From the NCBI RefSeq assembly GCF_009914755.1, contig NC_060931.1: a DNA stretch of 64,000 nucleotides; one strand, given 5' to 3'. The position numbers and the translations under genes are program-made. The notes under the pieces were generated by a model. The model saw only the letters and a list, made by a program, of their open reading frames with translations. It had not been told where the DNA came from and did not search any database. Shown in pieces: positions 1-64,000 of the stretch (position 1 is its first letter; every line of letters begins with the position of its first letter). The stretch is from the human T2T-CHM13v2.0 reference genome, Homo sapiens.

Positions 1-298
1 TAAGCCTAGTTGGGCATGATATTTATTGAAGAAATATATGAATGGATAGATGGCTAGATACATGGAATGAATGGTATGAATAACGAATCTCATTTTAACT
101 AATTCTGTTTTAACATTGTTTTAAATCTGTTTTAACATTGTTTCCTCAGGAATGGAGTTTGGAATTCAGGTGGCTTTTTCTCAGATTACTTGAAGTTTGA
201 GCAGTCCATGATTTATAATAGGCATATAACAAGTTCCCCGGGTGTTTAACATCATTAAATGTTCTTCTCTATCTGATAGATCCTTTTGCTAATATTAA

Positions 299-323
299 AC
301 ACACACACACACACACACACACA
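299..323. repeat. (CA)n microsatellite
   Basis: About 12 uninterrupted AC units. Confidence 0.95.
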
Positions 324-445
324 AATTAGGAAAAATGTGAAAACAGAAGAATTGTTTTAGTGTCATTGTTATCAAACTCTCAAGTAGGACACATTTTTAA
401 AAATAAAATAGAATTTGGTAAAACTAAGTCTATAACAGTCACAAC

Positions 446-533
446 CATTGTGTAATTTTACCTTCATTCTACTACATTGTATAATTTTACCTTCATTCTA
501 CTACATTGTGTAATTTTACTTTCATTCTACTAC
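446..533. repeat. 29-bp tandem repeat, 3 copies
   Basis: Unit cattgtgtaattttaccttcattctacta repeated three times with single substitutions. Confidence 0.95.
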
Positions 534-3500
534 CTGAAGCAAATAATTTCAATTCCTAATCCAAGTAGTTAGAAGTTAATGATATCTTTTTGCTCCCTAT
601 AAAACCTGGCAGCTCTATCTAAGATGGCGTGTCACAGAAAAATTTCGCCATTTAATCCTTAAAACAAAGTATCCCTTTGCTTCCCCTTATTGTAGAGGAG
701 AGTGATGTTGACATAAAGATCAAACTATTTGCCCTCAAATGCCATTATGAGTGTATAACAGAGAGGGGAAAATGTGCAATTTAGATTAGATTATTGGGCT
801 TCTAGCAGCCTCTCCCTGTGCCAATTATGGGCGACTTTCCATTTACATATAAATAGCTCGGAAATTCCAACACCAATGTACTTGAAAACACTGAATCAAG
901 TAGTTCAGAAAAACATAAATTAGATGCATTTCAATTTAAGGTGTTTACAACAAGCACTCATTCAAGTAAATAAAAGAAATGGAATCAATTTTTATTACAG
1001 AAAGCAACATCTTTTTAAATTATTGAAATTATCCCCACACTGCTCTTAAACCCATCAAGATTTCTTTTGGCATGCTGTTAGTTTCTTTTGCAGGGGAAGA
1101 AAGGATTAAGTAGTTGTATACAGTTGTAGTGTAATGTGGGGGTAGATAATGCTGGTTTTTTATTTCCTCTTTTTTTCTGTGTAAGTCAGAGATGCCTCTT
1201 GAGCTACCTGGGGCCTTACAAAAGACGTAAATAAAACCAGATACACTTTTTCAACATAACTTGCTTTTATCTCTCTGGATAATCCAGTTTAAGTTTTCTG
1301 TCCTTGTCACATTCTCTCCCACTGAAAGACATCTTAGAATGAGTGTAACTTCATTAGCAGTCTCTAACTGCTAACTCACCACAGATTAACCACTCTGTTT
1401 ATTGATCTATTGCTTATAAAGAGCCACTTCAACGCCCACTGCAGTTTCTCAAATGGATTTGATACATGGTATAAACAAACAACTCAGTATGGTAGAGAAC
1501 AAACAATATTGTATATCACTGGTAAGGGCTGAGTTCTCATTTGCTGAATTCTCTTGAGGGTCTAGACAGATACAAGAGAAACGAAGGCTGATGTTGTGTT
1601 GCTTATGTATTGTAATAATATTAGTGATGTTATATATTTTACAAAATACATCACAATTATTTGTTCTTTGAATATCTAAAAATATTTAGTTCACTGAATT
1701 TCACAGATAAAATAGCACAATCTAAAATGACTAGAATGACTCAATAATGATGTGGTTGCGGGAAGGAGGCAGAGAGAAAAAGAAACACTAATTTTATGTG
1801 AATGAAACTGCAGACCATTTTCTGTCACTGGGACGGCTAAAGTCATTTAGTGGGAACTTCCTGGTTTCTTCTCGGAGGGGATTCTGGAGGTACACAGGGT
1901 AGAAATGCTCTTGGTCTACAGACACAGTGAAGAGCTTGCAAAAATGACTACTATGCAAGTTTCATTTTCGACTGATAAATGGTAGAGATTATTGAGTATC
2001 TACTATGTACAGGGAAGTCTAATACTGTTTCTCTATGTGTTACACAATATTCAGGCACATATCTTGATATATCTAAATGAAGAACAAAGAAATCTCAACT
2101 TTACATTTCATGGGGCAGAAGACTCAGAATAGGACGAAATCTAAATTCACAGACTAAAGCGGTATTATTGTTTATAATCACAAAAGCTTGACAACTTAGA
2201 AAGACAGACTAGGAGAAATGATTCCTGAAAAATGAAAGGCAAAAGCAAATGAAACATTTAATAAGGAAATTTAAATTCATGGGTTAAAAATAAGTCATAT
2301 ATTTTACCTTAAAACTCATTTTAAGATAAATTTTCTTGAAGTGTATAGTTTCAAGGTTCATATGGTTAAAAGTTTAAGAAGTTCAAAAACAAATGGAAGA
2401 AATAAATTTAAACGAAAGAATAATAGTATAACAATTGTTAATCAACCTTCCTACACAAATTAAACAATTTAAATGAGATTTTTTCAACGTTAGCCAAAGC
2501 TTGGTAAAGTAGACTTACATTGACAAGTCTAATAACCATTAACTTGGTAAGTCTGTCATATTTTATGAGATTAAGCACACTCATACTGAGCACAGGGTCA
2601 GTGATAAACAGCAAATACTGTATATTGTTTGGCATGAAACTTTTCCCTTGGACTCTCCCACATTCTCTCTCTTCCACTCTTCAGTCTACATATTATACAA
2701 ATTAGATCTTGCAATCAGCATAGGGAAATCTCATTACTGCTGAATATACTTAATAATCATCTTCTTTCTAAACAAAGATAACAGCAAACAGCTCTGAGGA
2801 AATGTTTATGCAAAGAAAAAGCTATGTAGTTTATTTCTAATGAAGATGGTATGACTGTCTGCATAACAGGTTATTAAATACACCATCAAAAGGAGATTCT
2901 CTAAAAAAATAAACTATGTTGAATTTCAAGATGGGCCTCATTATTTAAGAAGTCATTTCCCTAACAGTTTCTAGATGATGCTAACATACCAAACTTTTAG
3001 TTAGTATTCCATGGTTTTCCTTGCATTCTTTCTTTTCTCTTAATATCACACTATGTTGCTAAAGAAAAGGTTATGTATTTTAAAAGAATAAATGACATAC
3101 ATCTGCATATAAAATGATTGGATTTGACATAAGGAAGAAATCTTATGAGCAAGACTGTGAAAACTAAGCTGCAAAATAAGATTTTCTTCAAATGTCACTG
3201 GACTCTGAACCTCCCTTTTAAGAAAATCAGAAATACATCTAATGGATTAGAATATATAGTGCATCAATTAAAATTATACTTACATAAAATATCTATTAGC
3301 CTTCTAAAAGAATACTGCTTTAAAAATATTGCAGAAACTATCCAGACATGACTAATGGGAACAAATATGATTCTTCTAAGTAGTTATAAATCAGCTGTCA
3401 TGATAAAATAGTCACTTATTGCTTGAGTTCTCAATAGATTTAAAAGTCATGGACATTGATCCAATTTCCATAAACCACTGCATAACCTAGGTACAACACA

Positions 3501-5065
3501 GAGTTTAACAGCTTTCATGGGACATAGTTCAAGGATGGTCAAACAGAGAATTACATCAGGGAAGGATCTGGTTTCAGCTCACTGGGAGCAACAGAGATGA
3601 GAGCCGGCAATATCTTCACACTTTTCAAAGTGCTCTTGTGGGTGGTTGGGCCCTCTAGGGAAGTACTCTCTCCATATTGGAGGTGAAAAAATGGAAACAT
3701 AAAAAGGTCAAGTGACATATTTAGATCAAACTATTAGTAAGCCACTGAAGAGATACAGGTAGCTATTTCTTTGCATCAGGTGGCTCTGACCAGAGAGGAA
3801 TCAACTTTCAAAGATTTGTTTTAACCTAAGATCCAAAGGTTTTCACTGAAGTCATCCAGACTACCTAAATTACCCTATCAATGTCTACAGTCCATTAGTG
3901 ATGGTCAAATGTCTTCTGGCTTTTTTGTCATGAATCTAAAAATAGTAAGCCTACCAAGTTAGAAGAAAATGAAATGACTGTTATAGTTAGAAAACAAGGT
4001 ATTTGGGTATTTCAATGTATTGCTCATCATTTTCCATACCAGCTATAATTTCAGCCACTTCAATCCAGCAACACATTTCTGAAACTACTGAAGGAGTCAA
4101 CCTCATCTTACTGATTTTTAAGAAAATTATTGCTAGTCAAACGGAAGAACAGCTTTAAAAACACTGACAGCATAAGTGGCTTCTGGCAGGATTCCAGATC
4201 ATGCTTCTTGGGCAATGTGAAAAGGGAACAAAAAGGCAGTCACTTAAATGAGACAGTGAGAGAATCACAAATCACAGAATCCCAAAACCCAGTGGTCACA
4301 ACTGTTCCTTCTCCCAAGTTCCTGATTCTTTCCAGAAAGCCAGACTGTAGCTCATTCCAGCTCATTACCACAAAAGGAATATTGGATTCTGCCCCAGGAG
4401 AGACTCAATCTCAAGAGCCAAATCACAATGACAAAGATGTGCAGAGTTCAGGATTGAACCTATTGCATCTAATCACTAGCAGAAAATCAGACCACTGAGG
4501 CAATTGTTTTAAATATTAGTCACTTCCTACACTTCCTCCATCATCTAAAATTTTTTTAAAATGTGAAAAAAAAGCCTATAATATGTGCTAAAAACTGATG
4601 CTACTTAAAAAAAAACTGTTTTCCTTTCATTGAACAAACTCTTCTTTCCTTATTTCCCCATTTAATGTGAAAACATATGATCTCATAATGAATGCCAACA
4701 GATGATATACTTAGTTTTATTATTATGAAGTATTTTTTATTCCTTTCTCTTCCTTCACATGGGATCTGTACAGTTAAAAGATCTACACAACAAACATGAG
4801 GAAGTCAGAGAAGATGCCAATTTGACTGTGATTAAAGATTTAGCTATGTAGTCCCTAAAGAAATTGCACTGAGTTGCTATCCCCAAGACTCCAGAGGTTC
4901 CTTTGTAGTAGAGGTGAGCTATGAAGTTCTCAACTATGAAAGGTTAATACAAATGTATTCACTTTATTTATATTAGTAAAACAGGATTAACTACATAGTT
5001 ACCCACTGTATTTACTATACTTTAGAGCAAAAATGCATACAGTAGGAACAATAAATAAAAGCAAA

Positions 5066-5155
5066 AGTATATATATGTGTATATGTGTGTACATACATAT
5101 GTGTGTATATGTGTCTGTGTATATATGTATGTGTGTATATACATATGTGTGTGTA

Positions 5156-5195
<40 letters not shown>

Positions 5196-5208
5196 AAATA
5201 TATATACA
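5066..5208. repeat. Compound (TA)/(TG) microsatellite
   Basis: Alternating TA/TG/CA tract; explains the HT/YI/VC-rich spurious ORFs. Confidence 0.95.
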
Positions 5209-5209
5209 C

Positions 5210-6527
<1,318 letters not shown>

Positions 6528-6825
6528 GGACCATTAGTACTGGCAAAAGAATGGAAAAGCAGATCAATAGAATAGAATGGAGAGCCTAGAATTATGTGTA
6601 GACCTACATAAATATGATAAACTGATCCTTGACAAATGACTTCATTAAAACTAAAAACTTCTGCTCTATGAAAAGCACTGTTAAGAAAATGAAAAACCAA
6701 GCCACAGCCTGGGAGAAAATATTTTCAAAGCACACATCTGATAAATGACTTATATCCAAAATATAAAAAGAGCTGTTAAAATTTAACAATAAGGAAACAA
6801 TCCAGTTAAAAAATGGGCAAAACAG

Positions 6826-7450
<625 letters not shown>

Positions 7451-10164
7451 GAATGGGCAAAAGATATGGATGCCCTATCTAAAATGAATACATATGACAA
7501 GTATATGAAATGTTCAATATCATATGTCATTTGATAATTGCTAATTAAAACAATTAGATACTATTACACATTCAACCGTGACTAAAACCCAAAACACTGA
7601 CTACAGCAAATGCTGACAAAGATGTGGAACAATAGGAACTCTCACTCATTGCTGGTGGGAATGCAAAGTGGCACAGCCACTTTGAAAGAGGGTTTGGCAG
7701 TTTCTAACAAAACTAAATAGACTCTCATCATATGATCCATCAATTGTGCTCCTTGTTATTTATTCAAATAAGTTAAAAATTTATGTCCATACAACAGCCC
7801 TCACAGGACTGTTTATAGCAGCTTTATTCATAATTGCCAAAACTTGTAAACAACTAAGATATCCTTCAATAGTAAACAAACTGTGATACATCCATACAAC
7901 AGAATATTACTCAGCAATAAAAAGAAGTAAGCTATTAAGTCATGAAAAATCATCGAAGAACCATTAATGTATATTGCTTAGTGAAATATGGCAATCTGAG
8001 GAAGCTACATACTATGTAATTCCAACTATATGACATTCTGATATTTATGCATGAGACATGAAAACATATCAATACAAAAACTTGTAGTTAATATTCATAG
8101 CAGTGTTATTTACAATAGCCCCAAACTATAAATAACCCAAAGGCCCATCAACAGATTAACAGATAAATAAATAGTGGTAATATCCATATTATGGAACATT
8201 GCTCAGCTATAAAATAAAATAGATCACTGAGAATAAACTATAGTGACATAAAGCACATCAGTAGTTGCCAGGTGGTAGGTGTGATGGGAGAAGAATAACT
8301 GCAAAAAGGAAGAGAAGGAGTATGGGAAGTGACGTGAATGCTTTTTATGTTGAATTTTTTATAATATATTGAAATGTACACATAAAATTAATGAATTTCA
8401 CTGTAGGTAAATTATATTTCAATAATGATGATTAAAAATAAAGTAGTTACAAAATGAGGAGGGGGAATGCAGCAATCACGTATTCAATTCTTCCTTGACA
8501 CAAGGTTGTATAAAGGAGTTGAAGTACAAAGATGAATTAAGATAAAATTCTTACCCTGCAGTGAATTTACAGTCTAGTAAAAAAAGACAGACATGTACAC
8601 AATCAGTGTAATATAACTATGGTAAGTATAATAATGGAGTTATAAACAGAATTTTATAGGCATAGGGGAAAGGCATTAATTATACAAGATTCAGAGAAAC
8701 CTTGCAAAGAATTACGAATGAGTTGCGTCTTAAGAGGTGATTAGAATTTCAGCAAGTGATGTTTCCTAACCAATCATAAGGTATATTTCATAGTTATTTT
8801 CCTCTATATTTATCTATTCATCCATTGATCTATCCTTCCCTCCACCTATCTATCCACCCATCTAGGCCTAGGGAAAGGAAGGGCTGTAGAGAAAATTCTA
8901 TATTGCGGTATATAGCAATATCTAGGGATTAAGTTTGTACCATAAGAATTTGTTATTTTGTATTTTATGTCGAATAATTTCTGCACAGCAGTTAGAATAA
9001 ATTTATGCTGTATAGAACTGCATATTTACTTTACCTTAGCAGCAAAAACTTAAATGTGATCCTCTCAGAAACTTATCTACTTCAAAGGGTAGCCTAGAGC
9101 TAAAACAGGCTAATGACCATAACAGCACCAGACACTCGTTCCAGCACCTACAACAATACTTAATACTTAGTAAGAGCTGAGTAAACATTGTTGAATAAAA
9201 CCAAAACAGACAGATTGTTAATTCAACTTTATTAAACTTCACAGAGGAAAACTCCACATATAACCAAACTGTACTTCCATTACAGACCCTGTATGGTTAC
9301 AGTTTTTTAAATCATTTTCTCAATCGAGTCAATAATAGGATGTTAAAAGAAAACAGAATATTAAAGAATCCAATACTGCTTTGAGACAGGATCAAATAAA
9401 GCCCTGCTTCAAAACTGTAACTGCTTCTCCAAGCTTACAAAAGTGGGTAGTTTTATTTAGACTTACTATTACTACTTCATTCTGCATTTTCTACAAAACT
9501 TTGACCAATAACACTGGTAAATGGCCAACGTGTAAAGACAATGACAGAAATAAAAAGGTATCATCTATTAACCCTGTTTACACCTTTCCACAAAAACTGA
9601 TGTTTGGGTAACTGAAGTAGAAAAGCAAAATAACATTTTCTAAAGCAAGCAAGAAATAGAAGATAACTCTAAACACAAATATGGACAACATAACCTAGTA
9701 GTTAAGTACAGATGCTTTCAGAGATGAGGTTACTTGGTTGGAATGAGACCTTAAACCAAAGAATACTGCAATAAATAGTGATTGCTTCTACATATGTGAT
9801 CAACTACAAGTGAAAAGGGTCAAACACACAGGTGATTGTGCAGCCATAATTTTTGCAACATTGTATACATGCTGACATATACCAACGCTAGCAATAATAT
9901 CTTTGAGAATTATGGACACAAGCTATGGCTAGATACTTTCAAATTATTGACAATTTCCTCCTGTCAATAAGAAGAAAGTTCCAGAAATGTTGCACATCAC
10001 GTTAGATAACAATAAGAAATTACTAGATTATTTATTTTTAAAAAATTATCATTGGAGGAGTCCTTCTTAACTATCTATATTCTTCAACAAAGTAACTCCT
10101 TTCCTAAATGGAATCATCTGATATGGACTGGCCTGGTCATTCCATCTATACACTGTATAACATT

Positions 10165-10340
10165 CCACATTTGAACTTGGGCAAGTTACCTCCCTGTGCC
10201 TCAGTTTCCTCATCTGTAAAATGGGAATGACAACAGTACTTACCTCACAAAGTTATTGTGAGGATTAGATGAGCTAATGAATGCAATGTGCTTAAAACAG
10301 AGCCTAGCACATAGGAAGTTCTATAACTTTTAGTCATTAT
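10165..10340 (+). mobile_element. MIR
   Basis: Core ttgggcaagttacc...gcctcagtttcctcatctgtaaaatggg. Confidence 0.9.
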
Positions 10341-10569
10341 TATTACTATTTTTTATTATTATTGCTCATATTATTCCTTCTTTGCTACCAAACTACATCA
10401 ATAAATATGGCATTTTAGAACTAGTAAAAACTTAGAACTAACATAAGAAACACAAATCTCTAGATCTAGTTCACTGCTTCTTATAATACCGTTTCCTTTA
10501 AGTGCAAGATTTACCTTTCCTCCGAAACCTTCCTCTATAAACTGGGCCCCTTAATGACAAGAGACGCAC

Positions 10570-10722
10570 TGTGAATAAAATTCTGGTCCCAGCTCTATCT
10601 AGGCCTCCCAGAAAGCCCCAGGTAAGTCATCTCCCCTTTGGGGCCTCAGCTTTCTCATTCTTAAAATAAAAGTGTTCGCATTTGAGGATTATTAAGGTCC
10701 CTTTGAGTCCTAATATTCTGAT
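10570..10722 (+). mobile_element. MIR/MIR3 fragment
   Basis: gggcctcagctttctcattcttaaaat ... aaggtccctttgagtcctaatattctg. Confidence 0.65.
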
Positions 10723-12411
10723 TCAATAAATCCTTCAGGTTCTTTAATGTATTAATATGACATTATAAATTTGGCTTTTTGACACTTTAGAATTTATCTC
10801 TAGACACTTAACTAGATTATAAGCATCAGGATCCTCTAGGGCAGGATCTTTGTTCTCTTTCATTCAGAAGTTAGATAGTTTAGCCAAAAAAAAGTCTCAA
10901 AACTAAAGTATTAATAAAGCCATCAGTGCTTCTAGAAGCAAACTGGAATTTTATTGATGTTACACATCTCTTTTTAAAATACTATTACTTGATTAAAAAG
11001 CTGTTGAATTCTATCATATATTCTTGTAAAAGTGTATTTTTACAAACCAGATAACTTTATAGTTTCTGAGTTTTGGATAGGTAAATAAGTGGCTTAACAT
11101 GTTCAAAACTGGGGTCACTTATTTTTCTAATGAATCCATTAAGATTATACATTTATTCATGATATCATAAGAAATCACCATGTGGGTTTTGCAATTAAAA
11201 AGAAATATTTTTGTTTATTAATGTTTTCAAGTGATATAATGTTTTGCAACAGAAAAAATAAGCATATGAATGAAATGTCAAGGACCAATAATGAGCAGTC
11301 AGAACTGCTGAGCAGATCCCTCCCTCTTAGCTAGTAACACTGCTGTATAGGATCACTCAGGCTGAAAATGAAATTTTTTACGAGGAAAAATTTAACATTT
11401 TGTCATCATTACACTGTTGTGCTATAACTGATTTTCTTCAACAAGGTGGCAGGTGCTTCAATACTTAAAATGCTAAGATTCTTAAACCAAACTAACATAT
11501 ACATAGTATGGAACATTAATCTTAAGATTTATATTTTCAAATTTGTAGAGGTCTAAAGGTTTTCAAGGCAGCTGTAAACATATACAATTTCTCAAGTGGA
11601 GGTTTCCAAAGACTGGGAATGCAACTGATAAGATATAAAATCAGAGGAGAAACAGTGGAAAAGTAAACATAATATAAGAGAATCACAACATGTAATGCAG
11701 TCATTAATTTCATGAGTCTCCTTGGATAGGTTTAAAGCACACTTCAGATGCATTAGTAGGATATCATTTTATATTTCAGAAGGAGTACTCTCAAGCCAAG
11801 CTTCTTTGTAGTAAATGAATCATCCAGCTATATTTTGTGAAAAGGGGTCATTTTAATTTCAGGGTCTTTTATTGCCCAGCAAGGTAACTGTGAAATGACA
11901 TTCACAATATAAATAAATTCAGTTGTCTTTGCTTCAAAGAAGGTAGTTATTATTCAAGCATTTACTTTCTAGCTTATCTTACATACTGAGATTTGCATAA
12001 TAGATATTGGCCTTGTTAACACTGAACATAAAGCAAACTTTACTAGAACAATTTACAGTAATTAATTATGTACAATTGCTTCTAATAAAAGGCATAATGA
12101 AAAGGGAGAAACTATGTGCAGAAAATAGCAAAAGTAAGATGAAGAGATGGTAAAGTTCACATATCTGTTTGTAGATGACAGTTTTAAATGTACTGTATTT
12201 TGTTAAGAGGTAAAAAAGTTGCGGGGATATCTTAAAGTTCTCATCCTATCTGTGTCTAAATAATCTATCCATCACAGAAAAACTCTGTCCCATAGGCCAG
12301 TGTGTGATTGATAGATACTATTATAGTGAAATATTGACCGCACCATAACTAGCAAATGTTACAATGAAGAACCTTAATTTGAAGTTAAAATATTTTCTCA
12401 TAATCAATAGT

Positions 12412-12503
12412 AGGTACAGCAGCATATCCTAACTTAAGAGGAGAGCCTGTGGCCACCTAAAAGTACTGACAGAATTTAAAAGGCAAAGAAAGAGAGTAAG
12501 AAT
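12412..12503 (+). repeat. 92-bp local duplication, copy 1 (probable donor)
   Basis: Matches 14885-14976 at 88 of 92 positions. Confidence 0.95.
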
Positions 12504-14168
12504 ACACTGATTTTTATTTTTATAAAATCTAAATGCAATTATTCACAATTTGGGGGTGGTAAAAATGAAAGGAAAAGCAATACGTTGGTGGCTAGTTAAT
12601 TGGAAGCACAGTGGAAAAGGAGTAAGCCCACAGCACTGCCTACTTAGTTACTGTTGAGGATCCTGTCCTCATCAATGATTAGTAATACATGAAAGAGGAG
12701 AGGAAGTAGTAAAAGTTGTCCTCTTTTCAAACCTGCTAAAGCCAACTAGGTTCAAAGACCCTGAACTAGGTTAGCAAACTCACTAAAATCAACTATGATC
12801 CTGAACGGTATGCACTGAGCGGTCACAATAACCTAGGCACCAGCATCTAACTAAAATGTAAAGAGGTGAAGAGGAGTTCTGGTTTGTTCAGTAAAACAGA
12901 CCCTTGGGCATAAAACTATACAACTTCTAGCACTCAGTGGAAATATAATGAATAGAAAAGGGAGTACATTGTTTCATATGTTAAATAATCTATGGAGAAG
13001 AGTACCATTTTCAATATTTTTCAAGCCAATTTTTTATCTGACATGAGTTGAAATGAAGCATAGTTAAAAATTAAAGGGGATAATCTTTATAAATCAAGTT
13101 ATTAGTAGAAAACAGATTTTAAAATCCAGGGAATTGAATATTGGAAATTCTCTCAAAGTACAAGTAATCAAACTTGGGGACGATAACTCATTAATCAAAA
13201 TCAAGGTTTCTACTTGTGGCCTAATATAAATAAGGTGATAGAAATATATTTCTAAGCCTTGGAATTCAGGGAATTTTTTTTCTCTTACATCTCAGACTTC
13301 AAACTTTGGGGAACAGGGGTCATTTCTTTTTGTACATAACTTCTATTTCAAACTTTGATAAGCACAATGTATAGAATAGAATGGTCTGCTTTGGAGGCAT
13401 AAAGATAGCCTGATCTCATATCTTTCATCATTTTTCACATATGAGTTCACTGCATCTGTTCCGACCATCAATTCAAAACATGTATTTTGATTTTAATTTT
13501 GGAAAACATAAAATCTCAAATTTAAAAGCTTAAGTTTCAGAATGTATTTATTAAAACTCAGTTATTCAAATGACAACTGGTGTAAAAAACATAGTGTGGT
13601 CTATTTAGGGAGTCAAAAACATGTTCAAAACATCTAGTTTATTTTTAATAAAAACAGAATATATGTTTCTAAACATAAGCAAATCTCTATTAACCGTTAA
13701 ACTAACATAAATATTACACTTATGACACTTTAAGGAAGATATGCTCAGATGCCATGTTTGGTAAAGCTTATGAGTAGGTAGATACCACCTGGAAAATAAA
13801 AAACTAAATTTGGCATCAAGTATAGATAGCGCAATTCAAAAAAATTCTCATTAATTCAGGTCAGTGAGCTCTCCCCCCTTTGTATTCCCTGCTTGCATGT
13901 CAGTCCATGTAATAAAGTATTAACATGGTAGTGGTTTTTTTAAAAACCATCACAACAAAAACCGTCCAGTTTTACTGCATTAATCAAAAGTTCACAAAAA
14001 TATGAAACTCAAGAAGTAATTCCAGCATCTCTATTCCTCCCTTAATCGTGTGCAAATTTTACCTAAGAAATATCTTCTCATCTTCCTATGCCTTTAATTG
14101 GCTACCACTGCATTGCAGCAGCACATTAGCCCAACTCCATACATGCAGACCCAACTATAAAAGGGTCT

Positions 14169-14463
14169 GGACTGGGCAGGGTGGTTCACACCTGTAATCC
14201 CAGCACTTTGGGAGGCCGAGGCGGGTGGATCACCTGAGGTCAGGAGTTCAAGGCCAGCCCGGCCAACACAGTGAAACCCGTCTCTACTAAAAATACAAAA
14301 ATTAGCTGGGCGTGGTGGCACATGCCTGTAATCCCAGCTACTCAGGACGCTGAAGCAGGAGAATCACTTGAAGCCGGGAGGCAGACAGAGGATGCAGTGA
14401 GCGGAGATTGCGCCACTGCACTGCAGCCTGGGTGACAAGAGCAAAACTCTGTCTCAAAAAAAA
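14169..14463 (+). mobile_element. Alu (S type) with TSD aaaagggtct
   Basis: Full dimer; TSD at 14159-14168 and 14460-14469. Confidence 0.97.
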
Positions 14464-14832
14464 GGGTCTGGTCACTACACTACATAATTATTTCCGTGAT
14501 TAAAAAATTAAACCAAAGTTTCCAAAAATTATTTATTTGAAAAGAATTTTAGGTTGCTATTAAATAACTAAATTCTTTAAATAGATATGGAGTTGCCAAA
14601 ATGACCAATAATATTTTACAGGTGGACAAATGTTAGGTCACCTAGACTGATAGCAGTAGTGATATTGAAAACTTTATTCAAACAACTTGAATTTTTATTC
14701 TTACTGAAGCAAATACCCAGTTTAGGGGATGTTCTACCCTGAGTTTAATAAAATGTATTCTGCCAAACAATTACAGCAAAGGGAGTGTTTAATCAAATTT
14801 ATCTAACATTTGATTGTATATCCTGAAAATCT

Positions 14833-15104
14833 TTTAATCTAAAAGATATTTATATCTAATATTTAAATATTAGATATAAATATCAGGTACAGCAGCATAT
14901 CCTAACTTAAGAGGAAAGCCTGTGGCCACCTGAAAGTACTGACAGAATTAGAAAGGCAAAGAAAGAGAGTAAGAATTTGATTTAAATATATAAATCTAAT
15001 ATTTAATATTATATAATTATATAAAATCTTATAAACCTTATAAAACCTTATAAAACTATATAAAATCTAATATTAAATCTAATATTTAATCTAAAAGATA
15101 TTTA
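14833..15104. other. Complex insertion: 20-bp direct repeats around a 40-bp palindrome, a 92-bp templated copy and AT-rich filler
   Basis: tttaatctaaaagatattta at 14833-14852 and 15085-15104; perfect palindrome 14845-14884; 14885-14976 is a copy of 12412-12503. Confidence 0.9.
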
Positions 15105-15699
15105 AAACTGATGCATAACAAAAGATGTATAAGATTTTAACTTGGGCAATAAAGCATGGTATGATAAATCAAGTTTTAGTTACATCACTTATAAATTTAT
15201 AAACATTTATGTTTATAAATTAATACTGATGCTATTACTTGGCTCAAATATTGTACTGAGGAAAAATATTCAACTTTAGCTTGCATTCACTTACAAACAT
15301 ACAATATCAACATACAATTCTAGCTGTTCTGAGTTATCATTCCCAGCTAGTATTTTGGTATGATAATCTTCTAGAAGATAATCCTGCTTAGGGATTAGTG
15401 GCTAATTCTTATGACCATGTACCACCTAAGGAAATTTAAATTATTGTTTTCCTGGGGCTCACAAATTTTTGAAATTTTTTCATTAAAAAATATGTAAGTG
15501 CCTACAAGGTAAAATAATATGAAACTAAACTTAGCTGAGGTGTGGTCTAAAGAATAAGTTTACAGAAAAAAAGGCCTTGAAATCAACTAAATTTGTTTCA
15601 CAAAATGAGTAAAAATATGTGTAAATAAAAAGTCTAAGCATGTACTTCTGTCTTCTTAAAATGTGTCTTTGTGGCAGCTCATTCTATCTTCTTTATTAT

Positions 15700-16085
15700 A
15701 AATATCCAATTCTAGAAAAAGGCAGCAATGATCTCTTAACTGCCAGATGAGTGGCTTTTCTAGTTTGCATTCTTTTAACCACTCAGGGGCACATGTAAAG
15801 TTAAACTCTTTTTGATATTCTGTCTTTCCTTGGCTTACGAGATAGCGTTTTCCTGAATCTGTTCACTCTCGGTCTACATTTCTGATGTGTGTTTGTCACC
15901 AGTCACTTAAGTGTTACTAGATCCCGGGGCCCTATCCTTGAGAATCTCCTTTCCTTTTCTATTTGTACTCTTCTACTCTGATGGCTTAAAATTACTAGGT
16001 GCACATGATTCTGATTTGTTTTCAGCCCAGGGCTTTCCTTTGAATTTCTGACTCACACTTCCTACTAGGGCATAGACATCAGGTG
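15700..16085 (+). mobile_element. L2 fragment
   Basis: Degenerate pyrimidine-rich L2 ORF2-like sequence (cagcaatgatctcttaactgccaga; cagcccagggctttcctttgaatttctgactc). Confidence 0.6.
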
Positions 16086-16109
16086 TCCCGCATATAGTAC
16101 ATAGGGATA

Positions 16110-16350
16110 TGAGGCAATCTAGTGTAGTTAGTGTCAAGAGCATAGGCTCTGAAGATAGAATGCCTCAGTTTGAATGCTAAGTCTACCAGTTGTGTGAACT
16201 TAAGTTGTTTAACCCTTCTGTAGCTCAGTTTCCTTATCTGTGAAATGGAGGTAAAAATAACAATCTATATTATAGGGCTTTTATAAGGGTGAAATGAACT
16301 TTGAATGGAGACTGGCATATAATAAGTATTACATAGTGTGTGTTAAATGA
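16110..16350 (+). mobile_element. MIR
   Basis: aagagcataggctctg ... ctcagtttccttatctgtgaaatggagg. Confidence 0.85.
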
Positions 16351-16468
16351 AATAAGTAACACTATAATTTATGATTCTTAAAATATTCCTTATAATCCCC
16401 CTTATGCACATATTTGTAAAGTTGCATGTCCTGAGTTTTAATATGGCCATCATAGATACCATTTAAAG

Positions 16469-16797
<329 letters not shown>

Positions 16798-18541
16798 TAA
16801 CTTGGTGATATCTAAGCTTGAGGCACTTGGATAAACAACAAGCTCAAGCTCAAGCTAGATGCTCGCAGAGGTCAAAGGGCTCCTGGTTAGGCAAAGAGAA
16901 GCAGGGATATAGAGCAGGCCATGCTTGATCTATTTTATACTCCGCCTAAAATCTTAGTTCTGCCTAAGAGCTTAGTGAATAGCATGGTCTGCTCTGCCAC
17001 AATAGATGACTAACATCTAAATTGGGATTTCAGGATTTTAAAGAAGCTTACAACTTTCAACCTTTCTCCATTCCTTCTAATCCACAATACCCTTTTCTTG
17101 ACCCACTCTCTGGTATTCTGATGCTAGGGAAAATAATAAAGAAATTTAAGAAGGCTATATGTCTTGAAAGGGCAGAAATTATGTCTTGTTCACTGTAACC
17201 CAGCACCTAAGCAGAGTGCCTGGCTTATAATTGAAATTCGATAAATACTTCTTGAATAAAACAATAAATGTCAAAAGTGGATGGGGCAAAAGAAGTCAAA
17301 TTTCTATTTCTACAGCTGATACTGCTGACTCAACATGCCTCAGAAACAACCATATACTACACTCCCACTCCACCTCACCCAATCCACACATACTCCTGTA
17401 ATTCCTAACAGTAGCTGCTAATGGCCCAACCTGTAGTAAGTCTCAAAGACAATCCGTTATATCCTCCTTTAATTTTTAAAATATGAAAAGAAATACAGAG
17501 GATCCTTTCCTAAAGGTGTCTCTTGAATTAAGCACATCCTATGATTTGATTTAAGTGGCAAAAAATTGATTTTTAAAAGTGTTAATACAGTATAATGATA
17601 AGGTATTATAATTAACTCAGCCAGGAAGCCTGAAATTTCATGGTTACTTAATGTCCCACCTTCCTCCCCTTTTCCTCTCAACGTTAACATCTCAACAGTT
17701 TATTTATACAGTACTCAAAAATGCCTATAGGAAAATACATAAACTTTAAATGAGATGCAAATTTGACATCTGCCAGTTCAGTCTTGCACAGTTTTATCTT
17801 CTCCATCTTAGCTGAATTTGAGAGTTTTCTTTAGGTACAAATTCATTTCCTTCTAAATATTATGGGTTAAACATTAAATACAAAAAGAACAAACAGAATA
17901 GTAAAAAGCTATGTTTCAATACTGGAAAATGCAAATATCACTGTGTGACCTTTGATATAATAGTTTTTTAGTCTAACACCAGAAATAATTATATCAGTGG
18001 CCTGCTTCCTGCCATCTCTACAGAGGTGTAATGAAGAAATCTTAGTTAATATGTACTAGACAAGAAAGTAGCTTAGAAGACAATGCTTTTAATTACTAAA
18101 CAGGAAGCAAAAAACAGTTGTGGACAGGAATATTAAATAGAGATCATCACTTGACCTTCAAATACAAGAGAATGACTAATAATTTTGTCAGCTCTTTTGT
18201 CAGTAAAGGGATTTGATAGGGGTATGTAAGAATGTTCATAGTCCGAAAGATACTGACCCTTTAATAAAAATAATAAAAACACTGAGGCATTCACCAAGTT
18301 AATAATTCTTGTCATTTCAGTATCAATCAAAAGACATTATGTCAAGCAACTATATTCTCTGAACCATTTTCAGTACAGTGAACTTAACTGTTCCCTGAAT
18401 GCCTTCTGATCTATTTAGATGTTTCTTCACCAGCATCATCAAAAACATTATATAGAGTCTCACCTTCATATATTATGGAATAGGATAAAATGCCAAATGC
18501 AGAGAATTAAATCAACATTGCCTTTGATCTCTAAGGACCTA

Positions 18542-18870
<329 letters not shown>

Positions 18871-19499
18871 ATTGTACACACTATAATTCTGGATATCTTT
18901 ATGAACAAATCAGATAAGCCATTTGTCAATCTACTGTCATATTTCTTAACTATTCAAAATTGGTTGATGAGTGACAGATGCACAACACTAACGCAAAAAT
19001 GGCATGACCAATGGAAAGAAACAAAGGAACCAATTTGATACTTTTTTTATCCCATCAACAAGTTACAAATATGTAAGTGGGCTTTAAGTGAACTAATGAA
19101 TGACAATCTTTTTAAAGTTTACATATATAGACAGTGGGTAGTTGACAACTCTGGAGACTATTTGATTATAATTTATTTATGTTTATTTATAATTTATTTA
19201 TACACTGCCTGGACTTAAGGCAGCTAACAGAGCTGTGAAAATATAATGAAAAAATAACTTTAAAATGAAAAAGATAAAGCAGAGAGAATATAAAGATAGA
19301 AAAGTAATAAAGAGATAATAATTAATATATAAATTCCAGTCAATATAGCCCTGCTAGGCAAAACTGCTAAAAGCACTCACAGATTCCACTTTCAGCTTTC
19401 AGACACAAAGATTACAACAGCTATAAGGTAAAACAAAATTTGCGTCTCTGTAAAAGAACAACTATTTGGCTTGCTAGTTAGCCTACTCAGCCAAAACAA

Positions 19500-19860
19500 C
19501 AAAAGAAATCCTTGATTTTTTCCATTTCCCTCACCTGTCAGACTCAATCCATTAGTAAATTCTATGGGCTTTACTTCCTAAATATATCCTCAAAATATGC
19601 CCATTCTTCATTTCTAATGACACAACCCTAGTCCAATATACTACCCTTTCTCATCTGGATTCTTCCAAAAGCCTCTTATCTGGTCTCTGCACAATTTATT
19701 CCCTACATAGTAACCAGTAAGATCATTTAAAAACACAAATCAAATCTTGTCACTCCTCTGTATACAACTGCCTGTGGCTTTCTACTGTACTTTCAACAAA
19801 ATCCAAGCTCTTTCCCATGATATTTGTGATCCAGACCTTGACCATCTCTCTAAACACATC
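19500..19860 (+). mobile_element. L2 fragment
   Basis: tctcatctggattcttccaaaagcctctt; aaaacacaaatcaaatcttgtcactcctctg. Confidence 0.7.
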
Positions 19861-19879
19861 TCTAGGATCCTTAAAAGTA

Positions 19880-20190
19880 AAAACAGGAGGCAGGAGAACA
19901 GTCAGTGCCAGAGTGATGCAATATAAGACTCTATGAACCACTGCTGGCTTTGAAGGTGGAATGGAGCCATGAGCCAAGGATGCAGGCAGGCTGTAGAGGC
20001 TGGAAAAGGCAGGAAAACTAATTCTCCCCTAGAGCCTCCAAAAGGAATGCAGCCTTGCTGATGCCTTGATTTTAGCCTAGTGAAACACATCAGACTTCTG
20101 ACCTACAGAATTGTAAGGTAATAAATTTGTGTTATGATAAACCATTAAGTTTGTGTTAATTTGCTATAACAGCAATTTGAAACAAATACA
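19880..20190 (+). mobile_element. MLT1 (MLT1D-like) MaLR LTR, 3' part
   Basis: gctggaaaaggcaggaaaactaattctcccctagagcctcc ... aataaatttgtgt ... aacaaataca end. Confidence 0.85.
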
Positions 20191-20199
20191 GATTGGAAT

Positions 20200-21000
20200 A
20201 AAAACCTCCCACCCAAGATAAAAATACAGAACAAAATTATGAAACATCTTTTAAAAGGGTAACAATAAGGGAAGGCCAATAAAATAAAATTTAGGAGAAA
20301 TACTCACTAGATAAAAATACAAATCTTAACATAATCTAAAGAATTTGAAAAAAGTTTACAAACTCAAAAAGATGAAAGATGACATGTCCATAAAATAAAA
20401 CATAATTCAAACAAATTAAAAAATACCAAGTACAAATGAAGAAGAACCAATTAGAAACACAAGAATAAAATATGTATAGTCATTAAAATTTTAAAAAGAA
20501 CCAATAGATTAAATAAACTGTAGACTTACCACAGTAAAAGAAAGAAGTAGAAATTTTCAAAGAGCATTAAGAGGCACACAATGCATCCCAGAAAGATAAT
20601 GCAATTAAAAAAATAAAGGAGCAGTTAAAGGACATGAGGGAGATATTGAGAAGCTCCAACATATATCCAGTAGGTGTCACACAAAAGAGAGAAAGGGAAA
20701 CAAAATTAGGAGAAATAATGAAAAAGAAGTTTCCAGAACTGAATAAAGATATATAGAAAAGTATACACTGAAAGTCAAGAAGGAAAACAAAAAATAAATC
20801 CACCTGCAGAAACATGATAGGGAGTCTATAATAAATGAAGATAAAAAGAAAAGCTTTTCTCATTAGCAACAGATTACAGAAGACTATTAAATACTATGTT
20901 CAAAATATGAGGGAATTAGAACTCTATACCAGCTAAACTATTAGTCAAGAATGAGCTACATAAAAGATGAATATCATTCAAGGTATATTTTATCTTAATA
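20200..21000 (+). mobile_element. Ancient L1/HAL1 ORF1-like fragment
   Basis: Very A-rich; agaagctccaacatatatccagtaggtgtcacacaaaagagag; agaactctataccagctaaactatta. Confidence 0.6.
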
Positions 21001-21454
21001 ATGAAATTATGTCCATATATACCAAAGACAGGGAACAAGGGATGAAATGATAACAATAATTTACATTTCGAGGTGTTTACCACTTGCCAAGCCTGGTGTT
21101 GGGGACTCTACATTCACTACTTTCATTCACGGAGCAATGACTGAGTACTCGGGCATTGGGCCAAGAGCGTACATCTAACACAAGCTAATCCTCCAAGCAC
21201 TTATCAGATAGGCATTATATTAAAAATAAAAATAAAAACTAGGGCCCATGGAAGCTAAAGCTAAAGCAGATCTTGCTAAAGCAAGATCATATATCTCCTT
21301 TGCTACTTTCATATAGCTCCTCAGCTACTAAGTGGCAGGGAATCATTTGCTTACACTTTTGCTGTTTCCTGTCTCTATGCTGGAAACACGTCGTTACCTC
21401 TGCTGGGAATGTCTTTTCTCATCCCCTAACCAGGCAGTTTAACTTCAAAATGTC

Positions 21455-21771
21455 TTTTTTGGTTTTTTTTGGTTTTTTTTTGTTTTTTTTGAGACAGAGT
21501 TTCACTCTTGTTGCCCAAGCTGGAATGCAATGGTGTGATCTTGGCTCACCACAACCTTGCCTCCCAGGTTCAAGGGATTCTCCTGCCTCAACCTTCCAAG
21601 TAGCTGGGATTACAGGCAGGCATCACCATTCCTGGCTAATTTTTGTATTTTTAGTACAGAAGGGGTTTCTCCATGTTGGTCAGGCTGGTCTCGAACTCCT
21701 GACCTCAGGTGATCCACCCACCTTGGCCTCTCAAAGTGCTAGGAATACAGGCATGAGCCACCGTGCCCAGC
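21455..21771 (-). mobile_element. Alu (Sq/Sp-like)
   Basis: gagacagagtttcactcttgttgccc...; TSD cttcaaaat. Confidence 0.96.
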
Positions 21772-22242
21772 CCTTCAAAATTTATTTTAAAGTTTTTTTC
21801 TTTCTCTTGGATTTCAATATACAACCTTGAAGCAAACTGTAGAAGCCTTTTTCCTTAGTCTTAAAATAGATTCTATGACCCTCCTTTTCTCACCGTATGT
21901 ACTCCCTTCACACTCATCTAACTGTATGCTAATATCTAATTATGTGTCTTCTTAGAAATTCCAGGGGCTAATATTGAGACAGACAGACTTGGTCTAGAGA
22001 CCCAGCTGCAAAATACCAGAGATTAAGGTGGTGGCTAGTTAACAACCCAGCCATTGTTGAGACATCAGTCCAAGGTCCAGGTGGACTGGGACCAAAGACA
22101 GACAGCCACCAAAACAAGATACATGTGCATTGTACTCAGCCCAATTCTTGCACACCTTCCTTATCAAGCTTTCCCTTTTTAAATGCCTGCCATCCCCCCA
22201 AAAAGCGAAGCAGTTACTTTGGATAGAAATCTGGCTGCTTCC

Positions 22243-22595
<353 letters not shown>

Positions 22596-23350
22596 TTACT
22601 AGTTTTGGTTAATAAGTTCACTTTCTTTCTACCAGATCTTGCTCTTGTTAACTGGACTCTGCAAGCAGTGAGCATCTGGGCCTGCTTGGCTCGGTTACAA
22701 TCCTTCTGGAACTGATTCAAATACCACCTTTGTAAAGTCTTTGCTGACCACCACCATCAGTCACCATAGTTGCTTCTATTCTGTTTTCCCACTGAGGTAC
22801 ATATTGTACCTTAATCATAGTACTTAACATACTAACACTGGTTATTGTTAGATGCTATTTTGGGGGAAGGAGGCCTGTAATACCACCATAGTCAATAAAT
22901 ATTTGTTGAATAAGTCAACAAGCAAAATAACATTTTAAAATATATACTATAATGCTAGGTACATCGTCAAGAGGTTGTGATTATTAACGTGAACTCTGAG
23001 GAATATTATATTTGTGTTTCATAAAGACTATAAAAAGACAACTTGGTCACAGCAGGATATTAGGAAGAAGTGACCATAAATAAATTCATTTAAATAACTT
23101 ACATTTCCTGAGCATCTATCTTCTGCAAAGATAGATGCTCATGTACTGCAGGGACACCAAGCTGGTCGCTGTCCTCAGAAGAGATTCTGACATATCCAAA
23201 TGCTACGTACATTAGTTTGAAATTTAAGAAAAAGTGTGCATTAAGTGGACCCAGAGTTGTTACACTGCCATGCTCTATTAGTAGAGACCAACTTAAATAT
23301 ATACCATTTTATCTGATAGCCAAATACCTCCAGGCATCTTTTAAAATTAA

Positions 23351-23710
<360 letters not shown>

Positions 23711-24529
23711 GATTTTTATGATACTTCTAAAAAGTATTAAGGGATATTAAAACTTCAGCCTATAGCTAAGTGACCTTTTAGTTTCTTTAAACTTCCAGAT
23801 AATTGATCACCCTTTGTAGGAAGTTGTCATTACTTCAGAATGTCTATTCCCTTTGATCCACCCCTTAAATTCTACATACTTAGAAAATTTTCTTTTTTCT
23901 TAAAAGTGTACGTAGCAACAGAATATTAAATTGGCTCTCTTTGTCCTAGTTCATCTGAAATACTGGTTAAGAACAAAAAACTATTTGTCAAATACTTCCA
24001 AAACAAATTCCAAAGCAAAGGCAAAATGCAAGACCATTTTTGCAGGATTTGCAAAGGACGCAGTCAAAAGTTTTGCAGTTCAGCACCCACACTGAGGCCA
24101 TAAAGGGACTGAAGACAGTAAATATTTAGGGGAAATTAACTGCTGTTCCGTGAGTCCCACCGCCCCCATAGGGAAGTGTGAGAAATGAAAAGAGCTACTG
24201 GGAGATGCCATCTGAGAGCACAGTGGACAGACTGGTCTGATCTTTACCAAAGAAATCTAAGAAACAGGCTGGCTGAAGAGGACTGTGAGGGAACTCTCCT
24301 CTCCTTGGTCAAAGGTTTCAATTTTGAGGAGGCACAGTCTCAAATTTCAAAATTTATTCCACTGGAATAGTGCTAGTAAAGTAAAATGATTGTGCTCCAA
24401 AATGAAGTATATAATAGGCATTCAATAAGCACTCACTGGATAATCCCATACTGTCCTTTCACGAAAACCTTTTCTAATGCAATCAAGTGGTTTTAATCCA
24501 TAGAAATTGATGTCCACTGGGAGCAATAC

Positions 24530-24730
24530 AGTAAAGAATCTTACAGATTTTGAAGCCAAATTCACCATATTTAAATTATAACTCTCTCACTTCCCCCTTC
24601 TGAAACTTGGGAGAAATTGTATCAATCTCTAGGAGCTTAGTTCTTCCATCTGTGAAATATAGGTAATAAAACCTAGTTAGAGGGTTGTGATGAATAAAGA
24701 AAACAACTGTAAAGTATCAGCACAATACTG
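24530..24730 (+). mobile_element. MIR
   Basis: cttagttcttccatctgtgaaatataggtaataaaacc ... agggttgtgatgaataaa. Confidence 0.7.
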
Positions 24731-25331
24731 AAAAGTCTAAACATATCAGCCCACTCTCTCTCACCCCATTTCTATTGACGCGTTCTTTCTTTAGGTATGT
24801 TAATGTTAAATGGTCTTGTTTAAAGGGGACATCTTTTTTGCTGCTTTTTGCCTGGCAGATTGACAGTCTTTTTAAAGTGATCTTACAATATGTGAATTAT
24901 CTACCGTGTGTGGATTTTAGTAGTTTAAAGTCTCCGTTTCGGGGTGACTCAATGCAACTCTAATTGCTGCCTGTTTATCAATACCAGCCTAAAAAATATA
25001 TCATTTTGGGTTCAACTACATTTGTGCCTAATACATACCACATCTTTTCAAAAGTTACGTATTTATTTATGCCCTTAAAAACACACATCTGTGGTATCCA
25101 TGCGCCTTGGAAAAGAAATCAGAACTGGGTCAGTTGAAAGCACAGGATATATTCAATCTGTTTTAGTCATCAGTCCTCTTGTCTAGAAAACTTCAGTGAA
25201 AGCTGAATGAGCTAATTACAGGAAAAGAAATTAACAAATAAAAAAGCTGACTTAAGAGTTGCTGGGAAACAAAGGATAAAAGAAAATATTCAGCATCCTA
25301 CATAAGTAGGATGTGGTTTAAGTTTTCTTAT

Positions 25332-25437
25332 TGCTTGAGCCTAGAAGGTCAAGGCTGCAGTGACCTATGAGTGCGCCACTGCACTCCAGCCTGGTCAACA
25401 GAGTAAGACTCTGTCTCAAAATTTAAAAATAAACAAA
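25332..25437 (+). mobile_element. Partial Alu right arm / FLAM-like
   Basis: tgcttgagcctagaaggtcaaggctgcagtga ... gactctgtctcaaaa. Confidence 0.85.
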
Positions 25438-26123
25438 CTTTTTTTTATGGTCTTAAGTATTTTTATGCATTTCCCTGAGTCCAAAATCAAAGGCAAAGGG
25501 AGACTAGTGTATGACTGTTTATTTCTATATTGTCAGCATTTTAATAAAACTATACATAGTTTTTCTCTTATGTCACTGAGTTATTTTGTTTCTGAGACCA
25601 CTGAATATTTTCCCTGGGGAGCATAGGAAAGTCTTCAGGAAACTATCCTGAACGAATGCATCTAGTGAACAGTACACAGGACAAAGAAACAGGAGAGGAC
25701 CAGTCTTTGTTCTGTGTCCTCTGAAGAGTCACATCTATTCTTATTATCATCAGAATATATTTCTGAAGTGTTTCAAAGCCTTTTGATAAAAACTCTTTAT
25801 AAACAGAAGGCTGCTTATGTCAGTTCAAAAATTCTGAAATTCACTATAGCTCAAGCTTTCGTATTTGAAAATCTCCTGGGGAAAAATATTTGAGAAATGT
25901 CTACCTTTTGAGATATAAGTTGTTGTCTAAAAAAACAAACAAAAAATGGATTCATTCTAATTGTGGCTATTCATGGAAGGCACCATTTTAAAAAGTCAAA
26001 GCATTTATACATTGAAACATTCTTTTATTGGTAAATCTTAGGTTGTCCCATTTGAAGAATCATGATTGATTCTATCATAAGCAGCCTATCTTTTAGAATA
26101 GGTGACAAGAACATTGGTGATAC

Positions 26124-27037
26124 TGTAAACCAAAAATGAAATTTTAAGCCTCCAACTGACTCAATGGACCTCTCCTTTTGGCCTAGGGGATCCCAGAGAA
26201 ATCTGAAAATGTAGCTTAGGCCTTGACAGGAATGGAGGAGGGATATGCTTAGTTATCCATGCTCCCTTTGGAGTTTAGGCACAAATGACCAGCATTAACA
26301 TTAAAATAGAGGTCATCAGAATGACAAAACAGATTCTTTGTAGCAATACCCACCTCCAAACTGTCTCTGGTATAGCATCACAGGAAAGATGGCAGGCCCT
26401 GAAAGGAATCAAAGTATTTTATCCCAAAATATATTTCTTTGACGTATTTTAAAATGGCCTTCCAAAGCCATCTCTTGTGGAGGAAATATGCATTCTGTAG
26501 AGAATCCCTTTCCCTTTCCAGGTCTTTTCCTGACCCAGGAGAGAGTAACTAAGAGTCTGACACCTTTTAAGGTCTGATAAGAGACATTTACCATCTATTC
26601 TCTTTGAAGCCTGCTACCTGGAGCCTTGATCTATTACTATATAACAAGAATCTTCACTTCCACCATCCCCTTTTACCTTACTTAATTCAAGCATTTATTT
26701 CTATTAACTTCAACTCTTTAGGCAAAGCTTAACTTTTTCAACCAATTGCCAATCAGAAAATTTTGGAATCCATTTATGTCCTGGAAGCTCCTCCTTCAAT
26801 GTTCTAGATGTGCTGCTTTTCCAGGCTGAACCAATGTATACCTTACTGTATTGATTTATGTCTTTGCCTGTAACTTCTATCTCCCTAAAACGTATAAAGC
26901 CAAGCTGTAACCCAACCACCTTGGGCATATGTTCTCAGGACCTCTTGAGACTGTGTTCCTGGCCACAGTCACTCATATTTGGCTCAGAATAAACATCTTC
27001 AAATGTTTTATAGAGTTTGACTTTTTTTTGGTCACTA
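26124..27037 (+). mobile_element. MER4-family (MER4D/E-like) ERV1 solo LTR
   Basis: Starts tgtaaaccaaaaatgaaattttaagcc; ends actcatatttggctcagaataaacatcttcaaatgttttatagagtttgac. Confidence 0.85.
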
Positions 27038-27266
27038 GTATCAATAGTAATATCAATAGTAGTATCAATAGCCTGCCAAGAAAGAAGACAGAGACTTTAT
27101 AGTGTGGTTTTCCCCTTCAGAACAGGTGCTTCTTTGCCTCTACTGTCTAAATTAATAACTAGCTTCTTTGTTGGGTCATTCCCCTGTTCTTTCCTCCCCT
27201 AAAAGGTTTCTGTTTTCTCCCACAAAAATTCAGCATCAGATAAGCTTAGCTATATCTATATCAGAG

Positions 27267-27974
27267 TGTTAGCGGCAGCGAATCCATACAGGTCTACAGG
27301 AACCTCAATTCTTGCCTTCTCAGAAGAATGAATTTGACTAAGGGCCATAACGCAGAAGCAGAGACCAAGGCAAGTTTTAGAATATGAATGAAAGTTTATT
27401 AAAAAGCTTTAGAGCAGGAACAAAAGGAAGGAAAGTACACTTGGAAGAGGGCCAAGCAAGCAGCTTGAAAGATATGTGCATGATTTGACCTTTTGACTTG
27501 GGGTTTATATGTTGGCATGCTTCCAGGGTGTTGCATCCCTTCCCTCCTGATTCTTCCCTTGGGGTGGGCTGTCCACATGTGCAGTGACCTGCTAGCGCTT
27601 GGGAGGGGAGCATGTGCAGTGTGTTTACTAGAGTTGTAGGCAAGCTCACTTGAGGTGTTCTTTCCTTACCAGTCAAATGGCCCTAGGTGGTCATATACCA
27701 GTTAAACTCCAACATTTTGCCTCTTAATGTACATGCTTGAGCTCACTCACCCAGCTCCTGAGATCTTATCAGGGAGCTGCTGATCACCAATTTCAGGTGT
27801 TTATAGAAAGACTGCCTTTCCCTAGTGTCAGCTGTGACCAATTATTATTTTAGAGAGACAGGGTGACAATTGCCTGACCATCACCTGAGGGTTGCCTGAC
27901 ATTCCTGGTGGTGGGGGCTGAGGGAAGAGTCCTCTCCTGCTTTGTTCATGCCTGATTAGCTACCTACTGTAACA
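27267..27974 (-). mobile_element. MER50-like ERV1 solo LTR with 4-bp TSD agag
   Basis: Minus strand begins tgttacagtaggtagctaatcaggcatgaac; TG...CA termini; agag at 27263-27266 and 27975-27978. Confidence 0.85.
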
Positions 27975-29327
27975 AGAGGACATACATTATAGTAGAGCAA
28001 GAAATCCAAGAAACACATCACAGGTAGGAAACTCTATTCAGTGCCAAATGCACCAAATAATCTGCTATAAATAAGTGTATCTCTGCTGTGTCAATTCCAC
28101 AAGACTTAACAAGAAGGAACTATATCAGATTACAGAATAATAAAACCCATATTGCTAAACAAATTAAGCATTTTATATTTATTATTTTAATTCAAATTAA
28201 CCAAGTTCTTTATGGTAGTGAGGTAAGGTAATAAAAAAACAATTCATTTTCAGAGGGAAATTAGATTTATATGAATCATTACCATGAGAAGAATCAATGA
28301 ATTGGTAATTTGTAATGACAGGAAAATAAAAAAATGGGTCACTAGGGAAAGAAGCAAATCAGTGCACTAAAATCTTTAAAACCACCACAATATGTGAAAA
28401 CATATTTTTAAGAGTGTACTTAAAAGATTTCTATTTGATATATTTTAATATACAGGAATTTAAAATTCACCCATACATTGATATCTCAATTTTCAAAAAA
28501 ATCTATGCCACTGAGACAGAAGATTTTTGAATCATTCTGTTGTTTTGACTTTTTAAATGTCCTTTTCTCTCCTCAGCTATTTTTTAAGCATAAGAGCTTT
28601 CCTATCTTGAAGACATTTAAAAATAGTTCATTCTGAAGAAACTATCAAAGGGACATCAACTGGCACATATGCTTGGCATCAGGGCACACCAAATGGCCCA
28701 ATTAAACCATTTGCAGTCTTTACAAGATACAATTTAAATGTACCCAAGAAATGTCAAATGGTTCCTCATGTAGAATTATCTTTACCAATGAGCTATGTCC
28801 CAGGAACTGAGCACCTAAATCCCTGCAGAAATCCATGAGGTACAGTTTGTCTCAGACACACACTGGAGCATGTTAATTACCACAGAAGAGAAGGCGTTTT
28901 CAAGTTGAACACAACGATCAGAAATGCCTTCTTCAGTATGGAAAATATGGTCAGAGGAACATCAAACTCTGCCAGCACCTCCCTCTGTTGGCAAGTGTAT
29001 TCCCCATACCAGGTTCTAAAATCAATTGCTCTAAAATCAATCTCAGGAGGAAAACCTCTATACTTCTTCCTTTCTCCACTGGGAAAGTCTTCGACAGTTC
29101 AGGATATGTCTTCCCGATGTGATAAATTTAAAGAACAATAGTAAAAGATAGAAGAGAATTCCTAGTAAAGTTACAGGCTCAATCTATATATTCTTCACTA
29201 GAAAACCAAAATACAGCAATAAATTAGGAAACAAAATAGTTGGGCTGGCTCAAAAGTGACCACCACTAGTAGCACTGACCCTCCCACCCATCCCTTTCTC
29301 TAGTCATGGATTTGACACGTTTCTTCC

Positions 29328-29620
29328 TTCTTTTTTTTTTTTTCCCAGAAACAGGGTGCCACTCTGTCGCCCAGGCTGGAGTGCAGTGGTGCAATCACGT
29401 CTCACTGCAGTCTCAAACTCTTGGGCTCGGGCAAGCTTCCCATCTCAGCCTCCGAGTAGCTGGAACTACAGGTGTGAGCCACCACGTCCACTTTTTTTGT
29501 AGACACAGAGTCCCGCAACGTTCACCAGGCTGGTCTCAAACTCTTGACTTTATGGAATGTTCCTGCCTTGCTCAGCCTCCCAAAGTGCTAAGATTATAGG
29601 CGTGAGCCACCACGCTCAGC
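29328..29620 (-). mobile_element. AluJ (diverged)
   Basis: ctctgtcgcccaggctggagtgcagtggtgcaatcacgtctcactgcagtctc. Confidence 0.92.
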
Positions 29621-30811
29621 TGAGTTGGCAAGTTTCTGAACGTGGTTCTACACCTGGCACACTGATGCAGGAAGCCTGCACCTCAGAAGGCAGAGCTCTC
29701 ATAGCTTGGCTGCCCTTACTTCCTCTTTGGAAGCCTGTTTCCATTGCTAAGATACCCTGACAGGGATTCTCTTCCTAACCCGTTTGCAAACCTTTGCTCA
29801 GGCCTCTGTTCTCTTCCGCACTATCTAACTTTCTGCTGGGTGCTGGTTTCTAATTTTCTTTGACCCCTGTCTGTTGTCAAACTGCTTTCGTAGGCTGGAT
29901 CCTTGGGCCGCACTTCTTCGCCACTCTGCAGAAGCTTAATTGCTGTCCTTGGTCAAGAATATATAATGACAACTGACTGAAAAATAATCCATTAGGCTCC
30001 AAAGGACATAATGGGTAGAGGGATGAGGAAATTCAGGAGAAGGAGCAGAATTACTTGTAAGCCTATAAGCATCAGCCTAAGCAGTAACTATGCATATATC
30101 TGAACATACATTCTTATAATCATGGGATCCGATGTGCTAAATTCTAGTAGCTAATACGCACCATGCCAATACCAGAAATTTATCATATTGATGTATGTGT
30201 GGCAATGACATACTTAGGCTAGTGCTTTTAGAATTGGCATATTTAATAAAAACTCATGACATTGAACTATTTTTTAATATTCTGTATATTTTATCATTAA
30301 AGCCTAATATCAAAAAGCTATGTTACTTTAAATTCATCTCTAATTCTATATTTACAGATACATTTAAGAATAACCTGTTTATTTAAACAACTAATATATC
30401 TCTGAGTATATTCATATCTATTTAGCATGGCATAGCATTTAATAGATTGTTATTAATGAAAATCTAGTAAAAATAAAGCAAATAACACAAATGCAGTCTT
30501 TATCATTTATAACATAATCAGTTCCATAAAACACTACACTAATGACCTTCTGTCAACCATATAGCAGAACATGGCAATTTTGCTCAGTGATATCTTCTTC
30601 CTGCCTCTTAGGCCTGGAGTTAAGATGAAGCCTGAGATGTAAAACCAGACAGAAAGGAAGCCCTTATATTTACACACAATAATTACTTGGAAATACACTC
30701 ATCAGATTAAATCCCTCTAAATATATTGATATATCAACATCATCAACATCGTTTCAAGTAGCTATGTTAGATATTTAAAACATTTGAGGTAAAGCCCTTT
30801 CGTAATAATTA

Positions 30812-31234
30812 CAGGTGACCCTTGAACATCACAGGGTTAGAGTTGCTGACTCTGCACTATCAGAAATCCATGTATAACTTTTGACTCCCTCTAAAATTTA
30901 ACTACCAACAGCCTACTGTTGACCTGAAGCCTTACTGATAAATAGGCAGTCAATTAACACATATTTTGTGCATGTATTATATACTGTATTCTTAGAATAA
31001 TGTAAGCTGGAGAAAAGAAAATGTTAAGAAAATCATAAGGAAAAGAAAATATATTTACTATCCATTAAGTGGAAGCAATTAATCATAAAGGTCTTCATCC
31101 TCAATCATCTTCACCTTGAGTAGGCTGAGGAGGAGGAAGAGGAGGGCTTGGTCTTGCTGTCTCAGGGGTGGCAGAGACAGAGGAAAATCCACATATAAAT
31201 GCAGTTCAGCCCTGTGTTGCTCAAGGGTCAACTG
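30812..31234. mobile_element. Tigger2a/MER28 non-autonomous DNA transposon
   Basis: Terminal inverted repeats caggtgacccttgaacatcacaggg / ccctgtgttgctcaagggtcaactg, with TA on each side. Confidence 0.88.
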
Positions 31235-31779
31235 TATACAAGTACCCCAAATTTACTTAAGAGTTTAACATATTAAGTTGGATTTCACTTCTAGATGTAA
31301 TTACCTTGGAAACTTTCATTTTTACTCACAGATATGATTTTTTCAAATTGTTAATAAAATTCTTTTTTGAGTTCATAAAGGACACGACACTTTGGTTGCC
31401 ACCGATAATAACTAATTTTAAGATGCTCTCACGAATCATACTCTCTCCTTCTCTGCATTTTTTAGAGCCTGCTTCCCACATTTGATTCATTGGCATGGTG
31501 CATTCACCCATAGTGCAGGCTGATGCCTTCCATAAGGTAGGCACCAGCCATCTGCCTCCTCCATTCCTCCAGAATATGAAAGGGACTCAGACTGCTTTGA
31601 GTTAATCATCTCAGAGAAAAGAAGACGATACTAAGTTGGTTTTTAAAACAATAGTCTTTTTCTATTGTAATTCTTATTAATTATAGTCTAACACCAAAAA
31701 AAAAAACTCTTTTGTAAATCTTACAGAACAGATATGTAAGAATTTTTTAAAATAACATGACAAATAAAAATTATCCCTT

Positions 31780-32338
31780 GGTTAATATGCCATGGGCATT
31801 TATTGTACAGAAGGTTTAACAATATTTACCATTCATAGAAAGCAGCTTACATATTAAATGCAACTGAATAAATGGGAACCTATGTTAAAACTGCCAGTGA
31901 AATCACACCTATCAGTGACACTAGTACTCTCAAATCTAATAAATATATCCTTTCATATTATGAGGAATAGGCCTAACCCTTCTGTCAAAATTCTAATCAA
32001 CTGGATGCTCATTAAGTATTATGTGGTGCTTTCAAGCCTGATGAAATGCAACCTCTAATTATTTGGCAATCAAAAGAAAATAATCAAATAATCACTGTAA
32101 AAACTTCTTTCTTTAATGTAAAACATGTGGCCATTATAAAACATTCTTGTTCATGAGGAATTTCTTCAACTGTATGTATGGATTTATATATATATACATA
32201 CCTGCACATATATACAGCATATGTATATGTGTCTGTATTATATGTATTAAATGAAAGATTATCCACATTTTGTTCTTTAGGATCTTCAGCAGCTCTCTTC
32301 CCATCACAATAGAAAGGCCTGAGCTAACATTTCCATTT
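31780..32338 (-). ncRNA. Candidate minus-strand terminal exon / 3' UTR-like segment
   Basis: Acceptor tctgccttttgcAG at 32340-32339; TGTA next to AATAAA (31804-31799), followed by a T/GT-rich downstream element. Confidence 0.4.
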
Positions 32339-33152
32339 CTGCAAAAGGCAGATTTTGTTCAATTAAAAATTATAATGCCTTAAATTTCCACAAACACATG
32401 AATTTATCTATTTTTCTTTTACAAACCCATATAAACATAGATGCAGGCACCCCAAAGAGAGAAAAAAAGCCACATCCTTTTTCTAACTCAGGCTGTCATC
32501 CCACTCAAAGACAATCTATTATTATGAGTTCAAACAAAAGACAACTAATAAAAATATTATCTACAAAAAATGTACACCAAGACTGTACTGTTATTACAAA
32601 ATTATAATGTGTATTTTACACTCATTTCTAAAATGTCTTGGCTAGCTTGTTTGCAATAATTCAAACTTCAGATTTAAAAGAGCAAACAATTCTTATAAAA
32701 AACAAGCTGAAACTAAAAAGAATTCTTGGTGTTTGTAGGACACAGTCTATTCTCATTAAATAGGAACTCAGGATAGAATCACAAATAACACAATTAAAGA
32801 GAACAGGGTTCCTTATATTATTATTTTAAAATGAATTTGCGCATTTATGAATTGGGATGATTAGAGATGAAAGAATAAATCTTACACAGCTCAGTTTGCC
32901 ACACTACCTTCTAACTCATCTTAAACACAAGGCTTTAAGAACTCACAAATTATATCAGCATATAGAAACCCAAGAATACTTATACAAATTATTGCCACCT
33001 ACTCCACCCTTAGAGAAATTAGCAGAAGTCTTAGGAAAACACCCACCCCCAACAAATGACCCAGCCTTTACTGACTTGAGTCCTATCCTACTAATGCTTT
33101 TGAAAAACAAAACCATTGAAAATGGAGCTGAAAACTAAAATCATTATCTTGA

Positions 33153-33558
<406 letters not shown>

Positions 33559-34784
33559 TTCTCGCATCTTGTCAATGGTAGATAAGTAGGCAGTACCTTT
33601 GCCATGTAAAATAGGACCATAAACTAAAATGAAATTAAGTGTATTGTTTAAAAGATTTTAACTTCTCTATCCACATATAGGATAGTGGAAAACATAAACC
33701 TTTTCTGATTGTTCTAGGGAAAAGTAAGCATTTTCCCCTCTATAGCAAGTGACAAAAGACTGTAGTTCTCTAAAATATTTAATTATTACAGACCTATCTC
33801 CCCTGCTAGACTAACACTTCATGAGGGGAGGGGTCTATGTTATTATCACCTCTCTTCTCCCAGGGACTAAAACAGTGGCTAAAACATATAAGGCACTCAA
33901 ATGCTCACTTAATTTTATATATTTTAGCATGAGTATTTGTCATTTACATATTCTGCTGACCAAATGGGATAGGCAATAAGCTACTGCTCAAAATTTTAAC
34001 AGGAGACCACAAAGTAAATTCTCCCCAAGGGTAAACTTAATATCCTTGCCTTCTCATGATGGTGACTTCAAGTGTCTAAAAATATGGCACTCTACATGCC
34101 ATAAGAAGGTACTGCCTTTTCATTCAGGGTATGAATATATAAATATATCTTTGACTTTACAGCATATGGTAATAACTTAAAAATTATATGCCTAATTGTG
34201 AAAAAAAAAAAAGAAAAAAAAAGAACTCTTCTTGCCAGAATCCAAGTCCCATGAAAGTAGCCAATGCTGTCTCATTAGTTAGTAAGCTAATGGAAATGTT
34301 GCCAGCATTTCTTTCAGTGTCTAGAAAACAGAGTGTGCAATGTGCCAAGTCTTCACTGATTTATTTTTGTAAGCAGCAGTGTAATAAACCCAAAGAAGCC
34401 AAAAAAGCAAATTTTTAAAAAATAAATATTCATTTGCTATCAAGATGGGTATGACCTTTTTACCCAAGCCTATTACTGACAATTCAGAAAGACTATGTGA
34501 AATAGTCACTCATTTATCTTAATTGCATTTGCAGGTACTACCACCACTCAAGTTTTAAAATGTTTTTAAACACTCAAGTTTGCATTCCTTTAGCTTTTAT
34601 ACAAGAAACCACATTATTTTACATACATATTAATTATTTTCTGACCTTTCAGGAAAACCCAATAATATAAATCTACAAAATGAAATAATACTCAAGAATT
34701 CCACTTTTCTCCCTTAGCAATGCCTGCACATAACCTTCGGCTTTAAATTCACTGTGTTTTATGGGAATTCTACAAATAAGCACC

Positions 34785-35030
34785 ATAGCGGGGCTCAGAA
34801 GCAGGCATGTCCAGGAGTAAAGCTGGTTGAGTTCTGGCTCCAGGACTTACTGGTTGTTAATACTTTGGGGCAAGTTATCTCAGCTTTCTAAGCATCAGTC
34901 TTAAATCTACAAGATGGAGATAATTCAGTATCCATCTTAGTGTTTTTGCAAAAGATCTAAATGCATTAATTCATGTAAAGTGCTTAGGGCAACTGAAAAG
35001 TCAACAGAACTCAATAACAATTATTATTAT
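34785..35030 (+). mobile_element. MIR
   Basis: ttggggcaagttatctcagctttctaagcatcagtc ... catgtaaagtgcttag. Confidence 0.8.
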
Positions 35031-35799
35031 GCATCAATATGGATACTTGTTTAAAAATAAGCTGCTTGGGAACATGGATACTGTGTATATTTTCAAAGCT
35101 TGCTTTCTCTCCCTGTTTTGATTCAGATACTGTCCTAAAACTTTAGCTATTTCACTTACTTAGATGAATTTCATCCTCACAAACTATAAGAAACCTACAT
35201 ATTACGGTTCTCGGATTTAGACAAAGTTAGGACCCAATGTTCCTTTTTAAAACATCTCAACATTTCTATAATCTTTTATGCATAATAAAATATCAAAAAT
35301 AGACTAGACTTGCAATAGAACAGTGTTTATTTTCATGGTTGCATTCCTAAAACAAATGTATACGCGTGAAGTCTGGCTATTTAATCACCTGAGACGGAGG
35401 AGTTTCATGCTGGAGATAGAATATCAGCTAGTTTTCAAAACCAAGTAAGATTTCAGTGGTGTACATGGCATACAGGCTGGGCTAAGTAAGATTAACAGAC
35501 TGAAGATAAGTGGGCACATTATTCAGAGCACAGAGATTAATCAGACTGGCTAGTGAGCCATATATACTAGTGAGAAGGTGATCAATGAAGCAGGAAAGAC
35601 TAGGACCAAACCACAGAGGGCCTTGACTGACTCGCTGAGCCTGGACTTTGTTTTCTGGGCAAGGAGGATTCATTTTCAATAGTTTGCAGGTAGCACTGCT
35701 TGGAGGAGCTGGAAATGACGAAGGGGTGAATTTATGAATTCAGAGACTGGTATCAGTTGCTCAAAGTGGGGGACTTAAAGGGTGGCCAGGGGTAATTAA

Positions 35800-36381
35800 T
35801 ACTCAATTCCTCTCTCTCCCTCACATTCCTCATCTGCACCTCCTATCAAAGCTACCCCCAAATACATCTCAAGTCCACAGGTTCTTCACCATAAGCACTG
35901 CCACCTCAATTGTCCATGCCAGGCTCAGGTCTTCGACTGCTTTAGCAAACTTCTAAGAGGTCTTTTGGGCTCCACTTTGCACTGTTCCCACCCAGTTTCC
36001 AAAACACATCAATTCTCCACAGTTCAGCCAAAGTAATATTTAAAAGTGTAAACTCAATGATTTCATTGATTTACATAAAGACCTTTCAATGATTTTCCTA
36101 TGATTCTTCCATTAAAATCTATGTTCTTCTTCTTTACTTACAGGAGTCTAGCTGCATGAATATTCTTCCATTTACTCTTCAAACCAAGCTTCCTCCTGCC
36201 TCAGGAAATATTATTCCTTCTTTACAGAGTGCTCTCCCGCCACCACAACATCATTTCAGAGCTGGCTCCTTTCCACCTTTAGCATCTCAGATTTAAGGTG
36301 ATCTCCTTCCACACTTGCTTAGCACCCTTTCTTTTCCTTAAAGTATTTTCTGTAATTTAGAGCTCTTCTATTTTGTACATG
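35800..36381 (+). mobile_element. L2 fragment, continuing at about 40220-40640 after the LTR block
   Basis: caattctccacagttcagccaaagtaatatttaaaagtgtaaactcaatga; the L2 3' end (tgtctgtctccc...gaggacaggaacc...aataaatactattgagtgaat) resumes after 40220. Confidence 0.7.
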
Positions 36382-38626
36382 TGTATTAGTCCATTTTCAT
36401 GCTGCTGGTAAAGACACACCTGAGATCGGGCAATTTACAAAAGAAAGGAATTTATTGGACTCACAGTTCCACATGGCTGGGGAGGCCTCACAATCATGGT
36501 GGAAGGTGAAAGGCATGTCTCACATGGTGGCAGACAAGAGAAGGGAGCTTGTAAAGGGAAACTCCCATTTTTAAAACCATCAGATTTCATGAGTCTCATT
36601 CATTATCATGAGAACAGCACAGGAAAGACCCACCCTATAATTAAATCACCTCTCACCAAGTTTCTCCCATGACACATGGGAACTATGGGAGTTACAAGAG
36701 GAGATTTGGGTGGGGACACAGAGCCAACTGTATTGTTCTGCCCCTACCCCTCCCAATTCTCATGTCTTCACATTTCAAAACCAATCATGCCTTCCCAACA
36801 GTCCCCTAAAGTCTTAACTCATTTCAGCACTAACTTAAAAGTCCACAGTCTAATGTCTCATCTGAGACAAGGCAAGTCCCTTCTGCCTATGAGCCTGTAA
36901 AATCAAAAGCAAGTTTGTTACTTCCTAGATACAATGGCGGTACAGGCATTGGGCAAATACAGCTGTTCCAAATGGGGAAAACTAGCCAAAACAAAGGAGA
37001 TACAGGCCTCATGCAAGTTCAAAATCCAGCAGAGCAGTCACATCTTAGAGCTCCAAAATGATCTCCTTTGACCCCATGTCTCACAACCAGTTTACACTGA
37101 TGCAAGACATGGGTTCCCATGGTCTTGGACAGCTCTGCCCCTGTGGCTTTACAGGGTACAGCCCTCCTCCTGGCTGCTTTCATGGGCTGGAATTGAGTGA
37201 CTGCGGCTTTTCCAGGCACATGGTGCAAGTTGTCAGTAGTGCTACCATTCTGGAGGTCTGGGGGACAGTGGCACACTTCTCACAGCTCCACTAGGCAGTG
37301 CCCCAGTAGGGACTCTGTGGGGACTCCCACCTCACATTTCCCTTCTGCACTGCCCTAGCAGGGATTCTCCATGAGAGCTCCACCCCTACAGCAAACTTCT
37401 GCCTGGATATCCAGGCATTTCCATAAATCCTCTGAAATCTAAGCAGAGGTTGCCAAACCTCAATTCTTGACTTCTATGCACCTGCAGGCTCAAAACCATG
37501 TGGAGCTGCCAAGGTTTGGTGCTTGTGCCCTCTAAAGCCACAGCCCAAGCTGTACCTTGGCCCCTTTTAGTCATGGCTGGAGCAGCTGGGATGCAGGGCA
37601 CCAAGTCCCTAGACAGCACACAGCACAGTGACTCTAGGCCTAGCCCACAAAACCATTTTTTCCTCCTAGGCTGCTGGGCCTGTGATGGGACAGGCTGCTG
37701 TGAAGACTTCTGACATGCCCTGAAGACATTTTCCCTATTTTCTTGGGGCTTAACATTTGGCTCCTCACTACTTACGCAAATTTCTGCAGCAGGCTTGAAT
37801 TTCTCCTCAGAAAATGGGATTTTCTTTTCTACTGCACTGTCAGGCTGCAGATTTTCCAAACTTTTATGCTCTGCTCCCCTTACAAAACTGAATGCCTTTA
37901 ACAGCACCCAAATCATCTCTTGAATGCTTTGCTGCTTAAAAATTTCTTCCTCCAGATACCTTAAATCATCTCTCTCAAGTTCAGAGTTCCACAAATCTCT
38001 AGGGCAGGGCAAAATGCCACCAGTCTCTTTGCTAAAACATAACAAGAGTCACTTCTGCTCCAGTTCCCAACAAGTTCCTCATCTCTATCTGAGACCACCT
38101 CAGCCTGGACCTTATTTTTCATATCACTATCAGGATTTTTGTCAAAGCCATTCTACAAGTCTCTAGGAAGTTCCAAACTTTCCCACATTTCTCTGTCTTC
38201 TTCTGAACCCTCCAACCTGTTCCAACCTTTGCTTGTTACCCAGTTCCAAAGTCGCTTCCATATTTTCTAGTATCTTTTCAGCAGCACCCCACTCTACTGG
38301 TACCAATTTACTGTATTCATCAGTTTCCATGCTGCTGATGAAGACATACCTGAGGCTGGGAAATTTATAAAAGAAAGGGGTTTATTGGACTCACAGCTCC
38401 ACGTGGCTGTGGAAGACAACACAATCACACGGCGGCAGACGAGAAGAGAGCTTGTGCAGGGAAACTCTTACTTTTTAAACCATCAGATCTCATGGGATGC
38501 TTTCACTATCATAAGACCAGCTCAGGAAAAACCTGCCCCCATAATTCAATCACATTCCACAACACATGGGAATTGTGTGAGTTACAAAATGAGATTTGGG
38601 TGAGGACACAGGGCCAAACCATATCA
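36382..38626 (-). mobile_element. Full-length THE1 MaLR element (3' LTR 36382-36735, internal 36736-38311, 5' LTR 38312-38626)
   Basis: Two homologous LTRs (tgtattagtccattttcatgctgct... / ...gccaaaccatatca) flanking THE1-int; the 219-aa minus ORF (CPRDLWNSELERDDL) is the THE1-int ORF remnant. Confidence 0.93.
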
Positions 38627-39710
38627 TCCTGAAGGAGGTGGATTGATAGAATGGTGGAATGGCTTTTTGAAGTCACAATTACAATGCCAACTAGGTGATA
38701 ATACTTTGCAGGGCTGGGGAAAAGTTCTCCAGAAGGCTGTATATGCTCTGAATCAGCATCCAAAATATGATACTGTTTCTCCCATATCTAGGATTCATGG
38801 GTCCAGGAATCAAAGGGTGGAAGTAGAAGTGGCACCATTCACCATCATCCCTAGTGATCCAATAGCAAAATTTTTGCTTCCTGTTCCCACAGTATTATAT
38901 TCTGCTGCCCTACTGGTCTTAATTCCAGAGGGGGAAATGCTGCCACCAGGAGGCACAACAATGATTCCATTAAACTGGAAGTTAAGGTTGCCACCTGGAC
39001 ACCTTGGGCTCCTCCTACCTTTAAGTCAACAGGCTAAGAAGGGGGTTACAGTGTTGGCTTGGGTGATTGACCCAGACTATCAAGATGAAAGCAGTCTACT
39101 ACTCCGCAATGGAGACGAGGAAGAGTAGGCATGGAATACAGGAGATCAATTAGGGCATCACTTAGTATTACCATGCCCTGTGATTAAGTTCAATGAGAAA
39201 CTACAACAGGCCAATCCAGGCCGGACTACAAATGGCCCAGACCCTTCAGAAATGAAGGTTTAGGTCACTCCACCAGGAAAAAAATCCAAGCATGCTGAGG
39301 TGCTTGCTGAAGGCTAAGGGAATACGGAATGGGTAGTACAAGAAGGCAGTCATCAATATCAGCTACAACCTCATGACCAGTTGCAGAAATGAGGACTGTA
39401 ATTATCATGAGTATTTCCTTCTTTTGTTAAAAACATGTTTGTGCATGTATACACTTGTAATAAGAAAATATCTTCATTTTATTTCCTTTTTCCTTTATCA
39501 TGTGACATAAGATTTATTGACTTCATATCAGCATTTAAGTATTGCTAACTTTATATAATAGCATTTGGTTTGGGGATTGGTGCATTTCCGGTTGTAGAAA
39601 GGATAGCTATATTATGTTAGACATAACTAAGACTTTATTATTGTCTTTATTTGAAGATTAGGTATGATCTCAGGAGATGTGTATGGGTTCAAGTTGACAA
39701 GGGGTAGACT
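38627..39710 (+). mobile_element. HERV-L internal 3' fragment (integrase C-terminal part, dUTPase remnant, PPT)
   Basis: ORF 38643-39128 has IEWWNGFLKSQL...LQKAVYALNQ (IN) and IPLNWKLRLPPGHLGLLLP...VIDPDYQDE (dUTPase); stop codons downstream. Confidence 0.92.
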
Positions 39711-40176
39711 TGTGATGATTAATACTGAGTGTCAACTTGATTGGATTGAAGGATGCAAAGTATTGGTCCTGGGTCTGTCTATGAGGGTGTTGCCAAAGGA
39801 GATTAACATTTGGGTCAGTGGGCTAGGAAAGGCAGACCCACTCTTAATTTGGATGGGCACCATCTAATCAGCTGCCTGTGTGGCCAGGATATAAAGGAGG
39901 CAGAAAAACATGAAAAGGCTAGACTGGCTTAGCCTCCCAGCCTACATCTTTCTCCTGTGCTGGATGCTTCCTGTTCTCGAACATCGGACTCCAAGTTCTC
40001 CTGTTCTCGAACATTGGACTCCAAGTTCTTCAGCTTTGGGACTTGGACTATCTTCCTTGCTCCTCAGCTTGCATACAGCCTATTGTGGGACCTTGTAAGA
40101 TAATACTACTTAATAAACTCCCTTTTATATACATATCTATCCTGTTAGTTCTGTTTCTCTAGAGAACCCTAATACA
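39711..40176 (+). mobile_element. MLT2A (A2-like) LTR, the 3' LTR of HERV-L
   Basis: tgtgatgattaatactgagtgtcaacttgattggattgaagg ... gagaaccctaataca; internal 30-bp tandem duplication at 39970-40029. Confidence 0.92.
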
Positions 40177-40218
40177 ATGTGTGTGTGTGTGTGCGCACGC
40201 GTGTATGCGCGCGCACGC
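40177..40218. repeat. Alternating purine-pyrimidine (TG/CG) tract
   Basis: atgtgtgtgtgtgtgtgcgcacgcgtgtatgcgcgcgcacgc. Confidence 0.9.
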
Positions 40219-40265
40219 TTGGTTGGTTGGCTTGGCTTTTGTCTGTCTCCCATACCAGGCTGTAA

Positions 40266-40558
40266 TTTTTTTTTTTTTTTTTTTGAGATGAAGTCTCCCA
40301 GGCTTGAGTGCTATGGCGCAATCTTGACTCACTGCAACCTCCGCCTCCTGGGTTCAAGCAATTCTCCTACCGCAGCCTCCTGAATAGCTGGGACTACAGG
40401 TGCACGTCACCACGCCTGGCAAATTTTTGTATTTTTTAAAAGTAGAGATGGGGCTTCTCCATATTGGCCAGGCTGGTCTTGAACTCCTGACCTCATGATC
40501 CACCCAACTCGGCCTCCCAAAGTGCTGGGATTACAGGTGTGAGCCACTGTGCCTGGCT
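40266..40558 (-). mobile_element. Alu (S type)
   Basis: Poly-T followed by Alu body. Confidence 0.93.
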
Positions 40559-40934
40559 GCTAGGCTACAAATTCTGAGGACAGGAACCACATCTGTACCA
40601 GGAAAAAGTAGGCCTTCAATAAATACTATTGAGTGAATATTTTAATGAACAAAGAATAATTAAAGGAATGAAATTTTAAAATATGAAAATATTAACAATA
40701 AAAACAAAGCAGAAGGCATTGGAAAAAAAGATTTTTGTGAAGGAAATAGGAGATGGATGAAAGAAATTGCTTCAGAAGATAACGTTTAAAATAGACGGGA
40801 ACTGTGTTCCAGGTACCGCACTAGATGCTTTACATTGGTTATCTCTTAATGTTAAGAATTAAGTAATTCTCAAAGGCAATGGCCAAATAGCTAACTTTTG
40901 CAACTCCAGATCCACTCTCCCTATTGTTTTCCAC

Positions 40935-41585
40935 TGTGTAGTACAGAATTTAACCTTCCCCCAGATGGGATCTGGCCTTTGTCCTTGGCTTCTGATGGGT
41001 AATCTCTAGGCCCCCGAAATGTCAGGAGTGTCTGATTGCCTGGAGGCCTTGGGTCATGCTAGAGAGTCTACCAATATGAATTACGGTAGGGCCTGGTCAC
41101 ATTAGTAAAACCAATAATTCAATTTAATGTAAGGGTTTTGGGTTACATGGTATCAGTCAACCTAGAGACTGAGATCAACCACAGAGGCAATCCATCATGT
41201 CTATGATTGTATATGGAGCCTCAGTACAAACTGTGAACCCCAAGACCTAGATAAGCTCCCCTGCTCAGCAGTACTCTATCCATATTGTCATACATTTATT
41301 CTAGGAAAGGAATGTGTCCTGATTCCACAGGGAAAGACAATGGAAACTTCATGTCTGGTACTTTCCTGGACCTGCTCTATGTGCTTCTTTCACTGGCTGA
41401 TTTTAGTTTGTATCCTTTCCCTATCATAAACCACAACCATGAGTATAGCAGCTTTCAGTAAGTTATGTGAGTCCCTCAAGCAAATTATCAAATTGGAATA
41501 TAGTTATGGGAACCTCTACTCAGATGAAATCAGTATCAAAGGAGAGATCAGTGTTGGGAACTGTTCTCTCTAACTTTGTAGTTGG
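40935..41585 (+). mobile_element. MER77/MER21-group ERVL LTR
   Basis: gatctggcctttgtccttggcttctgatgggtaatctctagg; ataaaccacaaccatgagtatagcagctttcagtaagttatgtgagtcc. Confidence 0.65.
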
Positions 41586-41919
41586 CTTAAACTCTCATAT
41601 CTACCACAGTCTCTGACCTGGGAAGCTGACCTATATGGATGACATAAATAGGCGTAACCTCTGCCTTAAGTTTGGGTGGGACCAATGCGGAGCCCAGATA
41701 AAGGCTAGAGGCAGACGGGAGGGAGAACCTAGCATTTACGAATGTGCTTCTCCCCCAGTGGAACTGCCTTAGATTGGCTGTGTCATTTTTTGATACCAAG
41801 TCACTGCTCCTTCCCTTCTCCCTTTGGAAAAGCACATTTGTAATTAGATTAGTTCCTTTAAAAATAAATATTTCTCAACTTCTCCTAATCTGAGTGGACT
41901 ATTTATTTTACTGTTCGTA

Positions 41920-42090
41920 AGGTCACCAATACAGAAAAGCACTATTTCGTAGGAAAACTGATGCTCAAAGAGACTATGAGGAAAAAGAAAAAAAAGACTT
42001 GTTTAAAGTTACATGGTTAAGAGGTGGTAAAAGTGACATTCAAACCCAAGTTTGTCTAATGGCCAAGTATATGCTCTTTCCATTACCTTA
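41920..42090 (-). mobile_element. MIR
   Basis: gaaaactgatgctcaaagag ... attcaaacccaagtttgtct. Confidence 0.7.
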
Positions 42091-45000
42091 GGCCAAAGAA
42101 AAATTGACAAAGGAGATAAAGAACAGCAAGAGAAATAGGGAATGAACCAGGAATATGCATGGTCATAGTCTCTAACAGATAAGAGAATCGCAGCAAGAGA
42201 TTAAGGATGTGGGGAGAAGTATGAAAGATATAAAATCCTTCAAAGAAGACTTAACGCTTAGTAATCCTTCAATTAAACCAGTGTGCTACCAGGATATTTG
42301 AAGTGTGAAGCATTAAATATAAAAAAGAAAAATAAATAAATAAAATCATAAACCATTATGCACTGTAGATCAATTAACAGTGGTAAAGAAGAGTATATGT
42401 ATATGTGTATCAGCAAATGTATACACACTCACCTACATACATACATACATCAAGAGACCACAGAGAATACAGACTAAGAGAAGGAAAGAGTGTGAGAAGA
42501 CAGATGGCTAAATTTATTTTGTGTATCACTAGTAATTTTGCAAAAATATTTGTGACTGATGGGCAGCATTTTTCATTGTGAGAAATAAATATTTCATAAT
42601 AAACTTTGACAGAGAAAAATATATTTTGTATAGAATAATTTCTCACAGTTCCAGACTGATATAAATTAATATGTAAAACCACCAAGAAACAAGTGATTGG
42701 TCTTCATATTTTCATGAAAACAATATGCAGCTTAAACTTGTCATTTTATGAATATTTTGCAAAACAGTACTGCTTCACAGTTCTGTGGGGGAAGTGAGAA
42801 AAAGCTCAAGATGTAGGGTTTAAAATTTAGCAAACATTCTTCAATCAAACAAAAGAAATGCTTTCAAGGAAGAATATCAAGTAATAAATTACAATCATTC
42901 CAAGTACTTATTGTTTTTATTATTTATAATAGCACAAGTATCAGCTTTTAGCAACAGAGCAACCTCTCAGTGATATCGTAAGCCAATTAAAAAGCCTCCT
43001 TCAATTTCCAACTAAAATGTAAATACAGAAAATAGCAACATTAATAGACCCTGTCTAGTCTCTGAACTTTAAACTTCCCAGAACAAACCATGAGATCATT
43101 CTAATAATTTTAGAAATGACATGTCAGAAGCCTAACTCAAATCCCATTTGTTGTTCTGTCCACTAAGTTAGTGGGCTATCAGGGATGATAACCAATACAA
43201 TAAAGTAATGATTGCCAACACAATAAAGTAATAGTTCTTTGAGAGAGTCGCTTTTTACTCAGCACTCAGTCTCCTTAGCTATGCACATGGATAACTTCTG
43301 GTAATGTAGAATGGACACTATATTGAGCCAAGAGGCTTGCTTGGTAAATGATTCCTTTTGCAACTTAAGCAAATAACTTCATTATTTTATTTTGTAATGT
43401 TCCCATCTTTAAATTGAGGGTACGAGACTAGGTCTATTAAAGCAAACAGATTCCTTCCTTTGTACCAACTTGTTTTACTGGTGATGACTGCTGGGCATGA
43501 AGAAGGATGCTTTGTGCTCAGTGAGAAGGACCACTTTGATCAATTAGCAATGACTTCCATGGGCAAGCTGCAGTAGAAATGTTGTTTATCTGACATATCT
43601 GGGCTAGATGATTGTTAGCTGCCCTTTGAACTCAAACATTTGGTAAAATGAGGAATAGTAATGAACTAATCTATAACAATAGGACATAAAGAGAACTGAA
43701 ACTGAGTGAGTTTTTAATCCATCAAATTAGAAACTTACAGTGGGTACTACCTAGGGTCTTTGAAAAGTAAAACGTTCTGTTTCTAGGTAAAAAATATTTT
43801 AATATATTTCTTTACTGCTATTTAGAGATTATTATAATGAAGACTGATTACTATAATGACAAATGTTTAGTAGCATTTGGATTCCAAACACATAGATATA
43901 CATGTAGATACACAAAGCAATGAGTGTCCGAGACTCTCTGCAGTATTGCTCATAATACTGCTCACCCAGTTACCATTTAGGGCTCACATGAGGAGGCGAG
44001 ATGGGGTGATCTGGAACTGGTCTCCTTCCTGGAGAGAAAGCTAAGGTAGAATGACAGCTACACAAATCATACAAAAAAATTGACCCCCAGGATCTCATTA
44101 GATCTTTCCAGAGTATGCTATTGAACAAGTTTCCAGGGCCAAAGACAGGACAATGTTCCACTAAAAAGTTATTCTACTATTTGCAAACATATCATGAAAG
44201 AAACCACATTTTAGCCTTGGGTACCGGCATCCCTAAAGTTTCACATCCAGGGTGCCCTCCTTCAAAGACAGTCCATATATAACATAAGAAAGGTGATAAA
44301 TATTATCCAGAACCTCACAACACAGATTTACAGGTTGGAAGGAAAACAGTTTTTAGCTAAAGTAGTTCACATTTTTGTGAGGAATGTAGGACTAGATGTA
44401 AATTGATAGTGAAAAAAAAATATGTAAAGCGTAAAGTATAAAGTCCAAAGAATCTTTGAATAATGAAAAGAAAGTTATAAATTCAATTGGAAAAAATACT
44501 GAGCACCACAAAACTACAAAGGGTTGCAGGCTTCACCTCACAAGGCAGCCTTTGCATCTGAAAATATCAGCAGTCTAACATGCTGCAAAACATTCCACAA
44601 CGTTTAAAGTAGCATACTGTATGGCTGCACTGCTTCTGTCATGGCAAATGATGATTAGTGTTCAGTCCACGAATTCTATTAATGGTATACAGAGAAAAAA
44701 TTACAGAGAAAGACAACAGCTAGAAAAAACTTATTTTTTTTTTGGTTAAATAAAAATGTTATCTGTCTAGAAAGGAACTTATGATTGGATATTTTTGACT
44801 AAGAAAATAAGGAAGATTGATAAAAACTTAGAGTAAGTTGTTTTTGCAAAAGAGACTTTATAAGTTTGCCAAATTGAGCCTCATCCAAGAAATACTAATT
44901 GAGTTTAAAAGGATTTTCCCTAGTGAGTTGAAATCACTAATACACTGAGAAACTCCAGAATGCTCTGCTGCACCATAGTGGCCATATTTGGACAATATGT

Positions 45001-45269
45001 AAGGCACCTTGGACAGCAGGTGTAGTATATGATATTTTAACTGAACCTTAGATACTTTAAAATACAACAAACCTACACTTCTTAAATATAAGTAGACACA
45101 TCTTCAAGTTGTAGTTAGGTAATTTCAAAGATTATCTATTTGATATTTTCCTTGGTACTATTATTAATTCAAGTCTCTCACTTAAATTTCGGATCAGGAG
45201 AAAAATCATGACTTTAAAAACATTTGTACTTTTTAAATAACATGATGTTATATATTACTAAAAGTTTAT

Positions 45270-46195
45270 AGCTTGTAAAGAACTTATATAAATCAATAAC
45301 AAAAAGACAGATAACCCACTTTAAAAATGGGTAAAGGACTTGAACAGACATTTATTGAAAGAAGATAAATAAATGGCCAACAAGTACATGAAAAAAATTT
45401 TCAACATAATTAGTCATTAGAGAAATGCAAATCAAAACTATCAGATGTTACTTCACACACACTAAAATTATAAGAATTTTTAAATCCCCACACATACAAA
45501 AACAAAAAATAAAGACTACTGGTAAGAAAGTGGAGAAGAAATGTAACCCTCATACATAGCTGGTGGGAATGTAAACTGGTGCAGCCAATTTGGAAAACAG
45601 TTTGATGATGCTTCAAAAAGGTAAACATAGGATTACCATATAAGCCAGTAATTCCATTCCTAGGTACGTATACCCTGAAACTAAAAATACGTACTCAAGC
45701 AAATACATGCACATGAATGTTCATAGCCGCACTATTTATAATAGTCAGAACATGAAAAAAAGAAACAAATATCTGTCGATGGATAAATGGAGAAACAAAA
45801 TGTTATATATACATAATACAATATTATTCAGCCATAAGAAGAAGTACTGATTCATGCTACAATGTGGATGTATCTCAAAAACATTATACTAAGTGAAAAA
45901 ATCCAGACATAATGGGTCACATATAATTCCAACTATATGAAATTTCTAGAATAGGTAAATTCACAGAGACAAAAAGCAGATGGGTAGTTGCCAAGAGCAA
46001 GGGGAAAGGGAGAACAGGAAATAACTGCTTAATGGGTACAGTTTTTTTTTGGTGTGGTGAAAACACTTTGTAACTTGATATAGGTGGTGGTTGTACAACA
46101 CTGTCAATGCATTAAATGCCAGCAAATTTATGCATTGTACATTTATAAATGATTACTTTTATGTTATGTGAATTTCACTTCAATTTTTTTTAAGT
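45270..46195 (+). mobile_element. L1MB-type 3' end
   Basis: aatgggtaaaggacttgaacagacattt; gctggtgggaatgtaaactggtgcagcc; ttatgttatgtgaatttcacttcaat. Confidence 0.88.
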
Positions 46196-46259
46196 TAATA
46201 CAAATTTTCATAAAGTTCCCAAGACTGCTGATGATACCATCCACTAAAAAAATGAGGGG

Positions 46260-47730
46260 TCATGACAAATGAGTGAAAATGTTAAAAGGAAATATTACCC
46301 ACCAGCCAAATATAGGGCAATTTAAGAATCACAATAAATAATGATACTAATAGCTTACAACTCATTGTTGGGAAAAAAAATCCATTAGTCCTTACTGGCA
46401 CTAAACAAGAAGGGAGAAGAGAAAGCTCTTCCTTACAACGGAATGGAATTCCAACTAGTAAATACAAAAGGAATGACAGAGTTAGAAACAATCATTTTAC
46501 AACATCATAATAGTACTTGATTCAGGCAAGAATCATTGGTGACTGCAAAACTATTTCATAAAAGTTGATGAGGAATATAATATGTATACAAAATACTTAA
46601 TACCAGAAAAAGTTCACCCTACAGTGGAGAAACCTGGCAGATACTATGTTTGCTAAAGAGATCACAGTTGATGTCACCGAATCTGGGGCAAACTGGTATC
46701 TTGTGCCTTTTGATATGATGAACTTAATGCAGTGTAAACTGCATTACTCTCAAAATGTGTAACCTCAATCCATGCATGAGGAAATATCAGAAAAACCCAA
46801 AAATAAAAGACATTCCACAAAACTCAAAAAAAAAAAAGTCAGCATGACAAAAGACAAATAAAAGCTGAAAACTTTCAGATAAAACCAGTCTAGGCTGGGT
46901 GCAGTGGCTCACACCATAATCCCAGCACTTTGGGAGGCCGAGGCAGGCGGATCACGAGGTCAGGAGATTGAGACCACCCTGATTAACACAGTGAAATCCC
47001 ATCTCTACTAAAAATACAAAAAATCAGCCGGGCGAGGTGGTAGGCATCTGTAGTCTCAGCTACTCGGGAGGCTGAGGCAGGAGAATAGTGTGAACCCAGG
47101 AGGCGGAGCAGCGGAGCTTGCAGCGAGCCAAGATTGCACCACTGCATTCCAGCCTGGGTGACAGAGCAAGACTGTCTCCAAAAAAAAAAAAAAAAAGGAG
47201 TCTAAAGAGACATGACATCTGACAGTAATGCATGATCCTGGATTAGATCATTGGTAAAGGCAAAGACATGGCTATAAGGAACATTCTAGGAATAACTGGT
47301 GAAATTTGAATATGGAATATATATTAGATAATAGCACTGTACTGATGTTAAATATACTGAATTTGATAATTGTACTGTGGTTATGTAAGAGAAAAACTTC
47401 TAGAAAGGATTTCGGGTTAAAGGGTCATTATATCTGCAATGCACTTTCAAATAAGTCAACAAAAATGATGGTCATAAAAATGACAATGAGTGTATATATA
47501 CACATAAACACACTCATATACAGCCATATCGCTATATGTGTGTGGTGGGGGAGACAGAGAGAGGAGGAGAGAGAGCAAGAATGAGAGTGGGTGTGAGAGA
47601 CAGAGAAAGTGCATAAATGTACCAAAATGTTATAAATTGCTGAATATTTGGGGGTTCATTGTGCTATTCTTGCATATTTTTTACAAGTTTAAATTTTTTC
47701 CAAAATTGAAAGTTAAAAATTTAAAAAGTA
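46260..47730 (+). mobile_element. L1MC/ME-type 3' fragment interrupted by an Alu
   Basis: acagtggagaaacctggcagatact; tgcatgatcctggattagatc; gtactgtggttatgtaagagaa. Confidence 0.75.
46893..47196 (+). mobile_element. AluY-like with an internal 8-bp duplication (gcggagca gcggagct)
   Basis: gatcacgaggtcaggagattgagacc; TSD agtcta. Confidence 0.93.
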
Positions 47731-49259
47731 GTATCCCTGAGATAGTTTTTTTCATTCAAGCCTGCATGCTTGTACAGATCTGAGACTATGTTCTCAGCCA
47801 TATTCTCTCTTCCTGGCCATTTTCCTCTTAGAAACATGGCAAACAGAAATGAGAAATCCCATTTGCTTAACAAGTCTACCTGCTTGCCAGTGCCAGATTA
47901 TTCCCTGTGGCATCATTTTTACTTCAACTTTGAGTACATTTTTAGGAGTCTCAAATGTGTGGGATTCCATTTCCCTTGAGAGGCATCTTCTGTTAACTCT
48001 CTTTTCCTGAAATAGAGATCACCCTTAAATGTTTCCTTAGTTGTGTTACCAATTATGTAGCAGAACTCTGCCACTCAGGAAGATACTACTTATTTCTAAT
48101 GGTCTGTACACTAATGTTCTTTAATTATTAACCTTTGTCTTTGTTGTAGGGAAATTTGAGAAATGTTGTATTTGGGATAAATTGTTGCATATAAGTATGC
48201 ATGTGTTATTGGTCAGTCTTCTGTTCCTCTCTATCCCTTGGTCTGTCCACAGAACCCAGGACAATGTCCAAGCTCTAATATCTGACCATTCAAATGGAAA
48301 TCACTTCTGCATAGATAACACTTGCTGGACTCTGCTTTGTTACCCAGTAATTTTGACTATTGAACTACATGCTCACAAAACATCAAAGCTGGAAGGGACA
48401 CCAGAGACAACCAGGTTTATACCCTCATTTTACAAATAAATAAGGTCCAGACAGGTTAAATGACCTACCCAAACTAATACGTTAAATTGAAGTCAGAGCA
48501 AAAATAAGAAACCTAGTTTATTCACTTCCTGACCTGACTGTCATCTTTCCACCTACAATGATGACTCATCGACTGTCATTTAGCTGATTATCACTTTGTG
48601 TTTGAGAGAATTTATAGAATACTAATTTGCTTTTCATAAACACCACACTTGCAATAAACTTTTAAAGCAAGATTTATTTCTAGCAATGCTGAAAAAGCCT
48701 TCTTTCTTAAGGTTCGGAGCAAAACCCAGTTAATCTTGGTCCTATGTAAAATACATGGGCACATGATGCATATCTTTAGTCTTCTCATTTTTGGACATAT
48801 TTCTGCCTAAATACTTGTTTCTCTGCCAACTAACTAGAATTCTCTGAACAATATTTAGATCACTTTGGAAAAGGGAAGTTGGCTCACAGAGTTTTCATCT
48901 ACACAGACACAGCTGGAAACCAAAATTCTAATGTTCTTCCTAATGGGGCTTGATCACAATAGAAAAGGGTGACAGAGTCTCAATTTTTCTTCAAATGCCT
49001 TTTTAACTTCCACATTCCAATACCTGTTTTTCCTTTCATTTCTGGTTTTGGCCAAGATTGCAATCACGTATTTGGTTTTAGCAATAAGGATAGTTTTGCA
49101 GTACTTTTGGCTACGATCAAAAAACAGAAATGCGGAAAATATCAAGAGAAAATCTATTTGTACATAGAATCTTTAAGAACAAAGAAATTTGAGAGACTTT
49201 GGCAACGTGCAAGTGACTGATAAGAACCATTCAACACAATGACAGAGATCAAAGGCTAA

Positions 49260-49740
<481 letters not shown>

Positions 49741-49759
49741 TGAATATTAGTAGTTGCCT

Positions 49760-50150
49760 AATCTGATAGTGAATATTCTGTTTTCATAATACTCGAAATT
49801 GCAGGAACATTTAGAACAGTCCCTCCTTTCTTCTTGAGAATGTTTTTTCTCTGAGCCTCCATAACACTAGGCTCTTCTGGCTTTCTTTTTGCTGGTTGCT
49901 CTTTCTCACTGTCCTCTGCTGGCTCTTCCATCTTTATTTCACATTAGATAATAGAGTGCCCGAGGTCAGACTCTCAGGACTTCTTGTCTCTGTGTACACT
50001 TTTTCCCCACGTTGTCGCATCTAAAGATAGACATGCTGATGACTTCTAAATTTACACCTTAAACTCCGATCTCTCCTCTGAGCTCCATGCTTTTATATTT
50101 TAAATTTGATGTGTCCATTATTTCGCTAAAAGGTAGCCCAGGCTTAACTC
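49760..50150 (+). mobile_element. L2 fragment
   Basis: atgctgatgacttctaaatttacacc...ctctcctctgagctcca. Confidence 0.7.
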
Positions 50151-50429
50151 ACTATTCTGAACTATTAGAAAAAAACATAATGTTTTACTTTTGTTTACAG
50201 CCAATTTAATTGTTCACCTCTCCCTTCCACTTGCCAGCTACCAGAAAATCAAATGAACTAAATTTCTTATCTAGTTAAAATTTGGTCTAGTCTAATAGTT
50301 TCATAGATCCTTCCAATAATACTTCATTTCTCTCTAGGAAAAAAAAGTTTGGTTCTTCAAATAGCCCCCCTCATGATATTGGTGGGGAGGAGTCCATTGG
50401 CCTTCATGATGATCCTGTATGTGTGCTAG

Positions 50430-50579
50430 CTCTTTGCTACTCAAAGTGTGATCTGTGGACCAGCACCACCAATGTCTCCTGGCAGGCTGTTGGAGATGCA
50501 GGCTAAACTCCAGCCCTACTGAATCAGAATCTGCATTTTAACAAAATCCTTAGGTGATTCATAAGTCTGAGAAGCACTG
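50430..50579. mobile_element. MER5A-type hAT-Charlie DNA transposon
   Basis: ctactcaaagtgtgatctgtggaccagca ... ctactgaatcagaatctgcattttaacaa ... agtctgagaagcactg. Confidence 0.88.
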
Positions 50580-51719
50580 AAGATCTGATATCTATTCAAT
50601 GTGCCCCTGAGTACTACTTGCACTGCTGACATTGAAAGCTGTGATCTATGGTTGGTAACATTTTTGTGGAGGTTTGGATGGTTGATTGCCTTAATGTGGG
50701 GATTTTTTGTTTTTTGGCCCCATTGGTTTGCTGAGAGCCTGATAGTTCTTTGTAGCTGAATCAGCCTCACCTCAGCCTCCACTGGCAGCAACCTCCTGAA
50801 TGACTCATTTGTCTTCCATTCAGTCTGTAGCTCAGGAATCAGCCCAGCCTCTGCTGTTGGGACCCTTTGTCCATTAGCCTTCTGTCTCTCAACCCAGCAT
50901 CTGTGGTTCAGAAAAGCTAAATCATAGGGAATCCCTCTGTCCACATAATAGTGTGGTCAATTTGCTGTGGCACAGTATAAAAGTGATGGGAGAACAAAGA
51001 GGTGATATTTTACCAGAGATGGGGGCAATGATGTTATTGTTTACTTAATGCACCTACCCATCTCCAAGCTAAAGCCACAAGGGTACGTCAGAATACACCT
51101 CTCTAACTACCTTACTCTCATCTCTCTCCTCTCTTTTCTCCCTAAAAATCCTCAGGGCAAAATAAAAGGCTTTTACTTTCCTTCTACTATATTTTATTTT
51201 TCTTCTTTCTGACTCTAGCTAGACCTCAATAGTGAATGAGGTCTCTCCTCCAACTAGGGAAAAATTGCATGAGCTGAGTCTCAGGCTCAGGTGGAATCAG
51301 GAAAATCTTATCTCAAGATGAAAGCCTGGCTTGCTGTATTTGGTGCAGAAATTCACAACCTAAGGCCTTTGTATTAGTTGTTTCTTCTGCTGGTTGCATA
51401 GTTATATTTTTGCAAAACAAAGCTGCATCTTATACTGACTACTTCTTGGAATTTCTTGTTACAAATCTGAATCTCCCTTCAGGGAAATAAATGACTAGGG
51501 CTGATGAGGGCAAAGTTTTTTGTTTGGTTGGTTTTTTTGTTTTACATGGTTAAGCAACAGATAAAAGCATTTTAAGCATTTTAAAACATTACCCTTACAT
51601 TACATGAGAAAGACAGAATTCTGTTTGGGGATGAGGGCAACTTGCTCTTCTCTCGGAATCCCGCCTCTCACTTTATAGCACCATTATCCACATAGCAGCA
51701 CCACTGTCTACTATGATGT

Positions 51720-52518
51720 AGAAGTCTGACTTAAATCCTCTTTTGTCATATCCCTTATACACAATCCATTAACAGTCTTTATAGGTCTGGGTTTAAAATA
51801 TCTCTGGAATACTATCATCTCTCAACATCTCTTCAGCTATCAGGGAAGTCCAGTATTCAGCATCTGTTGCTCCCCTTAACTCCTACCTGCCTCTAACCAA
51901 TTCTCCATGTAGCAGCCTAGTGAGTTTTGAAACAGTGAGTACAAATTTTAAGTGTACTAATATCTCCACCCTACTTAAAATTGTCTAATGGCTGCCCATT
52001 ACAATTAAAATATAATTCCTTTCCATGGTTCGCAAGACTATAGGAGATCTCATCCCTGGTCACCATTCAGGCCTCGCGTCCTAACACTTCCTCTTTGTTC
52101 ATTACTCATGCACACTGGCCTTTTTCTGTCCCTAGGATATGCCAAGGACCTTTGTGCACACTGTTCTTCTGCCCGTTATACTTTGCCTTTGTTTCTTGGC
52201 CTGACTCTTCTTTCAACATTCATGTCTGTGCTCAAATGTTACCTTCTAAGGCTGAACCTCTTTAATACTGCATGTTAATAATCCCTCTTTGTTATTCACT
52301 ATAATATTACTTTGTTTTAATTTTTTAATGGTATTTACTAATGTCTGGAATCATTATTTACTTGCACGTTTATCGTTGCCTATTTATCGTCTACCTCTTA
52401 CATCACCCCAAGTAACATTTCTGAAAACAGTGACTTTATTTTTCACCTTTATATCCCAAGCATCTAGGACAAAACCTGGACAGTTGTTCAAATATATTTC
52501 CTGAAGGAATGAATGAAA
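51720..52518 (+). mobile_element. L2 3' end
   Basis: ccctacttaaaattgtctaatggctgcccatt; atatcccaagcatctaggacaaaacctgg; ends gaatgaatgaa. Confidence 0.8.
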
Positions 52519-52519
52519 A

Positions 52520-53276
<757 letters not shown>

Positions 53277-53367
53277 TTGTGGTATTTTTTAAATAAACAT
53301 TTTAAAAGCCAACATTAATTTAGTTAAATAACATAGAAGGAATCAAAATCAATACATGTTTCATTGA

Positions 53368-53687
<320 letters not shown>

Positions 53688-53999
53688 TAATTTTTTTCTA
53701 AATTCACTAAATCTAATACTATACAAATTGGCATTTACTTATATTTAAGTTCACTATATTTTAATCATTCTTAGAATTTTATCTACCCTAGGAAGACAAG
53801 TTTTGACCTGGGCCTTAAGACAATGTCCCAAATCGCACATGAGGTACTGCATAATTCAAAGCACATGTGTGCTTGCATATGCATAGTAAAGACCATAACA
53901 TTTTTAAATTAGTAAATGAGCTCCTAACTTTATGATTATACATATATACTGATAATTTGGATAATAACTAAAGTCTCCATTTGTCTTCAAATTATAATC

Positions 54000-54365
54000 T
54001 CCTATGGTTTGAATGTGTCCCCAAACTTCATGTGTTGAAAGCTTGATCCCCAAATTCATATACTGATGGCACTTGGAGGTGGGGCCTTTTGGAGGAAATT
54101 TGGTTTAGATAAAGTCATTAGAGCTGAGCTCCCATAATGAGACTGGTAGCTTTATAAGAAGAGAAAGAGAGACCTGAGCAGGCATGCTCTTGCTCTTTTA
54201 CCATGTGATGCCCTCTGCCATGTGTGATGTCATAAGGTCCTTATTAGATGCAGCCCCTTACCTTGAACTTCGCAGCCTCCAGAACTACAAAAAAAAAAAG
54301 TCATTTCTTTATAAATTACCCAGTCTATGGTATTCTGTTACAGCAACAGAAAATGGACTAAGACA
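54000..54365 (+). mobile_element. MST-family MaLR solo LTR
   Basis: ctatggtttgaatgtgtccccaaa ... ctttataaattacccagtctatggtattctgttacagcaacagaaaatggactaagaca. Confidence 0.9.
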
Positions 54366-54651
54366 CAATTCCTTTGTTCTATGAACAAATTTAAGTCTTC
54401 TAAACAGTACTTACTTCTCCAAACAAAATGATGCTTGGTGTTAATTGAAATGTAGGACTGTTACAGTGGACTGCAGATCTTATTGCTGCAGGCAGAAACA
54501 GAATTATAATGAATATCTCATGTTCTGTGGTACTTGGAGGCATTTTGAAAACTCTTCCATTAAGAGAATAAAATACAAACATAACCACTGTACTTGAAAC
54601 AAAACAAGGGCTGTTAGATTTGACTCAATCCTTTCAATGCAATTTTATCCA

Positions 54652-54826
54652 ATATATATATGTAAACATACACACACACACGTATATACTTATATACACA
54701 TGTATATTCTTATATACATAAATATATGTATATTCTTATATACATGTGTGTATTATATATTATGTGTGTATAATATATAATATGTGTGTATAATATATAT
54801 TACATATGTGTGTATGTATACACACA
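54652..54826. repeat. Compound (TA)/(CA)/(TG) low-complexity repeat
   Basis: Sub-repeats atgtatattcttatatac and tatgtgtgtataatatata. Confidence 0.9.
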
Positions 54827-57800
54827 GAATATTTCAAAAAAGATTATAAGTGATTGAAAGGACATGGAAAAATTAGACTTTTTAGCTAATTGTCTAAGAC
54901 AGTTAAACATTTGCTGTTTCCATCATTCTACACTCAATTAAGCCAGGCTAAGGATCATCTTATAAATGCTGACTTTGTTGTATTTTTCTCATATCAAACA
55001 ATTCAGTTCAATCTCCTCTTACTGAATGCTTACTATACGCTAGGCATTGTGCTGAGGACCAGGAATACAAAGATGCAGACATCCTGTTCACTGCCAAATT
55101 TTGACAAGGGACCAAATATATATCCATTTTACAAACAGAAACTTCATAGTAAGTTTCAGTATTAGAATTTTCTTGTCAGCAGCCATGATATCTAAACTGC
55201 TAAATATATACCCTAAGTAAATATTCTATAAGCACATCAGATCAGAAACAGCTGGCAGCTTCAGGCTGTTCATTTCAAAATGAATTGAAGACCTGTAATC
55301 AGACTAGTGAGGATATTATTGATAGGATAAGTATTTGTGTACTTTCACATGAATAAACTTTCTTCTTTCATGCTTTCAAATTTAGGGCCTTTTTAGTGGT
55401 GTTGGGATGCCCCATTAAATGCTAGAAAACTATTTAGTTTATCCTTAGTCAATTCTACTGAATTTGGCACCTCTTAAATTTGGTTGAGGAAGAAATCTGC
55501 AAAAGACAATTACTTGAAATATATGTTTATTAAAAATGCGAGACTGCCAATATATTTAAGGAAAAAAGAAAATGTAAAAACAAACAAACAAAAGACTTTC
55601 TTCTGACAATGCTGTGTTAGTGTTTCACATTTATAATTTTTTAGTATTAATCTGTAAGAATCCATGAAAGAAATAAACTTGTACTTGCTTATTGTGCCTG
55701 TTTCTAGATTTTAGACATGCTAGCACCTCTTTGTAACAGTGGTCTTCCAAAGAGAGACTTGACCAACCTGTGCACAGAGGGAGTGTCCTTAGTGCAGTGC
55801 TAAAGCTCTGGGCTATGAGTCCAAAGATCTCATTCATTCATAGACTCTTTTGCAGGCAAGACACTAACTGCTATGACAGTCAGCAAAAAGTAAAACAACA
55901 AGTAATCTATACATATTTATTAATTTCTGCATTTGTGGATTAACTGTGTTGATACATCTCTCGTTTGCTGAAAGGATTAAAGTAGCTCAACACAGAGGTA
56001 AGAATGACTTCCTCCCGTGACTTTCTATATGGGTGTAGAGGTGGCAACCTCTGACTAGGTGTCTGCATAGCAAATTGTATACTTTTAAAATAACGTCATT
56101 GACCATATCAAAAACAGGGAGAGGGATGATAAAGAATATACTGTAATGAAAGTCCCGCAAACCCTACTTTCCAGAGTGAGGAAGAAAGAATGATTGCCTG
56201 ATATTTTAAGTAGGAGCTGCTTTCTTTGCTGTAGGTTGGCAGAAGCTGGAGAGTGGAGCAGGAGTCTCCTAGAAGCAGTGTTTTCTCACTCCAAATCTGA
56301 GTTGGATGCTCATTAATGAGCACCAAGCACCAGTTTGCAGTAGCCATTCTGAATTTAACAGTAACCATTTGGAGGCTACAAATCCTGAGGTCTGACTCTG
56401 AACATGTGTTTGTTTATTGGCACAGGGATAGCACTACACCATTTAGTTATAAAGTACAACGGAACAAATCTACATTAATATGAGAATCCATATTTTGTCC
56501 TGCTTTTTCTATATGTCACACTTCTCAGTGAGACCCTAACAAGAGCAGGAATTAAGAATAGGTCAGAAGAACATCTGCTTTTCTTATTTTGATTACGTGG
56601 GCAAGCAAAGGAATTTGCTTTTATAACACCAAAATAACTTGGAATGCGGCAAAAATAAACGCACCTTCTGTCTCATGGAATGTTATTACAGTACAACACT
56701 TTGTGAATGCTTGTTGGCATTTTCAAGCATTTTTTGTTCTCCTCATTTCTTTCTCAGCTCCATAATGCAATCCTCATGGTTTGAGCACTAGACTTCAAAT
56801 GAGACATCTATTCAGAGAGTGTTCAGACAAAACGAGTGGTTTCCTTAGTAATGGGAACTATGTGAAAGCCTTCAGCACAGCCCCTTCAGACAGCCAGGCT
56901 TCTCCCAGGCTTGTGGTTCACACATAGGCTCTCAGTGAGCATTATACAGCTGGGGAGCACCCCCAAAGTCTAAACTGACCAAAGCACTGAATATTCATTG
57001 CATTTCTAATCAAATGTACCCTTTATAAAAGGTTAAAGATGTAAGAAGTGCTCTTAATGGCGAGGGTTAATTTGCTCATTTTCTGCATCATGTCTATGGA
57101 ATGGAAAGAAAGATAAGCGATTTTGCCAAAAAAAAAAAAAAAAAAATGACACGTGTTGCTCTTTTGTTTGATTGTATTTTACATTTCCTTACCTTAAAAA
57201 CCTAAGCCTGTCCTATTCTTGTTCCTTCTATGCCTAAAGACTACTACTCTGATTTTCCAGTTTTCTGCATAACAATCATCTTCAATAAAGCTTTGAAACT
57301 CTGCTATTAAAACAGGGTGCAAATGTTGCCTTTTGTAGTCTCAAATATATTTAAAATATAGTAAAGTAGTTTCATGTATACCAATGTTGAAGTTTTATGT
57401 ATGTGTATCGATCCATTTTGTTATTTAGTTTCAGGACGACACAATAATTAGAAAAAGAGCTGGATAATACAATTGTCATTCATCTTAAATATTGACTCTT
57501 AAAGGCAGACAAATAACAACAACTATCCAAAATAAAAACCAACATGAAAATAATAAAAAATTATCTCAGCTGATATAATGTTTGCCTTTGAGGAATAATG
57601 ATTTATAGATACCTTCACACTATGTTAATCATCCAATTAGGAGAATAAAAATATTGTCAAACATTTTGGGGTTGAAAAACATGAGGTATAGCTAAATTGT
57701 TAGTCTTCTACCATGAATATTTTTTGTCAATCTGGTTACACATAAGCAAACACAGGAAGCAAAAGTTAAGCTATAAAACCCGCAAAGGAGAGGAGAACGA

Positions 57801-57829
57801 GGGCCTCAAAAGATCACTGAAGAGAAGAA

Positions 57830-58060
57830 AATACAGTTTTAAGACTGTTGGCTTTGAAGCCTGACTTGCATTCTAGCTTTCCTTCTTCACTAGCGTGACA
57901 ACTGTAGAAGTTCACCAACCCCAGTTTCCTCTTCTGTGAAAAGGGGAAAGTCCCTGACTGCCTCACGGTACTGTAAGAATGAAACCATATGTGTGCAGGG
58001 TCTACCAAGTTTCAGTGTCTTGCATCGAGTTAAACTCAACAAATGCTATTTAATATTATT
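57830..58060 (+). mobile_element. MIR
   Basis: cccagtttcctcttctgtgaaaagggga ... ctcaacaaatgctatt. Confidence 0.75.
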
Positions 58061-58229
58061 CTAGGTACTTTAATTTCAGCATACATAATTTCTGCATGTG
58101 TACAGCTATGCATATTTTAAAATCTGATCTATTTCATTGTGGTTTGTGGATAGCTCAAGGAAAATCATTTCTATTTTCTGAATAATACCAATAATAAATA
58201 TAACAACAAAAATACTAAATTTGCTGTCA

Positions 58230-59200
58230 AGAAATAATTGAACTGAGGAATGAAGAGTGAACAGTAAGAAGTAGGCTTGCTAAACACAAGTGTGAGCCTG
58301 ACTGTGTTGTGGAGGAAGGGAAGAATGGACTAGAAGGTATGAGATTGGAAGCAAGAAAGATGAACTAGAAAAGATGAGACTGGAAGCAGGGAAGTTAGGA
58401 GAAATTGCAGCAGCCAAGGTAAGAGACGATGAATATCTAGCAGACAGAGAAGATAATTTAAGAAAACTTCAGAGTAAAATCAAGTTGTATATGGTGAAAT
58501 GCAAGATATGAGGCACAAGATCCAAAGTTCCTGTAATTCTCTAGGTAACGAGGCAGCAGCAGAAATAAAATTAAAAAAAAAAAAAAAAAGAAAGGAAAAA
58601 AGAAGAAAGCCAGTTTAGGGGAGCGCTTAAGAGGTCAGCTTTAGACATGTAGAGTACAGAGTGCCTGGGGATCACGCAAGTAGAGACAATTACCAGACAA
58701 TTGGAGGGAAGGATTGATAGGTAGAAAGATAGATAGACGGATGGATGGATGGATGCACGGATAAAGAGACTGATTAATTTTACTTGCAAGAGCACTGATA
58801 TAGGTTTGAAAGTAGTAATTACATAGTAGTAGAGACAATATTATCTAAGAGAGCATATAAAGAACAGTAGGCAAAAGAACAAGCCTAGGATAAATACTTA
58901 AGAGGTAGATGAACCCACAATGACAAGAGACAGAATGTGCAGACAAGCATGAAGATGACTTAGGAGGCTTTGATGTGCAATAACCAAATTGGGAGGGCAC
59001 TGGTTGAGATTCCAAAGCAGAATTTCAGTAACAAGTTTGGATTAGAAATCAGAGAAAAGTCAACTGACAAAGTAGGTAGAAAGTGATGATGTGATTGTAG
59101 CAAATATTGATAGCTCTTCTGAGAAACTTAATGTGAGGAGAACAGAGAAGGAAAGATAGATGAGGGTTCAGGATTAAAGGGATGATTGTTGTTATTATAG
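58230..59200 (-). mobile_element. L2 fragments
   Basis: Purine-rich; gagactggaagcagggaagttaggag...gcagccaaggtaagagacgatgaa. Confidence 0.65.
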
Positions 59201-59520
59201 TATGAGTAACAAGTAAATGTATGGATTTTGTGGAAATATTGCTAGATATTGTTTCACATCGCTAGAAAAGGAGTAAAAGTCAATCCCCTGAGTGAAAAGA
59301 ATGGAGAGAGACATAGAGAAAAGCCAAGATGAGAGACCTTTTTGGATCTACAGAGAAATATAAGGAGAAACATAGGGAAGAATAAAGGAATCTGAGGAAG
59401 AGACAGAGAAAAAAATTTGTCTCATTGATTCCTGACATGTCATCCTTGATTGTGAATTTCTTGGCATAGTGAGATTACTTTTGTTCTTCAAATGATTCGT
59501 ATCTTTCATTAAAAGTAAGA

Positions 59521-60410
59521 CCTTTGGGTATATACACAGTAATGGGATTGCTGAGTCAAATGGTATTTCTGCCTTTAGGTCTTTGTGGAATCACTGTCTT
59601 CCAAAGCAGTTGAACTAATTTACACTCCCAACAACAGTGTAAAAGTGTTCCTTTTTCTCCACAACCTCGTCAGTAGATTGAAGCTAGTTGATTAGGATAT
59701 TTAGCTGTTAACTAAATTTTTGTGGGTTTGCGTCCCATTAATCTAGTAAGGACTCAGTAAGGTGTTTTTTGACTTTTTTAATAGTAGCCATTCTGACTGA
59801 TGTGGGATGGTACCACATTGTGGTTTCTATTTCCATTTCTGTAATGACCAGTGATGCTGAGCTATTTTTCACATGATTGTTGGCTGCACATATTTCTTTT
59901 TTTGAGAAGTGTCTGTTCATATCCTTTGACCGCTTTTTATAAAGACACATGCACATGTATGTTCACTGCAGCACTATTCACAACAGCAAAGATATGAAAC
60001 CAACCTAAATGCCCATCAGTGATAGACTGGATAAAGAAAATGTGGTACATAAACACCAAGGAATACTATGCAGCCATTAAAAAAGAACAAGATCATGTCT
60101 GTTGCAGGGACATGGATGCAGCTGGAGGCTACCATCCTTAGCAAACTAATGCAGGAACAGAAAACCAAATACCACATGTTCTCACTTATAAGTGGGGGCT
60201 AAGTGATGAAAAATCAACAGCCACTGGTGCCTCCTGGAGGGTTAAGAGTGGGAGGAGGGGGAGGATCAGAAAAAACAACTAATGGCTACTAGGGTTAATA
60301 TGTGAGTGATGAAATAACATGCACAAAACCCCGCCCCATGACCCATGTTTACCTTTGTAACAAACCTGCACATATACCCCTGAACTTAAAATAAAAGTAT
60401 TTAAAAAAAA
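59521..60410 (+). mobile_element. 5'-inverted (twin-primed) L1PA/PB 3' end: 59521-59936 inverted, 59937-60410 sense
   Basis: Inverted arm reads ...atatacccaaagg, which in L1 lies just upstream of tataaagacacatgcac where the sense arm starts; L1P 3' UTR and A-tail follow. Confidence 0.9.
59674..59746 (+). pseudogene. MT-TN: Nuclear copy of mitochondrial tRNA-Asn(GTT) (micro-NUMT), followed by a few bases resembling the start of tRNA-Ala
   Basis: 73 nt TAGATTGAAGCTAGTTGATTAGG...TTAGCTGTTAACTAA...TGTGGGTTT..GTCCCATTAATCTAG; anticodon GTT at 59707-59709; about 63/73 identical to human MT-TN as recalled. Confidence 0.9.
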
Positions 60411-60415
60411 GACGT

Positions 60416-60745
60416 GGACTGGTACTGTGGCTCATGTCTGTAATCCCAGCCATTTGGAAGGCCGAGGTGGAAGGTTCGCTTGAGAGCAGGCTGGGCAGCA
60501 TAGAGAGACCCCATCTCTACTCAAAGAAAAAAAAAAGAAAAAAAAAAAAGAAAAAGAAAAATCAGCAGGATATGGTGGCTTGTGCCTGTGGTCCTAGCTA
60601 CTCTGGAAGCTGAGGTAGGAGGAACATTTGAGCCCAGGATTTCGAGGTTATTGCAGTGAACTATGATCATGCCATTGCACGCCAGCCTGGGCAACAGAGC
60701 AAAAACTGTCTCAAAAATAAAGAAAAAAAAATAAAATTAAAACAA
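60416..60745 (+). mobile_element. AluJ with expanded A-rich middle
   Basis: ttgagcccaggatttcgaggttattgcagtgaactatgatcatgcc. Confidence 0.92.
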
Positions 60746-61289
60746 AACCTATAGGTAAATAAGAACCTCTGTTTTTCTCCAATTCTACTTTCCAAAACTC
60801 CTTTGAAAAAGAAAATGAGAACTCTGACCCAACTTGCTTTAGTTCAACATTCTAACAAACAGTCAGTAGTACTACTACTCACCTTACATCATGTTTCTAA
60901 CTGAATTGAGAACTAATCTGTTATTAGAATTAGACCACAAAGGACAAAGTCATTGAAGACCTTCCTAGCACAATGTCAGCCCCTCACCATCAGTGACTCA
61001 TTCATATGTATTTAGCTTTCTGAGCATATCGACTCATTTTTTCCACTAGGCACTGCATTTCTTCAGAGCTCTACTTCTCAAATCATGACAGCAATAAAAA
61101 TTCCGTCATCAAACCTGAACAACCACTACTGTATAAAAGCAACCACTGTCTTGTGCATAAAACTAATTCCTTTTTAAAAATAGTATTTTATTTTTGGCAT
61201 CCCTTGTTGCTGACTATATTGCATTGGTTGGCTCAGCCATCCATCAAACATTCATTTATTTTACAAGTGAATATTGAGTACCTTGTGCA

Positions 61290-61437
61290 GTAGAAAGAGC
61301 TTTGGCTCTGTAAGCAGACAGAACTGAGTTCAAATTTTAGCCTCATTATTTAATAGTTTTGGGACATTGGGCAAGTAAGCTAGCTTCTTTCAGCCAATGT
61401 TTCTACACTGCCAATTGAAGGTAAAAATATCTATCTT
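61290..61437 (+). mobile_element. MIR
   Basis: gaaagagctttggctctgtaagcagacagaactgagttcaaat...ttgggcaagt. Confidence 0.8.
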
Positions 61438-61438
61438 T

Positions 61439-61855
<417 letters not shown>

Positions 61856-62109
61856 TTAGTGCTCGACAGATGTTATTTTATCCATTTTATATGCCTTGTG
61901 GAGCTTAAAAACTTAACAAGACATATACTCCCTCTAGGAGAATCTTATATGCTAAAAGGGGAAACAGGTAAAATTACAGAAACAATTATAATACCAAAAA
62001 AATGGTAAGTAATAAGAGCGATAAAGAGTGCTATTGTGGGTCAAATGAGAGATTATATCTTGTTAAAGGAGGAAAACAATGACCATGATAACAATGACCA
62101 CTACCATAA

Positions 62110-62380
62110 TAATGCCAGTAATAATGTCAAACATTTGTTCAAGACTACTATATTTCAGCACTTTTCTAAACCCGGTATACATATTAACTGTTTTAATGTT
62201 CATAACAATTCTAGGAGAAAAATGACATGCAGAGATAATACTTTTAAACCAAGATGCACGATGATACTTAACAGAGATGATACTTAACATGATGCTCAGA
62301 GTCTCTAGGAAGTGGCAAGGTAAGGATTCAAACCCAGACATTGTGGCTCTAAAACCCACATTCTACCGACTGTCCAGGCT
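62110..62380 (-). mobile_element. MIR
   Basis: ctaggaagtggcaaggtaaggattcaaacccagac. Confidence 0.75.
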
Positions 62381-62721
62381 ACTTTTCTAAGAAAAGCACA
62401 CAGGCGAATAAAGCCCAGGATTTGATGAAATAGCAATAAACAAGTTAAAAATCCCAACCACTAAGTCAGTGAATATCTACTGTACCCAATATTTTCTTAT
62501 TTGATGATGAAGGCAAAACTCTTTCAGTATAATTTAAGGGTTGTAATTATTCATTTACATTTTAAAACCATTTCAATACATTTCCATTAAAACTCAGTAT
62601 TCATCTAGGAAACCCTGTAGACATTTCCTACAATGTAGGTAACATGTACAACCATGTAATACTGTGGTTTACAATGTGAAATTTCTCTGAAGCTTTAGTG
62701 CCTTCTAAAGGAAGAAACTTA

Positions 62722-62794
62722 AAAAAAAATGAAGGGAGAGAAGGAGGGAGAGTAAGAAGAAGGAAGAAAAGAAGGAGAAGAAGGAAAAGAAGAA
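62722..62794. repeat. Purine-rich (GAA/GGA) tract
   Basis: About 70 bp almost entirely A/G. Confidence 0.85.
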
Positions 62795-64000
62795 TTAGCA
62801 GAGACCTGTCAATCATCCAGTAGATGATAGGGTAATATGGTGGAAAAAACCTGGAATACCTGAGGGGCTCTATCCTGGCTTTAATGTGCCAACTGTGTGC
62901 TAAGATTCCATGGTTCTCATTTGATGATCACTCACAATTGTATTAATTCAAAAACCCTAAAATCCTTACTGTATTACAATGTAACGTCTTCATATGGTAC
63001 TTCATTATATAGATGTGATACCAAAATAATTTTTTCATGTATCTTTGGAGAGAGCCACATTTCATATTTACAGTTAAGGACTGAACGCCCTGATAAGTGA
63101 AAAAACACCCAAAACACACACTGATTCCATAAAGCTGCTGATGCTCTTGGAACAAGATAGAAATTCCAGTCAAAGAACAGAATCGCCATCCTTTTCATCC
63201 AAAGCCAGAGTCATTTTCTCTTTCACATTAAAATCTCATTTCTAGTGCTCCATGATATTAAATTTATAAAAATGAGTATAAAATATTTTAAATTTATCAT
63301 GTACCTACATTAAAAGGACAATTGCAGGAAGAGCACTCTGATCTCCCACTTTCAAAAGAGTGATCATTTAGTTAAAACAACTTCCTATGAAATAATGTAA
63401 GATAACATATAAATGGCTACCTTTAACAATTCTAACTGAATCAAAACTGAAAAGATTTTTTCTTGATTTCTGAAACAGACTGAAATTTAAGATATTAGGT
63501 ATGACTGCAGTTTCATTTAAAAACCAAGAGAGGAGTTTAATCATGTATCTGACTATCACAACTTACCTTCATTATGGGAGTGCATTATAATTGGTTTGAT
63601 TACTGGACTTGTCAATTATACAGTCAATACCAATCAATGAAAATTAATCACTTAAGATACCATGGCATAAATAAAAATTCTCTTTTTACAAATAATTATC
63701 ACAATTTTAAGATTATTCTTCCATATGTGGAAATAAATCCTGCAGATACTGAAATAATTTGGAATATTAAAGAAACTAAGATTTGCTAGATTAAAATTAA
63801 GGGGTAAGAAGGATGATTATTACTATTATTAAAAGTACATTAAATTATATGTAAATATACTCTAACACAACATCCCAACACTCAACCATGATCCCTAACA
63901 TACAGAACTGACTCAGTGCTTTCTGAGTAAATACTAGAGTATCCAGTAAATAATAAAACCTTACAATAATATTCTGAAATAAGTATTAGGTTAAATGAGA

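What the first reader, a model, noticed from the sequence alone, without database searches (positions are those of the whole stretch)
14833..15104. Template-switching repair scar: direct repeat, 40-bp palindrome, 92-bp copy from 2.47 kb away and stuttered filler
Seen: tttaatctaaaagatattta (14833-14852) recurs at 15085-15104. Between the two copies are a perfect palindrome gatatttatatctaatattt|aaatattagatataaatatc (14845-14884), a same-orientation copy of 12412-12503 (4 mismatches in 92), and about 110 bp of AT-rich filler built from re-copied local words (atctaatatt, taaaacctta). Knowledge: fold-back synthesis, templated insertion from nearby DNA and iterative microhomology priming are signatures of Pol theta-mediated end joining and MMBIR/FoSTeS. 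Inference: one germline repair event added about 250 bp. The roughly 4% divergence between copies suggests it predates the human lineage.
Basis: partly seen in the sequence, partly recalled or inferred. Interest (0 to 1): 0.72.

Follow-up and report, generated by a model that had tools for sequence, protein, structure and literature searches.

The report
Old patchwork DNA-repair scar in intron
A 252-base patch in a human intron is made of a short duplication, a fold-back palindrome and a copy of DNA from 2.5 kb away, most likely the scar of an error-prone repair event in an ancestor's germ line; such scars are a known kind, two related copies lie nearby, and no function is evident.

Summary
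The exact 20-mer repeat (14833-14852 / 15085-15104), the perfect 40-bp palindrome and the 92-bp copy of 12412-12503 (4 mismatches) are all at the stated places and beyond shuffles. The genome search finds the 92-mer at 2 places only, so it is not a repeat family. Only the 14885 copy has a flanking duplication, so it is the derived one. The 20-mer starts and ends with TTTA: a 16-bp duplication with 4-nt microhomology. A 12-nt word new to the insert recurs on both sides of the 92-mer and nowhere else in the window, which favours one event. Best reading: a complex germline templated insertion (microhomology-primed template switching; Pol theta-type ends, MMBIR-type long jump; the two cannot be separated here). 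L1 retrotransposition tests fail (no poly-A, no signal). The claimed age is not established: the interval is 1.2-11% and error at birth could explain part of it; no ape genome was available. It is ordinary: two more spaced local copies lie in 200 kb of neighbouring DNA, one inside an L1 whose paralogues show the empty site.

The parts
12412..12503 (+). Donor of the 92-bp copy; unique intronic DNA with no flanking repeat
   Evidence: 2 places in the genome; 11800-13200 otherwise unique; longest word shared by its two flanks 6-8 nt
12521..12532 (+). Possible second template just past the donor end (12-nt match to filler 15059-15070); may be chance, as the same bases can be built from earlier filler
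   Evidence: 3 of 633 100-bp windows reach 12 nt, this one included; alternative self-copy parse
14791..14799 (-). Left-flank 9-mer whose reverse complement matches 14974-14982, giving 3 nt of microhomology with the donor end: likely return from donor to break site
   Evidence: short and A+T-rich, weak alone
14829..14847 (+). 8-bp stem, 3-nt loop hairpin at the break site, in sequence that would pre-date the insertion
   Evidence: fold of 14822-14857: -4.3 kcal/mol, z -2.88, 1 of 200 shuffles as good
14833..14852 (+). First copy of the 20-mer; begins and ends with TTTA, i.e. 16-bp duplication unit plus 4-nt microhomology
   Evidence: sequence
14845..14884 (.). Perfect 40-bp palindrome, no spacer. 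14853-14857 is the reverse complement of 14844-14848 (snap-back over a 4-nt loop); 14859-14867 repeats the break-site 9-mer; 14868-14884 is a 17-nt inverted copy of the strand just made
   Evidence: fold of 14822-14884 z -5.85, 0 of 200
14885..14976 (+). 92-bp same-orientation copy of 12412-12503, 4 mismatches; 0 nt exact microhomology at its left junction (6 of the 9 preceding bases match), 3 nt at the right
14977..15084 (+). 108-nt, 91% A+T filler: 21-nt 90% copy of the palindrome arm (14986-15006), 12-nt inverted copy of the right flank (15022-15033), 10-bp-period stutter, two more copies of the new word
   Evidence: (I8, I17)
15085..15104 (+). Second copy of the 20-mer; its first 4 bases are also the last 4 of the final filler word (resolving microhomology)
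   Evidence: word at 15077-15088
15128..15139 (-). Right-flank template of filler 15022-15033 (12 of 12; 16 of 18 to 15122), 24-35 bases from the repeat end
   Evidence: 2 of 634 control 100-bp windows and 0 of 84 A+T-matched reach 12 nt

Best explanation
The 252-bp stretch is a patchwork of a 16-bp duplication, a fold-back palindrome, a 92-bp copy from 2.47 kb upstream and short re-copied local words, and is most likely the scar of one germline break repaired by repeated microhomology-primed template switching. Inferred order: a 3' end at 14852 snapped back on itself, slipped to the break-site 9-mer, copied its own new strand in reverse (in a hairpin or on the sister, since the palindrome has no loop), jumped to 12412 for 92 bases, returned through 3 nt of microhomology, cycled over its own product and the right flank, and finally annealed at the upstream TTTA, which re-copied 16 bases. 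The short cycles look like Pol theta-mediated / synthesis-dependent end joining, the long jump like MMBIR/FoSTeS or use of a resected tract; sequence alone cannot choose between them. It most likely has no function.
For: Shown: all pieces present and beyond shuffles; donor unique; polarity markers only at 14885 (20-nt flanking repeat, GC 0.10 / 0.41 / 0.09 across left flank, copy, filler, against 6-8 nt and 0.20 / 0.40 / 0.31 at 12412); the 12-nt word at 14854, 14994, 15077 and (reverse) 14864 occurs nowhere else in 64 kb; filler shares more words with the break flanks than most control windows (7-mers, +/-100: 3 of 2522 windows, 0 of 230 A+T-matched reach the observed distinct count; 8-mer coverage 6 of 2522, 4 of 230); pre-existing hairpin at the site. 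Internal positive control: a 160-bp local copy with a 10-bp-arm fold-back at its junction interrupts an L1 about 106 kb away whose paralogues are contiguous across it. Literature: complex multi-template germline events were 33 of 103 and 26 of 99 curated calls in two people (PMC8421209); fold-back, cross-junction and rare palindrome templates at fragile-site junctions, the last possibly bimolecular (PMC11541566); TMEJ tandem duplications carry microhomology and occasionally in-cis templated inserts (PMC5730883); IMMP2L is a large fragile-site gene.
Against: No outgroup allele seen: the empty site is inferred, and the flanks have no paralogue that could stand in. No exact microhomology at the jump into the donor. 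The locality test of the filler is uneven: with 6-mers and 9-mers it is not significant against A+T-matched windows (coverage 81 of 230 and 48 of 230 at +/-100; 53 and 29 of 342 at +/-50), and the control windows overlap. Parses of 91% A+T sequence into 5-12-nt words are not unique (searches give different ones). The CC in the stutter has no local template of length above 4-7 nt, and the array may have grown later by slippage. A 92-nt tract from 2.47 kb is outside the usual Pol theta range.
Confidence: 0.78

Rival explanations
1. Stepwise build-up: two or more separate events at a structure-prone A+T-rich site (for example a duplication with palindrome first, the 92-bp copy later, the 10-bp stutter expanded last by replication slippage).
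For: Palindrome arms and 20-mers are perfect (0 of 40 pairs) while the 92-mer differs at 4 of 92; the stutter is a tandem array; a perfect palindrome is itself a fragile spot (recalled knowledge).
Against: 0 of 40 has P=0.17 at 4.3%, so the difference is not significant; the same new word lies on both sides of the 92-mer; everything sits inside one duplication.
Confidence: 0.1
2. Staggered break made by two L1-endonuclease-type nicks on opposite strands 16 bp apart, leaving 5' overhangs; fill-in gave the duplication and end joining captured the filler, with no retrotransposition.
For: A TTTT/AA site on the top strand at 14832-14837 and one on the bottom strand at 15102-15107 (equivalent to position 14851/14852 of the empty site) bracket exactly 14836-14851 (EN consensus as quoted in PMC5110952). 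Fill-in of 5' protrusions gives a duplication of the sequence between the nicks (PMC5730883).
Against: Noticed after the fact; 18 of 594 TTTA...TTTA pairs with 6-20 bases between them, and 1 of 46 at this spacing, have both contexts in 264 kb. The TTTA microhomology explains the duplication without any nuclease.
Confidence: 0.05
3. L1-mediated (TPRT) or RNA-templated insertion of a piece of IMMP2L-region RNA, the 20-mer being a target-site duplication and the filler a decayed tail (class 1 or class 2 TSIP).
For: Duplication length is in the TSD range (recalled); the donor is in a transcribed intron; intronic donors and RNA templates are described for TSIPs.
Against: No poly-A or poly-T at either end (longest A run in the filler is 4), no AATAAA on either strand of the 92-mer; nick geometry is the reverse of TPRT (inference); the filler and palindrome derive from target DNA; the donor is 2.47 kb away whereas experimental TSIs came from distant regions. 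An RNA template for the 92-mer alone cannot be excluded.
Confidence: 0.04
4. Reverse polarity, an ancient duplication, or an assembly artefact.
For: No outgroup or read data examined.
Against: No junction marks at 12412; 4 differences between the copies argue against a mis-assembly that repeats a read; 96% identity argues against a pan-mammalian age (inference).
Confidence: 0.03

Closest known systems
Complex MMB-TI germline variants (Osia et al. 2021, PMC8421209)
   Same: Insertion copied in turn from several local templates in both orientations, junctions with microhomology or microhomeology; found as germline variants.
   Different: Theirs are differences from the reference seen in reads; this one is in the reference and probably older. 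One template is 2.47 kb away.
Pol theta templated insertions / SD-MMEJ snap-back and loop-out (PMC12426944, PMC11541566, PMC5728401)
   Same: Fold-back over a 4-nt loop, cross-junction and inverted templates near the break, patchwork with unassignable bases, final 4-nt microhomology.
   Different: Typical inserts are under 25 bp with templates within about 20-30 bp of the break; here 236 new bases besides the duplication, including a 92-bp tract from 2.47 kb.
Meiotic-break template-switch insertions closed by TMEJ (Hinch et al. 2023, PMC7615360)
   Same: Germline insertions mixing duplication and other templates, size range near the roughly 2-kb resection tract, inferred error rate 1.2%.
   Different: No hotspot data for this site were examined; donor distance is slightly over 2 kb.
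Short-range template switches in great apes (Walker et al. 2021, PMC7954356)
   Same: Create perfect inverted repeats; 4017 events, median tract 12, maximum 128. The palindrome piece is of this kind.
   Different: Their model is a single switch and return; this has several switches and a direct-orientation distant tract.
Templated sequence insertion polymorphisms, class 1 and 2 (PMC5110952)
   Same: A copied patch at a break with the donor intact; size within the 73-414 bp seen experimentally.
   Different: Class 1 needs poly-A and a signal (absent); class 2 lacks a flanking duplication and comes from distant loci; polymorphism here untested.

Membership tests
Complex templated insertion (MMB-TI / FoSTeS type) | Inserted bases copied from two or more identifiable templates, donor left intact | tested here: met
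   92-bp donor, 17-nt self-inverted copy, 12-nt inverted right flank
Complex templated insertion (MMB-TI / FoSTeS type) | Microhomology or microhomeology at the switches | tested here: inconclusive
   4 nt at the final join, 3 nt at donor exit, 0 exact (6 of 9) at donor entry; short matches are common at this A+T content
Complex templated insertion (MMB-TI / FoSTeS type) | Ancestral allele lacks the insert | not testable with these tools
   No primate relatives held; flanks have no paralogue
Pol theta-mediated end joining / SD-MMEJ | Templates within about 20-30 bp of the break, snap-back or cross-junction | tested here: met
   For the small pieces only: 14844-14848, break-site 9-mer, 15128-15139
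Pol theta-mediated end joining / SD-MMEJ | Short tracts (generally under 25 bp) from the immediate flank | tested here: not met
   92 bp from 2473 bases away
Pol theta-mediated end joining / SD-MMEJ | Genetic dependence on POLQ | not testable with these tools
   Historical event
Class 1 TSIP / L1 TPRT product | Duplication of target sequence of at least 5 bp at both junctions | tested here: met
   20-nt repeat
Class 1 TSIP / L1 TPRT product | Poly-A of 10-40 residues and an AATAAA signal upstream | tested here: not met
   Neither on either strand (definition)
Class 1 TSIP / L1 TPRT product | TTTT/A nick placed at the tail end of the insert | tested here: not met
   Consensus sites exist but bracket the duplication in 5'-overhang geometry (geometry is inference)
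Dispersed repeat / transposon | Many copies in the genome | tested here: not met
   2 matches for the 92-mer at E up to 10; the tool warns that counts are lower bounds. Other hits of the 341-bp query are 69-83% matches to the A+T filler (one inspected is a TA-rich simple repeat)
Known structured RNA (Rfam) | Match to a covariance model | tested here: not met
   5 matches at E up to 1 in 12000-16000, none in the insert or donor (4 in the Alu, 1 at 13928-13974)

The most novel reading that the evidence does not exclude
The break was cut by L1 endonuclease twice, on opposite strands 16 bp apart, and was patched by host template-switching repair with no retrotransposon DNA at all: a fossil of an aborted L1 attack, recognisable by paired TTTT/AA sites at the exact edges of the duplication. 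If general, a share of duplication-flanked templated insertions in primate genomes would trace to L1 endonuclease.
Probability: 0.06. Interest if true: 0.55.

Novelty: new member of a known kind. Interest (0 to 1): 0.2.

Why it matters
It is a clean teaching example in which snap-back, self-templated inversion, a kilobase-range template jump and iterative priming sit in one junction, which suggests that Pol theta-like and MMBIR-like steps can occur in one germline repair event. It lies deep in an IMMP2L intron with no annotated exon or element, so a biological effect is unlikely. The more useful lesson is methodological: such scars can be read from the reference alone and are not rare here (2 further spaced two-copy local duplicates in 200 kb scanned blind).

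Tried and rejected
Dispersed repeat: rejected. Paralogues of the flanks as a stand-in for the empty site: none for 14475-14845 (1 match, itself); for 15090-16400 only a repeat at about 16130-16300 and a self-palindrome. Whole-genome background count: not possible; 264 kb were used, as 21 separate stretches, so pairs across boundaries are missed. Rfam: nothing in the insert. Sigma-70 promoter/terminator scan: irrelevant to human DNA and at chance level (2 found, shuffle mean 3.5). Filler as a stable hairpin with the right flank: not supported (15000-15145 z -1.62, 12 of 200). Filler hits elsewhere in the genome: low-complexity matches. Dating from mismatches: too few to decide. Print: no paper on this site surfaced in searches naming IMMP2L or the mechanism; supplement searches of PMC7954356 (6 files) and PMC8421209 (1 file) for the gene name and for coordinate prefixes found nothing, but those prefixes were my recalled approximations of GRCh38/hg19 positions, so this is a weak negative. 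PMC10962320 is not held. Earlier scan findings were not available.

Full report
Observation. Every element reported is present. The 20-mers at 14833-14852 and 15085-15104 are identical and not extendable, 14845-14884 is a perfect palindrome, and 14885-14976 matches 12412-12503 at 88 of 92 positions. In 300 dinucleotide shuffles of 14800-15140 neither a 20-bp arm nor a 20-nt repeat was reached (maxima 14 and 17). The palindrome is the longest in the window; among the 11 rows with arms of 14 or more in 264 kb, the others with arms of 20 or more are TA-type simple repeats. Of 22 exact direct repeats of 20 nt or more at 60-600 spacing in 264 kb, the rest are microsatellites, TA-rich arrays, Alu-like pairs (family recalled) or members of tandem duplications.

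Copy number and direction. The 92-mer has 2 matches in the T2T genome and the donor's 1.4-kb neighbourhood matches only itself and the copy; the tool notes that such counts are lower bounds. The 12412 copy has no flanking repeat over 6-8 nt and sits in ordinary composition; the 14885 copy is a 41% GC island between 10% and 9% GC patches inside the 20-nt repeat. So 14885 is the derived copy (inference). No primate genome is held and the flanks have no paralogues, so the empty allele was not seen.

Anatomy. The 20-mer begins and ends with TTTA, so it is a 16-bp duplication with 4 nt of microhomology; the last filler word (15077-15088) overlaps the second copy by those 4 bases. The site carries an 8-bp hairpin that would pre-date the event (z -2.88, 1 of 200). 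The first new bases, 14853-14857, are the reverse complement of 14844-14848 across a 4-nt loop. 14859-14867 repeats the 9-mer that spans the break; 14868-14884 is a 17-nt inverted copy of what had just been made. Entry to the donor has no exact microhomology (6 of 9 preceding bases match); exit has 3 nt shared with an inverted left-flank 9-mer. The filler holds a 21-nt, 90% copy of the palindrome arm and a 16-of-18 inverted copy of the right flank, a 10-bp-period array and two more copies of a 12-nt word that occurs only inside the insert. Because that word does not exist in the flanks, its presence on both sides of the 92-mer is the main reason to prefer one event. Enrichment of filler words in the break flanks is real but uneven: strong for distinct 7-mers (3 of 2522 windows, 0 of 230 A+T-matched) and the longest match (2 of 634, 0 of 84 at +/-50; 5 of 631, 2 of 60 at +/-100), weak for 6- and 9-mer coverage (81 and 48 of 230); control windows overlap. 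A 12-nt match to the donor's 3' flank (3 of 633 windows, itself included) may be a second visit to the donor or a by-product of self-copying.

Mechanism. Shown: the templates and junction matches. Inferred: order of steps, single event, enzyme. The short cycles match snap-back and loop-out synthesis (PMC5728401, passages) and fold-back, cross-junction and palindrome templates at POLQ-dependent fragile-site junctions, which peak within 20 bp of the break (PMC11541566, passages). Pol theta inserts are generally under 25 bp and can be patchworks (PMC12426944, passages). The 92-bp tract from 2.47 kb is better matched by complex MMB-TI events, 33 of 103 and 26 of 99 curated germline calls in two people, where even the 3' base need not match (PMC8421209, abstract, part 1 of 2 of section 10 and section 15), or by meiotic break repair with about 2 kb of resection followed by TMEJ (PMC7615360, passages and section 9). 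Duplications with microhomology and in-cis inserts are a described TMEJ outcome (PMC5730883, passages). IMMP2L is named among large fragile-site genes (PMC4315293, one passage; PMC9164283, two passages). I put the class at about 0.8 and leave the enzyme open.

Age. 4 of 92 is 4.3% (95% CI 1.2-11.1%); counting the adjacent pair once, 3.3% (0.7-9.5%); adding the 40 perfect pairs, 3.0% (0.8-7.8%). Against a human-chimpanzee-scale 1.2% (recalled figure) P of 4 or more is 0.026-0.077; against 0.1% it is 1e-5 or less. But with the 1.2% synthesis error inferred in PMC7615360 a young event gives P=0.026 (4) to 0.10 (3), and error plus 1.2% gives 0.18-0.38. An origin before the human lineage is likely but not shown.

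Rivals. L1 TPRT fails on poly-A, signal and nick position (PMC5110952, parts 1-2 of 4). Two EN-consensus sites on opposite strands do bracket the duplication exactly, which would give 5' overhangs whose fill-in duplicates those 16 bases; background is 18 of 594 comparable pairs and the test is post hoc, so this stays a 5-6% reading. Stepwise build-up is possible, above all for the stutter.

How ordinary. A blind scan of 264 kb (window plus 20 stretches of 10 kb upstream) found 6 local pairs of 40 bp or more at 85% or more with no third copy in the set: 3 tandem and 3 spaced, the finding being one of the spaced. One is a 185-bp, 100% identical inverted copy of unique DNA. The other is a 160-bp, 91% direct copy that interrupts an L1: genomic paralogues match query 1-128 and 295-421 a few bases apart, and the right junction holds a 10-bp-arm fold-back of target sequence. 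That is the same recipe with a visible empty site, although it may have formed during the L1 insertion itself. Short template switches number 4017 among great apes (PMC7954356, abstract and part 1 of 2 of section 8). No paper on this site surfaced (the coordinate terms were approximate), and structural-variant catalogues outside the library were not seen.

Verdict. Real, well explained in kind, probably neutral: a new member of a known kind; interest 0.2.

Noticed in passing
L024 816-1000 and 1488-1672 (G000:C7:112214816-112215000 / 112215488-112215672): 185-bp perfect (100%) inverted copy of unique DNA, 487 bases apart, with an Alu-like repeat in the spacer; only these two places match in the genome search. 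Looks like a recent inverted templated insertion or a pair kept identical by conversion; a candidate for a polymorphic micro-inversion.
   Followed up: partly
L027 7988-8146 and 8766-8925 (G000:C7:112251988-112252146 / 112252766-112252925): 160-bp, 91% direct copy of unique DNA inserted into an L1 fragment that begins about 50 bases past the donor, with a 10-bp-arm, 4-nt-loop fold-back at 8920-8943; paralogous L1s are contiguous across the site. Copy-donor divergence (9%) is as large as that between this L1 and its paralogues, so it may date from the L1 insertion or have been copied with errors.
   Followed up: yes
window 14885-14976 and 12412-12503, minus strand: On the IMMP2L sense strand both copies read as a pyrimidine tract followed by AG dinucleotides; the differences in the copy give a CTAAT branch-like word and change TAG to CAG before GTGG (consensus recalled, not scored). 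Whether either is used as a splice acceptor is untested.
   Followed up: no
window 15190-15225: Near-perfect inverted repeat (17-nt arms, 94%, 13-nt perfect core) 85 bases right of the scar; may be another small template switch.
   Followed up: no
window 14159-14472: Full-length Alu-type element between donor and scar, flanked by a 12-nt direct repeat at about 14160-14171 and 14461-14472; if it is younger than the scar the original jump was about 2.16 kb.
   Followed up: no
window 23109-23141: Perfect inverted repeat, 14-bp arms, 5-nt spacer, non-simple sequence.
   Followed up: no
L020 6481-6695 and 8533-8681; L022 7360-7614: Three old tandem duplications of 75-129 bp at 86-89% identity in 200 kb.
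   Followed up: no
window about 16130-16300: Dispersed repeat fragment not in the hub's list of longest masked stretches; 37 matches of 30-120 bp elsewhere in the genome; MIR-like by recall.
   Followed up: no

What the first reader, a model, noticed from the sequence alone, without database searches (positions are those of the whole stretch)
59674..59763. Single mitochondrial tRNA-Asn captured inside an L1, in an apparently ancestral form
Seen: the antisense L1 sequence ...ccacaacctcgtcag is interrupted by about 90 foreign bases and resumes at tgttttttgacttttt, with a few L1 bases lost and no TSD. The first 73 nt fold as a tRNA with anticodon GTT and start at the TAGATTG 5' end of mt-tRNA-Asn. 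They continue into TAAGGACT, which resembles the spacer and start of the adjacent mt-tRNA-Ala. A short filler (cagtaaggt) echoes both junctions. Knowledge: NUMTs are captured at double-strand breaks by end joining. Inference: several differences from human MT-TN (as recalled) preserve pairing (anticodon stem TTTAG/CTAAA vs CTTAG/CTAAG; acceptor TAGATTG/TAATCTA), so this looks like a fossil of an ancestral primate mt-tRNA rather than random decay. A start at the mature 5' end is compatible with an RNA intermediate, although 2-bp AG microhomology could give the same boundary, and there is no CCA.
Basis: partly seen in the sequence, partly recalled or inferred. Interest (0 to 1): 0.8.

Follow-up and report, generated by a model that had tools for sequence, protein, structure and literature searches.

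The report
Old catalogued mitochondrial tRNA-Asn fragment in L1
This is an ordinary, already catalogued 86-base scrap of ancient mitochondrial DNA (the tRNA-Asn gene and the start of its neighbour) that was pasted into an older L1 repeat when a chromosome break was repaired.

Summary
Window 59674-59746 is a 73-nt mitochondrial-type tRNA-Asn(GTT), found by ARAGORN in mitochondrial mode and by Rfam tRNA (31.6 bits against a threshold of 29). It continues, as in mtDNA, through a 1-nt spacer and the first 10 nt of tRNA-Ala to 59757. Six bases of unresolved origin follow. The insert replaces about 7-9 nt of an antisense L1, has no target-site duplication, and shares a 2-bp AG overlap with the L1 at its left edge. 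These are end-joining signatures.

The "ancestral form" reading also holds. The copy differs from human MT-TN at 10 of 73 positions. Six of those ten window states are the majority state among 27 other nuclear mtDNA copies in the same genome, and only two are private or nearly so. Likelihood placement puts 99.9% of the weight in a young clade that includes two copies dated after the rhesus split.

The locus is not new. It appears in Tsuji 2012 (hg18 chr7:110512693-110512778), Telonis 2014 (hg19 chr7:110725459-110725531, 86.3%, 10 mismatches) and Hoser 2020 (hg38 chr7:111085403-111085475, "nimtRNA"). Nothing supports an RNA intermediate. My only addition is that Tsuji's age class "o" (before the mouse split) looks too old.

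The parts
59521..59673 (-). Antisense L1 (ORF2 3' region), left part of the inverted L1 segment, up to the left junction
   Evidence: Aligns to a contiguous L1 copy in locus L044 at 3459-3611 (81%) and to one in L022. Alignment.
59672..59673 (+). AG shared by the L1 and mtDNA (2-bp microhomology at the left junction)
   Evidence: 24 of 27 other NUMT rows have AG directly before the tRNA-Asn 5' end. The uninterrupted L1 copies read ..CCAG at this point. Tsuji's NUMT span (86 nt) includes these two bases.
59674..59746 (+). mt-tRNA-Asn(GTT) copy, 73 nt
   Evidence: ARAGORN -mt and -mtmam. Rfam tRNA 31.6 bits. Printed with the same letters in the Telonis 2014 and Hoser 2020 tables.
59747..59757 (+). 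mtDNA spacer (T) plus the first 10 nt of tRNA-Ala, contiguous as in mtDNA
   Evidence: Aligned with the same stretch of 23 larger NUMTs. 2 of the 11 positions differ from the majority, at alignment positions 79 and 82.
59758..59763 (+). TAAGGT: six bases of unresolved origin at the right junction
   Evidence: Two readings were tested. (a) A copy of AGTAAGG from 11 nt upstream: 511 of 5000 random fillers do as well. (b) The tRNA-Ala D-arm after a 6-nt deletion (6 of 7 match): 461 of 5000 do as well. Both.
59764..59938 (-). Antisense L1 continuing to the inversion junction
   Evidence: Aligns to L044 at 3624-3792, same strand as the left part, leaving about 7 L1 nt unaccounted for at the insert site.
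59938..60410 (+). Sense-oriented L1 3' end with A-rich tail (the other half of the inverted L1)
   Evidence: Window 59938-60163 aligns to L044 at 3441-3217 on the opposite strand, 17 nt away in L1 coordinates from where the antisense part starts. Tail read.

Best explanation
An 84-86-bp fragment of mitochondrial DNA was used as filler when a double-strand break inside an already resident, old L1 was repaired by non-homologous end joining. The fragment comprises tRNA-Asn, the 1-nt spacer, the first 10 nt of tRNA-Ala and possibly 2 nt of the light-strand origin.

The left joint used a 2-bp AG overlap. The right joint gained 6 extra bases. About 7-9 L1 bases were lost.

The fragment was taken from the mitochondrial genome of an anthropoid or catarrhine ancestor. 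I put this at roughly 25-45 million years ago, which is an inference resting on split dates I recalled. Because nuclear DNA changes more slowly than mtDNA, the copy froze an intermediate state of the tRNA. It has since picked up about 2-4 private substitutions.

Shown: the anatomy, the mtDNA origin, the intermediate character states and the catalogue entries. Inferred: the repair pathway, the DNA (not RNA) nature of the donor, and the date. The copy most likely does nothing today.
For: (1) Identity as a mtDNA copy. Telonis 2014 supplement: 86.3%, 10 mismatches to MT-TN 5657-5729, flagged YesInNUMT. Tsuji 2012 table: mt 5647-5732, minus strand, intron, unique.

(2) The copy crosses the tRNA 3' end into the spacer and the next gene and has no CCA. 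The donor was therefore not a mature tRNA.

(3) Junctions. About 7-9 L1 nt are missing and there is no duplication. AG overlap. The same classes are described for 90 primate NUMTs: 53 of 152 fusion points had at least 2 bp of microhomology, 26 were blunt with an insertion, and 41 of 90 had deletions.

(4) Intermediate state. Eleven tRNA positions separate the old-clade majority from the young chr1 copy (compared by hand). The window has the younger state at 5 (positions 48, 59, 61, 65, 66) and the older state at 6 (27, 43, 45, 57, 67, 68). The chr9, chr2 and chr17 copies have 5, 6 and 7 younger states.

(5) Tree. The window plus chr9:104.7M has UFboot 94. With chr2:155.7M and chr17:23.2M the support is 99. 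In the placement test over 51 branches, 0.9988 of the likelihood weight lies in or at the stem of that clade.

(6) Age classes. Tsuji classes the chr2 and chr17 copies as 'b' (after rhesus, before gibbon) and the chr9 copy as 'a'. Classes b-f were checked against genome alignments, and 108 of 120 were as predicted.

(7) The host L1 is old. Its 3' end is 74-84% identical to 39 other copies, though only 40 of 2979 candidates were scored.
Against: - No primate genomes or mitogenomes were available, so the empty pre-insertion site and a direct placement among living primates were not seen.
- The window contributes only 84 nt to the tree. The sister relation to the chr9 copy rests on very few sites (mainly position 82).
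- The mtDNA start coincides with the mature tRNA 5' end if the AG overlap is chance (1 in 16). A DNA-break model does not predict that.
- Tsuji 2012 assigns age 'o' (before the mouse split), which disagrees with my dating.
- My matching of the T2T places to Tsuji's hg18 rows is by chromosome, mt range, length and strand, not by liftover.
Confidence: 0.9

Rival explanations
1. RNA-templated capture. A light-strand precursor RNA that RNase P had already cut at the tRNA-Asn 5' end, but that was not yet cut at its 3' end, was reverse transcribed (for example by L1 reverse transcriptase) and the cDNA was joined into the break.
For: The mtDNA-derived part can be read as starting exactly at the mature 5' end, 59674. 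Asn and Ala lie on the same strand and are adjacent, so such a precursor would carry both (gene order seen).
Against: No CCA, no poly(A) and no target duplication. The AG before the start is also what mtDNA has at that place in 24 of 27 copies, so the boundary is equally explained by 2-bp microhomology. Tsuji's alignment in fact extends past the tRNA end. A tRNA boundary at one end of one NUMT is not rare among the several hundred rows I read in Tsuji's table.
Confidence: 0.04
2. Captured during the L1 retrotransposition itself, by a template switch of the reverse transcriptase in the twin-priming event that inverted this L1.
For: The L1 is an inversion-type insertion. The antisense and sense parts are 17 nt apart in L1 coordinates, so template handling was irregular in this event.
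Against: The insert lies about 150 nt from the L1's left end and about 175 nt from the inversion junction, inside otherwise continuous L1 sequence that resumes about 7-9 nt further on. The mt copy has 2-4 private or rare changes in 84 nt. The L1 is 16-26% different from other copies, which suggests a much older L1.
Confidence: 0.02
3. The filler was copied from another nuclear NUMT (for example the chr9:104.7M copy), not from mitochondrial DNA directly.
For: The chr9 copy is the closest relative, at 7 of 84 differences, and is the only other row with C at position 82. Placement weight on its branch is 0.77.
Against: Four of the seven differences are window-side and three are chr9-side, as expected for two independent captures of similar mitochondrial haplotypes. 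Mitochondrial DNA is far more abundant as filler than one nuclear locus (general knowledge).
Confidence: 0.02
4. The copy is a working element: an intronic mitochondrial-derived tRNA ('nimtRNA') that modulates splicing, or a Pol III transcript.
For: Hoser 2020 lists it as a nimtRNA and reports splicing effects of such elements in reporter constructs (abstract and passages). The cloverleaf is still recognised. A T6 run follows 18 nt downstream, at 59765-59770.
Against: It is a single copy deep inside a roughly 900-kb gene (IMMP2L, from the hub annotation) and lies antisense to it. The D-stem is weakened at positions 12 and 24, and the fold is no more stable than shuffles. No expression data were examined.
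Confidence: 0.02

Closest known systems
NUMT (nuclear mitochondrial DNA segment); this very locus in Tsuji et al. 2012, NAR (PMC3467031), hg18 chr7:110512693-110512778
   Same: Same place, same 86-nt extent (mt 5647-5732 in their numbering), minus orientation relative to the mtDNA reference, intronic, unique.
   Different: They class its age as 'o' (before the human-mouse split). My placement among other NUMTs puts it next to class 'a' and 'b' copies.
Mitochondrial tRNA-lookalike (Telonis et al. 2014, Front Genet, PMC4189335), hg19 chr7:110725459-110725531
   Same: Identical 73-nt sequence and identical 50-nt flanks. 86.3% identity and 10 mismatches to MT-TN. Flagged as lying in a known NUMT and not in RepeatMasker's tRNA list.
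   Different: Nothing differs. The paper gives no junction or age analysis for this locus in the passages I read.
nimtRNA-Asn (Hoser et al. 2020, Genome Biol, PMC7722341), hg38 chr7:111085403-111085475
   Same: Same sequence. Infernal 37.3, tRNAscan-SE 79.6, anticodon GTT, in an intron of a transcript (ENST00000489381).
   Different: The splicing effects they describe came from reporter constructs carrying one to five nimtRNAs from the mouse Myo3a intron. This is a lone copy far from the exons listed in the hub annotation, and no function was tested.
NHEJ-mediated NUMT integration (Hazkani-Covo and Covo 2008, PLoS Genet, PMC2567098)
   Same: Microhomology of 2 bp or more on one side, a short insertion on the other, a small chromosomal deletion.
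   Different: Their cases have the empty site in an outgroup genome. Here the pre-insertion state is only inferred from other L1 copies.

Membership tests
NUMT | Sequence homologous to mtDNA and colinear with it across a gene boundary | tested here: met
   tRNA-Asn, spacer and the start of tRNA-Ala are aligned with 23-27 larger NUMTs. 86.3% identity to human MT-TN per Telonis.
NUMT | Lies in a nuclear chromosome, flanked by nuclear sequence | tested here: met
   Flanked on both sides by L1 sequence on chr7.
NUMT | End-joining junctions (microhomology, blunt joins or small insertions; no poly(A); no long target duplication) | tested here: met
   AG overlap, 6-nt insertion, about 7-9 nt deleted, no duplication.
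NUMT | Empty site in an outgroup species | not testable with these tools
   No primate genomes are held.
mt-tRNA-Asn (as a gene fold) | Cloverleaf with anticodon GTT recognised by mitochondrial tRNA models | tested here: met
   ARAGORN -mt and -mtmam. Rfam tRNA above the gathering score.
mt-tRNA-Asn (as a gene fold) | Folding energy better than shuffled sequence | tested here: not met
   z = -1.47; 17 of 200 shuffles fold as well; the MFE does not form separate D and anticodon arms.
Retro-copied mature tRNA | Ends at the mature 3' end with CCA added | tested here: not met
   After ...TCTAG comes the mtDNA spacer and tRNA-Ala sequence, not CCA.
nimtRNA (Hoser 2020) | mt-tRNA homolog inside a recognisable NUMT within an intron | tested here: met
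   Listed as such. The hub annotation places the window inside IMMP2L with no exon.
nimtRNA (Hoser 2020) | Effect on splicing of the host transcript | not tested
   No expression or splicing data were examined.
Twin-priming L1 inversion (host element) | An inverted 5' segment and a sense 3' segment that are adjacent in L1 coordinates | tested here: met
   Against one contiguous L1 copy (L044), the antisense part spans 3459-3792 and the sense part starts at 3441 on the other strand, a 17-nt gap.
Twin-priming L1 inversion (host element) | Target-site duplication flanking the whole element | tested here: inconclusive
   Only a loose resemblance between the left flank (about 59514-59527) and sequence after the A-rich tail and Alu (about 60756-60770), by eye.

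The most novel reading that the evidence does not exclude
The exact start at the mature tRNA-Asn 5' end is not a coincidence. The donor was an RNase P-processed light-strand precursor RNA that was reverse transcribed and used to patch the break. That would make this a rare trace of RNA-mediated NUMT formation in primates.
Probability: 0.04. Interest if true: 0.5.

Novelty: already known. Interest (0 to 1): 0.08.

Why it matters
It matters little. The locus is one of several hundred fixed human NUMTs and sits in three published tables. It is a tidy small example of two textbook points: NUMTs are end-joining filler, and they freeze past states of mtDNA. Here the frozen state includes a T-A to C-G compensatory change in the anticodon stem of tRNA-Asn.

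The one useful by-product concerns dating. The published age class for this short NUMT ('o', before the mouse split) is probably wrong. Placing short NUMTs among longer, dated NUMTs of the same genome gives a usable relative age when no mitogenomes are to hand.

Tried and rejected
(1) A direct comparison with human mtDNA was not possible. The held assembly has 24 contigs and no mitochondrial record.
- The young chr1 NUMT did not turn up in a DNA search with the chr17 copy or in a COX1 family search.
- The 17-nt modern-type anticodon-arm motif gave 0 hits, and with 1 mismatch only unrelated places plus two old NUMTs.
- I therefore used the chr1 copy printed in Hoser's supplement, compared by hand, and Telonis's mismatch count.

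(2) Origin of the last six bases. Neither the local-repeat reading nor the 'tRNA-Ala with a 6-nt deletion' reading beats chance: 511 and 461 of 5000 random fillers do as well.

(3) Thermodynamic support for the fold is not significant.

(4) A possible hotspot of NUMT ends at the light-strand origin.
- In the parts of Tsuji's table that I read (parts 1, 3 and 4 in full, and only search passages from part 2), four rows have an end at mt 5729-5738: chr7 5732, chr11 5729, chr12 5733 and chr21_random 5738.
- My rough estimate of the uniform expectation is under one.
- The window was chosen after looking, and with about 1650 such windows a few such clusters are expected. I rejected it as evidence.

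(5) Dating the host L1 by subfamily was not possible, because no repeat library is held. There is only a crude identity range to other copies (40 of 2979 candidates scored).

(7) Not read: part 2 of Tsuji's table apart from search passages, Tsuji's PDF supplement (listed as unreadable), and the .xls/.doc supplements of Hazkani-Covo and Covo 2008 (file types the session notes say cannot be read).

Full report
WHAT IS THERE

The + strand reads antisense L1 up to ...cctcgtcag (59673). Ninety bases follow (59674-59763), and antisense L1 resumes at gttttttgac.

ARAGORN in bacterial mode finds no tRNA. In metazoan and in mammalian mitochondrial mode it calls one mtRNA-Asn(gtt) of 73 bases at exactly 59674-59746. 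Rfam's tRNA model matches the same 73 bases end to end, at 31.6 bits against a gathering score of 29, E = 1.1e-4.

Folding energy alone would not have singled the stretch out. The MFE is -14.5 kcal/mol, z = -1.47, and 17 of 200 shuffles fold as well. The MFE merges the D and anticodon arms.

ORIGIN

A search of the window's own assembly with the 90 bases gave 23 other places at 76-92% identity.
- When aligned, these are larger nuclear copies of mtDNA. Upstream they carry the light-strand-origin hairpin and tRNA-Cys, and downstream tRNA-Ala.
- The window's homology to them runs through the 1-nt spacer and the first 10 nt of tRNA-Ala, to 59757.
- Directly before the tRNA 5' end, 24 of 27 other copies read AG, as does the L1 at 59672-59673. 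The left joint therefore has a 2-bp overlap, and the true mtDNA start may be 59672.

The last six bases (TAAGGT, 59758-59763) have two possible readings. They extend a local repeat (AGTAAGG at 59745-59751 and 59756-59762), or they match the tRNA-Ala D-arm after a 6-nt deletion (6 of 7). Random fillers do as well in 511 and 461 of 5000 trials, so their origin is open.

HOST AND JUNCTIONS

Two unrelated, uninterrupted L1 copies lie in the flanks of loci L044 and L022. They show that the L1 is continuous across the site apart from about 7-9 missing bases, and nothing is duplicated.

The L1 itself is an inversion-type insertion. Measured against the L044 copy:
- The antisense part covers 3459-3792, with the gap at the insert.
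- The sense 3' part starts at 3441 on the other strand, 17 nt away.

The insert sits about 150 nt from the L1's left end and about 175 nt from the inversion junction. It is therefore not at an L1 junction.

The L1 3' end is only 74-84% identical to 39 other copies (40 of 2979 candidates scored). This is an old element.

The pattern of microhomology on one side, a short insertion on the other and a small deletion is the pattern Hazkani-Covo and Covo (2008, passages read) describe for 90 lineage-specific primate NUMTs. They report 53 of 152 fusion points with at least 2 bp of microhomology, 26 blunt with an insertion, and 41 of 90 with deletions.

IS IT AN ANCESTRAL STATE?

The assembly as held lacks the mitochondrial record, and I could not retrieve a modern-like NUMT from it.

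Two printed sources fill the gap.
- Telonis et al. 2014 (supplement file 1, searched) list this locus with 86.3% identity and 10 mismatches to human MT-TN 5657-5729.
- Hoser et al. 2020 (supplement file 2, part 1) print the tRNA-Asn copy of the young chr1:629081-634924 NUMT.

Comparing that copy with the window by hand gives the same count of 10. The differences are at tRNA positions 12, 24, 26, 27, 43, 45, 57, 58, 67 and 68.

Among 27 other NUMT rows, the window's state at those ten positions is shared by 1, 3, 6, 26, 24, 26, 16, 0, 23 and 24 rows respectively. One pair of rows, chr2:130.7M and chr2:131.8M, is a duplicate of a single insertion.
- Six of the ten are therefore the common fossil state.
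- One (position 26) is shared with the three youngest copies.
- Two (positions 12 and 58) are private or nearly so.

In structural terms:
- Pair 27-43 is T-A in the fossils and C-G in the young copy, a compensatory double change.
- Positions 67 and 68 make A-T pairs with T6 and T5 where the young copy has G-T wobbles.
- Positions 12 and 24 weaken the D-stem, in the standard 10-25 register that I assigned by hand. They look like decay.

AGE

I built a reference-anchored alignment of 1333 columns with 27 NUMTs plus the window's 84 nt.

The maximum-likelihood tree groups the window with chr9:104.7M (UFboot 94). These two group with chr2:155.7M and chr17:23.2M (99). A branch of 0.076 separates this clade from 24 older rows.

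I tried all 51 attachment branches on the backbone.
- 0.77 of the likelihood weight falls on the chr9 branch.
- 0.074 falls on the stem of chr2+chr17.
- 0.074 falls on the stem between the young and old copies.
- 0.041 falls on each of chr2 and chr17.
- The total inside or at the stem of the young clade is 0.9988.

Eleven tRNA positions separate the old majority from the young chr1 copy (by hand). The window and chr9 have the younger state at 5 of them, chr2 at 6 and chr17 at 7. This is an orderly series.

Tsuji et al. [quoted passage not shown] They date the chr9 copy (5428-6023) to class 'a'. Classes b-f were checked against genome alignments, and 108 of 120 were as predicted. I matched their hg18 rows to my T2T places by chromosome, mt range, length and strand, not by liftover.

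Together this points to an insertion around or somewhat before the split between Old World monkeys and apes. I put that at about 25-45 million years, using split dates recalled from general knowledge.

Tsuji's own label for this 86-nt NUMT is 'o', before the mouse split. I think this is an artefact of placing so short a sequence. Their text says that NUMTs falling off the line to human were pushed to the preceding split.

DNA OR RNA?

The copy crosses the tRNA 3' end into the next gene and has no CCA, so a mature tRNA is excluded. A 5'-processed precursor RNA cannot be excluded from sequence alone. Nothing requires it, however: there is no poly(A) and no duplication, and the AG overlap explains the boundary.

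ALREADY KNOWN

The locus is in three published tables.
- Tsuji 2012: hg18 chr7:110512693-110512778.
- Telonis 2014: hg19 chr7:110725459-110725531, with the same flanks as the window.
- Hoser 2020: hg38 chr7:111085403-111085475, in numtDNA chr7:111085401-111085486, class 'nimtRNA'.

Noticed in passing
window 59521-60410: The host L1 is an inversion-type (twin-priming-like) insertion. An antisense segment is followed by the sense 3' end, and the two are 17 nt apart in L1 coordinates when measured on a contiguous L1 copy in locus L044.
   Followed up: partly
window about 60415-60720: An Alu-like element sits right after the L1's A-rich tail, followed by more A-rich sequence. Recognised by eye and not tested.
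   Followed up: no
window 59672-59757, Tsuji 2012 table: The published age class 'o' (before the human-mouse split) for this NUMT conflicts with its placement next to class 'a' and 'b' NUMTs and with its 86% identity to human MT-TN.
   Followed up: yes
G000 (whole assembly): The held assembly has 24 contigs and no mitochondrial record. The young chr1 NUMT, whose tRNA-Asn copy is printed in Hoser's hg38 table, was not found by DNA, family or motif searches.
   Followed up: partly
Tsuji 2012 hg18 table, mt 5729-5738: Four NUMT rows (chr7, chr11, chr12, chr21_random) have an end within 10 nt of the tRNA-Asn / light-strand-origin boundary in the parts I read. The window was chosen post hoc, and I do not consider it significant.
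   Followed up: partly
L015 (G000 C3:155690162-155690237): Another NUMT ends 3 nt after the tRNA-Asn 3' end and also abuts L1 ORF2-like sequence. Tsuji lists it as chr3:154120184-154120347, mt 5655-5814, class 'o'.
   Followed up: no
window 59547-59638: Sub-threshold Rfam match to mir-562 inside the antisense L1 (25.8 bits against a gathering score of 100). Most likely a chance or repeat-derived resemblance.
   Followed up: no
window 59765-59770: A run of six T from the L1 lies 18 nt downstream of the tRNA-like sequence and would read as a Pol III terminator. No evidence of transcription was sought.
   Followed up: no
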